Shown here: piece after piece, positions 1 through 64,000 of the stretch
Numbering within the stretch: the stretch's first letter is position 1
How the letters are laid out: each line of letters begins with the position of its first letter
From: Candidatus Heimdallarchaeota archaeon
GTDB taxonomy: Archaea > Asgardarchaeota > Heimdallarchaeia > JABLTI01
Length of the DNA: 64,000 bases
Direction: 5' to 3'
NCBI GenBank assembly: GCA_018238155.1
Contig: JABCTZ010000019.1
Location: 131,774 to 195,773 of the forward strand
Program-made: the position numbers and the translations under genes
The notes under the pieces: model-generated
What the model was told of the DNA's origin: nothing
Databases searched by the model: none
The model's input: the letters and a program-made list of their open reading frames with translations, nothing else

Positions 1-819
1 GTATTCATCACTAACAATGGTTCGTAATATTTGCTCATTAGATTCCCCAACAATGGTTTTTGTTCCGATGATAATCGTTGGAATGGAAAGAATACCGTGT
101 TCACTTGCAGTATTTTTATCTGCTTCAACATCGACGACCTTAATGGTCATTGGATATTGTGAAGAAATATTTGTTAATCTATCAAAAACAGGATCACAGA
201 AATCACAATTAGGTCCAGAAAAGAACATTACAGGTAAAGTTTTCTCTTCAAAAGCGTTGTTAAAAAGAACCTTCCTTTTTTTGGGGACACCAAATTCTTC
301 ATTCCAAGTGGTAAGCATCTTAGCTATCATGGAAAAAATATCAACAACATTCTGACCTGTTTTTGCACTAGCAAAAACAATTCCATTGACATCTTTCCGA
401 ACGCTGGAATTGATCACTTCATCGGCAATAACATTCATATCATAATTCAAATCAATTTTATTGAAAAGGATAATTTTAGGTATTTTACGGTTGATAGCTT
501 GATTTAATTTATCATTCCATGTGGAGAGACTTTCAATGGTTTCAGGTCTAGATACATCAGCAACGAATATAGCTGCATCAGTTTCAATCAAATATCGAAA
601 AGCAAACTGTTTGAAAGCTTCTTGTCCACCAATGTCCCAAACGGATAACCCAACTCTTTTTTCAGAAATATCAATATAACGAGTATAGATATTAAATCCT
701 AACGTAGCATAATATTTGGTTTTAAATTGATTATGGACATATCGTTGTATAATGCTTGTTTTTCCAACATTTGGATTGCCTAGCACAACAATCTTTCGGC
801 AGTCAACTGACCCCAACAA
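1..819 (-). CDS. Rab/Ras-like small GTPase fused to a C-terminal thioredoxin-like (CxxC) domain; runs off the left edge of the window
   Basis: Not in the ORF track; translated by hand from a TTG at 819. Motifs: G1 GNPNVGKTS, G2 YATLG, G3 WDIGGQ, G4 NKID, G5 SAKTG. These are followed in frame by FFSGPNCDFC and a cis-Pro-like SIPTIIIG. No stop before position 1. Confidence 0.9.
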   Translation of the reverse strand, partial: MLGSVDCRKIVVLGNPNVGKTSIIQRYVHNQFKTKYYATLGFNIYTRYIDISEKRVGLSVWDIGGQEAFKQFAFRYLIETDAAIFVADVSRPETIESLSTWNDKLNQAINRKIPKIILFNKIDLNYDMNVIADEVINSSVRKDVNGIVFASAKTGQNVVDIFSMIAKMLTTWNEEFGVPKKRKVLFNNAFEEKTLPVMFFSGPNCDFCDPVFDRLTNISSQYPMTIKVVDVEADKNTASEHGILSIPTIIIGTKTIVGESNEQILRTIVSDEY

Positions 820-939
820 TGTGCACACCGCGATTTCGCTTGAGAGAACTATATTCCTTATCAAGTTTATTTAATTAAGTTATTATCTGAATAATCTGTT
901 TTAAGTAGCTTTGCATTTAGGAAAAAGTTTGATTGAAAA

Positions 940-1266
940 TCACTTGTTGATGACAAGTGCCCTTGAACCTTCATGACAAAGCTCACAGTAAGTAATGACT
1001 CGAGATGGTGTGCCTGCTTTTATACGAACATGAGCGTTAATCCCTGGATAAAGAAATTTCTTACATTTACGACAGAATCTAAAACGCCATTTCTTAGGCA
1101 TTTGTATCTTTACTTTCATAGCAATTTTTCGAGCACGTTCTCCATATCGAATTGCAAGAAGAGGCTCATCAGAGTAGATAACATCAGCTTTAGTAAGAAG
1201 AATTTCAATGCGTTCTATAGCAATTCTTTTTGTTTCTGTAGCTTCTTTTCGACGACGACGGCTCAT
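940..1266 (-). CDS. rnp4: Ribonuclease P protein component 4 (Rpp21)
   Basis: IAIERIEIL, ARKIAMK, RFCRKCKKFLYPG, CELC Zn ribbon. The likely start is MSRRRRK at 1266, not the ORF-track start at 1359. Confidence 0.93.
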   Translation of the reverse strand: MSRRRRKEATETKRIAIERIEILLTKADVIYSDEPLLAIRYGERARKIAMKVKIQMPKKWRFRFCRKCKKFLYPGINAHVRIKAGTPSRVITYCELCHEGSRALVINK

Positions 1267-1442
1267 GGAATCACCCAGTACAAATAGTAAATAGTTCAAG
1301 ATGGGAATATTTAGCAATAAAAATTGTTCGTAGTACACGATTAAAGTCAAAGAATACAATGTTTGTCTTCAATCTTATTCAGAAGAAGAATCTTTATCTT
1401 TAAGGTTACTAAGAATCATATGTAATAGGAGACGATAATGTT

Positions 1443-2774
1443 TTGGCTTCCAAAATTGATAGAAAGGAACTTATTGATTTATTAGAAAAGCTTGTGAGAT
1501 TCGATACGGTAAATGATTTATCGAAAGGTAAGAAATTGACCAAAGAGTGCCCTCAGTTCATTGTTAATTACCTCAAAGAGAGAAGTGTTACAGCAGAAAT
1601 TTTTGATGATGAAGGATTTTATTCTGTATTTGGGAAAATAGGTAAAGGGAAATATCATCTGTTGTTAATGGCTCATTTTGACGTCGTTCCTGTTGGTGAT
1701 GGTTGGGATACAGACCCATTCAAAATGGAAGTTAAGGATGGTCTAGCTTATGGTCGAGGAGTTATTGATAATAAAAATAATATTGCATCAATAATGACCA
1801 TCTTACCTGAAATACAAAAGCTAAACTTAGATAAAATGTCAGTTTGTTTCGAGCTCTCTGGAGATGAGGAAATTGGAGGGGTTCATAGTGCAGGAAATTA
1901 TCTAAAAAAATTCGGTAGAATGCCTGATGCAGTTATGAATTTAGATGGCGCTGGAACAGTAGTAATCTCAAGAAGACGAAATGCCATGGGTGCTAAGGTC
2001 TCTATTCCTAAAAAGAAAGATACTATCAAAGGAAAAATCATCTCAAAGAAATTCGAGTCAAATCAATGGGGACGGCACTCTGCTTATCAACATCCTGGTG
2101 CAGATGTCCATGCAATGATCCTGGCATCTCGAGAGGTATCTTTTAATGATTGGAAGGTAGCGAGTATTTCCGGGAAATTCATCAAAGGAAATGTTGTTCC
2201 TGATGAAATAATCTTGGATGTAGTTGTCTCAGAAGAGAATGGACAAGAAATAGAATATGATGAAGGATTAACAACAATTTTTGAAAAACTTAGATTTCTA
2301 GTTCGAACACAGCTACAAACGGAGTTCTCTACCTATGGTGTTACGATCGGTCCAAACGTCCTTTCTGACAATGACGATGCTTGGGAACTTTTACTTGATA
2401 TCAGAGCTATGACTCAAAAATATGATGAAGTAGAAGTAGCTCTAAGAGAAATGTGCGATGAATTATTTGGTGAGAAATCATACCAATTGAATTTCAAACC
2501 TGGTCAAGGAATGGTGAACACTCCCAAAGATGCTTTGATAATTAAAATGGCGATGGATTTATCAAAGAAATATGACTATCCAGCAAAAATAGTTGAAATG
2601 GGTGGAGCATCTGATGCACGGTATTTCTCTATGCTAGGCATACCAACATTCGATTTCGGACCAATAGGTGGTGGTGTTCATGCGAGAAATGAATGGTTAA
2701 ACATTGATTCCTTTGTAAAAGTGACTGATTTTTATCTAGATTTGGTTGAAGAAGTTCTCAACAAGGTTAAGTAA
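1443..2774 (+). CDS. M20/ArgE/DapE-family metallopeptidase or deacylase
   Basis: AHFDVVP, YGRGVIDNK, DEEIGG, GGASDARYF, and HARNE motifs. Confidence 0.9.
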   Translation: MASKIDRKELIDLLEKLVRFDTVNDLSKGKKLTKECPQFIVNYLKERSVTAEIFDDEGFYSVFGKIGKGKYHLLLMAHFDVVPVGDGWDTDPFKMEVKDGLAYGRGVIDNKNNIASIMTILPEIQKLNLDKMSVCFELSGDEEIGGVHSAGNYLKKFGRMPDAVMNLDGAGTVVISRRRNAMGAKVSIPKKKDTIKGKIISKKFESNQWGRHSAYQHPGADVHAMILASREVSFNDWKVASISGKFIKGNVVPDEIILDVVVSEENGQEIEYDEGLTTIFEKLRFLVRTQLQTEFSTYGVTIGPNVLSDNDDAWELLLDIRAMTQKYDEVEVALREMCDELFGEKSYQLNFKPGQGMVNTPKDALIIKMAMDLSKKYDYPAKIVEMGGASDARYFSMLGIPTFDFGPIGGGVHARNEWLNIDSFVKVTDFYLDLVEEVLNKVK

Positions 2775-2892
2775 GTAATGACCTTTCAAGGAAGATTCTC
2801 TTCCTCTTTCTTTTGTTTCCTTATTGAAATATAGATAGCTTAAGATTCTAAGAAAGAGTAGAATTAAAACCAAAAAAAGCAGAGTAACAAAT

Positions 2893-5580
2893 TCAAATTT
2901 CTTTTAAAGTAAAGTAGAATATTGAACCTTCGCTTACCTTGCTTTCAATCCAAATTTTACCATGATGCTTTTCGATAATACGTTTCACAATAGCTAACCC
3001 AATACCAAAACCACTATACTCATCTGATGAATGAAATCGTTGAAATGGTTTGAATATTTTCTCAGCATCAATATTGAACCCTATTCCATTATCTCGAATG
3101 AAGTAAACAGTGTTCCCTTCATGTTTTTTTGTACCAAAGACAATCAACGGTTTTTCGACTTTTTTTGAAAATTTAAAAGCATTATCAAGTAAATTAAATA
3201 GTAACATCTGAATTAAACGAGAATCACAATGAACTTCAATATTTTTCTTAACCTTGAGCTTAACTTTTTCATCTGGATATAATGCTTTGATATTCTCAAA
3301 AGTAGCCTTAACATAATTACTAAGATTTATTTTTTTCCAATCCATTTCAAAACTTGAGACCATTGCTAAATTAGTTAATTCATCAATAAGAATATCCATT
3401 TTAGTTGTAGCTTTTCTTATTCTAGTGAAATATTCTTTTGCTTTATCATCGAAAAGGGATGAATATTCCTCATTCAATAAGTGAGTTAATCCATTAATAC
3501 CTCTCAAAGGTGTTCTCAAATCATGAGAAATGGTATAGGAGAATTCTTCTAGCTCAGTGATTGTCTTTTGCAATTCCTTAGTGCGTTCATCAACACGTTG
3601 TTCTAACTTCTCATTTAACATCCGCAGTTTCTCTTCACTAGCTTTCAGAGCTTGATCACTCAGCATTCTTTCTAAGACTGTTGAGAGGATACCTGTTAAG
3701 GTTTCAAATAATGATTCGTCTTCCTTATGAAGTTCTTTCAAATTATAAGCACCAATTGCAAATGTGCCAATAAATTCTTGCTTTGAATTAAGCAATGGCC
3801 AAACTACTTGTGATTTAATTTGCAGTGCTGCCAATCTTTGTTTATGTTTATTAGAAAGTGAACTTTTGCTAACTTCTGGAGAATAAAAAATACTTTTTGT
3901 TCTAGCTACATGTGCAACAAAAAAATCTGGATCATTGATTGAAATAGATTCAATTATTCTGCTTTTTTCATGTGGTTTTATTCCAGCATCTGCAATAAGA
4001 ACAAGTGTTTGTTTCTTCAGATTTAGCAATCGAATGGTCCCAACATCAAATTCAAATGAATTCATTATTCCAACTAATGCTGCTTTTGCTAAGCTTTGAA
4101 TATCTTTTGCAAATAATGCTGCTTCTGCAACAATACGAAAAGCTTTACGTTCTCTTCTTTGTTTTTCTTCTAAATTTCTTTTCTCAGTAATATCAAATAA
4201 AATACTTCGATAATGAGTTATTTTACCTCTAGAATTCTTTCTAACTGATGAGAATCCAATAATCCAGAGCATCTTATTATCTTTAGTGCGAACTCTATAC
4301 TCAACACTATACTCACCAAGGACTTTCTTCTTGCCTATTTCTCTGGCTTTTTCATCAACACGTTTTGCATCTTCTTCGGGAACAATGTCATAATAACTTA
4401 TTTTACCACTATAGAATTCCTCTGGAGTGTATCCCCATTGATCGATGACGTTATCTGAGATAAATTCAATAGGCCAATTAGGCTCATTGCGCCATAAAAT
4501 AACTAGAGCAGAGCTTGAACTAATTATACGATTAAGTTCCTCGCGCTCATTGTAAGCTCTAGCTAATGCTTCCTCAGCAAGAAGTTTCGCTATAGCATTT
4601 GCTAACACTCCTGTTATAGTCTCAAAGAATCTCTTTTCTCTATTAGAAAGTGTTTTGTTTTCACACGAGGAAAGTTGAATGGAACCAACAGGTTCTCTAT
4701 TTGTTCCTAATAACGGGCTTGCAATACCCGATTTAATATTAAATTTCATTAAACTAGGATAAAATTCCTTTAGAGATTCATCTTGAAAAACATCTGCTGA
4801 AGTAATCGTTTTTCTATTATTTACTACATAAACCATTATATTTGTGTCATCTATCAAAGATAAATCTCGAAAACTTTCCGATAATTCATCCGGGTAACCA
4901 ATAATACTTCGCAATTCTAGAATTGACTTGTCATTGTTTAACGTGCTAATAGCACCATAATCATATTTCAATATTGATCGTAAATCTCGGAGTATTTCTA
5001 TACAAAATTTGGAAACATTCGTATATTTGCTCATCGCATTAGCAATAAGCGCAAAAGCTTTGCTTTCCATTTCAAGTGTTATTTCTAATTGCTTTTTTTT
5101 GGAAACATCTCTAAAAAAACTCTGTATATAGATTCCATTTCCATCTTCATCACATACTAGAATTGGTTTTATTTCTGCAGTAAAAATTTCACCATTTTTT
5201 CTTCTATAAATGCGCTCATAAACAGGAATCTTTTTGCCAGCCCATATATCCTTCCACCGTTGGTTGGCTTTTTCCTTCTCAGATTCAGCTATTAGTTCGG
5301 TACCATGACGACCCATTAATTCTTCAATAGTGTATCCAAAAAGATCTGCAGCAGATTGATTGACATTGGTGTAATACCCATTTTTGTCTATAAACATTAA
5401 TGCTTCATACTCAATTTCAAACAATGCTTTGATTTTAGTTTCTGACTCTTTTAATTGCTTTTCTAATGATTTAATGCTTTTTTTAAGTGAGGTTATCTGT
5501 TCATTTTTATCTAAGAGCTCCTCTGATTTTTTGATAATTAAATTATCTGAAGAGGACTTCTTACTCATATAAAACACCAA
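2893..5580 (-). CDS. Soluble PAS-GAF-PAS-GAF sensor histidine kinase
   Basis: Two PAS and two GAF-like segments; H-box ISHDLRTPL, N-box NLLDNAFKF, DNGIG, GFGIGLAIV. Confidence 0.92.
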   Translation of the reverse strand: MVFYMSKKSSSDNLIIKKSEELLDKNEQITSLKKSIKSLEKQLKESETKIKALFEIEYEALMFIDKNGYYTNVNQSAADLFGYTIEELMGRHGTELIAESEKEKANQRWKDIWAGKKIPVYERIYRRKNGEIFTAEIKPILVCDEDGNGIYIQSFFRDVSKKKQLEITLEMESKAFALIANAMSKYTNVSKFCIEILRDLRSILKYDYGAISTLNNDKSILELRSIIGYPDELSESFRDLSLIDDTNIMVYVVNNRKTITSADVFQDESLKEFYPSLMKFNIKSGIASPLLGTNREPVGSIQLSSCENKTLSNREKRFFETITGVLANAIAKLLAEEALARAYNEREELNRIISSSSALVILWRNEPNWPIEFISDNVIDQWGYTPEEFYSGKISYYDIVPEEDAKRVDEKAREIGKKKVLGEYSVEYRVRTKDNKMLWIIGFSSVRKNSRGKITHYRSILFDITEKRNLEEKQRRERKAFRIVAEAALFAKDIQSLAKAALVGIMNSFEFDVGTIRLLNLKKQTLVLIADAGIKPHEKSRIIESISINDPDFFVAHVARTKSIFYSPEVSKSSLSNKHKQRLAALQIKSQVVWPLLNSKQEFIGTFAIGAYNLKELHKEDESLFETLTGILSTVLERMLSDQALKASEEKLRMLNEKLEQRVDERTKELQKTITELEEFSYTISHDLRTPLRGINGLTHLLNEEYSSLFDDKAKEYFTRIRKATTKMDILIDELTNLAMVSSFEMDWKKINLSNYVKATFENIKALYPDEKVKLKVKKNIEVHCDSRLIQMLLFNLLDNAFKFSKKVEKPLIVFGTKKHEGNTVYFIRDNGIGFNIDAEKIFKPFQRFHSSDEYSGFGIGLAIVKRIIEKHHGKIWIESKVSEGSIFYFTLKEI

Positions 5581-5801
5581 TAAATAATACTCTCACTAAA
5601 CCGACATAAATTATTTATGGTAAAATACGCTTAAAAACTAAATAAAGTAGTCGTTTTATAAAAAAGATTTTGATTATCATTTCTGATAAATTATAAATGA
5701 ATAAAAAAGCATCTACAACTTATCTTCACTTAAGAGTAAATCTTAAAAGCTAATATGAAAACCAACTAACAAAGTGAAGTATATTATCATCATTAACTTT
5801 C

Positions 5802-5886
5802 GCGGGGGTAGCCTAGCTAGGTCAAAGGTGCTAGACTCAGACTCTAGTCTCGTAGGAGTTCGCGCGTTCAAATCGCGCCTCCCGCA
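5802..5886 (+). tRNA. tRNA-Leu(CAG)
   Basis: Acceptor stem GCGGGGG/CTCCCGC+A, anticodon arm CTAGA-CT-CAG-AC-TCTAG, long variable arm, GTTCAAATC T-loop; CCA not encoded. Confidence 0.95.
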
Positions 5887-5909
5887 CTATTTTATCTTAT
5901 TCGCTTCTT

Positions 5910-7748
5910 TCAGATATTTAACATAGGCTTAACAATTTCTTCCAGAATTTCCCAATTTTTCTCTTTAAATTTATTTGATAGCTCAGTTAAATTGATTACT
6001 TGTTGCATGTAGAGGAATTTATGCTTATTTTCGTCAAGCACCCGAAAAGTTTTCGGCAGTAAATTTGAAAGATGAATTTTTTCCAGACCATCTCCATTGC
6101 TTTCTAAATTAATAAAAGAAATCTTCACTTGTCCTTTTTTCTTCATCAACAGGATTTGCTCGAAATATTTCTCTGCAATTTCGTCTATTTCCTCAGAATT
6201 GTTGTGTGTTACAAGTACAATGTATCCATCTGTAATTTTCCTTAATTCTTTTAATTTAGGATTTCTGATATTACTAAAGCTTTGCGCGTTTAGATTCAAA
6301 ATCTTTAGTGGATGCTTAATTTTTCTACTTGATTTATTTGGTTGAACTGTATATGTTAGTGATATACCCGGACTAAAATATTTACGTTGTAGTAAATCAT
6401 CTAGCTCATGTTTGAACAAGTACTTGTCATTTATATCTCCATATCCTGCCCGTGAGATGAACAGTGCTCCAAACATAAAGTAACTAACATTTAACTTATT
6501 GTTTAATCCAAGAATCACAATATTCCTAATTCTTCTCCCTTTAGCTATTTGTATCAGAATAATGATGAATGTTATAATTCCAATGAAGGGAGGAAAAAAT
6601 TTGAAATAAGAAAGTAAGTGAAAGTTGTAAATTTCTCTATATTCCCAATAAATGAGGAAAACTGGTATAATTGCTATTGTTGCCAGAAGAAAGAGAATGA
6701 AATTAAAAATCTTCCAAGGATGTTTAGGTAGAGTAAATGAATAATTAGTTGGATTCGTAATAGTGCCCAATGACCAATAGGTGCTTGTTGGCGTTTTACT
6801 ATCCGAATAATCTATTACCGTATGATTTGTTGGGACAATTCGGAAACGATCTCTTGAAAATAGTATCTTTCCTCCCATAGTTTTTAACATTGAGTATATT
6901 TTCTTTTGGATTTTTTTACCTTCATCAATTCTCTCTCTTACTTCTCCATTAATAAAACCTAGTTGAGATTCTACAGCTTCTTCTGTAAGCTCTTCTAATT
7001 GAAAATACATCCCTTTTGTGTTCTTACAATTTTGGAATTTAGCTGCTACTTTTTTCGGTAAATTGTCATATACACTTCTTTCTCTAATGAGATGCTTATA
7101 ACTATAAATATCAACATCGAATGTCAAAAGTCGCCCTTCACCATTACAAGTTAGGCAAATAATACTCCCACTACCGTTACAAGTACCGCACGTTTGATCG
7201 CCACTTCCATTACAGCTCCTACAGTTTCCATTAAAGCAATGTGAGCAATCAACCCACCCTCTACCGCCACACCATGTGCAATCATCATCATTAATGCATG
7301 AACATCTCTTTTTACCTCTTCCATTACACCAATTGCAATCGCCATCTCCACCGCAGCTTGAGCAATCATCTTCCCCACTGCCATGACAGTTCGTACAAGT
7401 AATTTCCCTTCGACCATTGCATTTATGGCACGTGTGAAATTGAACTGTTTCTTGGAGCGGAAATTCTTGTGTCTGGTTAGTAAAATGTGTAGGTCTTGTA
7501 GGGGATGCAACTTTATAATATTTTATATGTTCAAAATATGAAGCAGGACGTTCCCGTGTTTGTCTTACATAAAATTCTTCTTCTGTTTCTACTTGAACAG
7601 AAATCCCTATATCTTCATCTATTTCACGAATTGAAAGCTTCTCTAACACATTTTGCTTTCGGAAAAGCTTGGATCTAAATGAATTATAAGATTCATTCTC
7701 AGAGATAAATAACTGAAGAATTGTATCTGGGTTTAGTTTTCTTGACAT
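5910..7748 (-). CDS. DnaJ-type CxxCxGxG zinc-finger repeat protein resembling SSUH2, with two TM helices and a degenerate P-loop-like C-terminal domain
   Basis: About 9 CxxCxGxG-like repeats, no J-domain (no HPD), two hydrophobic helices around aa 345-400. Confidence 0.75.
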   Translation of the reverse strand: MSRKLNPDTILQLFISENESYNSFRSKLFRKQNVLEKLSIREIDEDIGISVQVETEEEFYVRQTRERPASYFEHIKYYKVASPTRPTHFTNQTQEFPLQETVQFHTCHKCNGRREITCTNCHGSGEDDCSSCGGDGDCNWCNGRGKKRCSCINDDDCTWCGGRGWVDCSHCFNGNCRSCNGSGDQTCGTCNGSGSIICLTCNGEGRLLTFDVDIYSYKHLIRERSVYDNLPKKVAAKFQNCKNTKGMYFQLEELTEEAVESQLGFINGEVRERIDEGKKIQKKIYSMLKTMGGKILFSRDRFRIVPTNHTVIDYSDSKTPTSTYWSLGTITNPTNYSFTLPKHPWKIFNFILFLLATIAIIPVFLIYWEYREIYNFHLLSYFKFFPPFIGIITFIIILIQIAKGRRIRNIVILGLNNKLNVSYFMFGALFISRAGYGDINDKYLFKHELDDLLQRKYFSPGISLTYTVQPNKSSRKIKHPLKILNLNAQSFSNIRNPKLKELRKITDGYIVLVTHNNSEEIDEIAEKYFEQILLMKKKGQVKISFINLESNGDGLEKIHLSNLLPKTFRVLDENKHKFLYMQQVINLTELSNKFKEKNWEILEEIVKPMLNI

Positions 7749-8130
7749 TTAATCATCTCATGTTCTGGAGTAAATTTTGAGAGCTTCAAAAATTATTATT
7801 TTTAATTAAACCTATTAACCTGTTCCAATAATTTTAGTTACACTACTTTTTCTCTGAAGTTATTTCATTCTGCTAACTTTTTAAACCTTTGATGTTGGAA
7901 ATCAAAAAGTCGCTTAAACCCAAATTAAACAAATGTAGCTGAAAAAAAAATGAAAAGTAGGCTAGCTTAAACAATCTACTTTAAAAATTTTTGAATTACT
8001 TATCAAAAACTTCAGCAAATTCTTCAATGGTTTTTGCAGTATTGTTTTTTTCTCCAACAACCAGTAAGGTTTGGAATTTTCCCTTTTTTGAATTTGAATA
8101 TTATTGATAATTACCATTCAATAAATCATT

Positions 8131-8163
8131 GAGCTGTGCGTTCCTGTTGTGCCTCCCGCACTA
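8131..8163 (+). repeat. Degenerate duplicate of the tRNA-Leu 3' end (attR-like)
   Basis: GAGCTGTGCGTTCCTGTTGTGCCTCCCGCACTA vs tRNA GAGTTCGCGCGTTCAAATCGCGCCTCCCGCACTA. Confidence 0.75.
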
Positions 8164-8173
8164 ATAATCATTA

Positions 8174-8413
8174 TTAGATCTCGTTTAGTTCCATGCCAAA
8201 TTTTGTTGCTTTTCTTTTTCCTAACCAAAAAACTCTTCGAAAATTGGCTTCCTTAACAATTTGAGCGCCAGTTTTATGTATAATTCTTTTCTCAATAAAA
8301 TTCCCTTTTAATTCCATAGGAAAATAATCGATTTCATAATTAGAGAGAACATCACCTATAGCAGTCTTTTTTGTACGTTCTCTCATAGTGAAATAAATAA
8401 TCACAGCTTTCAT
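8174..8413 (-). pseudogene. Flavodoxin-like gene with apparent internal deletions
   Basis: MKAVIIYFTMRERTKKTA resembles a flavodoxin N-terminus and the C-terminus is also flavodoxin-like, but the product is only ~79 aa and lacks the central core. Confidence 0.5.
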
Positions 8414-8674
8414 AGTTTTATATTCCACAAACACCTTTTCAATCCTCAAATTTTCAGCTAAATATACTTTGAATTCTATATAATGTTTCATAGAAAAATT
8501 TGCATTTTACTTACATTAATTTTAATGTTCCAAACCCTCTAACAAAAAATATTTCTAACAGTAATCTACATTAAGACCTACTATTAATCTCTTGAAGTTA
8601 AATTTGATGATTTAAAATGAATTATTTTTAACTTTAAAAGTAAAATTATGAAAGGTAATAATTGGGTTGACACA

Positions 8675-10090
8675 ATGAAAACAAATTCTGAATTATTAAA
8701 TCAAATAGATTTAGATCGTATTCTAAAAAAAGCATCTACATTGGGTGCATCTTACACAGACATTCGATTTCAAAATTACCAAGAAGAAACAATTCAAATT
8801 GAAGATGAGAAGTTAGATAATTTTAACTCATCAAATCGAGTAGGGATTGGTGTTCGAGTAACAGTAAATAATGCTGTCGGTTTTGCTTCAACGAGTGACT
8901 TAAACAAAAAAAGTGTTGATGAGACAATAAGAGTAGCTGTTAAAGCAGCAAAATCTTTTACTAGTAAAAAAGGAGTCTTTGCTCAACCAAAAAAATTAGT
9001 TCAAAAACAAATATTTAAACCAACAAAAATCAATCCTTTTGATATATCTCCAGAAGAGAAAGTTTCTCTCCTTATCGAAGCTAATAAGGCGGCTAAGATA
9101 AGTGATGAAATCAAAAGCAGAACTACTATAATGGGCTATTCTGAAAATTATCGATACTTTATCTCTTCTGAAGGTTTTCAAAGTATCTCGTCTATTCCTC
9201 TAATCGGTATTCATCATTTTTCTGTTGCTTCTGTTAATGGTAAGCTTGAAAGAATGGGATACGGGACAGGGGATTGTTTGGGTTATGATTTCATTACATC
9301 TCGAAATTGGGATGATTTCACTGTAGATATATCGGAATTAACTGTTCAAGCAGTAAATGCTGTTGCTCCTTCTTCAGGAACATATACAGTAATTGCCGAC
9401 CCAGATCTAGTCGGATTGCTTGTTCACGAAGCTTTTGGTCATGCAGCAGAAGCTGATTTAGTTTTTACTGGTTCTTCTACTTTGAAGGATCGATTAGGTG
9501 AGCAATTAGCTGACGAACAAGTAACAATAATAGATCAAGGAGATATTCCTGGTGGTTATTTTGTACCATTTGACGACGAGGGTGTAATGAAAGAAAAAAC
9601 AGTTATTTTAGATAAAGGTGTTCTTAAAGGATATATGCACGATAGAAACTCCGCAAATGAATTACACGTTCAACCCACTGGAAATGCCCGTGCGCAAGAT
9701 TTCGAAAACCAACCACAAGTACGAATGACTAATACTTTTATCGATAATGGAAAATATTCATTCGATGAAATGGTAGAGGATATCAAAACAGGGATATATA
9801 TCAAACGAAAAGGTGGCGGAGGAGGGCAAGTAGACACCGCTTCTGGAACGTTCACTTTTCGATGTGGAGAAAGCTACATGATTCGTAATGGAGAATTAGC
9901 TGAACCTGTTAGAGGTGTAGTTTTAAGTGGACTGATTTTAGATACTTTGAAAACAGTTGATGCTGTAGGAAATGATCTAGCTATTCATAATCGCTTCTTT
10001 GGCGCTTGTGGAAAAGGAGGGCAGCGCGCTTCTGTAGGGAGCGGAGGTCCTCATATTCGAATTCAAGAAATAACTATTGGAGGGAAATAA
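8675..10090 (+). CDS. tldD: TldD-family metalloprotease
   Basis: HEAFGHAAEAD, PFDDEG, GNARA, RMTNT, CGKGGQ, GGPH; likely start MKTNSEL. Confidence 0.93.
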   Translation: MKTNSELLNQIDLDRILKKASTLGASYTDIRFQNYQEETIQIEDEKLDNFNSSNRVGIGVRVTVNNAVGFASTSDLNKKSVDETIRVAVKAAKSFTSKKGVFAQPKKLVQKQIFKPTKINPFDISPEEKVSLLIEANKAAKISDEIKSRTTIMGYSENYRYFISSEGFQSISSIPLIGIHHFSVASVNGKLERMGYGTGDCLGYDFITSRNWDDFTVDISELTVQAVNAVAPSSGTYTVIADPDLVGLLVHEAFGHAAEADLVFTGSSTLKDRLGEQLADEQVTIIDQGDIPGGYFVPFDDEGVMKEKTVILDKGVLKGYMHDRNSANELHVQPTGNARAQDFENQPQVRMTNTFIDNGKYSFDEMVEDIKTGIYIKRKGGGGGQVDTASGTFTFRCGESYMIRNGELAEPVRGVVLSGLILDTLKTVDAVGNDLAIHNRFFGACGKGGQRASVGSGGPHIRIQEITIGGK

Positions 10091-10091
10091 G

Positions 10092-11417
10092 ATGGACTAT
10101 TGTGAAATAGCAGTAAACAAAGCAATTAAACTTGGAATGGATGAAGTAGATGCAGTTGTGCGAAATGAAAAGGTAATTCAAATTAGTTTTGCCCAAGAAA
10201 TTCAAAACATTAGCACTCTAACTAAAACGCTCCTAAGTATTAGAGTGATAAAAGATAAAAAAATTGCAACCTATTCAACAACATTGTTGAATAAGCAATC
10301 GATAAATGATATTGTAAAACGAGCAGTAAAAATAGCTAAAGTTGCTCCTGAGGATCAAAATTGGTCATCACTTAATAAAACGATTAAAAAATCTACCGTG
10401 AAAAATCTCTATGATCCTATCATAAATAAACTCGATTACGGTGAACTTACCGGAGCTATTAATGCCGGTTTAGATAATGTTGCTAATGATGGGAAAGCGT
10501 TGATCACTCGAGGCGTTCTTCATGTTACCAAAAGGAAGTTTTCCTTTTCAAATTGCTATTGTGATTCAATGGAACGAAAATCTAGCCACTTTTTTACCTA
10601 TGTTCTTGCAAAAGCAGTTAAAGGAGGTGAAAGTACAGGAACTGAACAACTCCAAACTAGATTTTGGAAGGATATTGATTTTACTTCACTTACAAATTCA
10701 GCGGCAGAGATGTCACAAAAATATCTAAATGCTAAACCCATTAAAAGCAAAAAAATGCCTATTATAATAAAAAGTGATGTGTTCGCACGAATTATGAATC
10801 GTATGTTAAGTCCAAGTATAAGTGCTGAAACGGTACGTAAGGGTCGATCTCCTCTAAAAGATAAAATTGATTCTCAAATAGCAATGGAATGTTTCAATGT
10901 AATTGATGATGGGACATTAGATAAAGGGTTGAATTCTAGTAGTTTTGATCAAGAAGGTTATCCAACTCAAAAAACAACTATTATTTCTAAAGGCGTGCTA
11001 AAGAATTACATCTATGACCATTATTCTGCAGTATTGGATAACACACAATCGACAGGGAATGCTAATCGAGGTGGGAGAGCAAAACCAAGACCTAATGTTA
11101 GCAATTTAATTTTGGTTAATGGTGACAAGGATTTTGATGAAGTCATTAGTGAAACTAAAAATGGATTGCTCATCGAAGAAACAATTGGTGAATGGTTGTC
11201 AAATCCGACAAGTGGGCAGCTAAATGCTACCGTAACTCATGGACAGCTTATTGAAAACGGAGAGTATTCTCAATCGGTAAAAAATGTTATTCTTTCGGGA
11301 AATTTCTGGGAAGCTATCAAAAATGATATTGAAGCAATTTGTAATGATAGTAGAAATTCCGGAAATATTTATTCACCAAGCGTAAAATTCTCAGAACTTG
11401 TTGTTGCAGGAAAATGA
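10092..11417 (+). CDS. pmbA: TldE/PmbA-family protein
   Basis: Directly follows tldD, lacks HExxH; FDQEG, STGNA, NPTSG, SPS motifs; likely start MDYCE. Confidence 0.9.
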   Translation: MDYCEIAVNKAIKLGMDEVDAVVRNEKVIQISFAQEIQNISTLTKTLLSIRVIKDKKIATYSTTLLNKQSINDIVKRAVKIAKVAPEDQNWSSLNKTIKKSTVKNLYDPIINKLDYGELTGAINAGLDNVANDGKALITRGVLHVTKRKFSFSNCYCDSMERKSSHFFTYVLAKAVKGGESTGTEQLQTRFWKDIDFTSLTNSAAEMSQKYLNAKPIKSKKMPIIIKSDVFARIMNRMLSPSISAETVRKGRSPLKDKIDSQIAMECFNVIDDGTLDKGLNSSSFDQEGYPTQKTTIISKGVLKNYIYDHYSAVLDNTQSTGNANRGGRAKPRPNVSNLILVNGDKDFDEVISETKNGLLIEETIGEWLSNPTSGQLNATVTHGQLIENGEYSQSVKNVILSGNFWEAIKNDIEAICNDSRNSGNIYSPSVKFSELVVAGK

Positions 11418-11462
11418 AAGAGCAAAGCAAAAATATCATCATCTTTGCTCTTCATCTTTTTC
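11418..11462 (+). terminator. Hairpin plus T-tract after tldE
   Basis: AAGAGCAAAG (11418-11427) pairs with CTTTGCTCTT (11443-11452), followed by CATCTTTTTT. Confidence 0.5.
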
Positions 11463-11884
11463 TATTTATTAATCATTTTTTTCCAAGTCCATTAAAGAAA
11501 ACAGGAAATGGAAAATCATTTAATAAAATCCATTACTAGAAAAACTTAGGTTGCTCAATATGCTTTACCTCTCTATCCATCTAGAACATGCTTGACGCGT
11601 TTGTTTTTAACTCCTCCTAGATGACGTAAGAGTAGAATAGCAACCAGTTTATTGTTTTTGGAGGTTTCAAAAATTACTAATCAGTTGATAGTAGATTCCT
11701 TTGCGGAAAAGATAACTAATTCAGAACGTGCATTTGCTGAGTTTGGCATTAAAAAAAATGGCCAAGCTATTGAACACTCTAGAGAAATCTATGCACAAAC
11801 TTGAACATGCAAAACAACTATTGGAAAATAAGGTATCTAATAATGGAAATTAGAAACGGGATAGTTGAAAACAAATATTCATCT

Positions 11885-12271
11885 CTATCTTTTTCTCTCT
11901 TTTCGCTTGTGACCTAGATTGTAAGGATCCATTGCACTTCTAGTACCCTTTATTTGATACATTCCCGTATCTTCAGGATAGATTTCTTGTTCAATTTTTA
12001 TTTCTCGTAATCTTTTTACTTCTTTTTCGAATTCCTCAGTTGAGATATCAAACCAAGCATATGTCCCTTCGACTTTGAATATTTTCTCAACTTCAATAGG
12101 AACTATGAGTTTTTTCTTAAAACGCTTGATTACTAGAATCATAGCATATGATTTATATTTTTTAATAGTCTTGCCTAGCAGTTTTTCTATTCGAATAATT
12201 TTTCCAAGTTTTTTACTATCTTTATCGGCAGCGATTTTGGAGATTAACTGCTTCAAGCTTATTTTAGTCAT
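11885..12271 (-). CDS. PRC-barrel-like hypothetical protein
   Basis: The pattern DKDSKKLGKIIRI...IVPIEVEKIFKVEG is typical of PRC barrels. Confidence 0.55.
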   Translation of the reverse strand: MTKISLKQLISKIAADKDSKKLGKIIRIEKLLGKTIKKYKSYAMILVIKRFKKKLIVPIEVEKIFKVEGTYAWFDISTEEFEKEVKRLREIKIEQEIYPEDTGMYQIKGTRSAMDPYNLGHKRKERKR

Positions 12272-12416
12272 CTAGTAATTCCTTCAATAATTCCTCATCC
12301 AAGCATGATGTTAAGGATATAGATTCTTAGTTAATATTCTTTGCATTATCTTTTGAGAAAAGATATCGAAAAAATAGCTGAAACTTAATGATTACGTCTT
12401 ATGTTCATTTCTTTTT

Positions 12417-14249
12417 CTAAATTTCATTTAAATCTAATTCCTTCAATTTTTCATCTGAAGGTCTTCCTGTTTTCTGGTCATAATCTCGACATCTGTACCA
12501 ATCTTTCAATTGTTTTGCAAAATCTGGGACGTTACCTTCCGTTGGTCCTTCAAGACTCTGAAGCATAACTTTTGGTAGAAACTCAACAGCAGGTGTCCAT
12601 CCTAGTTTTAGATTGATTAATCGTTTCAAAGCGAACAATCTGTCACCAAATAAAAGGAGGTCATCTAATGATACTTGTTTATCAAGGGCAATTGATAATT
12701 GTTTAGCAATAAGTGTTGCAGGCGGATTGAAGAATTGACACAAACCAACGGCATTGTAGAGTTGTCTATAGCTTTGTAATTTAGCTAATGGTTCTGCAAT
12801 ATTGTTATCAAAACGACTGTTAGGCAGATCAACAACACCTATATCAGGAAAATTCATTCCTTGTTGAACCATGTAAGCATCACCATTCATATGACATGCT
12901 CCTCTTGGACTAGTAATATACATTACAGCCAAACCACTAAAAGCTCTTGGATCATGAGTTGGTGCTTCTAAACCTGCTACTTGTGGTGCTAATTCTAAAT
13001 GATCATATTTTTCAGCTAGGACTTTGCTTCCTTCTGCTAAAGTATTACCAATCTCTTCTCTCAAAGCAATAAGTTTGAGTAATTCTAATAATGAATCAAT
13101 ATCTCCAAAGGAACAGCTAATGTTAGTTGGCAAATCTGATTTTGGGATAAACCCCTTTTCAATTAGATCAAATAGCACACCTATTGTTGCTCCTGCACTA
13201 ATAGTATCCATTCCAAAATCATTTGCTAGATAGTTGGCATAAGTGATTGCTTCCAAGTCAGTAATACATAAATTAGAACCAAAAGACGCTAGAGTTTCAA
13301 ATTCAGGACCATCTCTTTTCAATTTAAAACGTCCCTCTTTAATTTCAATTTCTCTGCCACAAGAAATCGGACAACGGTAGCAAGTAGATTTACCCGTTAG
13401 GATTGTCTCAAACATAGTTGTGCCTGAGATATTTGTACCATTTTCCAGTGTTCCTTTCGACCAATTCTTAACAGGCATGTCACCATACAATTCAAGAGCA
13501 ATATCAACATAGCCTGCTGTACCAAATTGACTGAAAACTTCAGTTGAATAATCAGCTCGAATAATCTCATAAGCTGCTTTAGAAATGTGGTCATACTCAT
13601 CCGGCAAATCAAAATCTCTATTGGAACCAAAAATTGCTATTGCCTTCAGATTTTTTGAACCCATAGTAGCTCCCATACCTGTTCGTCCGGCAGCTCGACC
13701 ACCTGCAGTCATAATATTCGCATATTTTACTAGATTTTCACCCGCGGGACCAATACAGGCAATTTCACTACGTTTATTATTCAAAGTGGATTTTAGCTTC
13801 TCTAATGTCTCATAAGTTCCAAGACCCCAGAGATTAGTTGCATCTCGAATGGTTATCTCATCGTCATTAATCTCGAGAAAAACCGGCTGATCAGCTTTGC
13901 CTTCAATAATAAGACCGTCATATTTAGCGAATTTTAAGTAAGGACCAATTTTTCCACCTATATTCGATTCACCCCAAAAACCGGTTAAAGGGGATCTAGC
14001 ACAAAATGTTGATCTAGGTGTAGAATAAGATGGCAAACCAGTAAGAACGCCAGTCATGAAGTAAAGATCGTTTTCAATTGCTAATGGATCTGAGAGTGAA
14101 TCTAAATCCTTTATTTTCGACCAATAATAGTATGCGGCTAATCCACTGCCACCAAGAAATTTTTTACCAATTTCTAAGTCAAGTTTCTTTGTTGATATCT
14201 CTTTAGATGAGAGATTCACTCTAAGAATTCTGCCACGAAATCCAGACAT
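12417..14249 (-). CDS. aor: Tungsten-dependent aldehyde:ferredoxin oxidoreductase family protein
   Basis: GRILRVNLS, SPLTG, IGPAGEN, GRTGMGATMGSKNLKAI, CYRCPISC, EFET, GMDTIS, RGACH. Confidence 0.95.
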   Translation of the reverse strand: MSGFRGRILRVNLSSKEISTKKLDLEIGKKFLGGSGLAAYYYWSKIKDLDSLSDPLAIENDLYFMTGVLTGLPSYSTPRSTFCARSPLTGFWGESNIGGKIGPYLKFAKYDGLIIEGKADQPVFLEINDDEITIRDATNLWGLGTYETLEKLKSTLNNKRSEIACIGPAGENLVKYANIMTAGGRAAGRTGMGATMGSKNLKAIAIFGSNRDFDLPDEYDHISKAAYEIIRADYSTEVFSQFGTAGYVDIALELYGDMPVKNWSKGTLENGTNISGTTMFETILTGKSTCYRCPISCGREIEIKEGRFKLKRDGPEFETLASFGSNLCITDLEAITYANYLANDFGMDTISAGATIGVLFDLIEKGFIPKSDLPTNISCSFGDIDSLLELLKLIALREEIGNTLAEGSKVLAEKYDHLELAPQVAGLEAPTHDPRAFSGLAVMYITSPRGACHMNGDAYMVQQGMNFPDIGVVDLPNSRFDNNIAEPLAKLQSYRQLYNAVGLCQFFNPPATLIAKQLSIALDKQVSLDDLLLFGDRLFALKRLINLKLGWTPAVEFLPKVMLQSLEGPTEGNVPDFAKQLKDWYRCRDYDQKTGRPSDEKLKELDLNEI

Positions 14250-14297
14250 GTGTACACCTTTGCTTGATAATATTTGCCAATGAATATTAGTAATTGA

Positions 14298-14714
14298 TTA
14301 AAGGAATTTAGTGTCGATTTTTTGTGCTGTTTTAATTAACTCTTGAGCAGCTTTGACCGAACGCAAAACCTTCATCATATTTCCAATAAGATTGAATTTC
14401 TTACTCATAATTCCTTTAATTGGATCAATTTCTCCTTTGATTAATTTAATCCAATTGGAATAAATTCCAACATATTGGTAAGCAGTTTCAGGAAGATTGT
14501 CACCTTCATTGAAATAAGCCACACTTCTACAAACACCATGATATAAATCAATATGAAGTACAACTTTGTTACTAAAAACCTCATCAGGTTTAACTACAAA
14601 AAGAAAATCGCCTTCCCAATTTTTAGCTGCTTCTTGCCAATCCTTGCCTTCTTCACCATTAAGTTTATCCTTAAACGCTTTTATCCATTCTTCGGATGGA
14701 AAAGTAATTGCCAT
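14298..14714 (-). CDS. SCP2 sterol/lipid-binding domain protein
   Basis: FPSEEW...W..LIKGEIDPIKGIMSKKFNLIGNM; likely start MAITF at 14714. Confidence 0.85.
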   Translation of the reverse strand: MAITFPSEEWIKAFKDKLNGEEGKDWQEAAKNWEGDFLFVVKPDEVFSNKVVLHIDLYHGVCRSVAYFNEGDNLPETAYQYVGIYSNWIKLIKGEIDPIKGIMSKKFNLIGNMMKVLRSVKAAQELIKTAQKIDTKFL

Positions 14715-15012
14715 TTGATATCTTATCTCCAATTTAAGTTTTGTAAATATTGACTCATCAATATTTAAATGTTCATTATGAATAGTATAGAAAAAGAAAG
14801 TCAAAGGATAATAGGCTAGATAGTTGGTTGCAACAAGCTTTTAGAAAATACGAAAATCAATTTGAGAAAGAATAATACTCAATAGAAGTTTTTAAAATCC
14901 TTAACAATTCAATTTTTGTTAGAAAGAGTTGTTTTAAGTGATGGGTGTAATTATTGTCAATCAAATATAAATTTGAGCAAGCAGGATCAGAATGAATGTT
15001 AGTAGATTGATT

Positions 15013-16056
15013 CTATTCAGATATTTTCTTCTTTTTGCTTAAGTGTTCTTTCAGGGATTTTTTTTCTAAAATAACTGTCACTACAATACCCACTGCAACA
15101 AAAGTCATGCCAATAAATGCAGACCAATGCGGAATTTCTATGAAGAAAAGCACAGCTAATAATGTTGCACCAAACATTTCACCTAAAGCAGTAACAGTAA
15201 TAACCGGTGCTCTAACAAACCCTAGACTATAATTGTATAAAGTGTGACCTAAACAAGATGGTCCAATAGCAAGTAGCAAAAAGAGCATGAAATGTTGCCA
15301 ACTAAGACCAGAAATGATTAATGGTCTTATTACAGGATTGGCAAGTATGTAAGCTAGAAGGAAAATTGTACAAATTCCATAAACAATTGTTGCATATGAG
15401 AAAATGTCTAATCTCTCTCTTTTCTTTCTCCCGATAACAAAATATATTGCTCCTGAAATTCCGCCAGCTAGTGCGAACAAATCTCCGTAAAAATTACCTA
15501 GCCCTTCTGTTAGAAGATCTGATAATCCTACAGTAATAGCTCCTATTACCGTCAGTGCAACAACAAGAGCTTGTTTCCAAGATACTTTATCTTTAAGAAA
15601 AATCACCGATAAAAGAAGAGCAAATAAAGGCATTAAATACACAATTGTAATTGAACTTGCGACATTTGTCATTTGCAAAGAAAGGTTCCAAGTAGCAAAA
15701 TGAATTGCTAAAGCCAGTCCTGATAAAGTTAATAATGGCATATCTCTCTTTAACGCTACTTTTTTGAATTCTTTCAAATTTCTAGTAAAAACTGCACCCA
15801 GAAACATTCCCACGGTTGCAAAAAGCAAGCGCCAAAAAGCAATTACAGATGCATCTGCCGGAATAAGATTTTCATCTATTCTAATGATTTCTATACCCGC
15901 ATATCGAATAAGTATAGAAGCAAAAGAGGTCATAACCATTGCTAAAGCTATAAGAAAGTAAACATGTTTGGGGATTTGTTTCCTCATTGCTTCTTTCTGT
16001 AATGGTTCTGATGATAACTCTCTATCTGGCTCGAGAAGTTCCTTTTGATCTAACAA
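15013..16056 (-). CDS. DMT/EamA-family transporter
   Basis: About 10 TM helices, IAFWRL, LAIHFATWNLSL, GHTLYNYSL. Confidence 0.9.
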   Translation of the reverse strand: MLDQKELLEPDRELSSEPLQKEAMRKQIPKHVYFLIALAMVMTSFASILIRYAGIEIIRIDENLIPADASVIAFWRLLFATVGMFLGAVFTRNLKEFKKVALKRDMPLLTLSGLALAIHFATWNLSLQMTNVASSITIVYLMPLFALLLSVIFLKDKVSWKQALVVALTVIGAITVGLSDLLTEGLGNFYGDLFALAGGISGAIYFVIGRKKRERLDIFSYATIVYGICTIFLLAYILANPVIRPLIISGLSWQHFMLFLLLAIGPSCLGHTLYNYSLGFVRAPVITVTALGEMFGATLLAVLFFIEIPHWSAFIGMTFVAVGIVVTVILEKKSLKEHLSKKKKISE

Positions 16057-16147
16057 AGTAATCTGTGAAATAGGCTCATTTACAATTAAATAACTTGTTA
16101 ATATTTTAGTATTTAAAAAAAAGAATAAGAAGAAATTAAGTTTTCAC

Positions 16148-19100
16148 CTATTTCTCGGATAATTCTTTGAAAGATCCTGTCATATCTTTAACATGTTCAT
16201 TAATGACTTCGGATAAATCGTTCGTTTTGTCAATTGACATGGTAGTTCTCTTAGCAAAACTGGAAATTTGTTTAAGCATTACTTCTTCTAAATCATCTAC
16301 TGATTTGAGAAAAGCTTCAGCTATTTCCATATTACTTCTATTTGAAAGTTCAAACTGCTTTCGAGCAAAGAGTGTAGCTTCTCGTTTGACTTTCTGAAGC
16401 ACTCGATCAAAACCATCTAATAAATCAACAATTAATCGGTCTGTACTCAAACCAACTCTTTCACCCATTGCGTTTATCTCTACATCTAAATCTACTAAAA
16501 ATCTGTTGGATTTAGTTTCGCAAGCAGTAATTGTTTTCATCGATGCTTTCTCTATTTTTTCCATATCTTTCTTCAGATTCACATTGAGATTACTCATTGT
16601 TTTTCCATAAAAAGAAAGATGGTTTCGTCCTATTTGATGTAATTCATTTTTGTATTTCTCTATATTTGCTGCTTCTCTTTCTATACGAGTGATTACTTGC
16701 TCAGTTAATTTTTGGCGGATTCGTTCAAGGTTTTCAGTATATCTCTCTTCAATGCCTAATACTGCTTGCTCACCAATAACTGTTACTCTCTCTGTTCTTC
16801 TAGAAGCTTCTGCAGTAATATTACCTACCGTGCTAAATATTGCTCCTTCTATTCCAGCTGTTTTAGTTTCTAATTCTAAAATAGCTCTGTTAGTAATAGA
16901 TGAGGTTTGTTCTCGCAAATCACTAGTTAACTTTTCACAATGCTCGAAAATAATTTCTTTTGAATTACTCAAGATTTCTTGTTGTTTTGTTAAGTCTTCT
17001 TTCAAAGATTGTGTATAACGGTCTCTAAATTCATAGGCATTTCCTATTTGTTTTTCTTGTAACGCATCGATTTTCTTATCTAAGATTTTAAGTTGCTGTC
17101 TGTGCATTTTGTTAATTTCATTATACATATCAATGGATTCATCTTGTTGTTTTTCATTCAGTTCACCAAGTTCAATTTCTTGTTTACTGAGTTCAGCTGC
17201 AGCTTGTCTAAATATTCTGTCTGCACCAGAAGTAATATTAGATCGGATTGTTTGTGCAGTTGAATTAACGCCATTTGATAATTGGCTAATAGCTTTTTCA
17301 GTAAGGGCAGTAATAGTTGAACGAGAAGATTGCTCTTGATCTAATAATGAAGAAGCATCATTAGCAATTGTTTTTTCTACTTTTACGAAGCTTTCTTGCG
17401 TTTTAGAAATATATTTCTCTCGAGCACGTATGAAATTATCTTTAAGTGAAATACTGTCTTTGGTAGTTCGAGAACTTTGACGATTAAGCATGTTATCAAT
17501 AGATTTGCTTAATTCCTTTCTAGTACGTTTGAAAGCTTCAATATCGTTAGAAAAGAATCGATTAAGATTATTGTCAGTCCTCTTATAGAATTGTTTATAC
17601 TCCGTGCCGAGTTCTACTAGTAATTTAGAAACTGGAAACTTTGTTTCGTCAATTAATCTATCTTGTTCTTTCTTAAAGGTTACAAGTCTGTTGTTAATTG
17701 ATAAACTATCTTTCTTGAGAGTATTGGCAATTTCTTGAAGAGAGCGCCTTGTACTAGCACCTGTTTCAGCACCAAAATGTCTGAAATTTTTAGAAATTTG
17801 AGTGTAGGAATCGCGAATAAGTATTATTAATTCCTCTTTTGAAACTTGATTGTTGTTTTTTATTTGATCTACTAGCTTGTCCATTTTATTCTCTAATGCT
17901 TCGAGGTTTTTGTCAACATTTGAATCAATTCTATCTTGAATTGTTTTAGTGCTTTCACCTCTCCATCGTTCAAGTTTTTTAGTTAAGGAGGAAACTTCTT
18001 TTGAAGTATCCCTTAATTCTTTCTGATGTTTAGTTGAAAATTCTTTGTAAAGTGATTGGAAAGATCTATCTTGTTCTACTAACTTCTTTTCTAAATTATC
18101 GAAATTTGATGAAAAACCCTTATCAATTCGCTCTTTTAAGCGCTTGAGGTCCTTCTCAAAATTTTCTTCTTTCTTTTTAGAATCATTTTTGAATTGCTTG
18201 CTGATATCCTGCAATTCTACTTGCAATCGTCGGTCGAATCTAGTTAGAAAAGTAGTTTCATCTTTTATAATACGTTCATTTAATTTTTCAAGGTTTATCA
18301 TGAGTTCCTTTACAGGTTCAGTTAAGGTCATATTGATAAAATTGACCAGGTTTTGTACACTTGTACCGTTATTATCTACTGTATTTAGAAAGTCAGCTTC
18401 AAGTTTTGCGATAATATCACTAAGATCCATTTGATATTCTGCAACAGCTCCATTTAGAATGATGAGGAATTGTTCTATCATTTCGTTAAGAACATCTCGA
18501 GACCGCTCTGAAGTATTATGAATAAATTTGTTCTTTTCATTAGTTATTTTTTCAATAGAATTAACAAATTTATCTTCAATAGCATTCATCTCATCGTTTG
18601 CAGAAGAAGTGTTTTTGAGAGATTGTTCAATTAAAATCTCTATTTTATTATCAAAATCATTTGCTAGCTCTTCCGCAGCTTTGCTAAAAATCGAAAAGTG
18701 ATTTTCCATTAAACCGGAAAGTGATTGTTTCTGTTGTTCTATAACCACCTTTTGTTCATCCAAACTTGCAATAGTAATTTTAGAAAAACGCGGTTGGATG
18801 GAATCAACTGTAGTCACCAGTGGCCGTTTTTGTTCTGTTAATACACGAACCATTTCTGTTTGGAAGTTTAGCGATGATTCTTCAATTGCTTCTGTTAAAG
18901 AGCTAATTGCTTCATCAATTTGTTCGTTAATTGGTCGAGTAACTTTCTCTAAATCATCTATACCAGAATCGAGTACGGTAAAAATAATATCCTCAAATTC
19001 ATCCTTAGATGTATTGAAAGCTTCTAAGACTTCATCGAAGGCAGAATTGGCTTTAGTTTCAAAATCAATAATATCACTTACTCGTGCATCAACAGTAGCT

Positions 19101-19738
19101 TCAAGTTGCTTCTCTGCTCTAGCATAAGTAGCAATTAACGTTTTAGAGAAATTTTGCGCTAAAGGGATTAATCCTCGCTTAATATTATCCGTTGTTTCCT
19201 TTGTTCGGATTGAAGATTCTTCAAGAAATTCATTAGATGTCTTTGTTATTCGGTTTAAATCTTTCAAATCCATTTCAATGGATGCAAGGATTCCACTGAA
19301 AGAAGCATCCATAGCCATTTCGAGGTCCTTAATATCTTCCTCGGAACGTTCAGTTCGTTTCTCACGTTCATCTGTACTGGCTTCTCTTACATTCTTTATT
19401 GCTCCCTCTGTGAAATTATGAACAACTTCTGTAGTAGCTTCCAATTCACTCTTGCGTGCTTCAAGAGAACGAGTTAAAGTACTCAAAACATTGATGAATT
19501 TCATAACAGGGAATACAGCAATATAGCGACGATCATCATCATTTCCCACAGGGACAGTGAACCCTCGTTCATGCATAGCCTCTAAAATCGCGTTAATTCT
19601 TCCCTTAGAAACTCTACTTCGTTTTGAGATTTCCATAGGGGTTAATGCACCATCATTTACCAAAGCTTGGAAAACTCGTTTCTCATTTGCAGATAAACGA
19701 GGTAGTAAACCGAGAGCCTTTGCTTCTTTTTTAGACAT
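16148..19738 (-). CDS. TrmB-type winged-HTH protein with an ~1100-aa alpha-helical/coiled-coil extension
   Basis: N-terminal LSANEKRVFQALV..GALTPMEISKRSRVSKGRINAILEAMHERG; the remainder is heptad-rich with no ATPase motifs or TM helices. Confidence 0.75.
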   Translation of the reverse strand: MSKKEAKALGLLPRLSANEKRVFQALVNDGALTPMEISKRSRVSKGRINAILEAMHERGFTVPVGNDDDRRYIAVFPVMKFINVLSTLTRSLEARKSELEATTEVVHNFTEGAIKNVREASTDEREKRTERSEEDIKDLEMAMDASFSGILASIEMDLKDLNRITKTSNEFLEESSIRTKETTDNIKRGLIPLAQNFSKTLIATYARAEKQLEATVDARVSDIIDFETKANSAFDEVLEAFNTSKDEFEDIIFTVLDSGIDDLEKVTRPINEQIDEAISSLTEAIEESSLNFQTEMVRVLTEQKRPLVTTVDSIQPRFSKITIASLDEQKVVIEQQKQSLSGLMENHFSIFSKAAEELANDFDNKIEILIEQSLKNTSSANDEMNAIEDKFVNSIEKITNEKNKFIHNTSERSRDVLNEMIEQFLIILNGAVAEYQMDLSDIIAKLEADFLNTVDNNGTSVQNLVNFINMTLTEPVKELMINLEKLNERIIKDETTFLTRFDRRLQVELQDISKQFKNDSKKKEENFEKDLKRLKERIDKGFSSNFDNLEKKLVEQDRSFQSLYKEFSTKHQKELRDTSKEVSSLTKKLERWRGESTKTIQDRIDSNVDKNLEALENKMDKLVDQIKNNNQVSKEELIILIRDSYTQISKNFRHFGAETGASTRRSLQEIANTLKKDSLSINNRLVTFKKEQDRLIDETKFPVSKLLVELGTEYKQFYKRTDNNLNRFFSNDIEAFKRTRKELSKSIDNMLNRQSSRTTKDSISLKDNFIRAREKYISKTQESFVKVEKTIANDASSLLDQEQSSRSTITALTEKAISQLSNGVNSTAQTIRSNITSGADRIFRQAAAELSKQEIELGELNEKQQDESIDMYNEINKMHRQQLKILDKKIDALQEKQIGNAYEFRDRYTQSLKEDLTKQQEILSNSKEIIFEHCEKLTSDLREQTSSITNRAILELETKTAGIEGAIFSTVGNITAEASRRTERVTVIGEQAVLGIEERYTENLERIRQKLTEQVITRIEREAANIEKYKNELHQIGRNHLSFYGKTMSNLNVNLKKDMEKIEKASMKTITACETKSNRFLVDLDVEINAMGERVGLSTDRLIVDLLDGFDRVLQKVKREATLFARKQFELSNRSNMEIAEAFLKSVDDLEEVMLKQISSFAKRTTMSIDKTNDLSEVINEHVKDMTGSFKELSEK

Positions 19739-19927
19739 CTTCTTTCACCATTCCAATGTTTCATTTAAAGATGAAACACAGTAATTTCTAACCGAATATT
19801 TGATATTAATAGTAGATAAATGACGGGCACTGCTTAAATGATTTATGTCCTTGCTATACATTGGATAAAGCTGTCAAAAGAAAAAATTCAAAAGAGAGAA
19901 GATTTGAAGTCATACTATATTCCATTT

Positions 19928-20038
19928 GGGCCGGTAGATCAACCTGGTAGATCGTCTGATTCGCAATTGACTAAAAGGTTGCAAACCTTTCAACAAAAAT
20001 TCAGAAGGCTACGGATTCAAATTCCGTCCGGTCCACCA
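19928..20038 (+). tRNA. tRNA-Ala(CGC) with a 34-nt intron at 37/38 (19966-19999); CCA encoded
   Basis: Acceptor stem GGGCCGG/CCGGTCC with the G3:U70 alanine determinant; anticodon stem TCTGA/TCAGA; relaxed bulge-helix-bulge. Confidence 0.92.
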
Positions 20039-20107
20039 TTTATTCTCTTCTTTCTCTCTCAATTACATGTTTGAACAATTTTCTTCTTCTTGTAAATCAA
20101 TGGATAA

Positions 20108-21802
20108 TTAGTCCTTAACATCCTTCTTACTAAGGTATTGTTCTTTCAATTTATTGCAGAACTCTGTTGTTGCTATCATATCCTTGCCAATCTTATTATC
20201 CTCAATTTCAAGAATTCTACTATTTGGTATTACTGAGAGTAAATCGTGTGTCACCGCAAGAACTGAAGCATTAGTACCCATAACATACTCTACAAAAAGG
20301 CTAATTATTTTGCGTTTATTTAATTCATCCAAGTTGGCTGTAGGTTCATCTATAAGCATTATTCTCGGTGATAGTACTAATCCCAGAAGCATTGTTGCCC
20401 TTTTCTTTTCTCCTTGTGAATAGTTTTCTACTAACTGATTTTTAATATCATCCAACGAGAGATATTGCAATAAATGATTTGTATCATAAAAACTCTGTTT
20501 ACTTTTTTTATTAACTGTAAAATAATTTATATTTTCAATTAAGGTCATAGAGGGATAGAGATTGATATATTGTGAGGAGTAGTAGACTGAGTGGGATCGC
20601 AGTTTATCAATTGCTGTAAAATTAGATGAGAGGATTTCTTCACCTAGAATTCTTATTGAACCGATAAAATCCCTATCAATCCCTGATACAAGGTTCAGTA
20701 ATGTTGTTTTTCCTGTGCCTGATGGACCAATTAGAAACACTAATTCACCAGGATAAATTTGTAGATTTAAGTTTTGTAAGATAAGTTCTTTTCTGGGTGA
20801 ATAATAGAATTTTGTCAAATCTGTACATTCTAAAATACTTGTCTCTTTTTTGTCTCGTTTTCTTGGTTGATATTGTGGGATTTTCACATGTTGGGAAATT
20901 TCTTTTCCGGCAAAGCTTTCTGGTGATTCGGGGTTCTCAAGATAGATTTTCTTTGATTCGTGATTTACAATAAATTTGACTTTCTTGTTTAATGATAGAA
21001 GTTCTTTGATTTGGTTTGGTAGGAATAAGTAAGAATAGCTATCAATATGCGAAACAAAAGTCTCAGAAGCAACAGGTTTATCCTTATCTTCACTTTCCTC
21101 TGGAAAATTTTCCTGAGTATAAATAGCTCCTAATCTACCGTTGAAAATAAGAAAAGATTCAGAGACCACAGAAAAGTAGTTAGGATCATGACTAACAACA
21201 ACAATGGTTGTTTTTTCCTCTTGATTTATTTTTTTAAGTAGATCCAAAATGATTTTTGTGTTCTTTTTATCAAGTTGACCTGTAGGTTCATCAGCTAATA
21301 GTATTGATGGAGAGTTGGTGAGGGAAATTGCTAAACTAACTCGCATACTTTCTCCCATTGAAAGCAGTTTTGCCTTTCTAAGAGCGAGATGTTTGATCTC
21401 CATTTGCTCTAGTATTTCATCAACTTGTTTTTTTGATTCTTCTAAGCTCTTACCTAAAAGCCTAGTTGGTACCATTAAATTCCGTTCAACAGTAAGCTCT
21501 GGAAAGAGATTATAATGTGGTATTTGATTAAGGAATCCAATATTCTGCAAACGGAAATCATATAATTCTTTCTTTGACATTAAATCAACGTCATGCGATA
21601 AAACATTCACTTTACCACTAGTTGGTTGTTCTAAACCACTGATTATTCTCATGAGAGTAGATTTCCCAGCACCACTGGGACCAATTATTGAAACAAAACT
21701 ACCACTCTTGATATCTAAATCACAACCACCTAAAGCTACAATGGAACGACCTAGTTCAGGCTTAGGATAGATTTTTGTTATTGCCTCAAGATTAATCATC
21801 AT
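20108..21802 (-). CDS. ABC transporter ATP-binding protein with two LolD/MacB-type NBDs
   Basis: GPSGAGKS/LSMGE/LADEPT and GPSGTGKT/YSQGE/LIDEPT, separated by an AbrB-like linker. Confidence 0.9.
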   Translation of the reverse strand: MMINLEAITKIYPKPELGRSIVALGGCDLDIKSGSFVSIIGPSGAGKSTLMRIISGLEQPTSGKVNVLSHDVDLMSKKELYDFRLQNIGFLNQIPHYNLFPELTVERNLMVPTRLLGKSLEESKKQVDEILEQMEIKHLALRKAKLLSMGESMRVSLAISLTNSPSILLADEPTGQLDKKNTKIILDLLKKINQEEKTTIVVVSHDPNYFSVVSESFLIFNGRLGAIYTQENFPEESEDKDKPVASETFVSHIDSYSYLFLPNQIKELLSLNKKVKFIVNHESKKIYLENPESPESFAGKEISQHVKIPQYQPRKRDKKETSILECTDLTKFYYSPRKELILQNLNLQIYPGELVFLIGPSGTGKTTLLNLVSGIDRDFIGSIRILGEEILSSNFTAIDKLRSHSVYYSSQYINLYPSMTLIENINYFTVNKKSKQSFYDTNHLLQYLSLDDIKNQLVENYSQGEKKRATMLLGLVLSPRIMLIDEPTANLDELNKRKIISLFVEYVMGTNASVLAVTHDLLSVIPNSRILEIEDNKIGKDMIATTEFCNKLKEQYLSKKDVKD

Positions 21803-24735
21803 GTACCCTCCATAATTGATGGTTGAAACTCAAAGAATTTCTTCTGATAAAAATGTCTGATGAGGATATCTGCTCCTAATAGACTCAATAATATGATTAC
21901 CAAATAAAGTGAAAACTGGGCATAAAAAGGAACGTTCAGAATCCAATTCTCTGCTTTAATTAGAACTCTTAGAAGAAAAACAAGAGACCCAATACCTGCG
22001 CCAATGCTTATTGGGAGAATTAGAAGTAAAATAAGCAAGTACTCAACAAGGAAATTTCTTGAAATAGTCTTAATAGAAAATCCTCGATAACGTAAGACAA
22101 GTATCTTCTCTCGTCGAGCATTGATCATATCTTGTACTAAAACAATACCAATAATGAAAAATGAAATACCTCCAAAAATGCCTGTTACAATTGATAATGC
22201 TATGATACTAGTAGCAAAAGTTGGCAAGTAATCAGGATAAACATCCATCCAAGTTGTATGATCAATTGAATAAGGTATTGATTGTAATGCTAGTAAAAGT
22301 GCATTCATTTCTGATTGTTTTTTGACTTTAATAATAACAGCCTCGTCTATTAAAATAACTGAAATATCTTCATTATGCTGAAGAACTGTTTGGAAAGCTG
22401 ATTCAGTCATAACTAGAAAAGGAATAGAATTTTTTTCAAAATGAAATGTTGAAAGTTGGTAGTCATTTAATAGTATTGGAAAGATACTATACATATCAAA
22501 AACTTGGAATTCCTTTTCAACAAGCTGCTCATCATCAGCTGTATTATTGTTAAAACCTAACATTATACTATTGTTTTCTGAATCAGAAACAATCCTCCTA
22601 TTAATAAATAGGTCTTCTGACTGTGTGAGAATGGAATTCGGAGCATCACTGAATCCCTCTAAGTCATCTATAGTAATTCCCAAATTATAATCTCTGGAAT
22701 AGGATACTGTTGATCCAAAGGTTGGTGAGATAACCAATACTTGGTAATCAACGTCAAATATCGATAACTGGACAAGAGAATAATTTGCAGCTGAATGGAC
22801 AGAAGGAAATAATGAAATATCTGAAAGTAAAGACGCAGTGTTGGACGGATTTTCTAAATGAATAGAAACGTCAGAACCGAGATCAAATTTTGCAGAATAG
22901 GTAGCATGTTGTGATATATAAAGTGGAATTAAAAAAGCTTGAATAAAGATTAGAAATGAAAGAGCAATGAAAAAGGATTGTTTTTTGTGATGTTGAAAAG
23001 CAAGAGAAAGATTGTGCAAGACTATCGAGAATTTTTTTGACGCTTTTTTCCAGAGGGATTGCGATAACTTTACTAACTGTTTAAGCAACGAATTTATTAA
23101 AATAAAAAGCAAACAGATAATTGTTATTGAAATGGAAATATACAAAAAGATATCAAAAATAAAGACTATCTCAGAATCTAAGACAGTCTGTAAATTTAAT
23201 AAATTTTTAATAATCAATAATGCTGTCATAGCTAAAAGTGAAAACAAACTAGTTAATCCGATGACCAGTATTTGAGTTTTGGTTGAACCACTAGTGGTAG
23301 CTGTGAAAGAGCTAAGACGATTTGGGTAGAATTTTTCAACTTTTCTGAGAAGAATTACTAAATTGACAAATGAAAAGACAAACAAGAAAATAAAGAACAA
23401 TAATGAGGGGACAAATGCCATACCAAAAGAGATTAGGTTTAGTGTAAGAGAACTTGCCTTTGTTATACCTGAGATAATTCCAAGGTTCAAATATGTTAAT
23501 GGAACAGCTAAAATAAGAGCTAAAAAACAAGAAGAACTAATTTCTATAAAACGAGAAATGGTGAATATCTTGAGGATAGTACTACGAGGAAAACCACGAG
23601 TTATGAAATTAGCATAAATGTCTGATAGCTTGAGAGTATTAGATGAAAAACTAAGCCAAAGAATAAACAAAGAAAATACTAATGATGCAAACCCAATGGC
23701 AAAAAGTCGAAACCATTGTTGTTGAATATCCCTTTTAAAGTGAATCATGAAGTCTGCTAATTCAAGAGTGACACTGGCGGAAAGATCATGATAATATGAA
23801 AAACCAGATAAATCAGGTAAATTCTCAGCTGAATTATAAACTTCTTTCAAATCAGCAATTTTTAATGAAGAAAAATCATAGAGGAATTGTATATGGATTT
23901 CTATTTCCGATGATAATAGTTTTGGGAAGGCATGAAAGAAATCAGTTAAGTAATTAATAGAAAGTAATAGCAAAGGTTGATCAGATATAAAGCTTGTATA
24001 ATAATCTAGAATTTTAAAAAGAAAGGGATTTTCCTCTTCAATGATACTTTCAAGCAGGAAATCGTTTGTATTGAAAATATTGGAAATACTAACATTAAAT
24101 GGATCAATAACGAATGTGTTATTTACAATTAATTCAGATTCTTCTTGAACAAAAGGTAAAATTGAAATGGTATCACCAATTGAATAGGTGTATTCAAGAG
24201 TAGTCTGTTCTGGCAAATCATTTTTTTGTACTAATATACATTCATCAAAAGAAATAGGAATTTCATTGATTATCTCAAAATATTTAGAGATTTGATTTAA
24301 GGATTCATTCTGTATAAATAAAATATTTGAAGAAGCGATTTCCCCCTCTGAGTAATATTGTAATTGAGCATCACAATTGGATATATAACCATCAATATAT
24401 TTGTCTAAATTTGAGTTAAAAATAATGTCATCAATATCTCTATTAATTTCTGCAATAAGGTTTGAGGGAATATTTGATGTATTAGTAAGATAAGAATTAG
24501 AGAAGAAATAACCTATAGAATGTTGTTCATCTCCTTCTAAAGGATGTAAAGATTGGTATTCCAATAAAAAAGAAGACTGTACACTTAAACCAATGAAAAG
24601 TATTGGGAAAAATAAAAGAAATGGAAGCATAAAACTTAGAATTGAGAATAGTAAGTGTTTTTTATCACTGAATGTAAAAGAAAATGCACAATACAGTAAT
24701 GATTTAATTGAGAAAGTATCTTTTTGAATAACCAT
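21799..24735 (-). CDS. FtsX/MacB-like ABC permease
   Basis: Multiple TM helices with two large extracytoplasmic loops; RGF motifs (ITRGF, LRYRGFS); GSDV; overlaps the ATPase gene by 4 bp. Confidence 0.8.
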   Translation of the reverse strand: MVIQKDTFSIKSLLYCAFSFTFSDKKHLLFSILSFMLPFLLFFPILFIGLSVQSSFLLEYQSLHPLEGDEQHSIGYFFSNSYLTNTSNIPSNLIAEINRDIDDIIFNSNLDKYIDGYISNCDAQLQYYSEGEIASSNILFIQNESLNQISKYFEIINEIPISFDECILVQKNDLPEQTTLEYTYSIGDTISILPFVQEESELIVNNTFVIDPFNVSISNIFNTNDFLLESIIEEENPFLFKILDYYTSFISDQPLLLLSINYLTDFFHAFPKLLSSEIEIHIQFLYDFSSLKIADLKEVYNSAENLPDLSGFSYYHDLSASVTLELADFMIHFKRDIQQQWFRLFAIGFASLVFSLFILWLSFSSNTLKLSDIYANFITRGFPRSTILKIFTISRFIEISSSCFLALILAVPLTYLNLGIISGITKASSLTLNLISFGMAFVPSLLFFIFLFVFSFVNLVILLRKVEKFYPNRLSSFTATTSGSTKTQILVIGLTSLFSLLAMTALLIIKNLLNLQTVLDSEIVFIFDIFLYISISITIICLLFILINSLLKQLVKLSQSLWKKASKKFSIVLHNLSLAFQHHKKQSFFIALSFLIFIQAFLIPLYISQHATYSAKFDLGSDVSIHLENPSNTASLLSDISLFPSVHSAANYSLVQLSIFDVDYQVLVISPTFGSTVSYSRDYNLGITIDDLEGFSDAPNSILTQSEDLFINRRIVSDSENNSIMLGFNNNTADDEQLVEKEFQVFDMYSIFPILLNDYQLSTFHFEKNSIPFLVMTESAFQTVLQHNEDISVILIDEAVIIKVKKQSEMNALLLALQSIPYSIDHTTWMDVYPDYLPTFATSIIALSIVTGIFGGISFFIIGIVLVQDMINARREKILVLRYRGFSIKTISRNFLVEYLLILLLILPISIGAGIGSLVFLLRVLIKAENWILNVPFYAQFSLYLVIILLSLLGADILIRHFYQKKFFEFQPSIMEGT

Positions 24736-24737
24736 TT

Positions 24738-26291
24738 TTAATTCTCTTCTCTGCTTTTTTGTTTTTTCTTATAGCGGTGAAAGTAATAGTAACCAACTCC
24801 TCCAAAAATAATAGGAATAATGATTGAACTGGTTATTATTAGCCAATAATAGGGTGATTTGATTGCTCTAATAAAATAAGGTTTACTTATGTCATTAGCA
24901 TATATACCATATATACCAAGTGAGGAGATTATGTTATTATCTCCTCCAAAAGAATGATATTGAGAATGATCATTGTATGCATACCCTAGTAAATATGAAT
25001 CAAGATAGGAGTTAGATGTACAGTTATAGATAAAACGCGAATGGAAAGGATTTAAATTACTTTCCAGATTAAGATTTATGTAATTCCAATCTCCATTAAT
25101 CGTCAATGAGTAATTGATTAAAGCTATTTGTCTGAACTCTGAATGTGCAGTAGATTTTCTATAAATTATTGAAAGTTGCGAATTGTGAATATATGCATCA
25201 AAAATCTCAAGTCCTTTATATGTATAAAATCTAACATTGGGGTCTATTCTTGTATTCAATGTTACATATGCGCTTTCGGATACACTTGTTAAGTTAAAGG
25301 TTGAAGAGGTACTGTTGTATTCAAATAGAGCAAATTCTGTTGGAGAACTTGTTGAAGCAGATAAGGTACAGAGTAAGTAGATGTTGTCTGTTAACTGATT
25401 ATACAACAATCTTCCAACTCTTATGCTACCTTTTATATTATAACCTGGATTGGAGAATGAGCAATTAGAATAATTAGTTAGAGAATGAGTAAGGAAATCG
25501 TATTCATATAAACGATAGTTATCTTTTCCTGTATCAAAATAGAGAAAATAGGCACTGTTATTATTTGGATTATAACAAGAGGAAATATCCTCTAACATAC
25601 CATATTCAATATATTTATTAGTTGTTTTTTTAGTTTGATTGAGATCAAATACTATGATATCTGTCTTATTCCCTAAAATATTATAGCTAGTTAGTAAGTA
25701 AATTGCTTGATTATTATCTAAAATATTTACTCCTAAAATACTGGGTGTTGACCGATAGTCAATGAGATAGTTAGTTCCATCAATAAGAAAAATCTTTTGA
25801 CTTTCATTTGAAGTTGAATTATAGTAATAACACCAAAACTCTCGATTATATTCTTGCGTAGTCTCATTTTTCACAGAGAGAGCATAAGCAAAATAAAATG
25901 ATTTCTCCATAGTTGAGGTAAAAAAGTATTGTCTTTCAGGATAAAACCCCTTTTCTTCCAGTAATTCTTTTTCTACTACTTCTCCATCTTCTATAAAAAA
26001 ATGGCTAAGTTTTGTACTATCTTTGTGGTCAGAAATACCAATAAAGTGAAGCTGGTTATCAATTAAATAGCTTCCACATAATCCTAAATCATCACCAGTT
26101 ACTATTAGATTTGAAACACTTAGAAACTCTTTTCCTTGAGCAAAACTTATCATAAATGGAGAAATAAATAAATAAGAAATCAAAAAAATATTGAATAAAT
26201 GCTTCTTCCCTAACATATGTAAACATCCTTTTAACCTGTTCTTAACATAATTTTGGTAGCTTTTCTCGTTACAGTTTTTTACTATTTTCAT
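24738..26291 (-). CDS. Exported protein with a C-terminal membrane anchor (beta-rich, Y/N/S-rich)
   Basis: Signal-like hydrophobic N-terminus (probable start MLGKK at 26216); C-terminal TM followed by a basic tail. Confidence 0.7.
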   Translation of the reverse strand: MKIVKNCNEKSYQNYVKNRLKGCLHMLGKKHLFNIFLISYLFISPFMISFAQGKEFLSVSNLIVTGDDLGLCGSYLIDNQLHFIGISDHKDSTKLSHFFIEDGEVVEKELLEEKGFYPERQYFFTSTMEKSFYFAYALSVKNETTQEYNREFWCYYYNSTSNESQKIFLIDGTNYLIDYRSTPSILGVNILDNNQAIYLLTSYNILGNKTDIIVFDLNQTKKTTNKYIEYGMLEDISSCYNPNNNSAYFLYFDTGKDNYRLYEYDFLTHSLTNYSNCSFSNPGYNIKGSIRVGRLLYNQLTDNIYLLCTLSASTSSPTEFALFEYNSTSSTFNLTSVSESAYVTLNTRIDPNVRFYTYKGLEIFDAYIHNSQLSIIYRKSTAHSEFRQIALINYSLTINGDWNYINLNLESNLNPFHSRFIYNCTSNSYLDSYLLGYAYNDHSQYHSFGGDNNIISSLGIYGIYANDISKPYFIRAIKSPYYWLIITSSIIIPIIFGGVGYYYFHRYKKKQKSREEN

Positions 26292-26336
26292 TTGTTTTTT
26301 ATAAAAAAGAAAAAAAATAATTGGAAAGAGTATTAT

Positions 26337-26993
26337 TTAGTCGTAGTATGGTGCTGGGAAGCTTATGTAATTGATTACATCTTCTACTTGCCAATCATCA
26401 CCATTGGAGTAATAATCATCCATATAATAATACATGGGAGTCCAATTACTTAATACATAACCTGCAGACCACCAAGTAAAATCATCTCGATCACGTCCAA
26501 AAACCTTGGCTCCTTCACGTTCAAAAATCATATTACCTCGGTTTTTAATTTGAAAGACACACATGCGATAATCATCTTGTGAACTATCGCCAAAGTTTGT
26601 ATTTAATGTAGAATCACGTTTTACACCACCATCATATGAATCGATAATGTAGTTAAAGTCATCATAATCACCATTATCATTAGAATCTGAAACACAAATA
26701 ATTATAAAGTCCATATTATTAAGATAAGGACAAACTACTCCATTTGATCCTCCACGAGATTCATAGATATAAAAGTCATTTCGATTTGTTGTTTCATATA
26801 AAAAGTAATGAATGGCTTTACCACCTGTTGATGGCACATCAACTAAAAGAATTAATGTTTCATCATAGTATACACTAGATCCATTGAAATACAGATAACA
26901 ATTATCGTATATATATGAATTACTTAGATTTGAATTCACAAACATTAATCCTAGAAAACTTATTAGTAATAAATTCAAGTATTTTTGTTTCAA
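26337..26993 (-). CDS. Secreted acidic hypothetical protein
   Basis: Signal peptide MKQKYLNLLLISFLGLMFV; DSNDNGDYDD resembles a Dx[DN]xDG Ca-binding loop. Confidence 0.7.
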   Translation of the reverse strand: MKQKYLNLLLISFLGLMFVNSNLSNSYIYDNCYLYFNGSSVYYDETLILLVDVPSTGGKAIHYFLYETTNRNDFYIYESRGGSNGVVCPYLNNMDFIIICVSDSNDNGDYDDFNYIIDSYDGGVKRDSTLNTNFGDSSQDDYRMCVFQIKNRGNMIFEREGAKVFGRDRDDFTWWSAGYVLSNWTPMYYYMDDYYSNGDDWQVEDVINYISFPAPYYD

Positions 26994-27287
26994 TTTATAC
27001 TCTCCAGTAAGTTATTCCTTTTCGAGAAACAACTACTTGAAAAAAAAAAGCAGTTCAAACTGATATTTAAACATTTCTCAGTTTTGAATTATTGTCGATT
27101 TAGTTATTTTACTCTTGTAAATATTCTTATTCAAAATGAAAACAATCAATGTTATTTATTATTGGGTCTATACAATTCTGCAATTCAGAAATGAATTGAT
27201 TATCATAAGTGAACACTAAATTTCTATTACTCGTGTTTTTTCTATCAATTTCATTAAAATAAAAAAAAACTCTTCAAATGAAGTCGT

Positions 27288-27311
27288 GGATACACATTCC
27301 ATCTGGTCCAC
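27288..27311 (+). repeat. Degenerate duplicate of the tRNA-Ala 3' end (attR-like)
   Basis: 20/24 ungapped match to 20013-20036. Confidence 0.75.
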
Positions 27312-27315
27312 ATCT

Positions 27316-28278
27316 CTATTCTAGTTTTTCTTTCTGAAATGATCGAGCACCCATTTCTTTGATAGTGCAACTAGCAGCCTTTGTTCCAAGTTTAGCTGCT
27401 TTTTGAACATCTCCATCTTTTAAAAATTCATGAAGGAATCCTGCAATAAATGCGTCTCCTGCTCCTGTCGTGTCAACAACTGTTGTTGGTATTGCTTCTT
27501 GGAAATGCTCTATGCCATCAGAATTCTTTACAAGTACTCCATCTTCTCCTAAAGTTAAAACAGCATTTTCTGAATACTGAAGCATCTTGTTGATTATATC
27601 GTTATGGTCATCGAGATCTGTAAATGCCTTGCCTTCGAATTGATTGGCAAATAAAACATATGGAGGATATTTTTTCATCATTTTTTGTAGCGTAGGCAAT
27701 GTTTGTTCAATTACTGAATGTGATGCAAGATCAAAAGTTGTTTTTTGAGCATTCTCTAAAATTTTCCATAATACCTCTTGTGAATTGATAATTAGGTATC
27801 CTTCAATATGGTTTATTCCTGCATTGGTGATAATCTTTTCAGCAACTGAATCAGGATGTAAAATTTCGGAAGCTCCCCAGTGCACAATAAAGGTCCGATC
27901 TTTATCTGGTGTGATAAGTGAAAAGAGCTGTCCTGTTGCTTTTTCTTTATCTAAAACACTGACAGGTTCTACTCCTTCTTCTTTCAAGATTTGCATAAAA
28001 TGCCAACCATCTTCATCATCTCCATGTTTACCACAAAAGGATACATTTGAACCCAATTTAGCTAAATTGGACATAATATTTGCTGCACTTCCCCCGGGAT
28101 TTTTAAAAATCGTTGTTTCAGGCATTCCTTCTAATCGTTTGATAATATCTGTAATGATCTCGAAATTAACTCTCTTGTGTCCACCTTTCTCAATTTCTAC
28201 ATCTAGTAAAAATGGATAATCTACTTCAACTGTTAAATCCCATAATACTTGCCCATAACCAAGAATTGTTTCCTTCAT
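27316..28278 (-). CDS. PfkB/ribokinase-family kinase (adenosine kinase-like)
   Basis: PGGSAAN, ANQFE, VDTTGAGDAFIAGFL. Confidence 0.92.
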   Translation of the reverse strand: MKETILGYGQVLWDLTVEVDYPFLLDVEIEKGGHKRVNFEIITDIIKRLEGMPETTIFKNPGGSAANIMSNLAKLGSNVSFCGKHGDDEDGWHFMQILKEEGVEPVSVLDKEKATGQLFSLITPDKDRTFIVHWGASEILHPDSVAEKIITNAGINHIEGYLIINSQEVLWKILENAQKTTFDLASHSVIEQTLPTLQKMMKKYPPYVLFANQFEGKAFTDLDDHNDIINKMLQYSENAVLTLGEDGVLVKNSDGIEHFQEAIPTTVVDTTGAGDAFIAGFLHEFLKDGDVQKAAKLGTKAASCTIKEMGARSFQKEKLE

Positions 28279-28309
28279 ATTTTGATCAGAACCTTTGATT
28301 AGATTTAAC

Positions 28310-28540
28310 CTATTTTTTACTTTGATTAAATAAATGAATTGCTACTTCTTTTGCCCACTCACCAACAGGTATATCTGCATCTTCATTCATTCTATTTAGA
28401 TATTCTTTCCAAGTCAATTTATTATATGCTTTTTGCCAATCGCTAAATCGTTTCTCAAGATTCTTTTTGGCAATAGAATGGGCATCACAGTAATCGCCTT
28501 TTTCAATTGTAGATTGACAAACAACACACTGAGCGACCAT
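28310..28540 (-). CDS. Small putative Zn-binding protein abutting topA
   Basis: CVVC...YCDAH, GEWAKEVA; its start directly follows the topA stop. Confidence 0.75.
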   Translation of the reverse strand: MVAQCVVCQSTIEKGDYCDAHSIAKKNLEKRFSDWQKAYNKLTWKEYLNRMNEDADIPVGEWAKEVAIHLFNQSKK

Positions 28541-30745
28541 TTATGTCTTCTCCTCAGCTATGGCATCTAAAGCTCCAGCTTTATTGTTTCGATAATTATC
28601 GATGACTTCATCGGGTGTTCCTGAACAATTTAGCCAATTAGGGCAAATTGTAAATGGCTTTTTTCCTTTCCTTCTAATAGTTAGCATTGGAAAACTACAA
28701 TGTTTACAATTTTTCTTAGCTGGTGCAGCATAACCCTTCTGTGGTATGGGTGCACTCCAATCACACAGTTTTTTATAAAAACCTGTACAACCTACAAAAC
28801 GTTTTTTCGTTCGAATTGAACGAGTAATTATTAATTCTCCTTGTTTACAAACAGGACATTTGCCAAGAATACGTTGTCTTTGCTTTAAATTCTGCACTTG
28901 TTCTTCTAAAGTAACGCCAATAATTTTCTCTTTTTTATGGAACTTTTCTAAAATTTTCTTTAATTGTACTATAGATTCCATTAATACGGCTTCTCGAGAT
29001 CTTTTACCCATTTGAATATTTTCTATTTCTCTCTGAAGCTTTCTGGTTAATTCAATGGAAATAATATCTGGTGAATTTTTCTCAAGAGTATCTATCACTG
29101 CGAACCCCAAATCTGTTGCATTGATACTCTCATCTTCAATGTATCCTCTGTTGTATAATATATCAATGGTACTTGCTCGAGTAGCTTTTGTTCCCAAATC
29201 TTGTTCTTCCATTTTTTTCAAAAGGGAGTTGGGATTATATCTTGCAGGTGGTTGAGTATAACTTTGTTTTTGGTTAATATAAGCTAGTTTCACCACATCT
29301 CCCACAGCTAAATCGGGAAGCTCCACTTCATCGACTCTTCCAAAAGGAGAGTAAAATTCAAGCCAACCTTTTTTGAGCACCTTCATTCCACGAAGATAGA
29401 ACATATGCCCATTTATGATAAGATCTAACCGAAGACCATTTTTAATTGATGGGTCACAAAAGATAGCTAAATATCTGCAAACAATTAGATTGTAAAGATT
29501 TCTCTCTTCATTTCGTAAATTTCCAACCAATTTTTTGCCTGTTGGATGAATTGGAGGATGAGCTAAATCTTTCTTCTTCCCAAAAGTTGGAGATAATTTA
29601 CTTTTGGCTAGAAGTTTGTTTGCTCGAACCCTATATGAATCACTTTTAGTTAGTTGGGTTAAAATATCTCTATGATTGATTGCAGAAGTAAATTGTTGAC
29701 TACTTGTTCTAGGATAAGAGATTAGCGCATTTAGATATAATATTTCAGCAGTACGCAATGTTCTGCTTGGAGAATAACCAAAGTGTCGGTAAGCTTCTGA
29801 TTGTAAAGTTCCTAAATTGAAAGGTGATGGAGGTTTTTGGGTAATTTTCCGCGATCCAATTTCTTTAACTATCCCATCATGACCTGTTGTTTCTGTAACT
29901 AATCTTTCAGCTTCATTTAGAGATGGCAGAAATTTCTTACAATATTCAATAGAAATCTCATCTCCATTTAAGTCTATTTTTGCATCTATAGACCATCGTG
30001 GAATTGGGACAAAGGTTTGAATATCTCGTTCTCTATCTGCAACAAATCGCAAAGTAGGTCCTTGTACTCTACCTGTAGTAATAAGTTTGTATCGACCTGT
30101 AGCATGTTTAATTGACAAAGTAAGAGCTCGTGTGAGGTTGATACCAAAGAGCCAATCGATTTCATGTCGAGCAAACCCCGCATTAACTAAATTGATATTT
30201 ACAGTAGGATCACGCTGCTCAAATGAGTTCACAATATCATTTTTTGTTAATGTTGAGAATCTCATACGTTTAACGTTTGCTAAATCTTGACCACACGCAA
30301 ATTTGGCAATAGTTGCACCAATGACTTCACCCTCAAGATCATAATCCGTGGCAATTATTACATTTGAAATCTCTTTGCCATATTTCTTGAAGGCAAGAAT
30401 GAACGGTCGAGTTTTACTTTTTTCATTTGCAAGATAAGATGGGGTCCATTTGTAACTAAAAGCAGGATAATGCCATCCACCTGCAGAATCTTCTACTGTA
30501 GAATAAAGATGACCAAGTGCAGGGATAGTAATGATTCTGTCACCTTTTCTCATGCTTTCCCAAACAGGTATTTTGCTAAAATTTCTTGGAACGGGTAATT
30601 TCTTAGGTTTTCCTTTTTCATCTAGAGCTGTTGCGATTCTTTTTGCTGCTGTTGGCTTCTCTGAAATACAAAGATAGTCTGTCAATTCCCATCCATCTCT
30701 CAAGTGTTTTCTACTGTATAATCTATTTTGAATAATAAAAATCAT
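28541..30745 (-). CDS. topA: Type IA DNA topoisomerase (archaeal topoisomerase I/III) with C-terminal Zn ribbons
   Basis: ISEKP TOPRIM, ATDYDLEGE, GRVQGPTL, catalytic ISYPRT, AHPPIHPT, LGTKATR; probable true start is TTG at 30685. Confidence 0.95.
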   Translation of the reverse strand: MIFIIQNRLYSRKHLRDGWELTDYLCISEKPTAAKRIATALDEKGKPKKLPVPRNFSKIPVWESMRKGDRIITIPALGHLYSTVEDSAGGWHYPAFSYKWTPSYLANEKSKTRPFILAFKKYGKEISNVIIATDYDLEGEVIGATIAKFACGQDLANVKRMRFSTLTKNDIVNSFEQRDPTVNINLVNAGFARHEIDWLFGINLTRALTLSIKHATGRYKLITTGRVQGPTLRFVADRERDIQTFVPIPRWSIDAKIDLNGDEISIEYCKKFLPSLNEAERLVTETTGHDGIVKEIGSRKITQKPPSPFNLGTLQSEAYRHFGYSPSRTLRTAEILYLNALISYPRTSSQQFTSAINHRDILTQLTKSDSYRVRANKLLAKSKLSPTFGKKKDLAHPPIHPTGKKLVGNLRNEERNLYNLIVCRYLAIFCDPSIKNGLRLDLIINGHMFYLRGMKVLKKGWLEFYSPFGRVDEVELPDLAVGDVVKLAYINQKQSYTQPPARYNPNSLLKKMEEQDLGTKATRASTIDILYNRGYIEDESINATDLGFAVIDTLEKNSPDIISIELTRKLQREIENIQMGKRSREAVLMESIVQLKKILEKFHKKEKIIGVTLEEQVQNLKQRQRILGKCPVCKQGELIITRSIRTKKRFVGCTGFYKKLCDWSAPIPQKGYAAPAKKNCKHCSFPMLTIRRKGKKPFTICPNWLNCSGTPDEVIDNYRNNKAGALDAIAEEKT

Positions 30746-30874
30746 ACATATAAGCTAATAATAAACCATTTGTTCTTCAAATCAAATAACATCATAAATT
30801 GATTGTTAATTTGATTACAAGAAAGTTTTTTTTGGAAGAGATATCTCATTAACCACTAAATGGAGAAATGTTAG

Positions 30875-31969
30875 TTGACTGATAAAATTGCTTATTTGGA
30901 CTACAAAATATTAGAGAATTTTATGATCGATGTATTCAAAGGAATCGGCGTTCCTGAAGATGATGCGAAGATTTGTGCTGAAATATTAATTATTTCTGAC
31001 CTTCGAGGTATAACTTCTCATGGCGTTCAGAGGTTAAAAATGTATTATGATCGAGTAACAGCTGGCATTCAAAAACCTGTTACCGAAATAAAAATTCTGA
31101 GTGAAGCACCTTCAACAGCTTTAATTGATGGAGGACACGGAATGGGTCACGTTGCTGCATACAAAGCTATGGAGATTGCTATTAAGAAAGCTAAAGAAAC
31201 TGGTTCTGCAGCCGTAGCAGTTGGTAATTCAACTCACTATGGTATAGCAGGTTATTACCCATTAATGGCTATTAAAGAAGGGATGCTTGGCATGGCTGTA
31301 ACAAATGCAAGGCCATCTATTGCACCAACTTTTGGGATAGAACCAATGATGGGCACAAATCCATTAACATTCGGTTTACCAACAGACGAAGAATTTCCAT
31401 TTGTAATTGATTGTGCTACTTCAATAACCCAAAGAGGAAAAATAGAAGTTCTCTCAAGAACAGAAACACCCGCACCTGAAGGTTGGGTGATAAATGAAGA
31501 CGGAAGTTTAGCAACTGATACAGTAAAAATATTGAAAGATTTGAAAGAAGGAAAAGCTGCACTATTGCCTTTAGGAGGTGCTGGAGAAACTCTAGGGGGA
31601 CACAAAGGATACGGCTATGCTGCTCTTGTAGAAATACTTTCAGCAGCTTTTTCTGATGGACCATTTCTGAAAGATTTAACTCTTGAAAAAGGGTATAAAA
31701 TAGGTCATTTCTTTTTCGTGATTGATATCTCAAAAATCATTTCATTAGATGTTTTCAAGAAAATTGCAGGTGATATTTGTCGTTCATTAAGAAATTCCAA
31801 AAAAGCACCAGACCAAGAGCGCATTTATACTGCCGGTGAAAAAGAATTTGAGATCGAGAAGAAAATAAAGAAAACTGGTGTTCCACTCAATAAGAGCTTG
31901 CAAAATGATCTGCTTTTCATGCAAAAAGAATTAGGGTTGAAACTGTTGCCACTTTTTATGGACAAATAG
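30875..31969 (+). CDS. Ldh_2-family (malate/L-lactate/sulfolactate) dehydrogenase; C-terminus supplied by the inserted element
   Basis: DLRGITSHGV, STHYGIAGYY, GTNP, GHKGYG; the last ~9 codons and the stop derive from the left end of the element. Confidence 0.92.
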   Translation: MTDKIAYLDYKILENFMIDVFKGIGVPEDDAKICAEILIISDLRGITSHGVQRLKMYYDRVTAGIQKPVTEIKILSEAPSTALIDGGHGMGHVAAYKAMEIAIKKAKETGSAAVAVGNSTHYGIAGYYPLMAIKEGMLGMAVTNARPSIAPTFGIEPMMGTNPLTFGLPTDEEFPFVIDCATSITQRGKIEVLSRTETPAPEGWVINEDGSLATDTVKILKDLKEGKAALLPLGGAGETLGGHKGYGYAALVEILSAAFSDGPFLKDLTLEKGYKIGHFFFVIDISKIISLDVFKKIAGDICRSLRNSKKAPDQERIYTAGEKEFEIEKKIKKTGVPLNKSLQNDLLFMQKELGLKLLPLFMDK

Positions 31970-31974
31970 GACAT
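31953..31974 (+). repeat. Left terminal inverted repeat
   Basis: TTTTTATGGACAAATAGGACAT, the exact reverse complement of 43065-43086; imperfect extension to 31941. Confidence 0.9.
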
Positions 31975-31993
31975 ATAAATAATGTGAAAATTT

Positions 31994-34900
31994 TCACTTG
32001 AAGCTATCAAATGAGACGATTTTTGGAAAGTCTAAAGAATTAGGGTCAAGAACTATGAAGCATCGTTGGTGGTAAGGATCGCCCTTTTTTGTCCAGTGAC
32101 CAGAACCATAAACTCGAAAGCGTTCATTATAAAATCGGAGATGAACATGTCCAACAACAAGATGTGTTTCTTCAGTGATATCAGGCAACCAAATCTTGTC
32201 AAATTTTATTAAATTCTTTTTTGCTTCAAAGACCGCTTTTCCAATATTTGTTTTATTTACTAGTGCAGGATTTATACCGATTCTATTTCCATGAACGAAT
32301 AATACTTGCTCCGAACCGATCTCAACTTCAACATAGTCTTGGTGGAGGAAACCTGTGAATTGCTCAAGATTACCGTCATGAATAGAAGAACTGCGTATTA
32401 GAACTAGTTTCGACCAAAAACCTTCTTTTAGAGCTAATGCTTTAAATTCAGCAAAAACAAGATGACTTTCTTCAGAAATAGTATCTAACAAATCACCGTT
32501 AATAATGATAATATCTGCTTGCTTACTCTGTTGTTTAATAACTTCAAAAAATTCTTCTTGATAACATAGCTTGTTTGTAAGGTGAATATCTGAAAAAGCA
32601 ATAATTCGGTTTTCACGGAAATTCATTTGCTCAGAAGGAAATTCATCAAGAAGATCATCATCAGATTCTACAAACGAGATCTTTGTCAAATCCTTAAATA
32701 GAATTTTGAGAGAATCTTTCACTCCTTTAGGAAGCAAACCGAGAATCTCCCCGTAGCAATTCTTACAACCATCTTCACAAGAACAATCAGTTAATCTTTT
32801 GAGCGTTTGAGTAGCGACTTTTTGTAAATGACTGAACAAATACTCAGAATTGCCATTTGGATCTCCTTTATCATAAACTGTTAATTGATTAGTATTAATT
32901 GCAAGTGCGAATTCATTACCAGGGATAGAAAGAACGGTTTCAATCTCAACTTGTAGGACCCGCCCAAAATATTCCAATAATTTCTTAGTTGTAAGTTCTT
33001 TTGGTTTTGGAAAGTCCGATTTTAATGTAATAACTAATCCATCTGATTTTTCAGTAATAGCCAATTCATCCGATCGTTTTTGGGTTAATTCTTGCCAGAA
33101 AAAGTTCTTGTTAACCTTTTCTTCTGTATTCTTAAAAATAATTTTTTCAGGATTAGTGTTAACAATGGCTGAAGGTTGTTGTTTAATTGAAACCTGTCCA
33201 AAACTTATATCAACTATTTTTGTTCCTTTCACTTTCTTAGCGAAAACACCTAAAGTAATCTGAGGATCAAGTAAACGATTAGTTATTCCATAAGAATTTC
33301 TAGCACTTTTTTCTTTTGAGAGTAATTTTTTAACATAGATAATTCTTAATTGCTCATCAAAATCCAATACAAGATATTGTTCTTTGTTACGAGTGATGGT
33401 GTTTCCAGGCAAGCCTTTCTTTAAAACATCTCGAGAAGAAATCTTGCCAAGACTAAATGTTTTATTTTCAAACCAATCAGAACTTGGTCCCAGCTCTTTC
33501 TTAATAGACCAATTATTACTAATAGCTCGAATGGAAAAGGGAATAAGATGATTCTTCTTTTTTGCTTGCACTTTTAGCTTATTTTCTCCTTGACTTGTGA
33601 AGAGAAGTTTCCCATCATTACCTTTTTTTAGTACCATTAAACTGACAAGCTTGGTATATTGTAATCTAGCTAATCGATAAACTTGTGTTCCTTGTTCAAG
33701 GAAGAACTGCATTATCTCTCCAAAATCATTAATACCGTATCTAAGATGCAGTATGATTTGCCCTGCCAATATCTTCGGGTTAAGCTTGGGGTAAAGGATA
33801 GGATTACAAGTATTCGATTCAAGAATATCTTTGAGTATTTCCTAATTGTTCCAGTAAAAACTATCGCGTTTCTTGGAAAGATCGAACAGAAAAACATTCG
33901 TTCTTCTTTCCCCAGGAACAGAGCGATTACGACCAAAGCGTTGAATTATTCCATCTTTTTGTGTTATTGGAATACCAATATTAAACACAGTTTGGATGTT
34001 AGGGATGTTTACACCAAGCTCTAAGACAGAAGAAGAGAGTAGAATTCTAATAATATTCCTACTTCCTTTTTTAATCTCATCTAGAACTTTTTTACGGTGA
34101 TCATACGGTAAATCTGCATGGATCATCTCAATAGTATCAGGATCAAAGAAAGGGTCATCTTGTTTGAGCTTTTGACACAAACAGTTTGTTAATAATTCTA
34201 TATCTTCTTTCGAATCAAGGAAAACAAGGCAAACTTTTCCAGGCATTTTCTCTAACTCCTTCCAATATTCTGCAAGTAAAGAAACTGTATGCTCAACAGT
34301 CGTTCCAATATACACTTGCTCTCCTCTTACAGGTGGACAAGTAATTATTTTTGCTGCAGGTAAAAAGTCATTTCTGAATTTCTCTACATCTGCTATAGTA
34401 GCAGATGAAAGAACAAATAGGCTCTGAGGGCTCAATTTCTTATGTATATAAATAAAACCCTTAATATTTCCTGCAGCGTAACCGTCAAAAGCATGTATCT
34501 CATCAAAAACAAGATAATTAGCAGTCTTTATTTTTTTTATCAAAGGACTATTGTTACCATTCTTAAAATGATACCAAAATTTGTCAAAAGTTGCAAGCAA
34601 AATATTTGGTGGTTCTTGTTCTGTGTCATCCAATTCTTGATCCTTTACTTTAGTTACCCCTTTAGAGGAATTGGTGCTTCCAGTATCTCCACTGTACATT
34701 TTGCAAGTTAATTTTATACCTGTTTTTTCCTCAAATTTTATGAGGTACTCTTTCACTCTTTCAACTTGATCTAGAAGCAATTGTTTTGAAGGGTAAAAAA
34801 TGACCATAAAATCCGTTTCCTCATTTAGTTGTTTGATAATTCCAGGAACGATGAATGAAAGCGATTTCCCGGAATATGTTCCACCATTAATAATAAGGTC

Positions 34901-35173
34901 TGGACATTTCTTATTAGCTGAATTATTCAATAAATGCTTTATTGCTTGTTCTTGATGCTTGTAAGGATTAGTGCTACCGGTTATTTCTTCGATCACTTCT
35001 GCTAATGCTTGAACATTACCAGGTAAGAGTTCTTGCCAAGTGAGATCAGTTACTTTCCTTGGTTGTGTTGCTGGAAGATTATGAATAGACTTCCATTTTC
35101 GAGGTTTACTAGGTTTAATCGGGAAGATCTCTTTCCTATTAAAATTGTATTTGCTTTTTACCATGAATGTCAC
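31994..35173 (-). pseudogene. SF2 DEAD/DEAH helicase (MrfA/Hrq1/DUF1998-like) fused to a calcineurin-like metallophosphoesterase, interrupted by one in-frame TAG at 33842-33844
   Basis: ORFs 33842-35173 and 31994-33769 are in the same frame: FYWNN*EILKDILESNTCNPILYPKLNPKILAGQIILHL. Helicase motifs GTYSGKS, DEIH, SAT, ELGVNI, QRFGR; CSCEDGCKNC; phosphoesterase motifs SDIH, NGDLLD, HGN, GHVH. Confidence 0.85.
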
Positions 35174-38100
35174 CTATCATTTTGAAATATTTTCTACTAG
35201 TTGCAGCTTTTTCTTCAACCCAATCAATTACTCTTCGAATAATAGTTGTTGGTTCCCAATTTAACCAATAATTGTTGTGAAAATTTTTTTGAAAACTATC
35301 AAAAAACATTCTGAATTGAGAAATAATACTTGATACTTTATCTAAGTGAGGAGGTATATCAATTATCAATTCTCTTGTAAAAATTTCATCTCTTGTTAGA
35401 GTAACTCCTAGAGCAAACCGAAGCTCCTTTACGTTTTGGTTTTCAAGATTTAATTGATAAAGATTTTTCTTGTCTTTTTTATCTCGGAGAAGTAGACTTC
35501 TAGAAACCATTTGGTCAAGTATTCTCTGTATTTGGTTTTGTGTTAGACCGAGCAATTCCCCTAGATTACAAGTTGAGTATTCAACAATTGTGAAGTCTAT
35601 TTCATGAGCATTGTACAATAACAATAAAATAACAATCAAACTCCTATCTTGCTCTTTAATTTGATGTTTGGTCAATCGAAAAACATTAGACTGTTCGATT
35701 ACTTCTTTCTTGTACCAATGATTCATTGTTTCTGCTCTATAGTTTTCTCTTGCTCTTTTTCGCTCCAAAACTTCTTGTTCTATTCCCTCAAAAATTACTC
35801 CTCCTTCACTTGCAAAATGATTTAGCGCTAATAACTTCTCTTCGAGTTCAGCTGGGCAGAAAGTAAACGGAATGAAATGGGATTCATCAAAACACTTTTT
35901 GATCTTTTTCAAAGTTATCTGCTTATGCATATCTATCTCTGATAGACATTTTTCAAAAGCAACCCTCAAGCACAGAAGATTGAATTCAAATGCTCGCTGA
36001 AATGTCATTATTTGTCCATTATGCGAAACAGATTGTTCAAGAGCTTCTGAAACCAAATTGGTGAATTTGTCCAAGGAAGAACCTTTCACTTGATAGATCT
36101 CTTGTCCATCCTCACCTAGTACGTATTTACAATCGTTGAATCCGAGGGTACCATCTCTAATAGCTTTTACCATTGTTACTAGCACAAGTACACGAACAGC
36201 TTCTATTAGGTCAAAGTAGAAACCTAGCTTATCAATATCTGACTTTGTTTTTCTTCTGTGAAACAAACCAGGACCTAAAAGAGCGGGGTCCATGCCCATC
36301 TTATGAAACAGCTGATCTACTTCTGCTCTAAATGAACGTAGCATTTGATTAAGAAGAGCATCTAAAGGTGAAAAGGCACTGCTAACCTTATTGCTGAAGG
36401 ATAGAAACATATCTATCACTAATCGACTATTTACTCGCCCTTTTGTCCAGAGACCTACTCTCGCAGCTTCTGCCTTCAACAAATCAAAAAAGTGTTTGTT
36501 GCTTAGTGCTTCTAATTGAGTGCCATAATAACTTGACTTAACTTCTCCACCAATTACTTTCATGTGCAAATCAACCATTCCTAATAATTGATGATTGTAG
36601 GACCAGTCAGAGAAACTTTTCAATTCTATTTCATACTTTATCGATAACAAACCAGCAATATTTGAGAGATGCCTTGCTACCAAAAATTGATGGTTGAATA
36701 TTTCATAATCTGAGCTTTTTTTGATTATTTTTTCAATATAGAAATAGTCTTCAGCTGAAAAGGTTTTTTTATATCGACTTTTTGCTTTTTTCTTCTTTGA
36801 TTTTTGTTCTGTTCGTACAATTTCGTATTTGTACTTTTCTGGTTCAAAGTCAGCTAGTAATCTCAGTGTTCCCTCTAATTCTTGGTGTCGTATGCCTGAA
36901 AAATAAACAAACTGCACTTTATCCAGAGCAATTTCATATTTACCAATCACTAGATAATAAGGTGGTTCATCACTCGCTTCGTTAATTTTTATTCTTGAAC
37001 TCTCTACGTCATGTATGACATAAACGTAAGACGGATCTTTTTTCTTCAAAACATCAGGAACAGTTGCAGTTTCTTTATAGTAAAGGCTTCTTTGATGGTG
37101 CCTTTGCTCCATTTTCACTCTAACTTTTTTCTTATCTTTTAATAGGAGATAGATTGTCGAACAATTAGTACAGATAACTCTTCGTCTTGGAAAGAAAATT
37201 CTATCGAGTGTGCCAAATTCCTTTATTTGTTCTTGGCAAGAGAGACAATGATATTCATACTCTGAAACATTTCCTGATAAGAAACTTATTGGTATATCCT
37301 TCATGTCTTGAGTTAGCTCGTCAGCAGTAGTAGTGTATCTAACATTATCTCCATCTGATTCATAATCTTCTTTTTCTTTGTATTTCCCACAAGCAGTCAA
37401 TTCAAATCTAATTGTTCCATTTGCATATTCTATATCGTCACTATCTAATGTACTAGGGTTTTTTGCTTGTTGTAAGCGCAAGAAAGTGCATGTTTTGAAG
37501 CGTTTATTGTACCATTGACAGTTCCCGCAATTCTTTTGGAGGTGAGGGTTCGCATCCAGTAATTCTTGAGTAAGATACTTTAATTTTGATTCTCCTCTAT
37601 TAGTGTAAGTAATGATGCGAACAAGACGTCCTTCTTCTACTAATCCTTCCAATACTTTCTTGGCTTCTTGCCAGAACATGTGATAATAATCACCTGTGAA
37701 TTTCACAGTTAAGGTTTCTCGATTGGCTCTTCGAAGAATCCATTCTATTCTTCTTTCTTCAATGGTGCATTTCTCTTCTTTATTATAATTCTTGAATTGT
37801 TGATAGAAAATGTATGCTTCAGTATTCATTAATTTTTCAAAAGCACCAAGGACTTTTTTAGCTGAAATTCTTTTGTAATTTTTAATTATTGGATTGAATT
37901 TCCTTTCAATGATCTCGATCATTTGATCATTCTTTTTTTCAGTATCTAACTTTTCAGGTATTGCCTCCTCAAATCTTTTAACTGTTTGATAACTACTGCC
38001 TATCAGTTGAAGATAAAAAATGATTATCTCATTCACGGAAAATTTGTGACTTTCTTTTTTGTTTTTGTAAAGAATCCTTGAAAAATGAGCTAAAAGTTCA

Positions 38101-39317
38101 CTAAAATTACCCTCGACACCACCAAACCATGATGACACACTAAAAATTGCTTCCCCTAGAGTACTAAGTTTGAATCTTCCTTTTTCCTTGGTGACTACCG
38201 GAAGAAATCTTGCTGATTCTTTTGGTTTGTCCCAGGAATACGTTCGAGATAGATCTTGTTTACTGAGGTCAACATTAAAATCAAAACCTCTATAAGTTAT
38301 TTCTCCTGTTATCGTTTTAGTGTTTTGTCCTTTTGTGAATGAATGAATGTGTTTTACTATTCCACCGAAAACTTTCTGATCAAGCCTATTCTTTTCTTTA
38401 AGAAGTTCATCTGAAGGTAATTCTTCTTCTGAGGAAGGAAAAACTCCATTACTGTAGAGGTACAGTTTATAAGTAAAAGTTGTTTTGAACTCTTTAACCA
38501 GTTCTTTTATCAGTTTTCTTCCCCTAAAAAGCTCTGTGAAAATAAATAATTGGAATTGATCTTTATATAGGTGAGGAATAGCTTCTCTGAAAGGATTATT
38601 GTATTCTAATCTTATTCTTTCATCGCATCGAAAGAAAAAACTACTATCAGCTTTAAAGAAGAATTGGTAATCTTTCCTTGATAGTATTGGGAACTGTGCT
38701 TCATCAAGAATGAAGGAATAATTCGGTCTAATGCGCTTATGCCTATGAACACAGCCAAAAATAACATCTAATTTGCCTACATCCTCGTTGATATGTTTTC
38801 GTCTTAATGGATTGATCAAGATAATTTGTACTGAAGAAGGATCATTCTTGTTTGTTGTTAAACCCCAGAAAGTGTTATATGTTGTCAAAATAAAATCTGC
38901 TTCATTAGGATAGTCTGCTTTGATTTCTTTGTCAACTTTTTTTCTTTGGGTTTCATTCGAAACATATAGTCTAAAGCAAGAATTGAGTTTATTAAACTGT
39001 TCAATAAACATTGAAGTTTCAAATCGGTTGTTGGTAACAATAATTACAGGTAATCGCGTGTAATTCTTCATTGCTAGTGCTCTTCGAACACCAAAGGAAA
39101 TGACAAAATGATTAGGTTCGAAGTCATTTGGTTTACTTTTATTACCACAAACAAGGACAAAATTTTTCGTTTCAGTGAGAAAAGCTGTTCTATCCTGGAA
39201 AGAAAAATTGTCTAGAAGGTCTTTATCGATTATTCTTTCCCTTCCTTCTAATACTTCTGTCACACCCATAGAAAGGCAAAGAGGAATTTTTTTTGTGGAA
39301 GAAATAGCTTTACTCAT
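35139..39317 (-). CDS. Multidomain Cas1-like integrase: degenerate SF2-helicase-like N-terminus, Zn-binding motifs, Cas1 catalytic domain, C-terminal wHTH
   Basis: QLEALSNKHFF (E936), SPLDALLNQML, GMDPALLGPGLFH (H1020), LGFYFDLIEAVR (D1036/E1039) follow the Cas1 pattern E..yF / P.nalLN / GlDP..G.lH / l..DliE.fR. Confidence 0.8.
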   Translation of the reverse strand: MSKAISSTKKIPLCLSMGVTEVLEGRERIIDKDLLDNFSFQDRTAFLTETKNFVLVCGNKSKPNDFEPNHFVISFGVRRALAMKNYTRLPVIIVTNNRFETSMFIEQFNKLNSCFRLYVSNETQRKKVDKEIKADYPNEADFILTTYNTFWGLTTNKNDPSSVQIILINPLRRKHINEDVGKLDVIFGCVHRHKRIRPNYSFILDEAQFPILSRKDYQFFFKADSSFFFRCDERIRLEYNNPFREAIPHLYKDQFQLFIFTELFRGRKLIKELVKEFKTTFTYKLYLYSNGVFPSSEEELPSDELLKEKNRLDQKVFGGIVKHIHSFTKGQNTKTITGEITYRGFDFNVDLSKQDLSRTYSWDKPKESARFLPVVTKEKGRFKLSTLGEAIFSVSSWFGGVEGNFSELLAHFSRILYKNKKESHKFSVNEIIIFYLQLIGSSYQTVKRFEEAIPEKLDTEKKNDQMIEIIERKFNPIIKNYKRISAKKVLGAFEKLMNTEAYIFYQQFKNYNKEEKCTIEERRIEWILRRANRETLTVKFTGDYYHMFWQEAKKVLEGLVEEGRLVRIITYTNRGESKLKYLTQELLDANPHLQKNCGNCQWYNKRFKTCTFLRLQQAKNPSTLDSDDIEYANGTIRFELTACGKYKEKEDYESDGDNVRYTTTADELTQDMKDIPISFLSGNVSEYEYHCLSCQEQIKEFGTLDRIFFPRRRVICTNCSTIYLLLKDKKKVRVKMEQRHHQRSLYYKETATVPDVLKKKDPSYVYVIHDVESSRIKINEASDEPPYYLVIGKYEIALDKVQFVYFSGIRHQELEGTLRLLADFEPEKYKYEIVRTEQKSKKKKAKSRYKKTFSAEDYFYIEKIIKKSSDYEIFNHQFLVARHLSNIAGLLSIKYEIELKSFSDWSYNHQLLGMVDLHMKVIGGEVKSSYYGTQLEALSNKHFFDLLKAEAARVGLWTKGRVNSRLVIDMFLSFSNKVSSAFSPLDALLNQMLRSFRAEVDQLFHKMGMDPALLGPGLFHRRKTKSDIDKLGFYFDLIEAVRVLVLVTMVKAIRDGTLGFNDCKYVLGEDGQEIYQVKGSSLDKFTNLVSEALEQSVSHNGQIMTFQRAFEFNLLCLRVAFEKCLSEIDMHKQITLKKIKKCFDESHFIPFTFCPAELEEKLLALNHFASEGGVIFEGIEQEVLERKRARENYRAETMNHWYKKEVIEQSNVFRLTKHQIKEQDRSLIVILLLLYNAHEIDFTIVEYSTCNLGELLGLTQNQIQRILDQMVSRSLLLRDKKDKKNLYQLNLENQNVKELRFALGVTLTRDEIFTRELIIDIPPHLDKVSSIISQFRMFFDSFQKNFHNNYWLNWEPTTIIRRVIDWVEEKAATSRKYFKMIGDIHGKKQIQF

Positions 39318-39542
39318 AAAAGAACCTCATTTTAACACTTTTTTTCTGTCTTATTACCCCAATTTCGATCAAATTGTCCCTTATTTAATGTTATACTGGC
39401 AAATTTACTTTAAAAAGGACTAAAAAACCGACAAAAATAGTTCCTTTATAAACGTCAAAAAAAATGACCTTCCTTTCTGATTTATAAGACCTTAAAATAG
39501 ACGTTTTTTGTATTAAAAAATACTAGTTTCTCAATAGAATTT

Positions 39543-39627
39543 CGCACGAGTGCGCCCGAAGGGCTGACCATTGTAAATGGGCAGATAGCACTATGCGGGT
39601 CGGCTCCGAGCCAGAACATTGAGTGTT
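39543..39627. other. GC-rich run of six tandem mini-hairpins (putative structured RNA or DNA site)
   Basis: CGCACGAGTGCG, GCCCGAAGGGC (cUUCGg on the - strand), CTGACCATTGTAAATGGGCAG, GCACTATGC, GGCTCCGAGCC, AACATTGAGTGTT. Confidence 0.55.
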
Positions 39628-39637
39628 TTGTCAATCT

Positions 39638-41176
39638 TCAACAGATATCCTTACAAATACAAAATTCTTTGACAAAGGTCAAAAGTACAGCATTATAGAG
39701 CATTCTTTTATTTGGTTTATCAATTGAAAAGTAATTACAGAATTTTTGTTTATATTCTTCCAAAGGTTCTTGTGGTTTCCCAATAAAAAGAATATAATTT
39801 AGTTCTTTTAGCTGAATTCCTTTTAGTAAATTTAAAAGATTGGAATTTGCTTTTGTTTTTAAAACACACTTTGACCTACTTGCTTGTATGGATATCTTTG
39901 GATTTTCTTTGTAAAATTTTAAAAGCGAGTAATTTGATAAAGTAAAAATCTGTGAAAGAATTGAAATTGGTATAGCTGTTGTATTACGTTCATATTCTGA
40001 TACCATGCCTTGGTGAATTGGTAGTTGTTCTGCAAATTCTTTCTGAGTTAAGCTACCGCGTAATTTTTTTAGTAGATTCCCTGTATTCCCTATACAGAAA
40101 TTTGGACATCTAGTATAATCAAAATAACCTTCAATCAGCTTTTCCTTTTGATAGTCGATTACTTGCCCACTCCAAGTACCACTTTTTAGTAAAGTCTGAG
40201 GTTTCGGTGAAAAACGATTAACTCTTCTTGTTAGTAACTGTTCTAGTTCGAGTTGTTTTTGCGGATGCTTTGAACCAACTAATACAGCAAACTGTTTTCG
40301 ATAATTACCAGCAATATTTGCTGCATACGTCTCTACTCCAAATAGAAAATTGGTATACAATCTATACTCAATTCCATTTAATTTCAGAAAATTGATAAAA
40401 TCATTAAACAATCCTTGAGAAACAGTGCAGAAATTTATTGTATCTTTATAACTTCCATCGGCATCCATAATACCGGACCAAAATAGCCTGCGGAAAGTGT
40501 CATTGGTCTGGAAGATAAGTGGTTCTCGTAAAGCAGGATACTTTCGAGCAGCAATAGGTTGTGAAGAAAGGAAATTAAAGAACCTGACAAGCCATTTCCC
40601 TAGGATGTTCACATTCCAAGCATTAGCATTTGATTGTTTGAAAAACTCAGTTTTGGACTTGAAAAGTTCTGATAACTGCTGAGTTAAATTTTCAATATGC
40701 TCTTTTGAAGCATCAATGATATTGATAAAGAACTCAGCGAGATGCCCATCTCCCATAATCACCCCTGTAAGGTATGCTAGTTCTTCGGATAAATAAAGTG
40801 GTAATTGAAAGCCCTCTCCACGAGCAGATTGGAACGAAATACTTTGTCTTCTAAGAAAAAACTCTTGCCAAGTTTCCGCTAACCGGAATAAAGGGAAAGG
40901 CAATCGTTTTTGCTCTTCTAAATACTTAATTATTCTTTTCTGCCAGGAGCGAATGGAAAAATCAGCTTTGGTCCCCCGGAAATAATGATGAGTTTTTTCT
41001 GCTAAGAAGAGTGTCTTCTTTCGAATCTTCTCTATCCAAGTTTCTTCTAACACAACATATGGGAATGATTGCAGTAACCGCTCTCCTGTAACGAAATCAA
41101 TTTTGCGAACCATAATAGAATAAAGTTGGAATTGATTCTCCGGAGTGAAGATCTTCTCTGACTGGTCGCTCTCCAA
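39638..41176 (-). CDS. Double-motif LAGLIDADG (DOD-type) endonuclease-like protein with an XRE-type HTH
   Basis: ELAYLTGVIMGDGH and FWSGIMDADGS; LKKLRGSLTQKEFAEQLPIHQGMVSEYERN; the frame stays open upstream to 41287. Confidence 0.85.
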   Translation of the reverse strand: MESDQSEKIFTPENQFQLYSIMVRKIDFVTGERLLQSFPYVVLEETWIEKIRKKTLFLAEKTHHYFRGTKADFSIRSWQKRIIKYLEEQKRLPFPLFRLAETWQEFFLRRQSISFQSARGEGFQLPLYLSEELAYLTGVIMGDGHLAEFFINIIDASKEHIENLTQQLSELFKSKTEFFKQSNANAWNVNILGKWLVRFFNFLSSQPIAARKYPALREPLIFQTNDTFRRLFWSGIMDADGSYKDTINFCTVSQGLFNDFINFLKLNGIEYRLYTNFLFGVETYAANIAGNYRKQFAVLVGSKHPQKQLELEQLLTRRVNRFSPKPQTLLKSGTWSGQVIDYQKEKLIEGYFDYTRCPNFCIGNTGNLLKKLRGSLTQKEFAEQLPIHQGMVSEYERNTTAIPISILSQIFTLSNYSLLKFYKENPKISIQASRSKCVLKTKANSNLLNLLKGIQLKELNYILFIGKPQEPLEEYKQKFCNYFSIDKPNKRMLYNAVLLTFVKEFCICKDIC

Positions 41177-41439
41177 AAGGTCATTTGCTGTGAGCCATTT
41201 ATTCCGCTCCGTTGGTTCAGCATCCCCTAGCAGTGGATCATCTGACCAGTGGAGATGGGTCGTAATTGTTCTATTCCTCCTAACTGATTATTGTTTTTTT
41301 GCTTCTTAAATACCCCTTTGATTAGCTGTTCGAAAGTCGAATTGATTAAACAATTGTTAAAACAAACGATTAATACTTTCAGTAATCTCTTTGGAAAACA
41401 GCTATATATCTAGCTAAATATACTTTTTGTTGAAGAAAA

Positions 41440-50901: not shown

Positions 50902-52775
50902 TAAATTTTGATTCAATGGTAAAGAAGGCAAAAACTTCTTGGAATTCATTACATAACCAAAAGAAACCGGTGATTTTTGCCGGTGCTGCATCTTGTGGAC
51001 GAGCTGCAGGTATTTTACCTGTCATTGACAAACTAAAGGAGCTATCCCAAAAAATTCCTCTCGATATTGTTGAAGTAGGTTGTATTGGTCCATGTTATTT
51101 AGAACCTATTATTGGAATCCAGAAAAAAGGTGAACCAACAATTCTCTATGCGAACGTTCAACCTGTTCAAGTACAAGAATTGGTTGAGAATTATCTAGTT
51201 AAGAATGATACTCAACCGGATAAAGCGATTGGTACAATTGGAGACGGGAAGATCAAAGGTATTGAATCATTTTGGAATCATCCGATGATTAAGGATCAAG
51301 TGCGAATAGTTTTGAAAAATTGTGGAATAATTGATCCAACAAGTATTGATCACTATTTAGCAATGGATGGGTATCAAGGATTAAAGAAAGCTTTTGCAAT
51401 AAAACCTGAGGAAGTCATTGAAAAAGTACAGGCTTCCGGATTAAGAGGGCGAGGGGGTGCAGGTTTTCCTACTGGCTTGAAATGGAAATTCACTCGAACA
51501 GAAAAGGAACCAAAAAAATATCTTATTTGTAATGCAGATGAAGGAGACCCTGGTGCATTTATGAATCGCTCTTTAATAGAAGGTGACCCCCACGCGGTTT
51601 TAGAAGGCATGGTGATTGGTGCTTATGCTATTGGAGCAAGTACCGGTTATATTTATTGTCGTGCTGAATATCCTTTAGCCATTGATCGTTTTGAGAGAGC
51701 TATCGCTGCTATGAAAAAACATGGCTTATTGGGTGAAAATATACTGAATAGCGGATTCTCATTTGACATCCAAATTAAGAAAGGAGCTGGTGCGTTCGTG
51801 TGTGGTGAAGAAACCGCATTGATGGCTTCTATAGAAGGTGAAAGAGGTATGCCAAGACAAAAACCACCCTTTCCATCCCAAGAAGGAGTCTGGGGCAAAC
51901 CAACAGTTATCAATAATGTGGAAACGTTAGGAACTATTCCAGCGATTTTACGTGAAGAGGTATCTTGGTATAGTAAATATGGAACCAAATTATCGAAAGG
52001 GACTAAAACATTCTCATTAGTTGGTAAAGTGAAACGCACTGGATTGATTGAGGTTCCACTTGGTACAACATTGCGTAAAGTGATTTTTGACATAGGAGGT
52101 GGAGTCAAAGAAGACAAAGGGTTCAAAGCAATTCAGGTAGGTGGTCCCTCGGGAGGAACAATCCCCTCTGCATTTATAGATGAAACACTTGATTATGAGG
52201 AATTAACTAAACTTGGAGCAATTATGGGCTCAGGTGGAATAGTCGTTATTGATGAGGAAACTTGTGTTGTTGATTTAGCAAAATATTTTCTACAATTCAT
52301 TCAAGCAGAATCTTGTGGGAAATGCGTTCCATGCCGTGTTGGTAATAAACAGCTGCTTGATTTATTAGTAAAAATCTCAAAAGGGCTGGGAAATATAGAT
52401 GATTTTGAATTGCTTGAAGAACTGGCTTTTACTATCTCACAAGGATCATTATGTGGCTTAGGAAAAACTGCACCAAACCCAGTTATCACTACTTTAACAT
52501 ATTTCAGAGATGAGTACAAAGCACATGTAATAGATAAAGTATGCCCTGCGAAAGTTTGCAAAGAATTATTTCTGTACCAGGTAGATGCTGAGACGTGTAT
52601 TGGATGTGAGATCTGTAGGAAAAGATGCCCTGTGGGTGCTATTACCGGGGAAAAGAAACAACCTCATGTAATAGATTTTGAAAAATGCATTAAATGTGAT
52701 GTGTGTTCAACGAATTGTCCCGCAAAAGCAATTCGGAAAATAGACAAGGTGAGTGTTAAAATTGTTAGTAATTAA
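50898..52775 (+). CDS. NuoF/HydB-like FMN/NADH-binding bifurcating subunit
   Basis: N-terminal thioredoxin-like 2Fe-2S domain, GLRGRGGAGFPTG, NADEGDPG, CGEETAL, ESCGKCVPCR, C-terminal 2x[4Fe-4S]. Confidence 0.95.
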   Translation: MINFDSMVKKAKTSWNSLHNQKKPVIFAGAASCGRAAGILPVIDKLKELSQKIPLDIVEVGCIGPCYLEPIIGIQKKGEPTILYANVQPVQVQELVENYLVKNDTQPDKAIGTIGDGKIKGIESFWNHPMIKDQVRIVLKNCGIIDPTSIDHYLAMDGYQGLKKAFAIKPEEVIEKVQASGLRGRGGAGFPTGLKWKFTRTEKEPKKYLICNADEGDPGAFMNRSLIEGDPHAVLEGMVIGAYAIGASTGYIYCRAEYPLAIDRFERAIAAMKKHGLLGENILNSGFSFDIQIKKGAGAFVCGEETALMASIEGERGMPRQKPPFPSQEGVWGKPTVINNVETLGTIPAILREEVSWYSKYGTKLSKGTKTFSLVGKVKRTGLIEVPLGTTLRKVIFDIGGGVKEDKGFKAIQVGGPSGGTIPSAFIDETLDYEELTKLGAIMGSGGIVVIDEETCVVDLAKYFLQFIQAESCGKCVPCRVGNKQLLDLLVKISKGLGNIDDFELLEELAFTISQGSLCGLGKTAPNPVITTLTYFRDEYKAHVIDKVCPAKVCKELFLYQVDAETCIGCEICRKRCPVGAITGEKKQPHVIDFEKCIKCDVCSTNCPAKAIRKIDKVSVKIVSN

Positions 52776-54330
52776 TGGCAATCAAATTCCCTATGAAAAT
52801 GGTAAGACAATATTAGAAATCGCTCGAGAGAATGATATCTATATTCCAACACTCTGTGCTCATGAAAGGTTGCCTTCTTTTGGTGCATGCCGTATGTGTA
52901 TGGTAAAAGTACACGGAAATAACGGGTTCATGAATGCATGCACAACCAAAGTAAAAGAGGGAATGGTAATAACAACAGACAATCTTGAAATTAAGCGATT
53001 GCGACGTTCAATCTTTGAACTTATTTTATCTGAACATCCAAGTAGCTGTATGATGTGTGCACAAGCAGAACATTGTGATAAGTTCAATTCGGGTATTATG
53101 AAAGCAGGAGTAATAACCGGTTGTAATACCTGCCCAAATAAAGAGATGTGTGAACTAAGGAAAATTGCTGAAGTGTTGAACTTTAAAACAATACGGTTTC
53201 CAATGTTTTACAAGCATTTACCAATAGAACGAAATGATCCATTTTTTGACCGCGATTATAACCTTTGTATTCACTGTGGGCGGTGCGTAAGAGTTTGCCA
53301 AGATGTAGAGGGTGCATCGATATTGGTATTTACCCAAAGAGGACATGATACTAAGGTTGGCACTTCTTTTGAAAAACCACATATAGAAACAGATTGCAAG
53401 TTTTGTGGACAATGTGTTGATGTATGCCCAACTGGTGCATTATCCGCTAGAAATCAGAAATGGTATGAGAATGCTGAGAAACAAGTGAGTACAACTTGCA
53501 TGTTGTGTGATAATGGTTGTCGATTTCAAATTGATGTTAAATGGGGAAGAATGGTTGCAATGAGACCTGATCCTGACTACAAAACTCTTGAGACGGGAAT
53601 ATGTGTCAAAGGAAGATTTTGTTTACCGGTTCTGCTAAATAACATGGACCGTTTAAGGTTCCCAAGAGTACGACGGAATTTCAAGTTATATCCAACAAAT
53701 TGGGCCGAGGCAGCTTCTAAGGTTGCTGAGATATTGGAAAATTTTTCTCCAAGTAAAATTGCATTATATATTACTCCATTTCTCATAGATGAAGCTGACT
53801 ATCTGTTTGCGAAGTTTGCTAAGGATTTGGAAATTACAAATATCTTTCGAAGTAAAGAGGACTTAAGTAAAATAAACAAGAAAGGAATAAAAGTTCTCTA
53901 TACAACAGAAGGATTGCCAAATCTTGACAAATTTAAAACATTGGAGAAAATCATCTTACAAGAAGTTTTTTCTGCAGATGGATATGATTTTGCTGACGTA
54001 ATTTTACCTGCAGCAGCATTCACAGAAGAAACGGGAACAATAACTACTTCTCATGGAACAATGGCTGTTGAAAAAGTGGTGAAAGCCCCTGACCTAGCTT
54101 TAGAAGATTGGAAGATCGTAGCAAAAATAGCTCAAGAATTAGACCTTTCAGGATTCAATTTCCTTGAAACAAAGGAGATACAAGGAGAAATGAAACGCCT
54201 TGGAATTAAGGGAAAAAATCGGGGCATTGAAGAACATTATCTGAAATACCGCGGAACAGCAATTGCAGATAAAGTGCCTGATTTCAAAATCTTGATTGAT
54301 GCTCGAAAAGATCGAGACAAATTATGGTGA
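52753..54330 (+). CDS. NuoG/HydA-like Fe-S subunit with a truncated molybdopterin-family domain (no H-cluster)
   Basis: IPTLC..GACRMC, HPSSC, CIHCGRCVRVC, CKFCGQCVDVCP, CMLCDNGC...CVKGRF, ADVILPAA. Confidence 0.88.
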   Translation: MLKLLVINGNQIPYENGKTILEIARENDIYIPTLCAHERLPSFGACRMCMVKVHGNNGFMNACTTKVKEGMVITTDNLEIKRLRRSIFELILSEHPSSCMMCAQAEHCDKFNSGIMKAGVITGCNTCPNKEMCELRKIAEVLNFKTIRFPMFYKHLPIERNDPFFDRDYNLCIHCGRCVRVCQDVEGASILVFTQRGHDTKVGTSFEKPHIETDCKFCGQCVDVCPTGALSARNQKWYENAEKQVSTTCMLCDNGCRFQIDVKWGRMVAMRPDPDYKTLETGICVKGRFCLPVLLNNMDRLRFPRVRRNFKLYPTNWAEAASKVAEILENFSPSKIALYITPFLIDEADYLFAKFAKDLEITNIFRSKEDLSKINKKGIKVLYTTEGLPNLDKFKTLEKIILQEVFSADGYDFADVILPAAAFTEETGTITTSHGTMAVEKVVKAPDLALEDWKIVAKIAQELDLSGFNFLETKEIQGEMKRLGIKGKNRGIEEHYLKYRGTAIADKVPDFKILIDARKDRDKLW

Positions 54331-54335
54331 TGTAA

Positions 54336-55193
54336 ATGTACGAAATTGTAGAAAAATACGAAGAAGTTCCAAATGTTCATCGTTTAGTGATACGAGAACC
54401 AAATATTGCCACAAAAGCACAACCAGGACAATTTGCTATTCTTATGGCGGACGAACAAAGTGAACGTGTTCCTATTTCAATAGTTGACACCAAAGATGAT
54501 ACATTTACAATGTTTATTCTCGAGCTAGGAGTTTCATCCGCAAAAATCGTCAATATGAAGCAAGGAGACAGATTAGAAGCTGTTACCGGACCTCTCGGAA
54601 TGCCCGCAACTTTAGGTAAATATGGTCGGGTTGTTCTTGGAGGGGGTTGCTATGGCATAGGAGCTATTTATCCACTTGCAAAAGCTTTGAAAGAGCAAGG
54701 AAATGAAGTTGTGACGATAATAGAAGCACGAAGTGATTATCTACTGTATTTCCAAGAAGAGTTGAAAGCGGTTTCGGATGAATTTTTTGTAGCAACTTCT
54801 GATGGAACAGAAGGCACAAATGGACACGTACAGGATGTTTTAGTAAAGCTAATCCGCGATGGAGAAAGATTTGACCATGCAAAATTCATCGGATGTACGT
54901 ATATGATGATGAACTGTTCGCATATCACATCACCATATAGAATTCCGACAAAAGTAGCATTGAATACAATAATGTTGGATGGCACGGGTATGTGTGGTTG
55001 TTGTCGAGTTTCTGTTGAAGGTGTGACGAAATTCGCATGTGTAGATGGTCCTGAATTTGATGGACATCAAGTTAATTGGGATGAATTAATGAAACGAAAA
55101 TCTTCCTATCTTATGGAGGAAATGCTTGCTTATCAAACAGCACCACATACTTGCAAAGCATTAGAAAAAGCTTATTCTGGTGATTTAAAATGA
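54336..55193 (+). CDS. NfnA/SudB-like FAD/[2Fe-2S] subunit
   Basis: AQPGQF, ERVPIS, GPLG, DGTGMCGCCRV, ACVDGPEF. Confidence 0.92.
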   Translation: MYEIVEKYEEVPNVHRLVIREPNIATKAQPGQFAILMADEQSERVPISIVDTKDDTFTMFILELGVSSAKIVNMKQGDRLEAVTGPLGMPATLGKYGRVVLGGGCYGIGAIYPLAKALKEQGNEVVTIIEARSDYLLYFQEELKAVSDEFFVATSDGTEGTNGHVQDVLVKLIRDGERFDHAKFIGCTYMMMNCSHITSPYRIPTKVALNTIMLDGTGMCGCCRVSVEGVTKFACVDGPEFDGHQVNWDELMKRKSSYLMEEMLAYQTAPHTCKALEKAYSGDLK

Positions 55194-56683
55194 GTAAGAA
55201 GAAGTCTCCCTCTCCTAAAAAAAATAATGCAAAGCAATTACATAAAGAGAAACATAGTGATAAATCCAAACGTCCTCCTAGACCACCACGTACAAAAATG
55301 CCAGAACAACCCCCCGAAATTAGAATAAGAAATTTTGTTGAGGTTCCTTATGGTTTATCCCCTGAAGAAGCACAACTTGAGGCTTCTAGATGTATACAAT
55401 GCAAACGACCGAAATGTGTTGAAGGTTGTCCTGTAAGTGTTCAAATACCCGAATTTATTGCTCTTATAAAAGACGGGCATTTTGCTGAAGCTGCTTGCAA
55501 GATAAAAGAAACAAACGTTTTGCCTGCTGTTTGTGGTAGAGTTTGTCCTCAAGAAACACAATGCGAAGAAACATGTATTTTAGGGCGTCGTGGAGAACCC
55601 GTCGCAATCGGTTATTTGGAAAGATTTTGTGCAGATTATGAAAGATTGGATGGGCATGTTAAACTCCCCAAGAAGAAGAAATCAAATGATATGAAAGTGG
55701 CAATTATCGGTTCTGGTCCTGCAGGTTTGACTGTTGCCGGTGATCTCGCATTACTCGGATACAAATTAACGATTTTTGAAGCATTTCATAAAGGTGGTGG
55801 AGTACTGGTTTATGGAATACCTGAGTTTAGGTTGCCAAAGGAAATTGTTGAAACAGAAATAAACTATCTGGAACGTCTTGGTGTAGAAATTAAATACAAT
55901 CACGTTATTGGTATGTGTAAATCATTGAATGAACTCATGAGAAAAGATGGTTTTGATGCAGTTTTCATTGGTGTTGGTGCCGGATTGCCGCGATTTATGA
56001 ATATTCCTGGAGAGAATCTTAATGGTGTGTATTCAGCAAATGAATACCTTACTCGATCGAATTTAATGAAAGCATATCTTTTTCCCACATTCAATACACC
56101 TATCATGAAAGGAAGAAAAGTAACAGTGGTTGGAGGTGGAAATGTTGCTATGGATTGTGCTCGCACAGCACTTAGGCTTGGTTCGGATAAAGTAATGTTG
56201 GTCTATCGAAGAGCGAAAGAACAAATGCCCGCAAGAGCTGAAGAAGTGCATCATGCAGGAGATGAAGGTGTCGATTTTAGATTATTATCAAATCCAGTAG
56301 AAATTTTCGGTGATGATTCTGGGGCAGTTCAACGAATCAAATGCCAGAAATACATGTTGGGTGAACCTGATGATTCGGGTAGACGAAGACCCTTGCCTAT
56401 TGAAGGAGAATACTTTGAACTTGAAACTGATTTGATAATCATTGCAATTGGTAATAACGCAAATCCGCTAATAAAAGCAACAACTCCTGATATTGAAACA
56501 AATAAATGGGGCAATATTATTGTAGATGAATTTGGTCGTACAAACAAAAAATTCGTCTATGCTGCTGGAGATATTGTCACAGGTGGCGCAACTGTCATCT
56601 CAGCAATGGGTGGTGGGAGAAAAGCAGCAACAGGTATACATAGAGACCTAATGGGAATAAAAGATGAGGTCGTCAAAGATTGA
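55190..56683 (+). CDS. NfnB/SudA (GltD-like) NADPH-dependent subunit
   Basis: RCIQC..CVEGCPV, CGRVCPQE, GSGPAG, YGIPEFRLP, GGGNVAMD, AGDIVTG. Confidence 0.93.
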   Translation: MSKKKSPSPKKNNAKQLHKEKHSDKSKRPPRPPRTKMPEQPPEIRIRNFVEVPYGLSPEEAQLEASRCIQCKRPKCVEGCPVSVQIPEFIALIKDGHFAEAACKIKETNVLPAVCGRVCPQETQCEETCILGRRGEPVAIGYLERFCADYERLDGHVKLPKKKKSNDMKVAIIGSGPAGLTVAGDLALLGYKLTIFEAFHKGGGVLVYGIPEFRLPKEIVETEINYLERLGVEIKYNHVIGMCKSLNELMRKDGFDAVFIGVGAGLPRFMNIPGENLNGVYSANEYLTRSNLMKAYLFPTFNTPIMKGRKVTVVGGGNVAMDCARTALRLGSDKVMLVYRRAKEQMPARAEEVHHAGDEGVDFRLLSNPVEIFGDDSGAVQRIKCQKYMLGEPDDSGRRRPLPIEGEYFELETDLIIIAIGNNANPLIKATTPDIETNKWGNIIVDEFGRTNKKFVYAAGDIVTGGATVISAMGGGRKAATGIHRDLMGIKDEVVKD

Positions 56684-56960
56684 TCATTGATACAAAACGC
56701 TCTTGCAATTGATTTTTTCTGCTATCTCTAGTTAATCCATTTTTGAGTAGTTAATAATGTTTGAATAAATTAAAGCTTACATGATAATAATTTGTTATTG
56801 AACGCTTAAACCAATTGAATCGCTATTTATTTAGGCACATACATATTATTTTTATAGTATAATCGTGAAGATTATTTGAATTGAAAATCTCTAAATCTCT
56901 CTCAAAAAAAGGTCCATGTCTGGAGATTTGTTTTATTAAATTTAGAGGGGATTAAAAAAT

Positions 56961-57821
56961 ATGTACAACCTTATAGCATTAAAAATAAATTGCCCGCACT
57001 GTGAAAAATCCCTAATGGATACTCAAACATTAATTGATAATATGCCTGGAGTAAAATTAAATGTTTCCTTTGATGACCAACATGGTGTGATTCATCTAAG
57101 CTCTATTTATGGCAGCTACAATTATACTGCGAACATCAAAATTCCCTTAGGCAAAGAAGTTACTTTCTCTTGCCCTCACTGCAAAGATTCTATTGTTTCA
57201 GAATTAAAATGCGATGAATGTCAAGCTCACATGGTTCCTTTGAAGATCAAAGATAATGGTCTTGTTAGGATATGTTCTCGTGCTGGATGCAAAAAACATA
57301 ATGTGGAATTCGAAGAATTGTCTCGTGCTCTAGAGCACTTTTACAAAAATTTCGATTATGGCGATGCAAGTAGAATAAAGAGGTCAATAACAGAAATTTC
57401 TGAGAAACCAATTGATGATAAGGAAATAGTAAAATCAGGTACCTTCCTTAGAACCTATTGTCCTCATTGTGAAGAAAGTCTCTATAGAAACAGAGCAATT
57501 GAATTTAAGATAACAGGTAAGGATGGAGAAGAAGGTATCCTACAACTAAGCCCCTTTCTCAATGTTTTTACAAACGAATCAACTTTTTACATCCCCGAGG
57601 GAGAGCCCGTAAATAATGTTAGGTGCCCACATTGTAATGGAGACCTTTTGCGAAAAGGTGAGGATTGTCCGGAATGTGGAGAACCAATTATAGGAATATC
57701 TGTAGCAGCCCTGTCAAAAATAATTGATTTCTATTTCTGTTCAAAGAAAGGATGTCATTGGCATGGGATGAGTAAGGAAGATATAGACGATATAATCATT
57801 GAAGATAGTAGTGAGTGGTAA
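56961..57821 (+). CDS. Uncharacterised protein with two tandem Cys/His-rich (CPHC) domains
   Basis: Colinear paralogue of 49437-50285 (shared SGTFLR.YCPHC, GC.WH, ED...W end). Confidence 0.8.
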   Translation: MYNLIALKINCPHCEKSLMDTQTLIDNMPGVKLNVSFDDQHGVIHLSSIYGSYNYTANIKIPLGKEVTFSCPHCKDSIVSELKCDECQAHMVPLKIKDNGLVRICSRAGCKKHNVEFEELSRALEHFYKNFDYGDASRIKRSITEISEKPIDDKEIVKSGTFLRTYCPHCEESLYRNRAIEFKITGKDGEEGILQLSPFLNVFTNESTFYIPEGEPVNNVRCPHCNGDLLRKGEDCPECGEPIIGISVAALSKIIDFYFCSKKGCHWHGMSKEDIDDIIIEDSSEW

Positions 57822-57824
57822 AAC

Positions 57825-58652
57825 ATGCATCAAATAATTCGTAAAAAAGAAATGGCCAAAGGTACAATTGTACAATTTGACGTTCGCGCTCCACAAATTG
57901 CTAAAAAAGCTAAACCAGGTCAATTTGTGATTGTAAGACTAACAGAAACAGGTGAAAGAATTCCCCTAACAATTGCAGATTTGGATAGCTTTGAAGGATA
58001 TATAACACTCATTTTTCAAGTAGTTGGAAAAACAACTGCAATAATGAGAACCCTAAATGAAGGTGACGCAATAAAGGATCTTGTAGGTCCACTAGGAAAA
58101 CCTGCTGATATACAAAAACTTGGTACAGTAATTATGGTTGGAGGTGGAACTGGAGTTGCAATATTGTATCACATTGCAAAAGCATTCAAAGCAGCGGGTA
58201 ATACTGTGATTAGCATTATTGGTGCTCGAGACAAAGACTTGTTAATTCTTGAGGATGAAATGAGAACAATTTCTGATGAGCTGGTGATAACTACTGATGA
58301 TGGAGGCTATGGACAACTTGGTTTTGTTACTGAGCCATTACAAAGATATCTAGATGAACGATATGATATTAAGGAAGTTTATGCAATTGGACCAATTCCA
58401 ATGATGAAATTCGTTTGCAAATTGACAAAGAAATATAATGTGCCAACAATGGTCAGCCTCAATCCTGTAATGATTGATGGAACTGGTATGTGTGGTGGTT
58501 GTCGTGTCAATGTTGGCAATGAAACTAAATTCTGCTGTGTTGATGGTCCTGATTTCAATGGTCATGAAGTTGACTTTGACGAGCTAACCAAGCGCAATTC
58601 TATGTATCTTAAGGAAGAAAAAGATGCACTATTATTTTCCATAAGAGGTTAA
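57825..58652 (+). CDS. NfnA/SudB-like subunit (second copy)
   Basis: AKPGQF, GERIPLTIAD, GGGTG, DGTGMCGGCRV, CVDGPDF. Confidence 0.93.
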   Translation: MHQIIRKKEMAKGTIVQFDVRAPQIAKKAKPGQFVIVRLTETGERIPLTIADLDSFEGYITLIFQVVGKTTAIMRTLNEGDAIKDLVGPLGKPADIQKLGTVIMVGGGTGVAILYHIAKAFKAAGNTVISIIGARDKDLLILEDEMRTISDELVITTDDGGYGQLGFVTEPLQRYLDERYDIKEVYAIGPIPMMKFVCKLTKKYNVPTMVSLNPVMIDGTGMCGGCRVNVGNETKFCCVDGPDFNGHEVDFDELTKRNSMYLKEEKDALLFSIRG

Positions 58653-58656
58653 ACGA

Positions 58657-60528
58657 ATGCTTGATTATAATATTAAATACCTTAAATTTAAAACCTACTT
58701 GAATATCTACTGCCCTCACTGTCGTAACAGTTTCAACAAGAAAGAAAAAGAAATGGACACTCTCAAATTCATCGGTGTCTATAAGGGTGAAGATTTTGAT
58801 TTAACTTTAAGTCCTTATCTCGACGTTTTTGAGGCTAACGCTTCCATTCCTATGAAGGACGGAATGATTCTTGATGACTGCAAATGTCCTCATTGCAAAA
58901 AAAGTCTCCTGATTTCCGAAAAGGTCTGTGGAGAATGTGGTTCTTCTGTGGGTGAAGTTATTATCAGTGCATTTTCAAAGCTAATTCCTTTCTTTGTTTG
59001 TTTTAAATATGGTTGTGAATGGCATGGTTTAACTAAAGCAGATGAACGAAGAATCAAGCTTAAAATTCCTAGACAAGAAATGCCTGAACAAGACCAAGTG
59101 CTCCGAATTCACAATTTCAATGAGGTTCCCTATGGCTTAACTACTGAATTGGCTTTATTAGAGGCAGGTCGATGCTTACAATGCAAACGACCAAAATGTG
59201 TCGAAGGTTGTCCAGTAAATATTAACATCCCTGAATTCATTCGCTTAATTGCTGAAGAGAAAATTGAAGATGCAGTCATGAAAATTAAAGAAAGAAATCT
59301 TTTTCCAGCGATTTGTGGTCGAGTCTGTCCTCAAGAGAGTCAATGTGAAGCACTTTGTATTTTAGGGAAGCGAGGTCAACCTGTTGCTATTGGTCATCTT
59401 GAGAGATTTATTGCTGATTATGAACGCCGTATGGATTTCAGAAAATTACCCGTAATTGAAAAGAAAAACAATAAACGAGTTGCAGTTGTTGGTTCGGGAC
59501 CTGCGGGTTTGACTGTAGCTGCAGATCTTATACAGTTGGGTTACAGTATAACTATTTATGAAGCACTTCACGAACCTGGCGGGGTACTTGTTTATGGTAT
59601 TCCTGAATTTCGTTTGCCAAAGTCAATTGTTCATTACGAAATTGAGTTCTTAAAGAACCTTGGATGTCGTATTGAAACAAATCATGTGATTGGTTATATC
59701 TATAGCATTGCTGAATTACTTGAAAATTATGATGCAGTCTTTTTAGGTGTCGGTGCAGGTTTACCTCGTTTTATGAACATTACAGGTGAAAGTCTATGTA
59801 ATGTGTTTTCAGCCAATGAATATCTTACTCGAATGAATCTTATGAAGGCATACAAATTTCCCGAATATGATACTCCAATGCCAGAAGGTAATGATATTGT
59901 TGTCATTGGTGGTGGAAATGTAGCAATGGATTGTGCTAGAAATGCAAAACGAACTGGAGCAAAAAATGTTACCATTGTTTATCGTCGTTCAAGAAAGGAA
60001 TTACCCGCAAGGCATGAAGAAATTCGTCATGCAGAAGAGGAAGGCATTAATTTCAAGTTACTAACTAATCCCGTTAGATTTATCGGTGACGATCGAAATT
60101 GGTTGAAAGGTATAGAATGCGTTTTGATGGAACTAGGTGAACCCGATGATTCAGGACGAAGAAGACCTATCCCAATTGAGAATTCAAACTTAACTATTCC
60201 CTGTGATGTAGCAATTGTTGCTATAGGTAATAGACCAAATCCTATTCTCTTCAACACTACACCCGCTCTACAAGGTAATAGGTGGGGTTGTATCGAAGTA
60301 AATCCTGAAACAATGGAAACTTCGATTGAATACGTTTATGCTGGAGGAGATATTGTTACTGGAGCCGCAACAGTAATCTCTGCAATGGGTCAAGGGCGTA
60401 TCGCAGCAAATGCAATGCATAAGAAATTATCGAGACCAAAGAAGAAATCAAAACCCGAAAAAGCTGAAGTTGCCACTCCAAAACCCAAGGCAAAAGCTAA
60501 ATCTACGTCAACCCGAAAGAAAGCTTAA
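58657..60528 (+). CDS. NfnB/SudA (GltD-like) subunit with an N-terminal Cys/His-rich CPHC domain
   Basis: aa 1-130 carry YCPHC..LSPYL..CPHC..CGEC..CFKYGCEWH; the rest is a complete NfnB-like protein. Confidence 0.92.
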   Translation: MLDYNIKYLKFKTYLNIYCPHCRNSFNKKEKEMDTLKFIGVYKGEDFDLTLSPYLDVFEANASIPMKDGMILDDCKCPHCKKSLLISEKVCGECGSSVGEVIISAFSKLIPFFVCFKYGCEWHGLTKADERRIKLKIPRQEMPEQDQVLRIHNFNEVPYGLTTELALLEAGRCLQCKRPKCVEGCPVNINIPEFIRLIAEEKIEDAVMKIKERNLFPAICGRVCPQESQCEALCILGKRGQPVAIGHLERFIADYERRMDFRKLPVIEKKNNKRVAVVGSGPAGLTVAADLIQLGYSITIYEALHEPGGVLVYGIPEFRLPKSIVHYEIEFLKNLGCRIETNHVIGYIYSIAELLENYDAVFLGVGAGLPRFMNITGESLCNVFSANEYLTRMNLMKAYKFPEYDTPMPEGNDIVVIGGGNVAMDCARNAKRTGAKNVTIVYRRSRKELPARHEEIRHAEEEGINFKLLTNPVRFIGDDRNWLKGIECVLMELGEPDDSGRRRPIPIENSNLTIPCDVAIVAIGNRPNPILFNTTPALQGNRWGCIEVNPETMETSIEYVYAGGDIVTGAATVISAMGQGRIAANAMHKKLSRPKKKSKPEKAEVATPKPKAKAKSTSTRKKA

Positions 60529-60580
60529 CAATTAAAAATAAAATCCACTGACTGATACATCATTAGTGAATACGAAGTGA

Positions 60581-60614
60581 GCGTTAGAATATCTAACGCC
60601 TGATTCTTTTTTTA
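60581..60614 (+). terminator. Hairpin plus T-tract after the nfn cluster
   Basis: GCGTTAGA-ATA-TCTAACGC followed by CTGATTCTTTTTTT. Confidence 0.5.
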
Positions 60615-60695
60615 CATATTGTTGGAAGTTAATTCTTGCATCCTTGCATTTCTTCACTCGAAATACATAAGAACTAATTTTTCACATTACTAATT

Positions 60696-61217
60696 ATGAC
60701 TCGATTGTATTTTTTCTTTTGCGAGAATTGTAATAAACTGACACCCATTTTTGAATGTCAAATGGGTTGGATAGATCAAACAGGTAAGGTAGGACATCGT
60801 TTGACATTTGAAGGAGAACCCGATGGTGAATATACTGGTAAATGGGAAACAGTCATTATACATGATACAATGTGTATAAAATGCAATTTAGAATATAGAA
60901 TTATTATAGGAGATTTCTCTTGCAAGCTAAAAGAACAAGCAATAGATAATCAGAATGCCAATTTATATGTACAAATGAAAGATTTTGAGTACGAAGATGG
61001 AGAAATAGAGGGACACAAAGTTTACAATATAAGTAATACTTGCTTGAAATGTCAAGGGGAATTACTAACTGGATCACAATTAGTAGAAAGAGCATTGCTA
61101 AAGAAAGAGAGTAGAATTGCGGGATTAAAACCAGAGGATACAAAAGATAGGATAATGAAATGTCCAAAGTGTCGAAAGGCTGATTTCGAATTCGACCATG
61201 CTATTAGATATCATTGA
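60696..61217 (+). CDS. Hypothetical Zn-ribbon protein
   Basis: Four CxxC pairs (CENC, CIKC, CLKC, CPKC). Confidence 0.7.
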   Translation: MTRLYFFFCENCNKLTPIFECQMGWIDQTGKVGHRLTFEGEPDGEYTGKWETVIIHDTMCIKCNLEYRIIIGDFSCKLKEQAIDNQNANLYVQMKDFEYEDGEIEGHKVYNISNTCLKCQGELLTGSQLVERALLKKESRIAGLKPEDTKDRIMKCPKCRKADFEFDHAIRYH

Positions 61218-61350
61218 AAAATTCACACAATTTGTTCTGGTATTTGCTCATATTATTCTCTTTCTATTTACACAAAGTTTTTCATATTCATTCTATTCCT
61301 ATTTGTTAGAATATCAATTAGTAGGGAAAAATAGTATTTAGGAAATTGAA

Positions 61351-61641
61351 ATGATGAAAGATAAAATTTTCACAATTAGTGGCAGAAATATCAATTCCAT
61401 AGAAGAATTTCATGACGAAGTTCAAAACGTTCTTTGTCCAAAATTTTCTGGATACGGTCGGAATTGGAACGCGTTTAATGATATTTTGCGCGGTGGGTTT
61501 GGTCCCTTTGAACTTGATGAAAAGATTATCATCGTTTTCAAAAATAAACGTAATGTGAGAAAGCGCTTAGGTGAAAACTTTCTAGTTAAACTCACTAAAT
61601 TAGTTGAGAAACATGATAATGTAGAGTTACTATTCGAATGA
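61351..61641 (+). CDS. Barstar-family protein
   Basis: ISGRNINSIEEFH, YGRNWNAFNDILRGGFG. Confidence 0.88.
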   Translation: MMKDKIFTISGRNINSIEEFHDEVQNVLCPKFSGYGRNWNAFNDILRGGFGPFELDEKIIIVFKNKRNVRKRLGENFLVKLTKLVEKHDNVELLFE

Positions 61642-61815
61642 TTATTGACTCTGCTCTTTTTCATTATTTTTGTCAGATGTATTAGCAAATAGTGTTCACT
61701 AATAATATTCAAATCTCTAGCAAGCAATACAGTTTGAAAACTTTTCACAAAAATGCTTATTAAAGAGATGAAATAACCTTATCTAAAATAATGCGAGTAT
61801 TGAATTGAGGGAATA

Positions 61816-62217
61816 ATGATTGGTCCAGAAATAATTAACGCAATGTTTTGGTTATATCTAGTTAATGCCGTTTTGCTTATTCTACATGAGATTGATTCAG
61901 CTTACTGGAAAGAATGGGAATTATTCAAAATACCTGGAGGAGTAACAAGTTTCTTAATAATGCATATTCCATTGCTTTTGGCAATAATTTTTGGATTAAC
62001 TACAATAGAGAAATGGCCAATAGTAGGAATAGTATTTTCATTCCTTGTAAGTGCTGGTGGATTATTTGCATTCACAATTCATACTATATTCATCAAGAAA
62101 GGAAGAGAAGAATTTACAACAAAAACCTCTCTCTCTATTCTAGTTGCAACTTTGATTGTTTCTATAGCACAAATAACAGTAACGATTTTGACTGTAATAT
62201 ATCAAATGAGTATTTAG
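61816..62217 (+). CDS. Small 4-TM membrane protein (DUF6713-like)
   Basis: LLILHEIDSAYWKEWELF motif, four hydrophobic helices. Confidence 0.75.
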   Translation: MIGPEIINAMFWLYLVNAVLLILHEIDSAYWKEWELFKIPGGVTSFLIMHIPLLLAIIFGLTTIEKWPIVGIVFSFLVSAGGLFAFTIHTIFIKKGREEFTTKTSLSILVATLIVSIAQITVTILTVIYQMSI

Positions 62218-62323
62218 GAAAAAACTGAAACATCTACAAAAAAATAGCTTATTTGCAAAAATAAAATCTGCTAAAAAAGAACTAAAAAAAGAATAAAGAT
62301 AAGGTAAAAATTACCCTATACAT

Positions 62324-63538
62324 TTAGAGCGGTATATCTTTTCCTCCTCCGCCACCTCCTCCTCCTATGATTTTAGTGCCAGAGCTTGAAAGTTTCCAAG
62401 ATACTAGTTGAGTGCTAAATATACCTAATGATAGTCCTGAATCGTAAAGAACTAATTGGTCAAGGATATATAAGTTACAGATCATTCTAACGTTATAGTA
62501 TTTCTGTTTTGTAACACCATTTTGAACGTATTTCTGACCCCAGAAGGTATAGTATGTAGTACTGTGTGTTAAGCCCAAAAAAATAAAACGACCCCAACCA
62601 AACTCCTCATATGTACAATCGTAACTAATGACTGTTCTGGAATCTACAACATATTCAGCAAAGAGAAGATTTAATTTAAACATGAAGAAGTTAGAAAAGC
62701 TTTGGAAATTAGAATATACACTCAATAATTGTATAATGAATGTAATTGGTGTAATGCTTCTTCCAAATAGTTTGAAGATACCATAAGTAATAGCCGTAGT
62801 GAAAGAGGAACCTATAATAAATGAATTTCTATTAAGAAACTCAGCAAAAACATCATAAATAGATATTTTGCCTTTTCCACGAGCGGTATAAGTGCCTGTT
62901 ATTCTTGTCCATAAAGTTTCTTCAGGGAATAACATATATTCAAAATCGTTGCTAATGCTACTAATAGAGTCGGTAACAAGCTCTTCTTCCTCTAAAAAGG
63001 CACCTAATGCCAATGCAGAGAAATCAACACTGATTCGGTAATCGACGACAGCTTCAAATGGACTTAAAACATTCACTAAAGCTTCTTCATTATTATCATA
63101 AAGATTGAAGCTATAACAAGTAGGAATGATTACAACCTGTTCACTGTTTTGAGTGACAACATTGGATAAATCCAACCAAGCGACTTCTTGCCCAGCAATA
63201 TTAATACCTGCTTCATTACTATGTCCAAAGAGAACAAAGTAGTCTTCAGAATTTTGATCTAAATAGAAATCCAAATGATCTAAACTGACTACTGTTTCTG
63301 TAGTAACATCAATAAAAGGATCCAATTTAATCCTCAAATCATTTACACTCTTAGTCAAAATTTCATCCTCAGCAAAGGAGACTATTGTTATTGAAGGAGT
63401 GCCATTGTTTTCATACACTTCAGTTTTTTTCGCAGGCTCTATTGAGGCCACAAAAGAACCTCCAATCATACTTAGAGATTGACCTAGAAAAATGCCTACT
63501 ATTAAAACAAATATCATCATACGTTTTTTTTCATTCAA
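62324..63538 (-). CDS. Exported protein with a possible caspase/CHAT-like (clan CD) domain
   Basis: Signal peptide; FVLFGHSNEAG and VVIIPTCYS; hydrophobic central segment; Gly-rich C-terminus. Confidence 0.55.
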   Translation of the reverse strand: MNEKKRMMIFVLIVGIFLGQSLSMIGGSFVASIEPAKKTEVYENNGTPSITIVSFAEDEILTKSVNDLRIKLDPFIDVTTETVVSLDHLDFYLDQNSEDYFVLFGHSNEAGINIAGQEVAWLDLSNVVTQNSEQVVIIPTCYSFNLYDNNEEALVNVLSPFEAVVDYRISVDFSALALGAFLEEEELVTDSISSISNDFEYMLFPEETLWTRITGTYTARGKGKISIYDVFAEFLNRNSFIIGSSFTTAITYGIFKLFGRSITPITFIIQLLSVYSNFQSFSNFFMFKLNLLFAEYVVDSRTVISYDCTYEEFGWGRFIFLGLTHSTTYYTFWGQKYVQNGVTKQKYYNVRMICNLYILDQLVLYDSGLSLGIFSTQLVSWKLSSSGTKIIGGGGGGGGKDIPL

Positions 63539-63740
63539 AAATAAAACCTCAGTTTATAATTTCTATATAATTATTCACTTCTTTCCATATAAAACTTTCT
63601 GATTAAAACTCCTCGAAAAAAACTATTATTATTCCATGTTAATTTTTAAAACGTTTTGATCCTTTTACTTAATCATAAAAACTAAAGCTCCCTCGAAAAA
63701 TGATTTATTTGATAATCACTTTTTAAAAAATAAACCAATG

Positions 63741-63755
63741 GTAAAAGTTTAAAAG
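63741..63755 (+). promoter_or_regulatory. Putative BRE/TATA box of tRNA-Thr
   Basis: GTAAAAG-TTTAAAAG about 30 nt upstream of the mature tRNA 5' end. Confidence 0.45.
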
Positions 63756-63783
63756 AAGAGAAAGGAAAAAAAGGACTAACATT

Positions 63784-63891
63784 GCCACCGTGGCTTAGCC
63801 TGGCAGAGCGTCTGACTTGTACGATGAATTGTTTTGACAATCCACCTAAGAAATCAGATGGTCGAGGGTTCAAATCCCTTCGGTGGCTCCA
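63784..63891 (+). tRNA. tRNA-Thr(TGT) with a 31-nt intron at 37/38 (63822-63852); CCA encoded
   Basis: Acceptor stem GCCACCG/CGGTGGC, U73, anticodon stem TCTGA/TCAGA, BHB central helix CTTG/TAAG. Confidence 0.93.
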
Positions 63892-64000
63892 AATTTATTT
63901 TTTTGTGCTTTCCTCTTTACTTTTAGATATTTCATTAGCAACTTGCAGCTCTTTCACTTTTCTTTTTTGAACACAATTTGCTTTGTTTGTGTAATTCAAA

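Follow-up and report, generated by a model that had tools for sequence, protein, structure and literature searches.

A probable integrase with a predicted Cas1 fold and an inactivated helicase module in a TnpB-carrying transposon of the Heimdall group

The window analysed here (the whole 64-kb stretch of DNA) contains an element of ~11.16 kb, at positions 31938-43093, in which four large genes lie between inverted ends. One of them encodes P0001, an Asgard Cas1 homologue (aCas1) fused to several further modules. The features of the element are as follows, with the domains of P0001 being assigned from sequence and predicted structure.

31938..31974, no strand: left inverted end, with GGT just before it at 31935-31937
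31994..35173, minus strand: partner helicase, DEAD/Helicase_C with MZB (DUF1998) zinc domain and calcineurin-type phosphoesterase
35139..39317, minus strand: aCas1 fusion gene (P0001), a single frame of 1392 codons, 1392 aa
35418..35669, minus strand: predicted C-terminal winged helix-turn-helix, aa ~1217-1300 (VIA)
35853..36755, minus strand: predicted Cas1 alpha-helical catalytic domain, aa ~855-1155, with E936, H1020, D1036 and E1039
36813..37025, minus strand: predicted beta-strand domain, aa ~765-835, located where Cas1 has its N-terminal domain (AF2 model)
37161..37529, minus strand: two putative four-Cys zinc modules, aa 597-719 (C597/C600/C610/C643 and C691/C694/C716/C719)
37773..39293, minus strand: predicted inactivated Hel308/Ski2-like SF2 helicase module, aa 9-515 (VIA, Foldseek)
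39638..41176, minus strand: LAGLIDADG and HTH_3 protein (WhiA/meganuclease-like), at the same position in loci L001, L002 and L034
41440..43083, plus strand: TnpB, 547 aa (Pfam OrfB_IS605 and Cas12f1-like_TNB)
43065..43096, no strand: right inverted end, overlapping the last tnpB codons, its final GGT at 43094-43096

The single long frame of P0001 is as an earlier sequence-only reading of the locus had it. We found 26 homologues of ~1355-1392 aa, those with a taxon name all being from Heimdallarchaeota MAGs, and conservation was assessed on an alignment of 21 full-length ones (33-74% identity). The family is small, with 41 representatives among 1.84 billion proteins, and its members are annotated merely as hypothetical. 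It is present in five of ten other genomes of the same genus, where it is multi-copy with some copies truncated or carrying stops, and was absent at a threshold of E<=1e-20 from 30 genomes of other genera; the window genome has one full-length copy only. Compared with the copy of a sister species (genome G009), dN/dS is 0.25 over 1392 codons. A search of sequencing runs returned small shares only, in marine-sediment and cold-seep metagenomes, and listed no RNA run. The whole protein had no Pfam, NCBIfam or PDB sequence match and nothing usable in a PADLOC scan, Pfam, NCBIfam and PADLOC gave nothing usable for its separate parts, and phmmer against PDB sequences returned only a chance match to a ribosome hibernation factor.

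The relationship to Cas1 emerges instead from comparisons of fold and of profiles. The AF2 model of the Cas1-like half (pLDDT 80.9) had Cas1 or casposase structures as all of its top 50 Foldseek matches in the PDB (best 6opm, E 1e-8), and VIA aligned model residues 36-420 with the A. fulgidus Cas1 4n06 over 258 residues (Z 19.6, rmsd 3.3), with Z 19.2 for the RT-Cas1 7KFT and Z 18.5 for the M. mazei casposase 6opm. The first 42 matches in the VIA listing all belong to the Cas1 family, after which the next fold drops to Z 7; hence the structural match on which the sequence-only reading had staked its proposal is present. The VIA alignments to Cas1 chains start at model residue 7-36, and the domain at aa ~765-835 is modelled as five strands, a helix and a further strand. 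HHalign of an extended family profile against ten canonical Cas1 proteins gave 97.3% (E 1.7e-11) and placed E936, H1020, D1036 and E1039 on the Cas1 EG, LH and LDxxExFR motifs; an alignment made with the shallow profile of 21 sequences looked right at just 1.8%, and significance came only with the addition of distant members. The catalytic pattern that had been read from the letters is where it was said to be (E936 in LEALSN; GMDP at 1008; H1020 in GPGLFH, 1015-1020; D1036 and E1039 in FDLIEAVR, 1035-1042), all four residues are invariant in 21/21 full-length homologues, and the Cas1-like aa 921-1040 are the most conserved part of P0001. Further, HMMER pairs the DLIE motif of P0001 with the casposase DLQE that contains E247, making E247 the counterpart of E1039, and the active site of the M. 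mazei casposase is E162/H232/E247 (PMC6977970). The invariant Glu-His-Glu(Asp) set of P0001 is predicted to bind metal.

One might instead suspect that a helical domain resembles Cas1 by chance, given that Pfam Cas_Cas1 (PF01867) matches neither the whole protein (E<=0.1) nor the isolated aa 740-1170 (E<=5) and that the family profile searched against PDB sequences reaches 6opm at E 0.27 only. Membership in the Cas1 superfamily is consequently carried solely by the profile-profile and fold evidence. However, the structural score and its abrupt fall beyond the Cas1 family, the HHalign significance, and the two proteins P0052 and P0058, which bridge the gap through weak matches to Pfam Cas_Cas1 as well as to the family profile, make a chance match barely credible. 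We conclude that the C-terminal half of P0001 is, as modelled, a two-domain Cas1 fold and a very diverged relative of Cas1.

The SF2-helicase-like motifs noted earlier are likewise present (VIIVTNN at 91, ADFILTTYNTF at 140, FILDEAQ at 202), and the N-terminal module has the RecA1-RecA2-WH-ratchet arrangement of domains. VIA aligned model residues 9-512 with residues 2-626 of Hel308 2p6r (Z 21.5, 361 aligned, rmsd 4.9), Foldseek matched 2va8 at E 2.6e-5, and the Hachiman protein HamB scored Z 17.2. The Walker A motif GxGK[ST] is absent at its position in all 21 members, where CGNKSK, CFNPH, CQDNS or CPS are found, and DEAQ is not conserved either, being DSAL, DAKS or NAKS in other members. We take the N-terminal half to be a Hel308-type helicase fold, predicted to be unable to bind ATP via a P-loop. 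The anticipated Cys clusters (CGNC at 597, CLSC at 691, CTNC at 716) are there too, with all eight Cys of the two modules invariant in 21/21 homologues and weak TIGR04104 and Zn_ribbon_8 matches over the region, and so is the C-terminal winged helix, with its HTH helix at 1252, matches to the wHTH proteins SmtB, HlyU and MepR at Z ~7, PF01978 (TrmB) precomputed for three P0001 homologues, and a weak MarR match.

The aCas1 gene is always followed, often with overlap, by an intact-looking helicase-MZB-phosphoesterase gene, and the two share contigs. Motifs I, II and VI of this partner helicase and its phosphoesterase motifs are conserved in 25 homologues, and its PADLOC matches are to SngC, DruE, Cas3 and BrxH models. 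Its frame in the window is interrupted by an in-frame TAG at 33842-33844, so that the window copy of the element may no longer be autonomous. A complex prediction for aCas1 1-520 with helicase 1-443 scored 0.00, which gives no answer and is uninformative either way. TnpB has LAIDLG, TIEDL and ADRD at the RuvC positions and a CxxC..CxxC finger. The gene order tnpB, LAGLIDADG-HTH, aCas1, helicase is common to the window and the three other loci listed above, with different flanks. The half with the LAGLIDADG protein and TnpB is far more diverged (dS 1.8) than the half with aCas1 and the helicase (dS 0.5-0.65), which points to separate histories of the two halves. A distant paralogous trio (a 1212-aa Cas1-like protein, a helicase and an MZB protein) lies on contig C19, with no TnpB among the neighbours scanned, and contig C15 of the window genome encodes a further, canonical Cas1.

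The boundaries of the element are exact. A perfect 22-nt inverted repeat (31953-31974 vs. 43065-43086) lies inside imperfect inverted ends of ~32 bp, and an exact empty site exists in the sister species (G009, contig C99), the comparison with which shows that GGT (at most GGTT) alone is common to both junctions. The same GGT-only junction repeat was observed at a second element, carried elsewhere by G009 with all four genes intact, and at 23 further ends. Left-type ends (n = 13, in six genomes) keep their terminus unchanged, and right-type ends (n = 10) diverge from one another directly after GGT. Matches to the end core numbered 9, 25, 10 and 4 across four genomes belonging to this genus vs. 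0-1 for a control pattern; those in G009 are often at contig breaks, like recent repeats, and the element ends adjoin many different flanks. A pure GGGT left target motif without duplication, in the style of IS605, was rejected in favour of a 3-bp GGT repeat, or crossover core, which agrees better with the empty site and with the ends once more of them were compared; a 6-bp duplication was also rejected, since it fails for the G009 element. A repeat finder returned no terminal inverted repeats for L001 and L002, and the single Rfam match obtained for the element was weak and implausible. No recombinase other than aCas1 was seen in the element, and Y1 TnpA (PF01797) was not found in its own genome (90.7% complete).

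We consider it likely that P0001 is the integrase (transposase) of this ~11.16-kb TnpB-carrying Heimdall-group transposon, which is of the published aCas1-TnpB kind. In such a scheme, aCas1 would bind the inverted ends through its winged helix and zinc modules, and the 3'-OH of the element ends would attack a GGT-containing target, as for Cas1 and casposases, with a stagger of ~3 bp. The dead helicase module may grip DNA or the partner helicase, while the helicase motor and phosphoesterase of the partner could prepare single-stranded or trimmed ends. TnpB would take its guide RNA from a transcript running out of the right end into the flank, and might then cleave the empty site, in which GGGT is joined to that flank, favouring retention or homing of the element. 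Against the integrase reading stands the shortness of what the junctions share, GGT alone (3, at most 4 bp), whereas duplications of at least 14 bp are left by casposases and by CRISPR Cas1. Either integration must therefore follow a different geometry or the element is inserted by some other mechanism. Two more candidates for cutting DNA are encoded in the element, namely TnpB and the LAGLIDADG protein. The full proposal, in which a Cas1-family enzyme works with a dedicated helicase-phosphoesterase to insert the 11-kb element at a fixed GGT site, with a ~3 bp stagger and a target motif shared with TnpB, is put forward tentatively, as possible rather than probable.

Alternatively, aCas1 and the helicase-MZB-phosphoesterase might be defence or DNA-repair cargo of an element that moves by TnpB and/or LAGLIDADG homing, followed by recombination. 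A helicase paired with DUF1998/MZB is typical of defence systems, and the PADLOC matches, the resemblance of the N-terminal module to HamB, the C19 trio without TnpB among the neighbours scanned, the unequal dS of the two halves, and a junction repeat unlike that of Cas1-type integration all agree with such a role. However, the conserved inverted ends bracket exactly these four genes, the element contains no other recombinase, no TnpA was found in the genome, and homing nucleases copy an element to one and the same allelic position, unlike the many different flanks that the ends meet here; we therefore regard cargo as an unlikely explanation. Less probable still is that the element is a fossil whose P0001 keeps the Cas1 fold and now serves the host as a DNA-binding regulator or structural protein. 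While the one full-length copy in the window genome, the TAG in the partner gene, and the many related copies that are truncated or carry stops would suit decay, the catalytic residues stay invariant among homologues of 33-74% identity, dN/dS is 0.25 over 1392 codons, and in G009 the four genes of the element are intact and contigs often break at the many copies of the ends, as is usual for recent repeats.

CRISPR memory is written by Cas1, and TnpB is the ancestor of Cas12; to our knowledge, casposons are the only characterised mobile-element relatives of Cas1. An Asgard Cas1 fused to a dead helicase and travelling with TnpB would represent another use of the integrase, and aCas1-TnpB elements bear on the first encounter of adaptation and effector modules. 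If the full proposal given above is true, the element would add a third mode of integration by Cas1 to those of casposons and CRISPR adaptation, and would be a natural case of a Cas1 relative and the Cas12 ancestor cooperating outside CRISPR; the GGT junction repeat would be mechanistically new if made by the Cas1 domain. The window locus and the intact G009 copy supply defined ends, a target and an empty site for an integration assay.

TnpB-linked Asgard Cas1 homologues were reportedly first described by Makarova et al. in 2020. In Altae-Tran et al. 2023, the groups Cas1H-Asgard-1/2 are Asgard Cas1 homologues (aCas1) linked to TnpB, with aCas1 predicted as the transposase of TnpB-linked, repeat-flanked Asgard elements (PMC10691335). 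The likeness to our element includes an Asgard (Heimdall-group) host, an extremely diverged Cas1 homologue beside tnpB, a repeat-flanked locus, and co-travelling WhiA/meganuclease-like and helicase genes; that paper also gives a GTTCACTCA motif downstream of tnpB, after a conserved T and a hypervariable stretch (PMC10691335). In the window, GTTAACTCA at 43095-43103 is a one-mismatch match to GTTCACTCA that straddles the element end, with 15 such matches in the window vs. 14.9 expected by chance, and the element copies diverge directly past the terminal T of GGT. The element matches the published aCas1-TnpB kind, and we leave unclaimed the identity of the 1392-aa architecture with Cas1H-Asgard-1/2; what is new here is the exact definition of the element ends, of the empty site and of the GGT junction repeat.

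The M. mazei Family 2 casposase (6OPM) shares with P0001 the predicted two-domain Cas1 fold, the E/H/E pattern and a C-terminal HTH, and casposons likewise carry their integrase gene inside a mobile element with inverted ends. However, the casposase has ~400 aa vs. 1392 aa with dead helicase and zinc modules for P0001, and casposons encode a family B polymerase and leave 14-15-bp duplications, whereas our element has TnpB aboard, a 3-bp junction repeat, and no family B polymerase or other polymerase domain in its four large ORFs. That is, terminal inverted repeats are shared, and the missing PolB and the 3-bp duplication show that the element is not a casposon. The earlier description of P0001 as casposase-like holds in the sense of a mobile-element integrase, judging by the inverted ends of the element, its empty site and the dispersed copies of its ends, but not in the sense of casposon membership. 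CRISPR Cas1 (4N06, RT-Cas1 7KFT) gives the best structural matches, with aligned catalytic motifs; a CRISPR adaptation module adjoins an array, whereas the element has four genes only and no tandem or CRISPR-like array was found within the 64-kb window. Finally, as in IS200/IS605 elements, tnpB occupies one edge of the element, its 3' end lying within the terminus, and a short fixed target motif adjoins the opposite end; in the empty site, this motif would be followed by the right flank, the layout that guide-RNA cutting of that site requires. Those elements have asymmetric hairpins as ends, while ours has inverted repeats, a length of 11 kb, three further large genes, and no Y1 TnpA found in its genome.

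The window encodes a Cas1-like protein (aCas1) in a mobile element of four genes, whose positions and domain contents are as follows.

35139-39317, minus strand: aCas1 gene, a single ORF of 1392 codons.
Downstream of aCas1, overlapping it by 35 nt: partner helicase gene, 1059 codons, with a DEAD/Helicase_C core, MZB/DUF1998 and a calcineurin-type phosphoesterase.
Upstream of aCas1: LAGLIDADG protein with an HTH.
Upstream of aCas1, opposite strand: TnpB, 547 aa, with sequence motifs at the RuvC positions.

We found no Pfam, NCBIfam or PADLOC family of value for aCas1, and a sequence search of the PDB returned no relative. A sequence-only reading had proposed a Cas1-like integrase with an intact catalytic pattern, and each motif quoted there was found at its place. 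A Cas1 fold was recovered in an AlphaFold2 model of residues 735-1392 (mean pLDDT 80.9), built from the family alignment (21 full-length members, 33-74% identity to aCas1): the top 50 Foldseek matches in the PDB were only Cas1 and casposase chains, the best being the M. mazei casposase 6OPM (E 1e-8), and VIA-align gave Z 19.6 to A. fulgidus Cas1 (258 residues, rmsd 3.3), 19.2 to an RT-Cas1 and 18.5 to casposase, falling to Z 7 beyond these for unrelated winged-helix proteins that match another part of the model. For HHalign, the 21-member profile alone was too shallow and 33 distant family members were then added; the deepened profile matched ten canonical Cas1 proteins from related genomes with 97.3% probability (E 1.7e-11), aligning E936 with the Cas1 "EG" glutamate, H1020 with the "LH" histidine and D1036/E1039 with "LDxxExFR". 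HMMER independently placed the DLIE motif of aCas1 on the casposase DLQE, which holds the catalytic E247, and none of the four residues varies among family members, so that the catalytic pattern read earlier holds as well. Two short, distant family members (P0052 and P0058) match the family profile and, weakly, Pfam Cas_Cas1. Judging from model and alignments, aCas1 carries the Cas1 fold together with its catalytic residue set, and its role is predicted to be that of an integrase.

The aCas1 family is rare, since only 41 proteins (E<=0.001) were recovered when 1.84 billion cluster representatives were searched exhaustively with its profile. Among 5.8 billion proteins, a word-indexed search gave 26 relatives, nearly all 1355-1392 aa long; wherever a taxon name is attached, the protein is from a Heimdallarchaeota MAG and is annotated as hypothetical. 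The best-conserved stretch of the 21-member alignment is residues 921-1040. Five of the ten other genomes of the same genus encode the family, often in several copies, some of them with stops, and it was not detected in the 30 genomes of other genera searched (E<=1e-20). The source genome also holds a distant paralogous trio (C19:22442-28511; L036 4442-10511), which consists of a Cas1-like protein of 1212 aa (23% identical in the catalytic region) and, after it, a DEAD helicase (451 aa) and an MZB protein (344 aa) encoded as separate genes; the phosphoesterase domain was not detected in this trio. A further Asgard Cas1-like protein is encoded on contig C43.

The remainder of aCas1 is also modular. 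A model of residues 1-735 (pLDDT 74.8) matches the helicase cores of Hel308, Hjm, Brr2 and Pol-theta, with the best match (Z 21.5, 361 residues) covering both RecA domains, the winged helix and the ratchet region, and an ELFRGR motif is conserved in this module. The Walker A position lacks a P-loop in every member of the family, and the DEAQ of aCas1 becomes DSAL, DAKS or NAKS in other members, which argues for a module that is helicase-shaped and has lost ATP hydrolysis family-wide. The Hel308-type match and missing P-loop agree with the SF2-helicase-like N-terminus without Walker A that had been proposed; likewise, the reported mid-protein cysteine clusters proved to be two four-Cys modules (597-643 and 691-719) made up of eight invariant cysteines, and the C-terminal winged helix-turn-helix is present at residues ~1217-1300, a TrmB match being precomputed for three aCas1 homologues. 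The inactive helicase module may contact the partner helicase, as that reading suggested.

The partner helicase has an MrfA-type zinc domain (MZB/DUF1998), and 25 homologues retain its Walker A, DEIH and VI motifs as well as those of the phosphoesterase; partner-helicase homologues share contigs with aCas1 homologues. One in-frame TAG (33842-33844) splits the otherwise intact gene, at a position where homologues carry Lys (AAA) or Arg (AGG); the copy in a sister-species genome (G009) is uninterrupted. The TAG may be a nonsense mutation of recent origin or a misassembly, or it may be read through. The order tnpB, LAGLIDADG-HTH, aCas1, helicase is repeated in three other genomes with unrelated flanking genes. 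Between the LAGLIDADG and aCas1 genes lies a run of GC-rich hairpins (39535-39635, minus strand; fold z-score only -1.7), and since hairpins are kept in the G009 copy and in another related locus (L001) despite differing stem sequences (e.g., AGTGC/GCACT vs. GACGC/GCGTC), sequence comparison suggests a conserved structured RNA.

The limits of the element could be set precisely. A perfect 22-nt inverted repeat occupies 31953-31974 and 43065-43086. Right-type ends, aligned among the source-genome copies, are conserved through ...AACGGT (43096), and left-type ends through AACTGTTG, three semi-variable bases and then GGG[T/C]; beyond these points all copies differ. The termini are borne out by ten ends of the right type and thirteen of the left. 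At the empty site in the sister species (G009:C99) the left flank joins the right flank directly, with one GGT vs. the two-sided GGT of the window, and therefore the element proper spans 31938-43093, about 11,156 bp. An 18-nt end core has 9, 25, 10 and 4 matches in four same-genus genomes (control pattern, 0-1), and in G009 many of these are at contig ends. The last codons and stop of an Ldh_2 dehydrogenase gene (30875-31969) fall within the left end (31913-31969); that is, the insertion replaced the original C-terminus of this gene. The target (43097-43115, and in the empty site) is a small palindrome, in which three bases separate AACTCA from TGAGTT; it lies between convergent genes and is perhaps a terminator hairpin.

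G009 carries a second element at a different site (69-84% DNA identity), with all four genes intact, its aCas1 and helicase pair lying at L034:8695-12873 and L034:12839-16015, and its right flank in the source genome is also preceded by GGGT. The dN/dS between this full copy and that of the window (0.14-0.25) indicates purifying selection on all four genes. Between them, the helicase and aCas1 half (31929-39482) shares 83.5% DNA identity (dS 0.5-0.65) and the LAGLIDADG and TnpB half (40445-43100) only 69% (dS ~1.8), such that halves seem, from these values, to have been swapped between element lineages. Beside the left end of the second-element site (C17:8230-8533), the source genome has about 300 bp missing from G009, reflecting either a deletion with or after insertion in G009 or an insertion in the source genome. 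A decayed relative of the element in the source genome (C6:28000-47900; L035) has a left-type end and a helicase C-terminal fragment that, with the aCas1 region deleted, runs straight into a LAGLIDADG fragment; after these come two TnpB genes, a further LAGLIDADG gene and a 627-aa protein that combines a wHTH with a Cas1-like part.

No Y1 TnpA was found in the source genome (90.7% complete), which leaves aCas1 as the sole candidate recombinase of the element. What a simple casposase-like reading chiefly fails to explain is the short GGT repeat. The two active sites might attack only about 3 bp apart, aCas1 might act on single-stranded ends made ready by its helicase partner, or insertion might proceed by some other route. 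The empty site reads GGGT, then the right flank, and by analogy with IS605-type TnpB biology, cleavage of empty sites with a TnpB guide encoded at the element end would require this arrangement.

As for known systems, we rejected a CRISPR adaptation module because no CRISPR array lies within the 64-kb window and a canonical Cas1 is encoded elsewhere in the source genome. A casposon was rejected as well, since casposons have a polymerase gene and a junction repeat of 14-15 bp, whereas this element lacks such a gene and has a repeat of 3 bp (at most 4). Altae-Tran et al. 2023 (PMC10691335) place "Asgard Cas1s (aCas1)", Cas1 homologues the discovery of which they credit to Makarova et al. 2020, beside TnpB in the position of TnpA in two Asgard groups, and predict from the repeats that often flank the locus that aCas1 is the transposase. 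The window locus fits the aCas1-TnpB elements as described there, and hence belongs to a kind already known, though from sequence analysis only.
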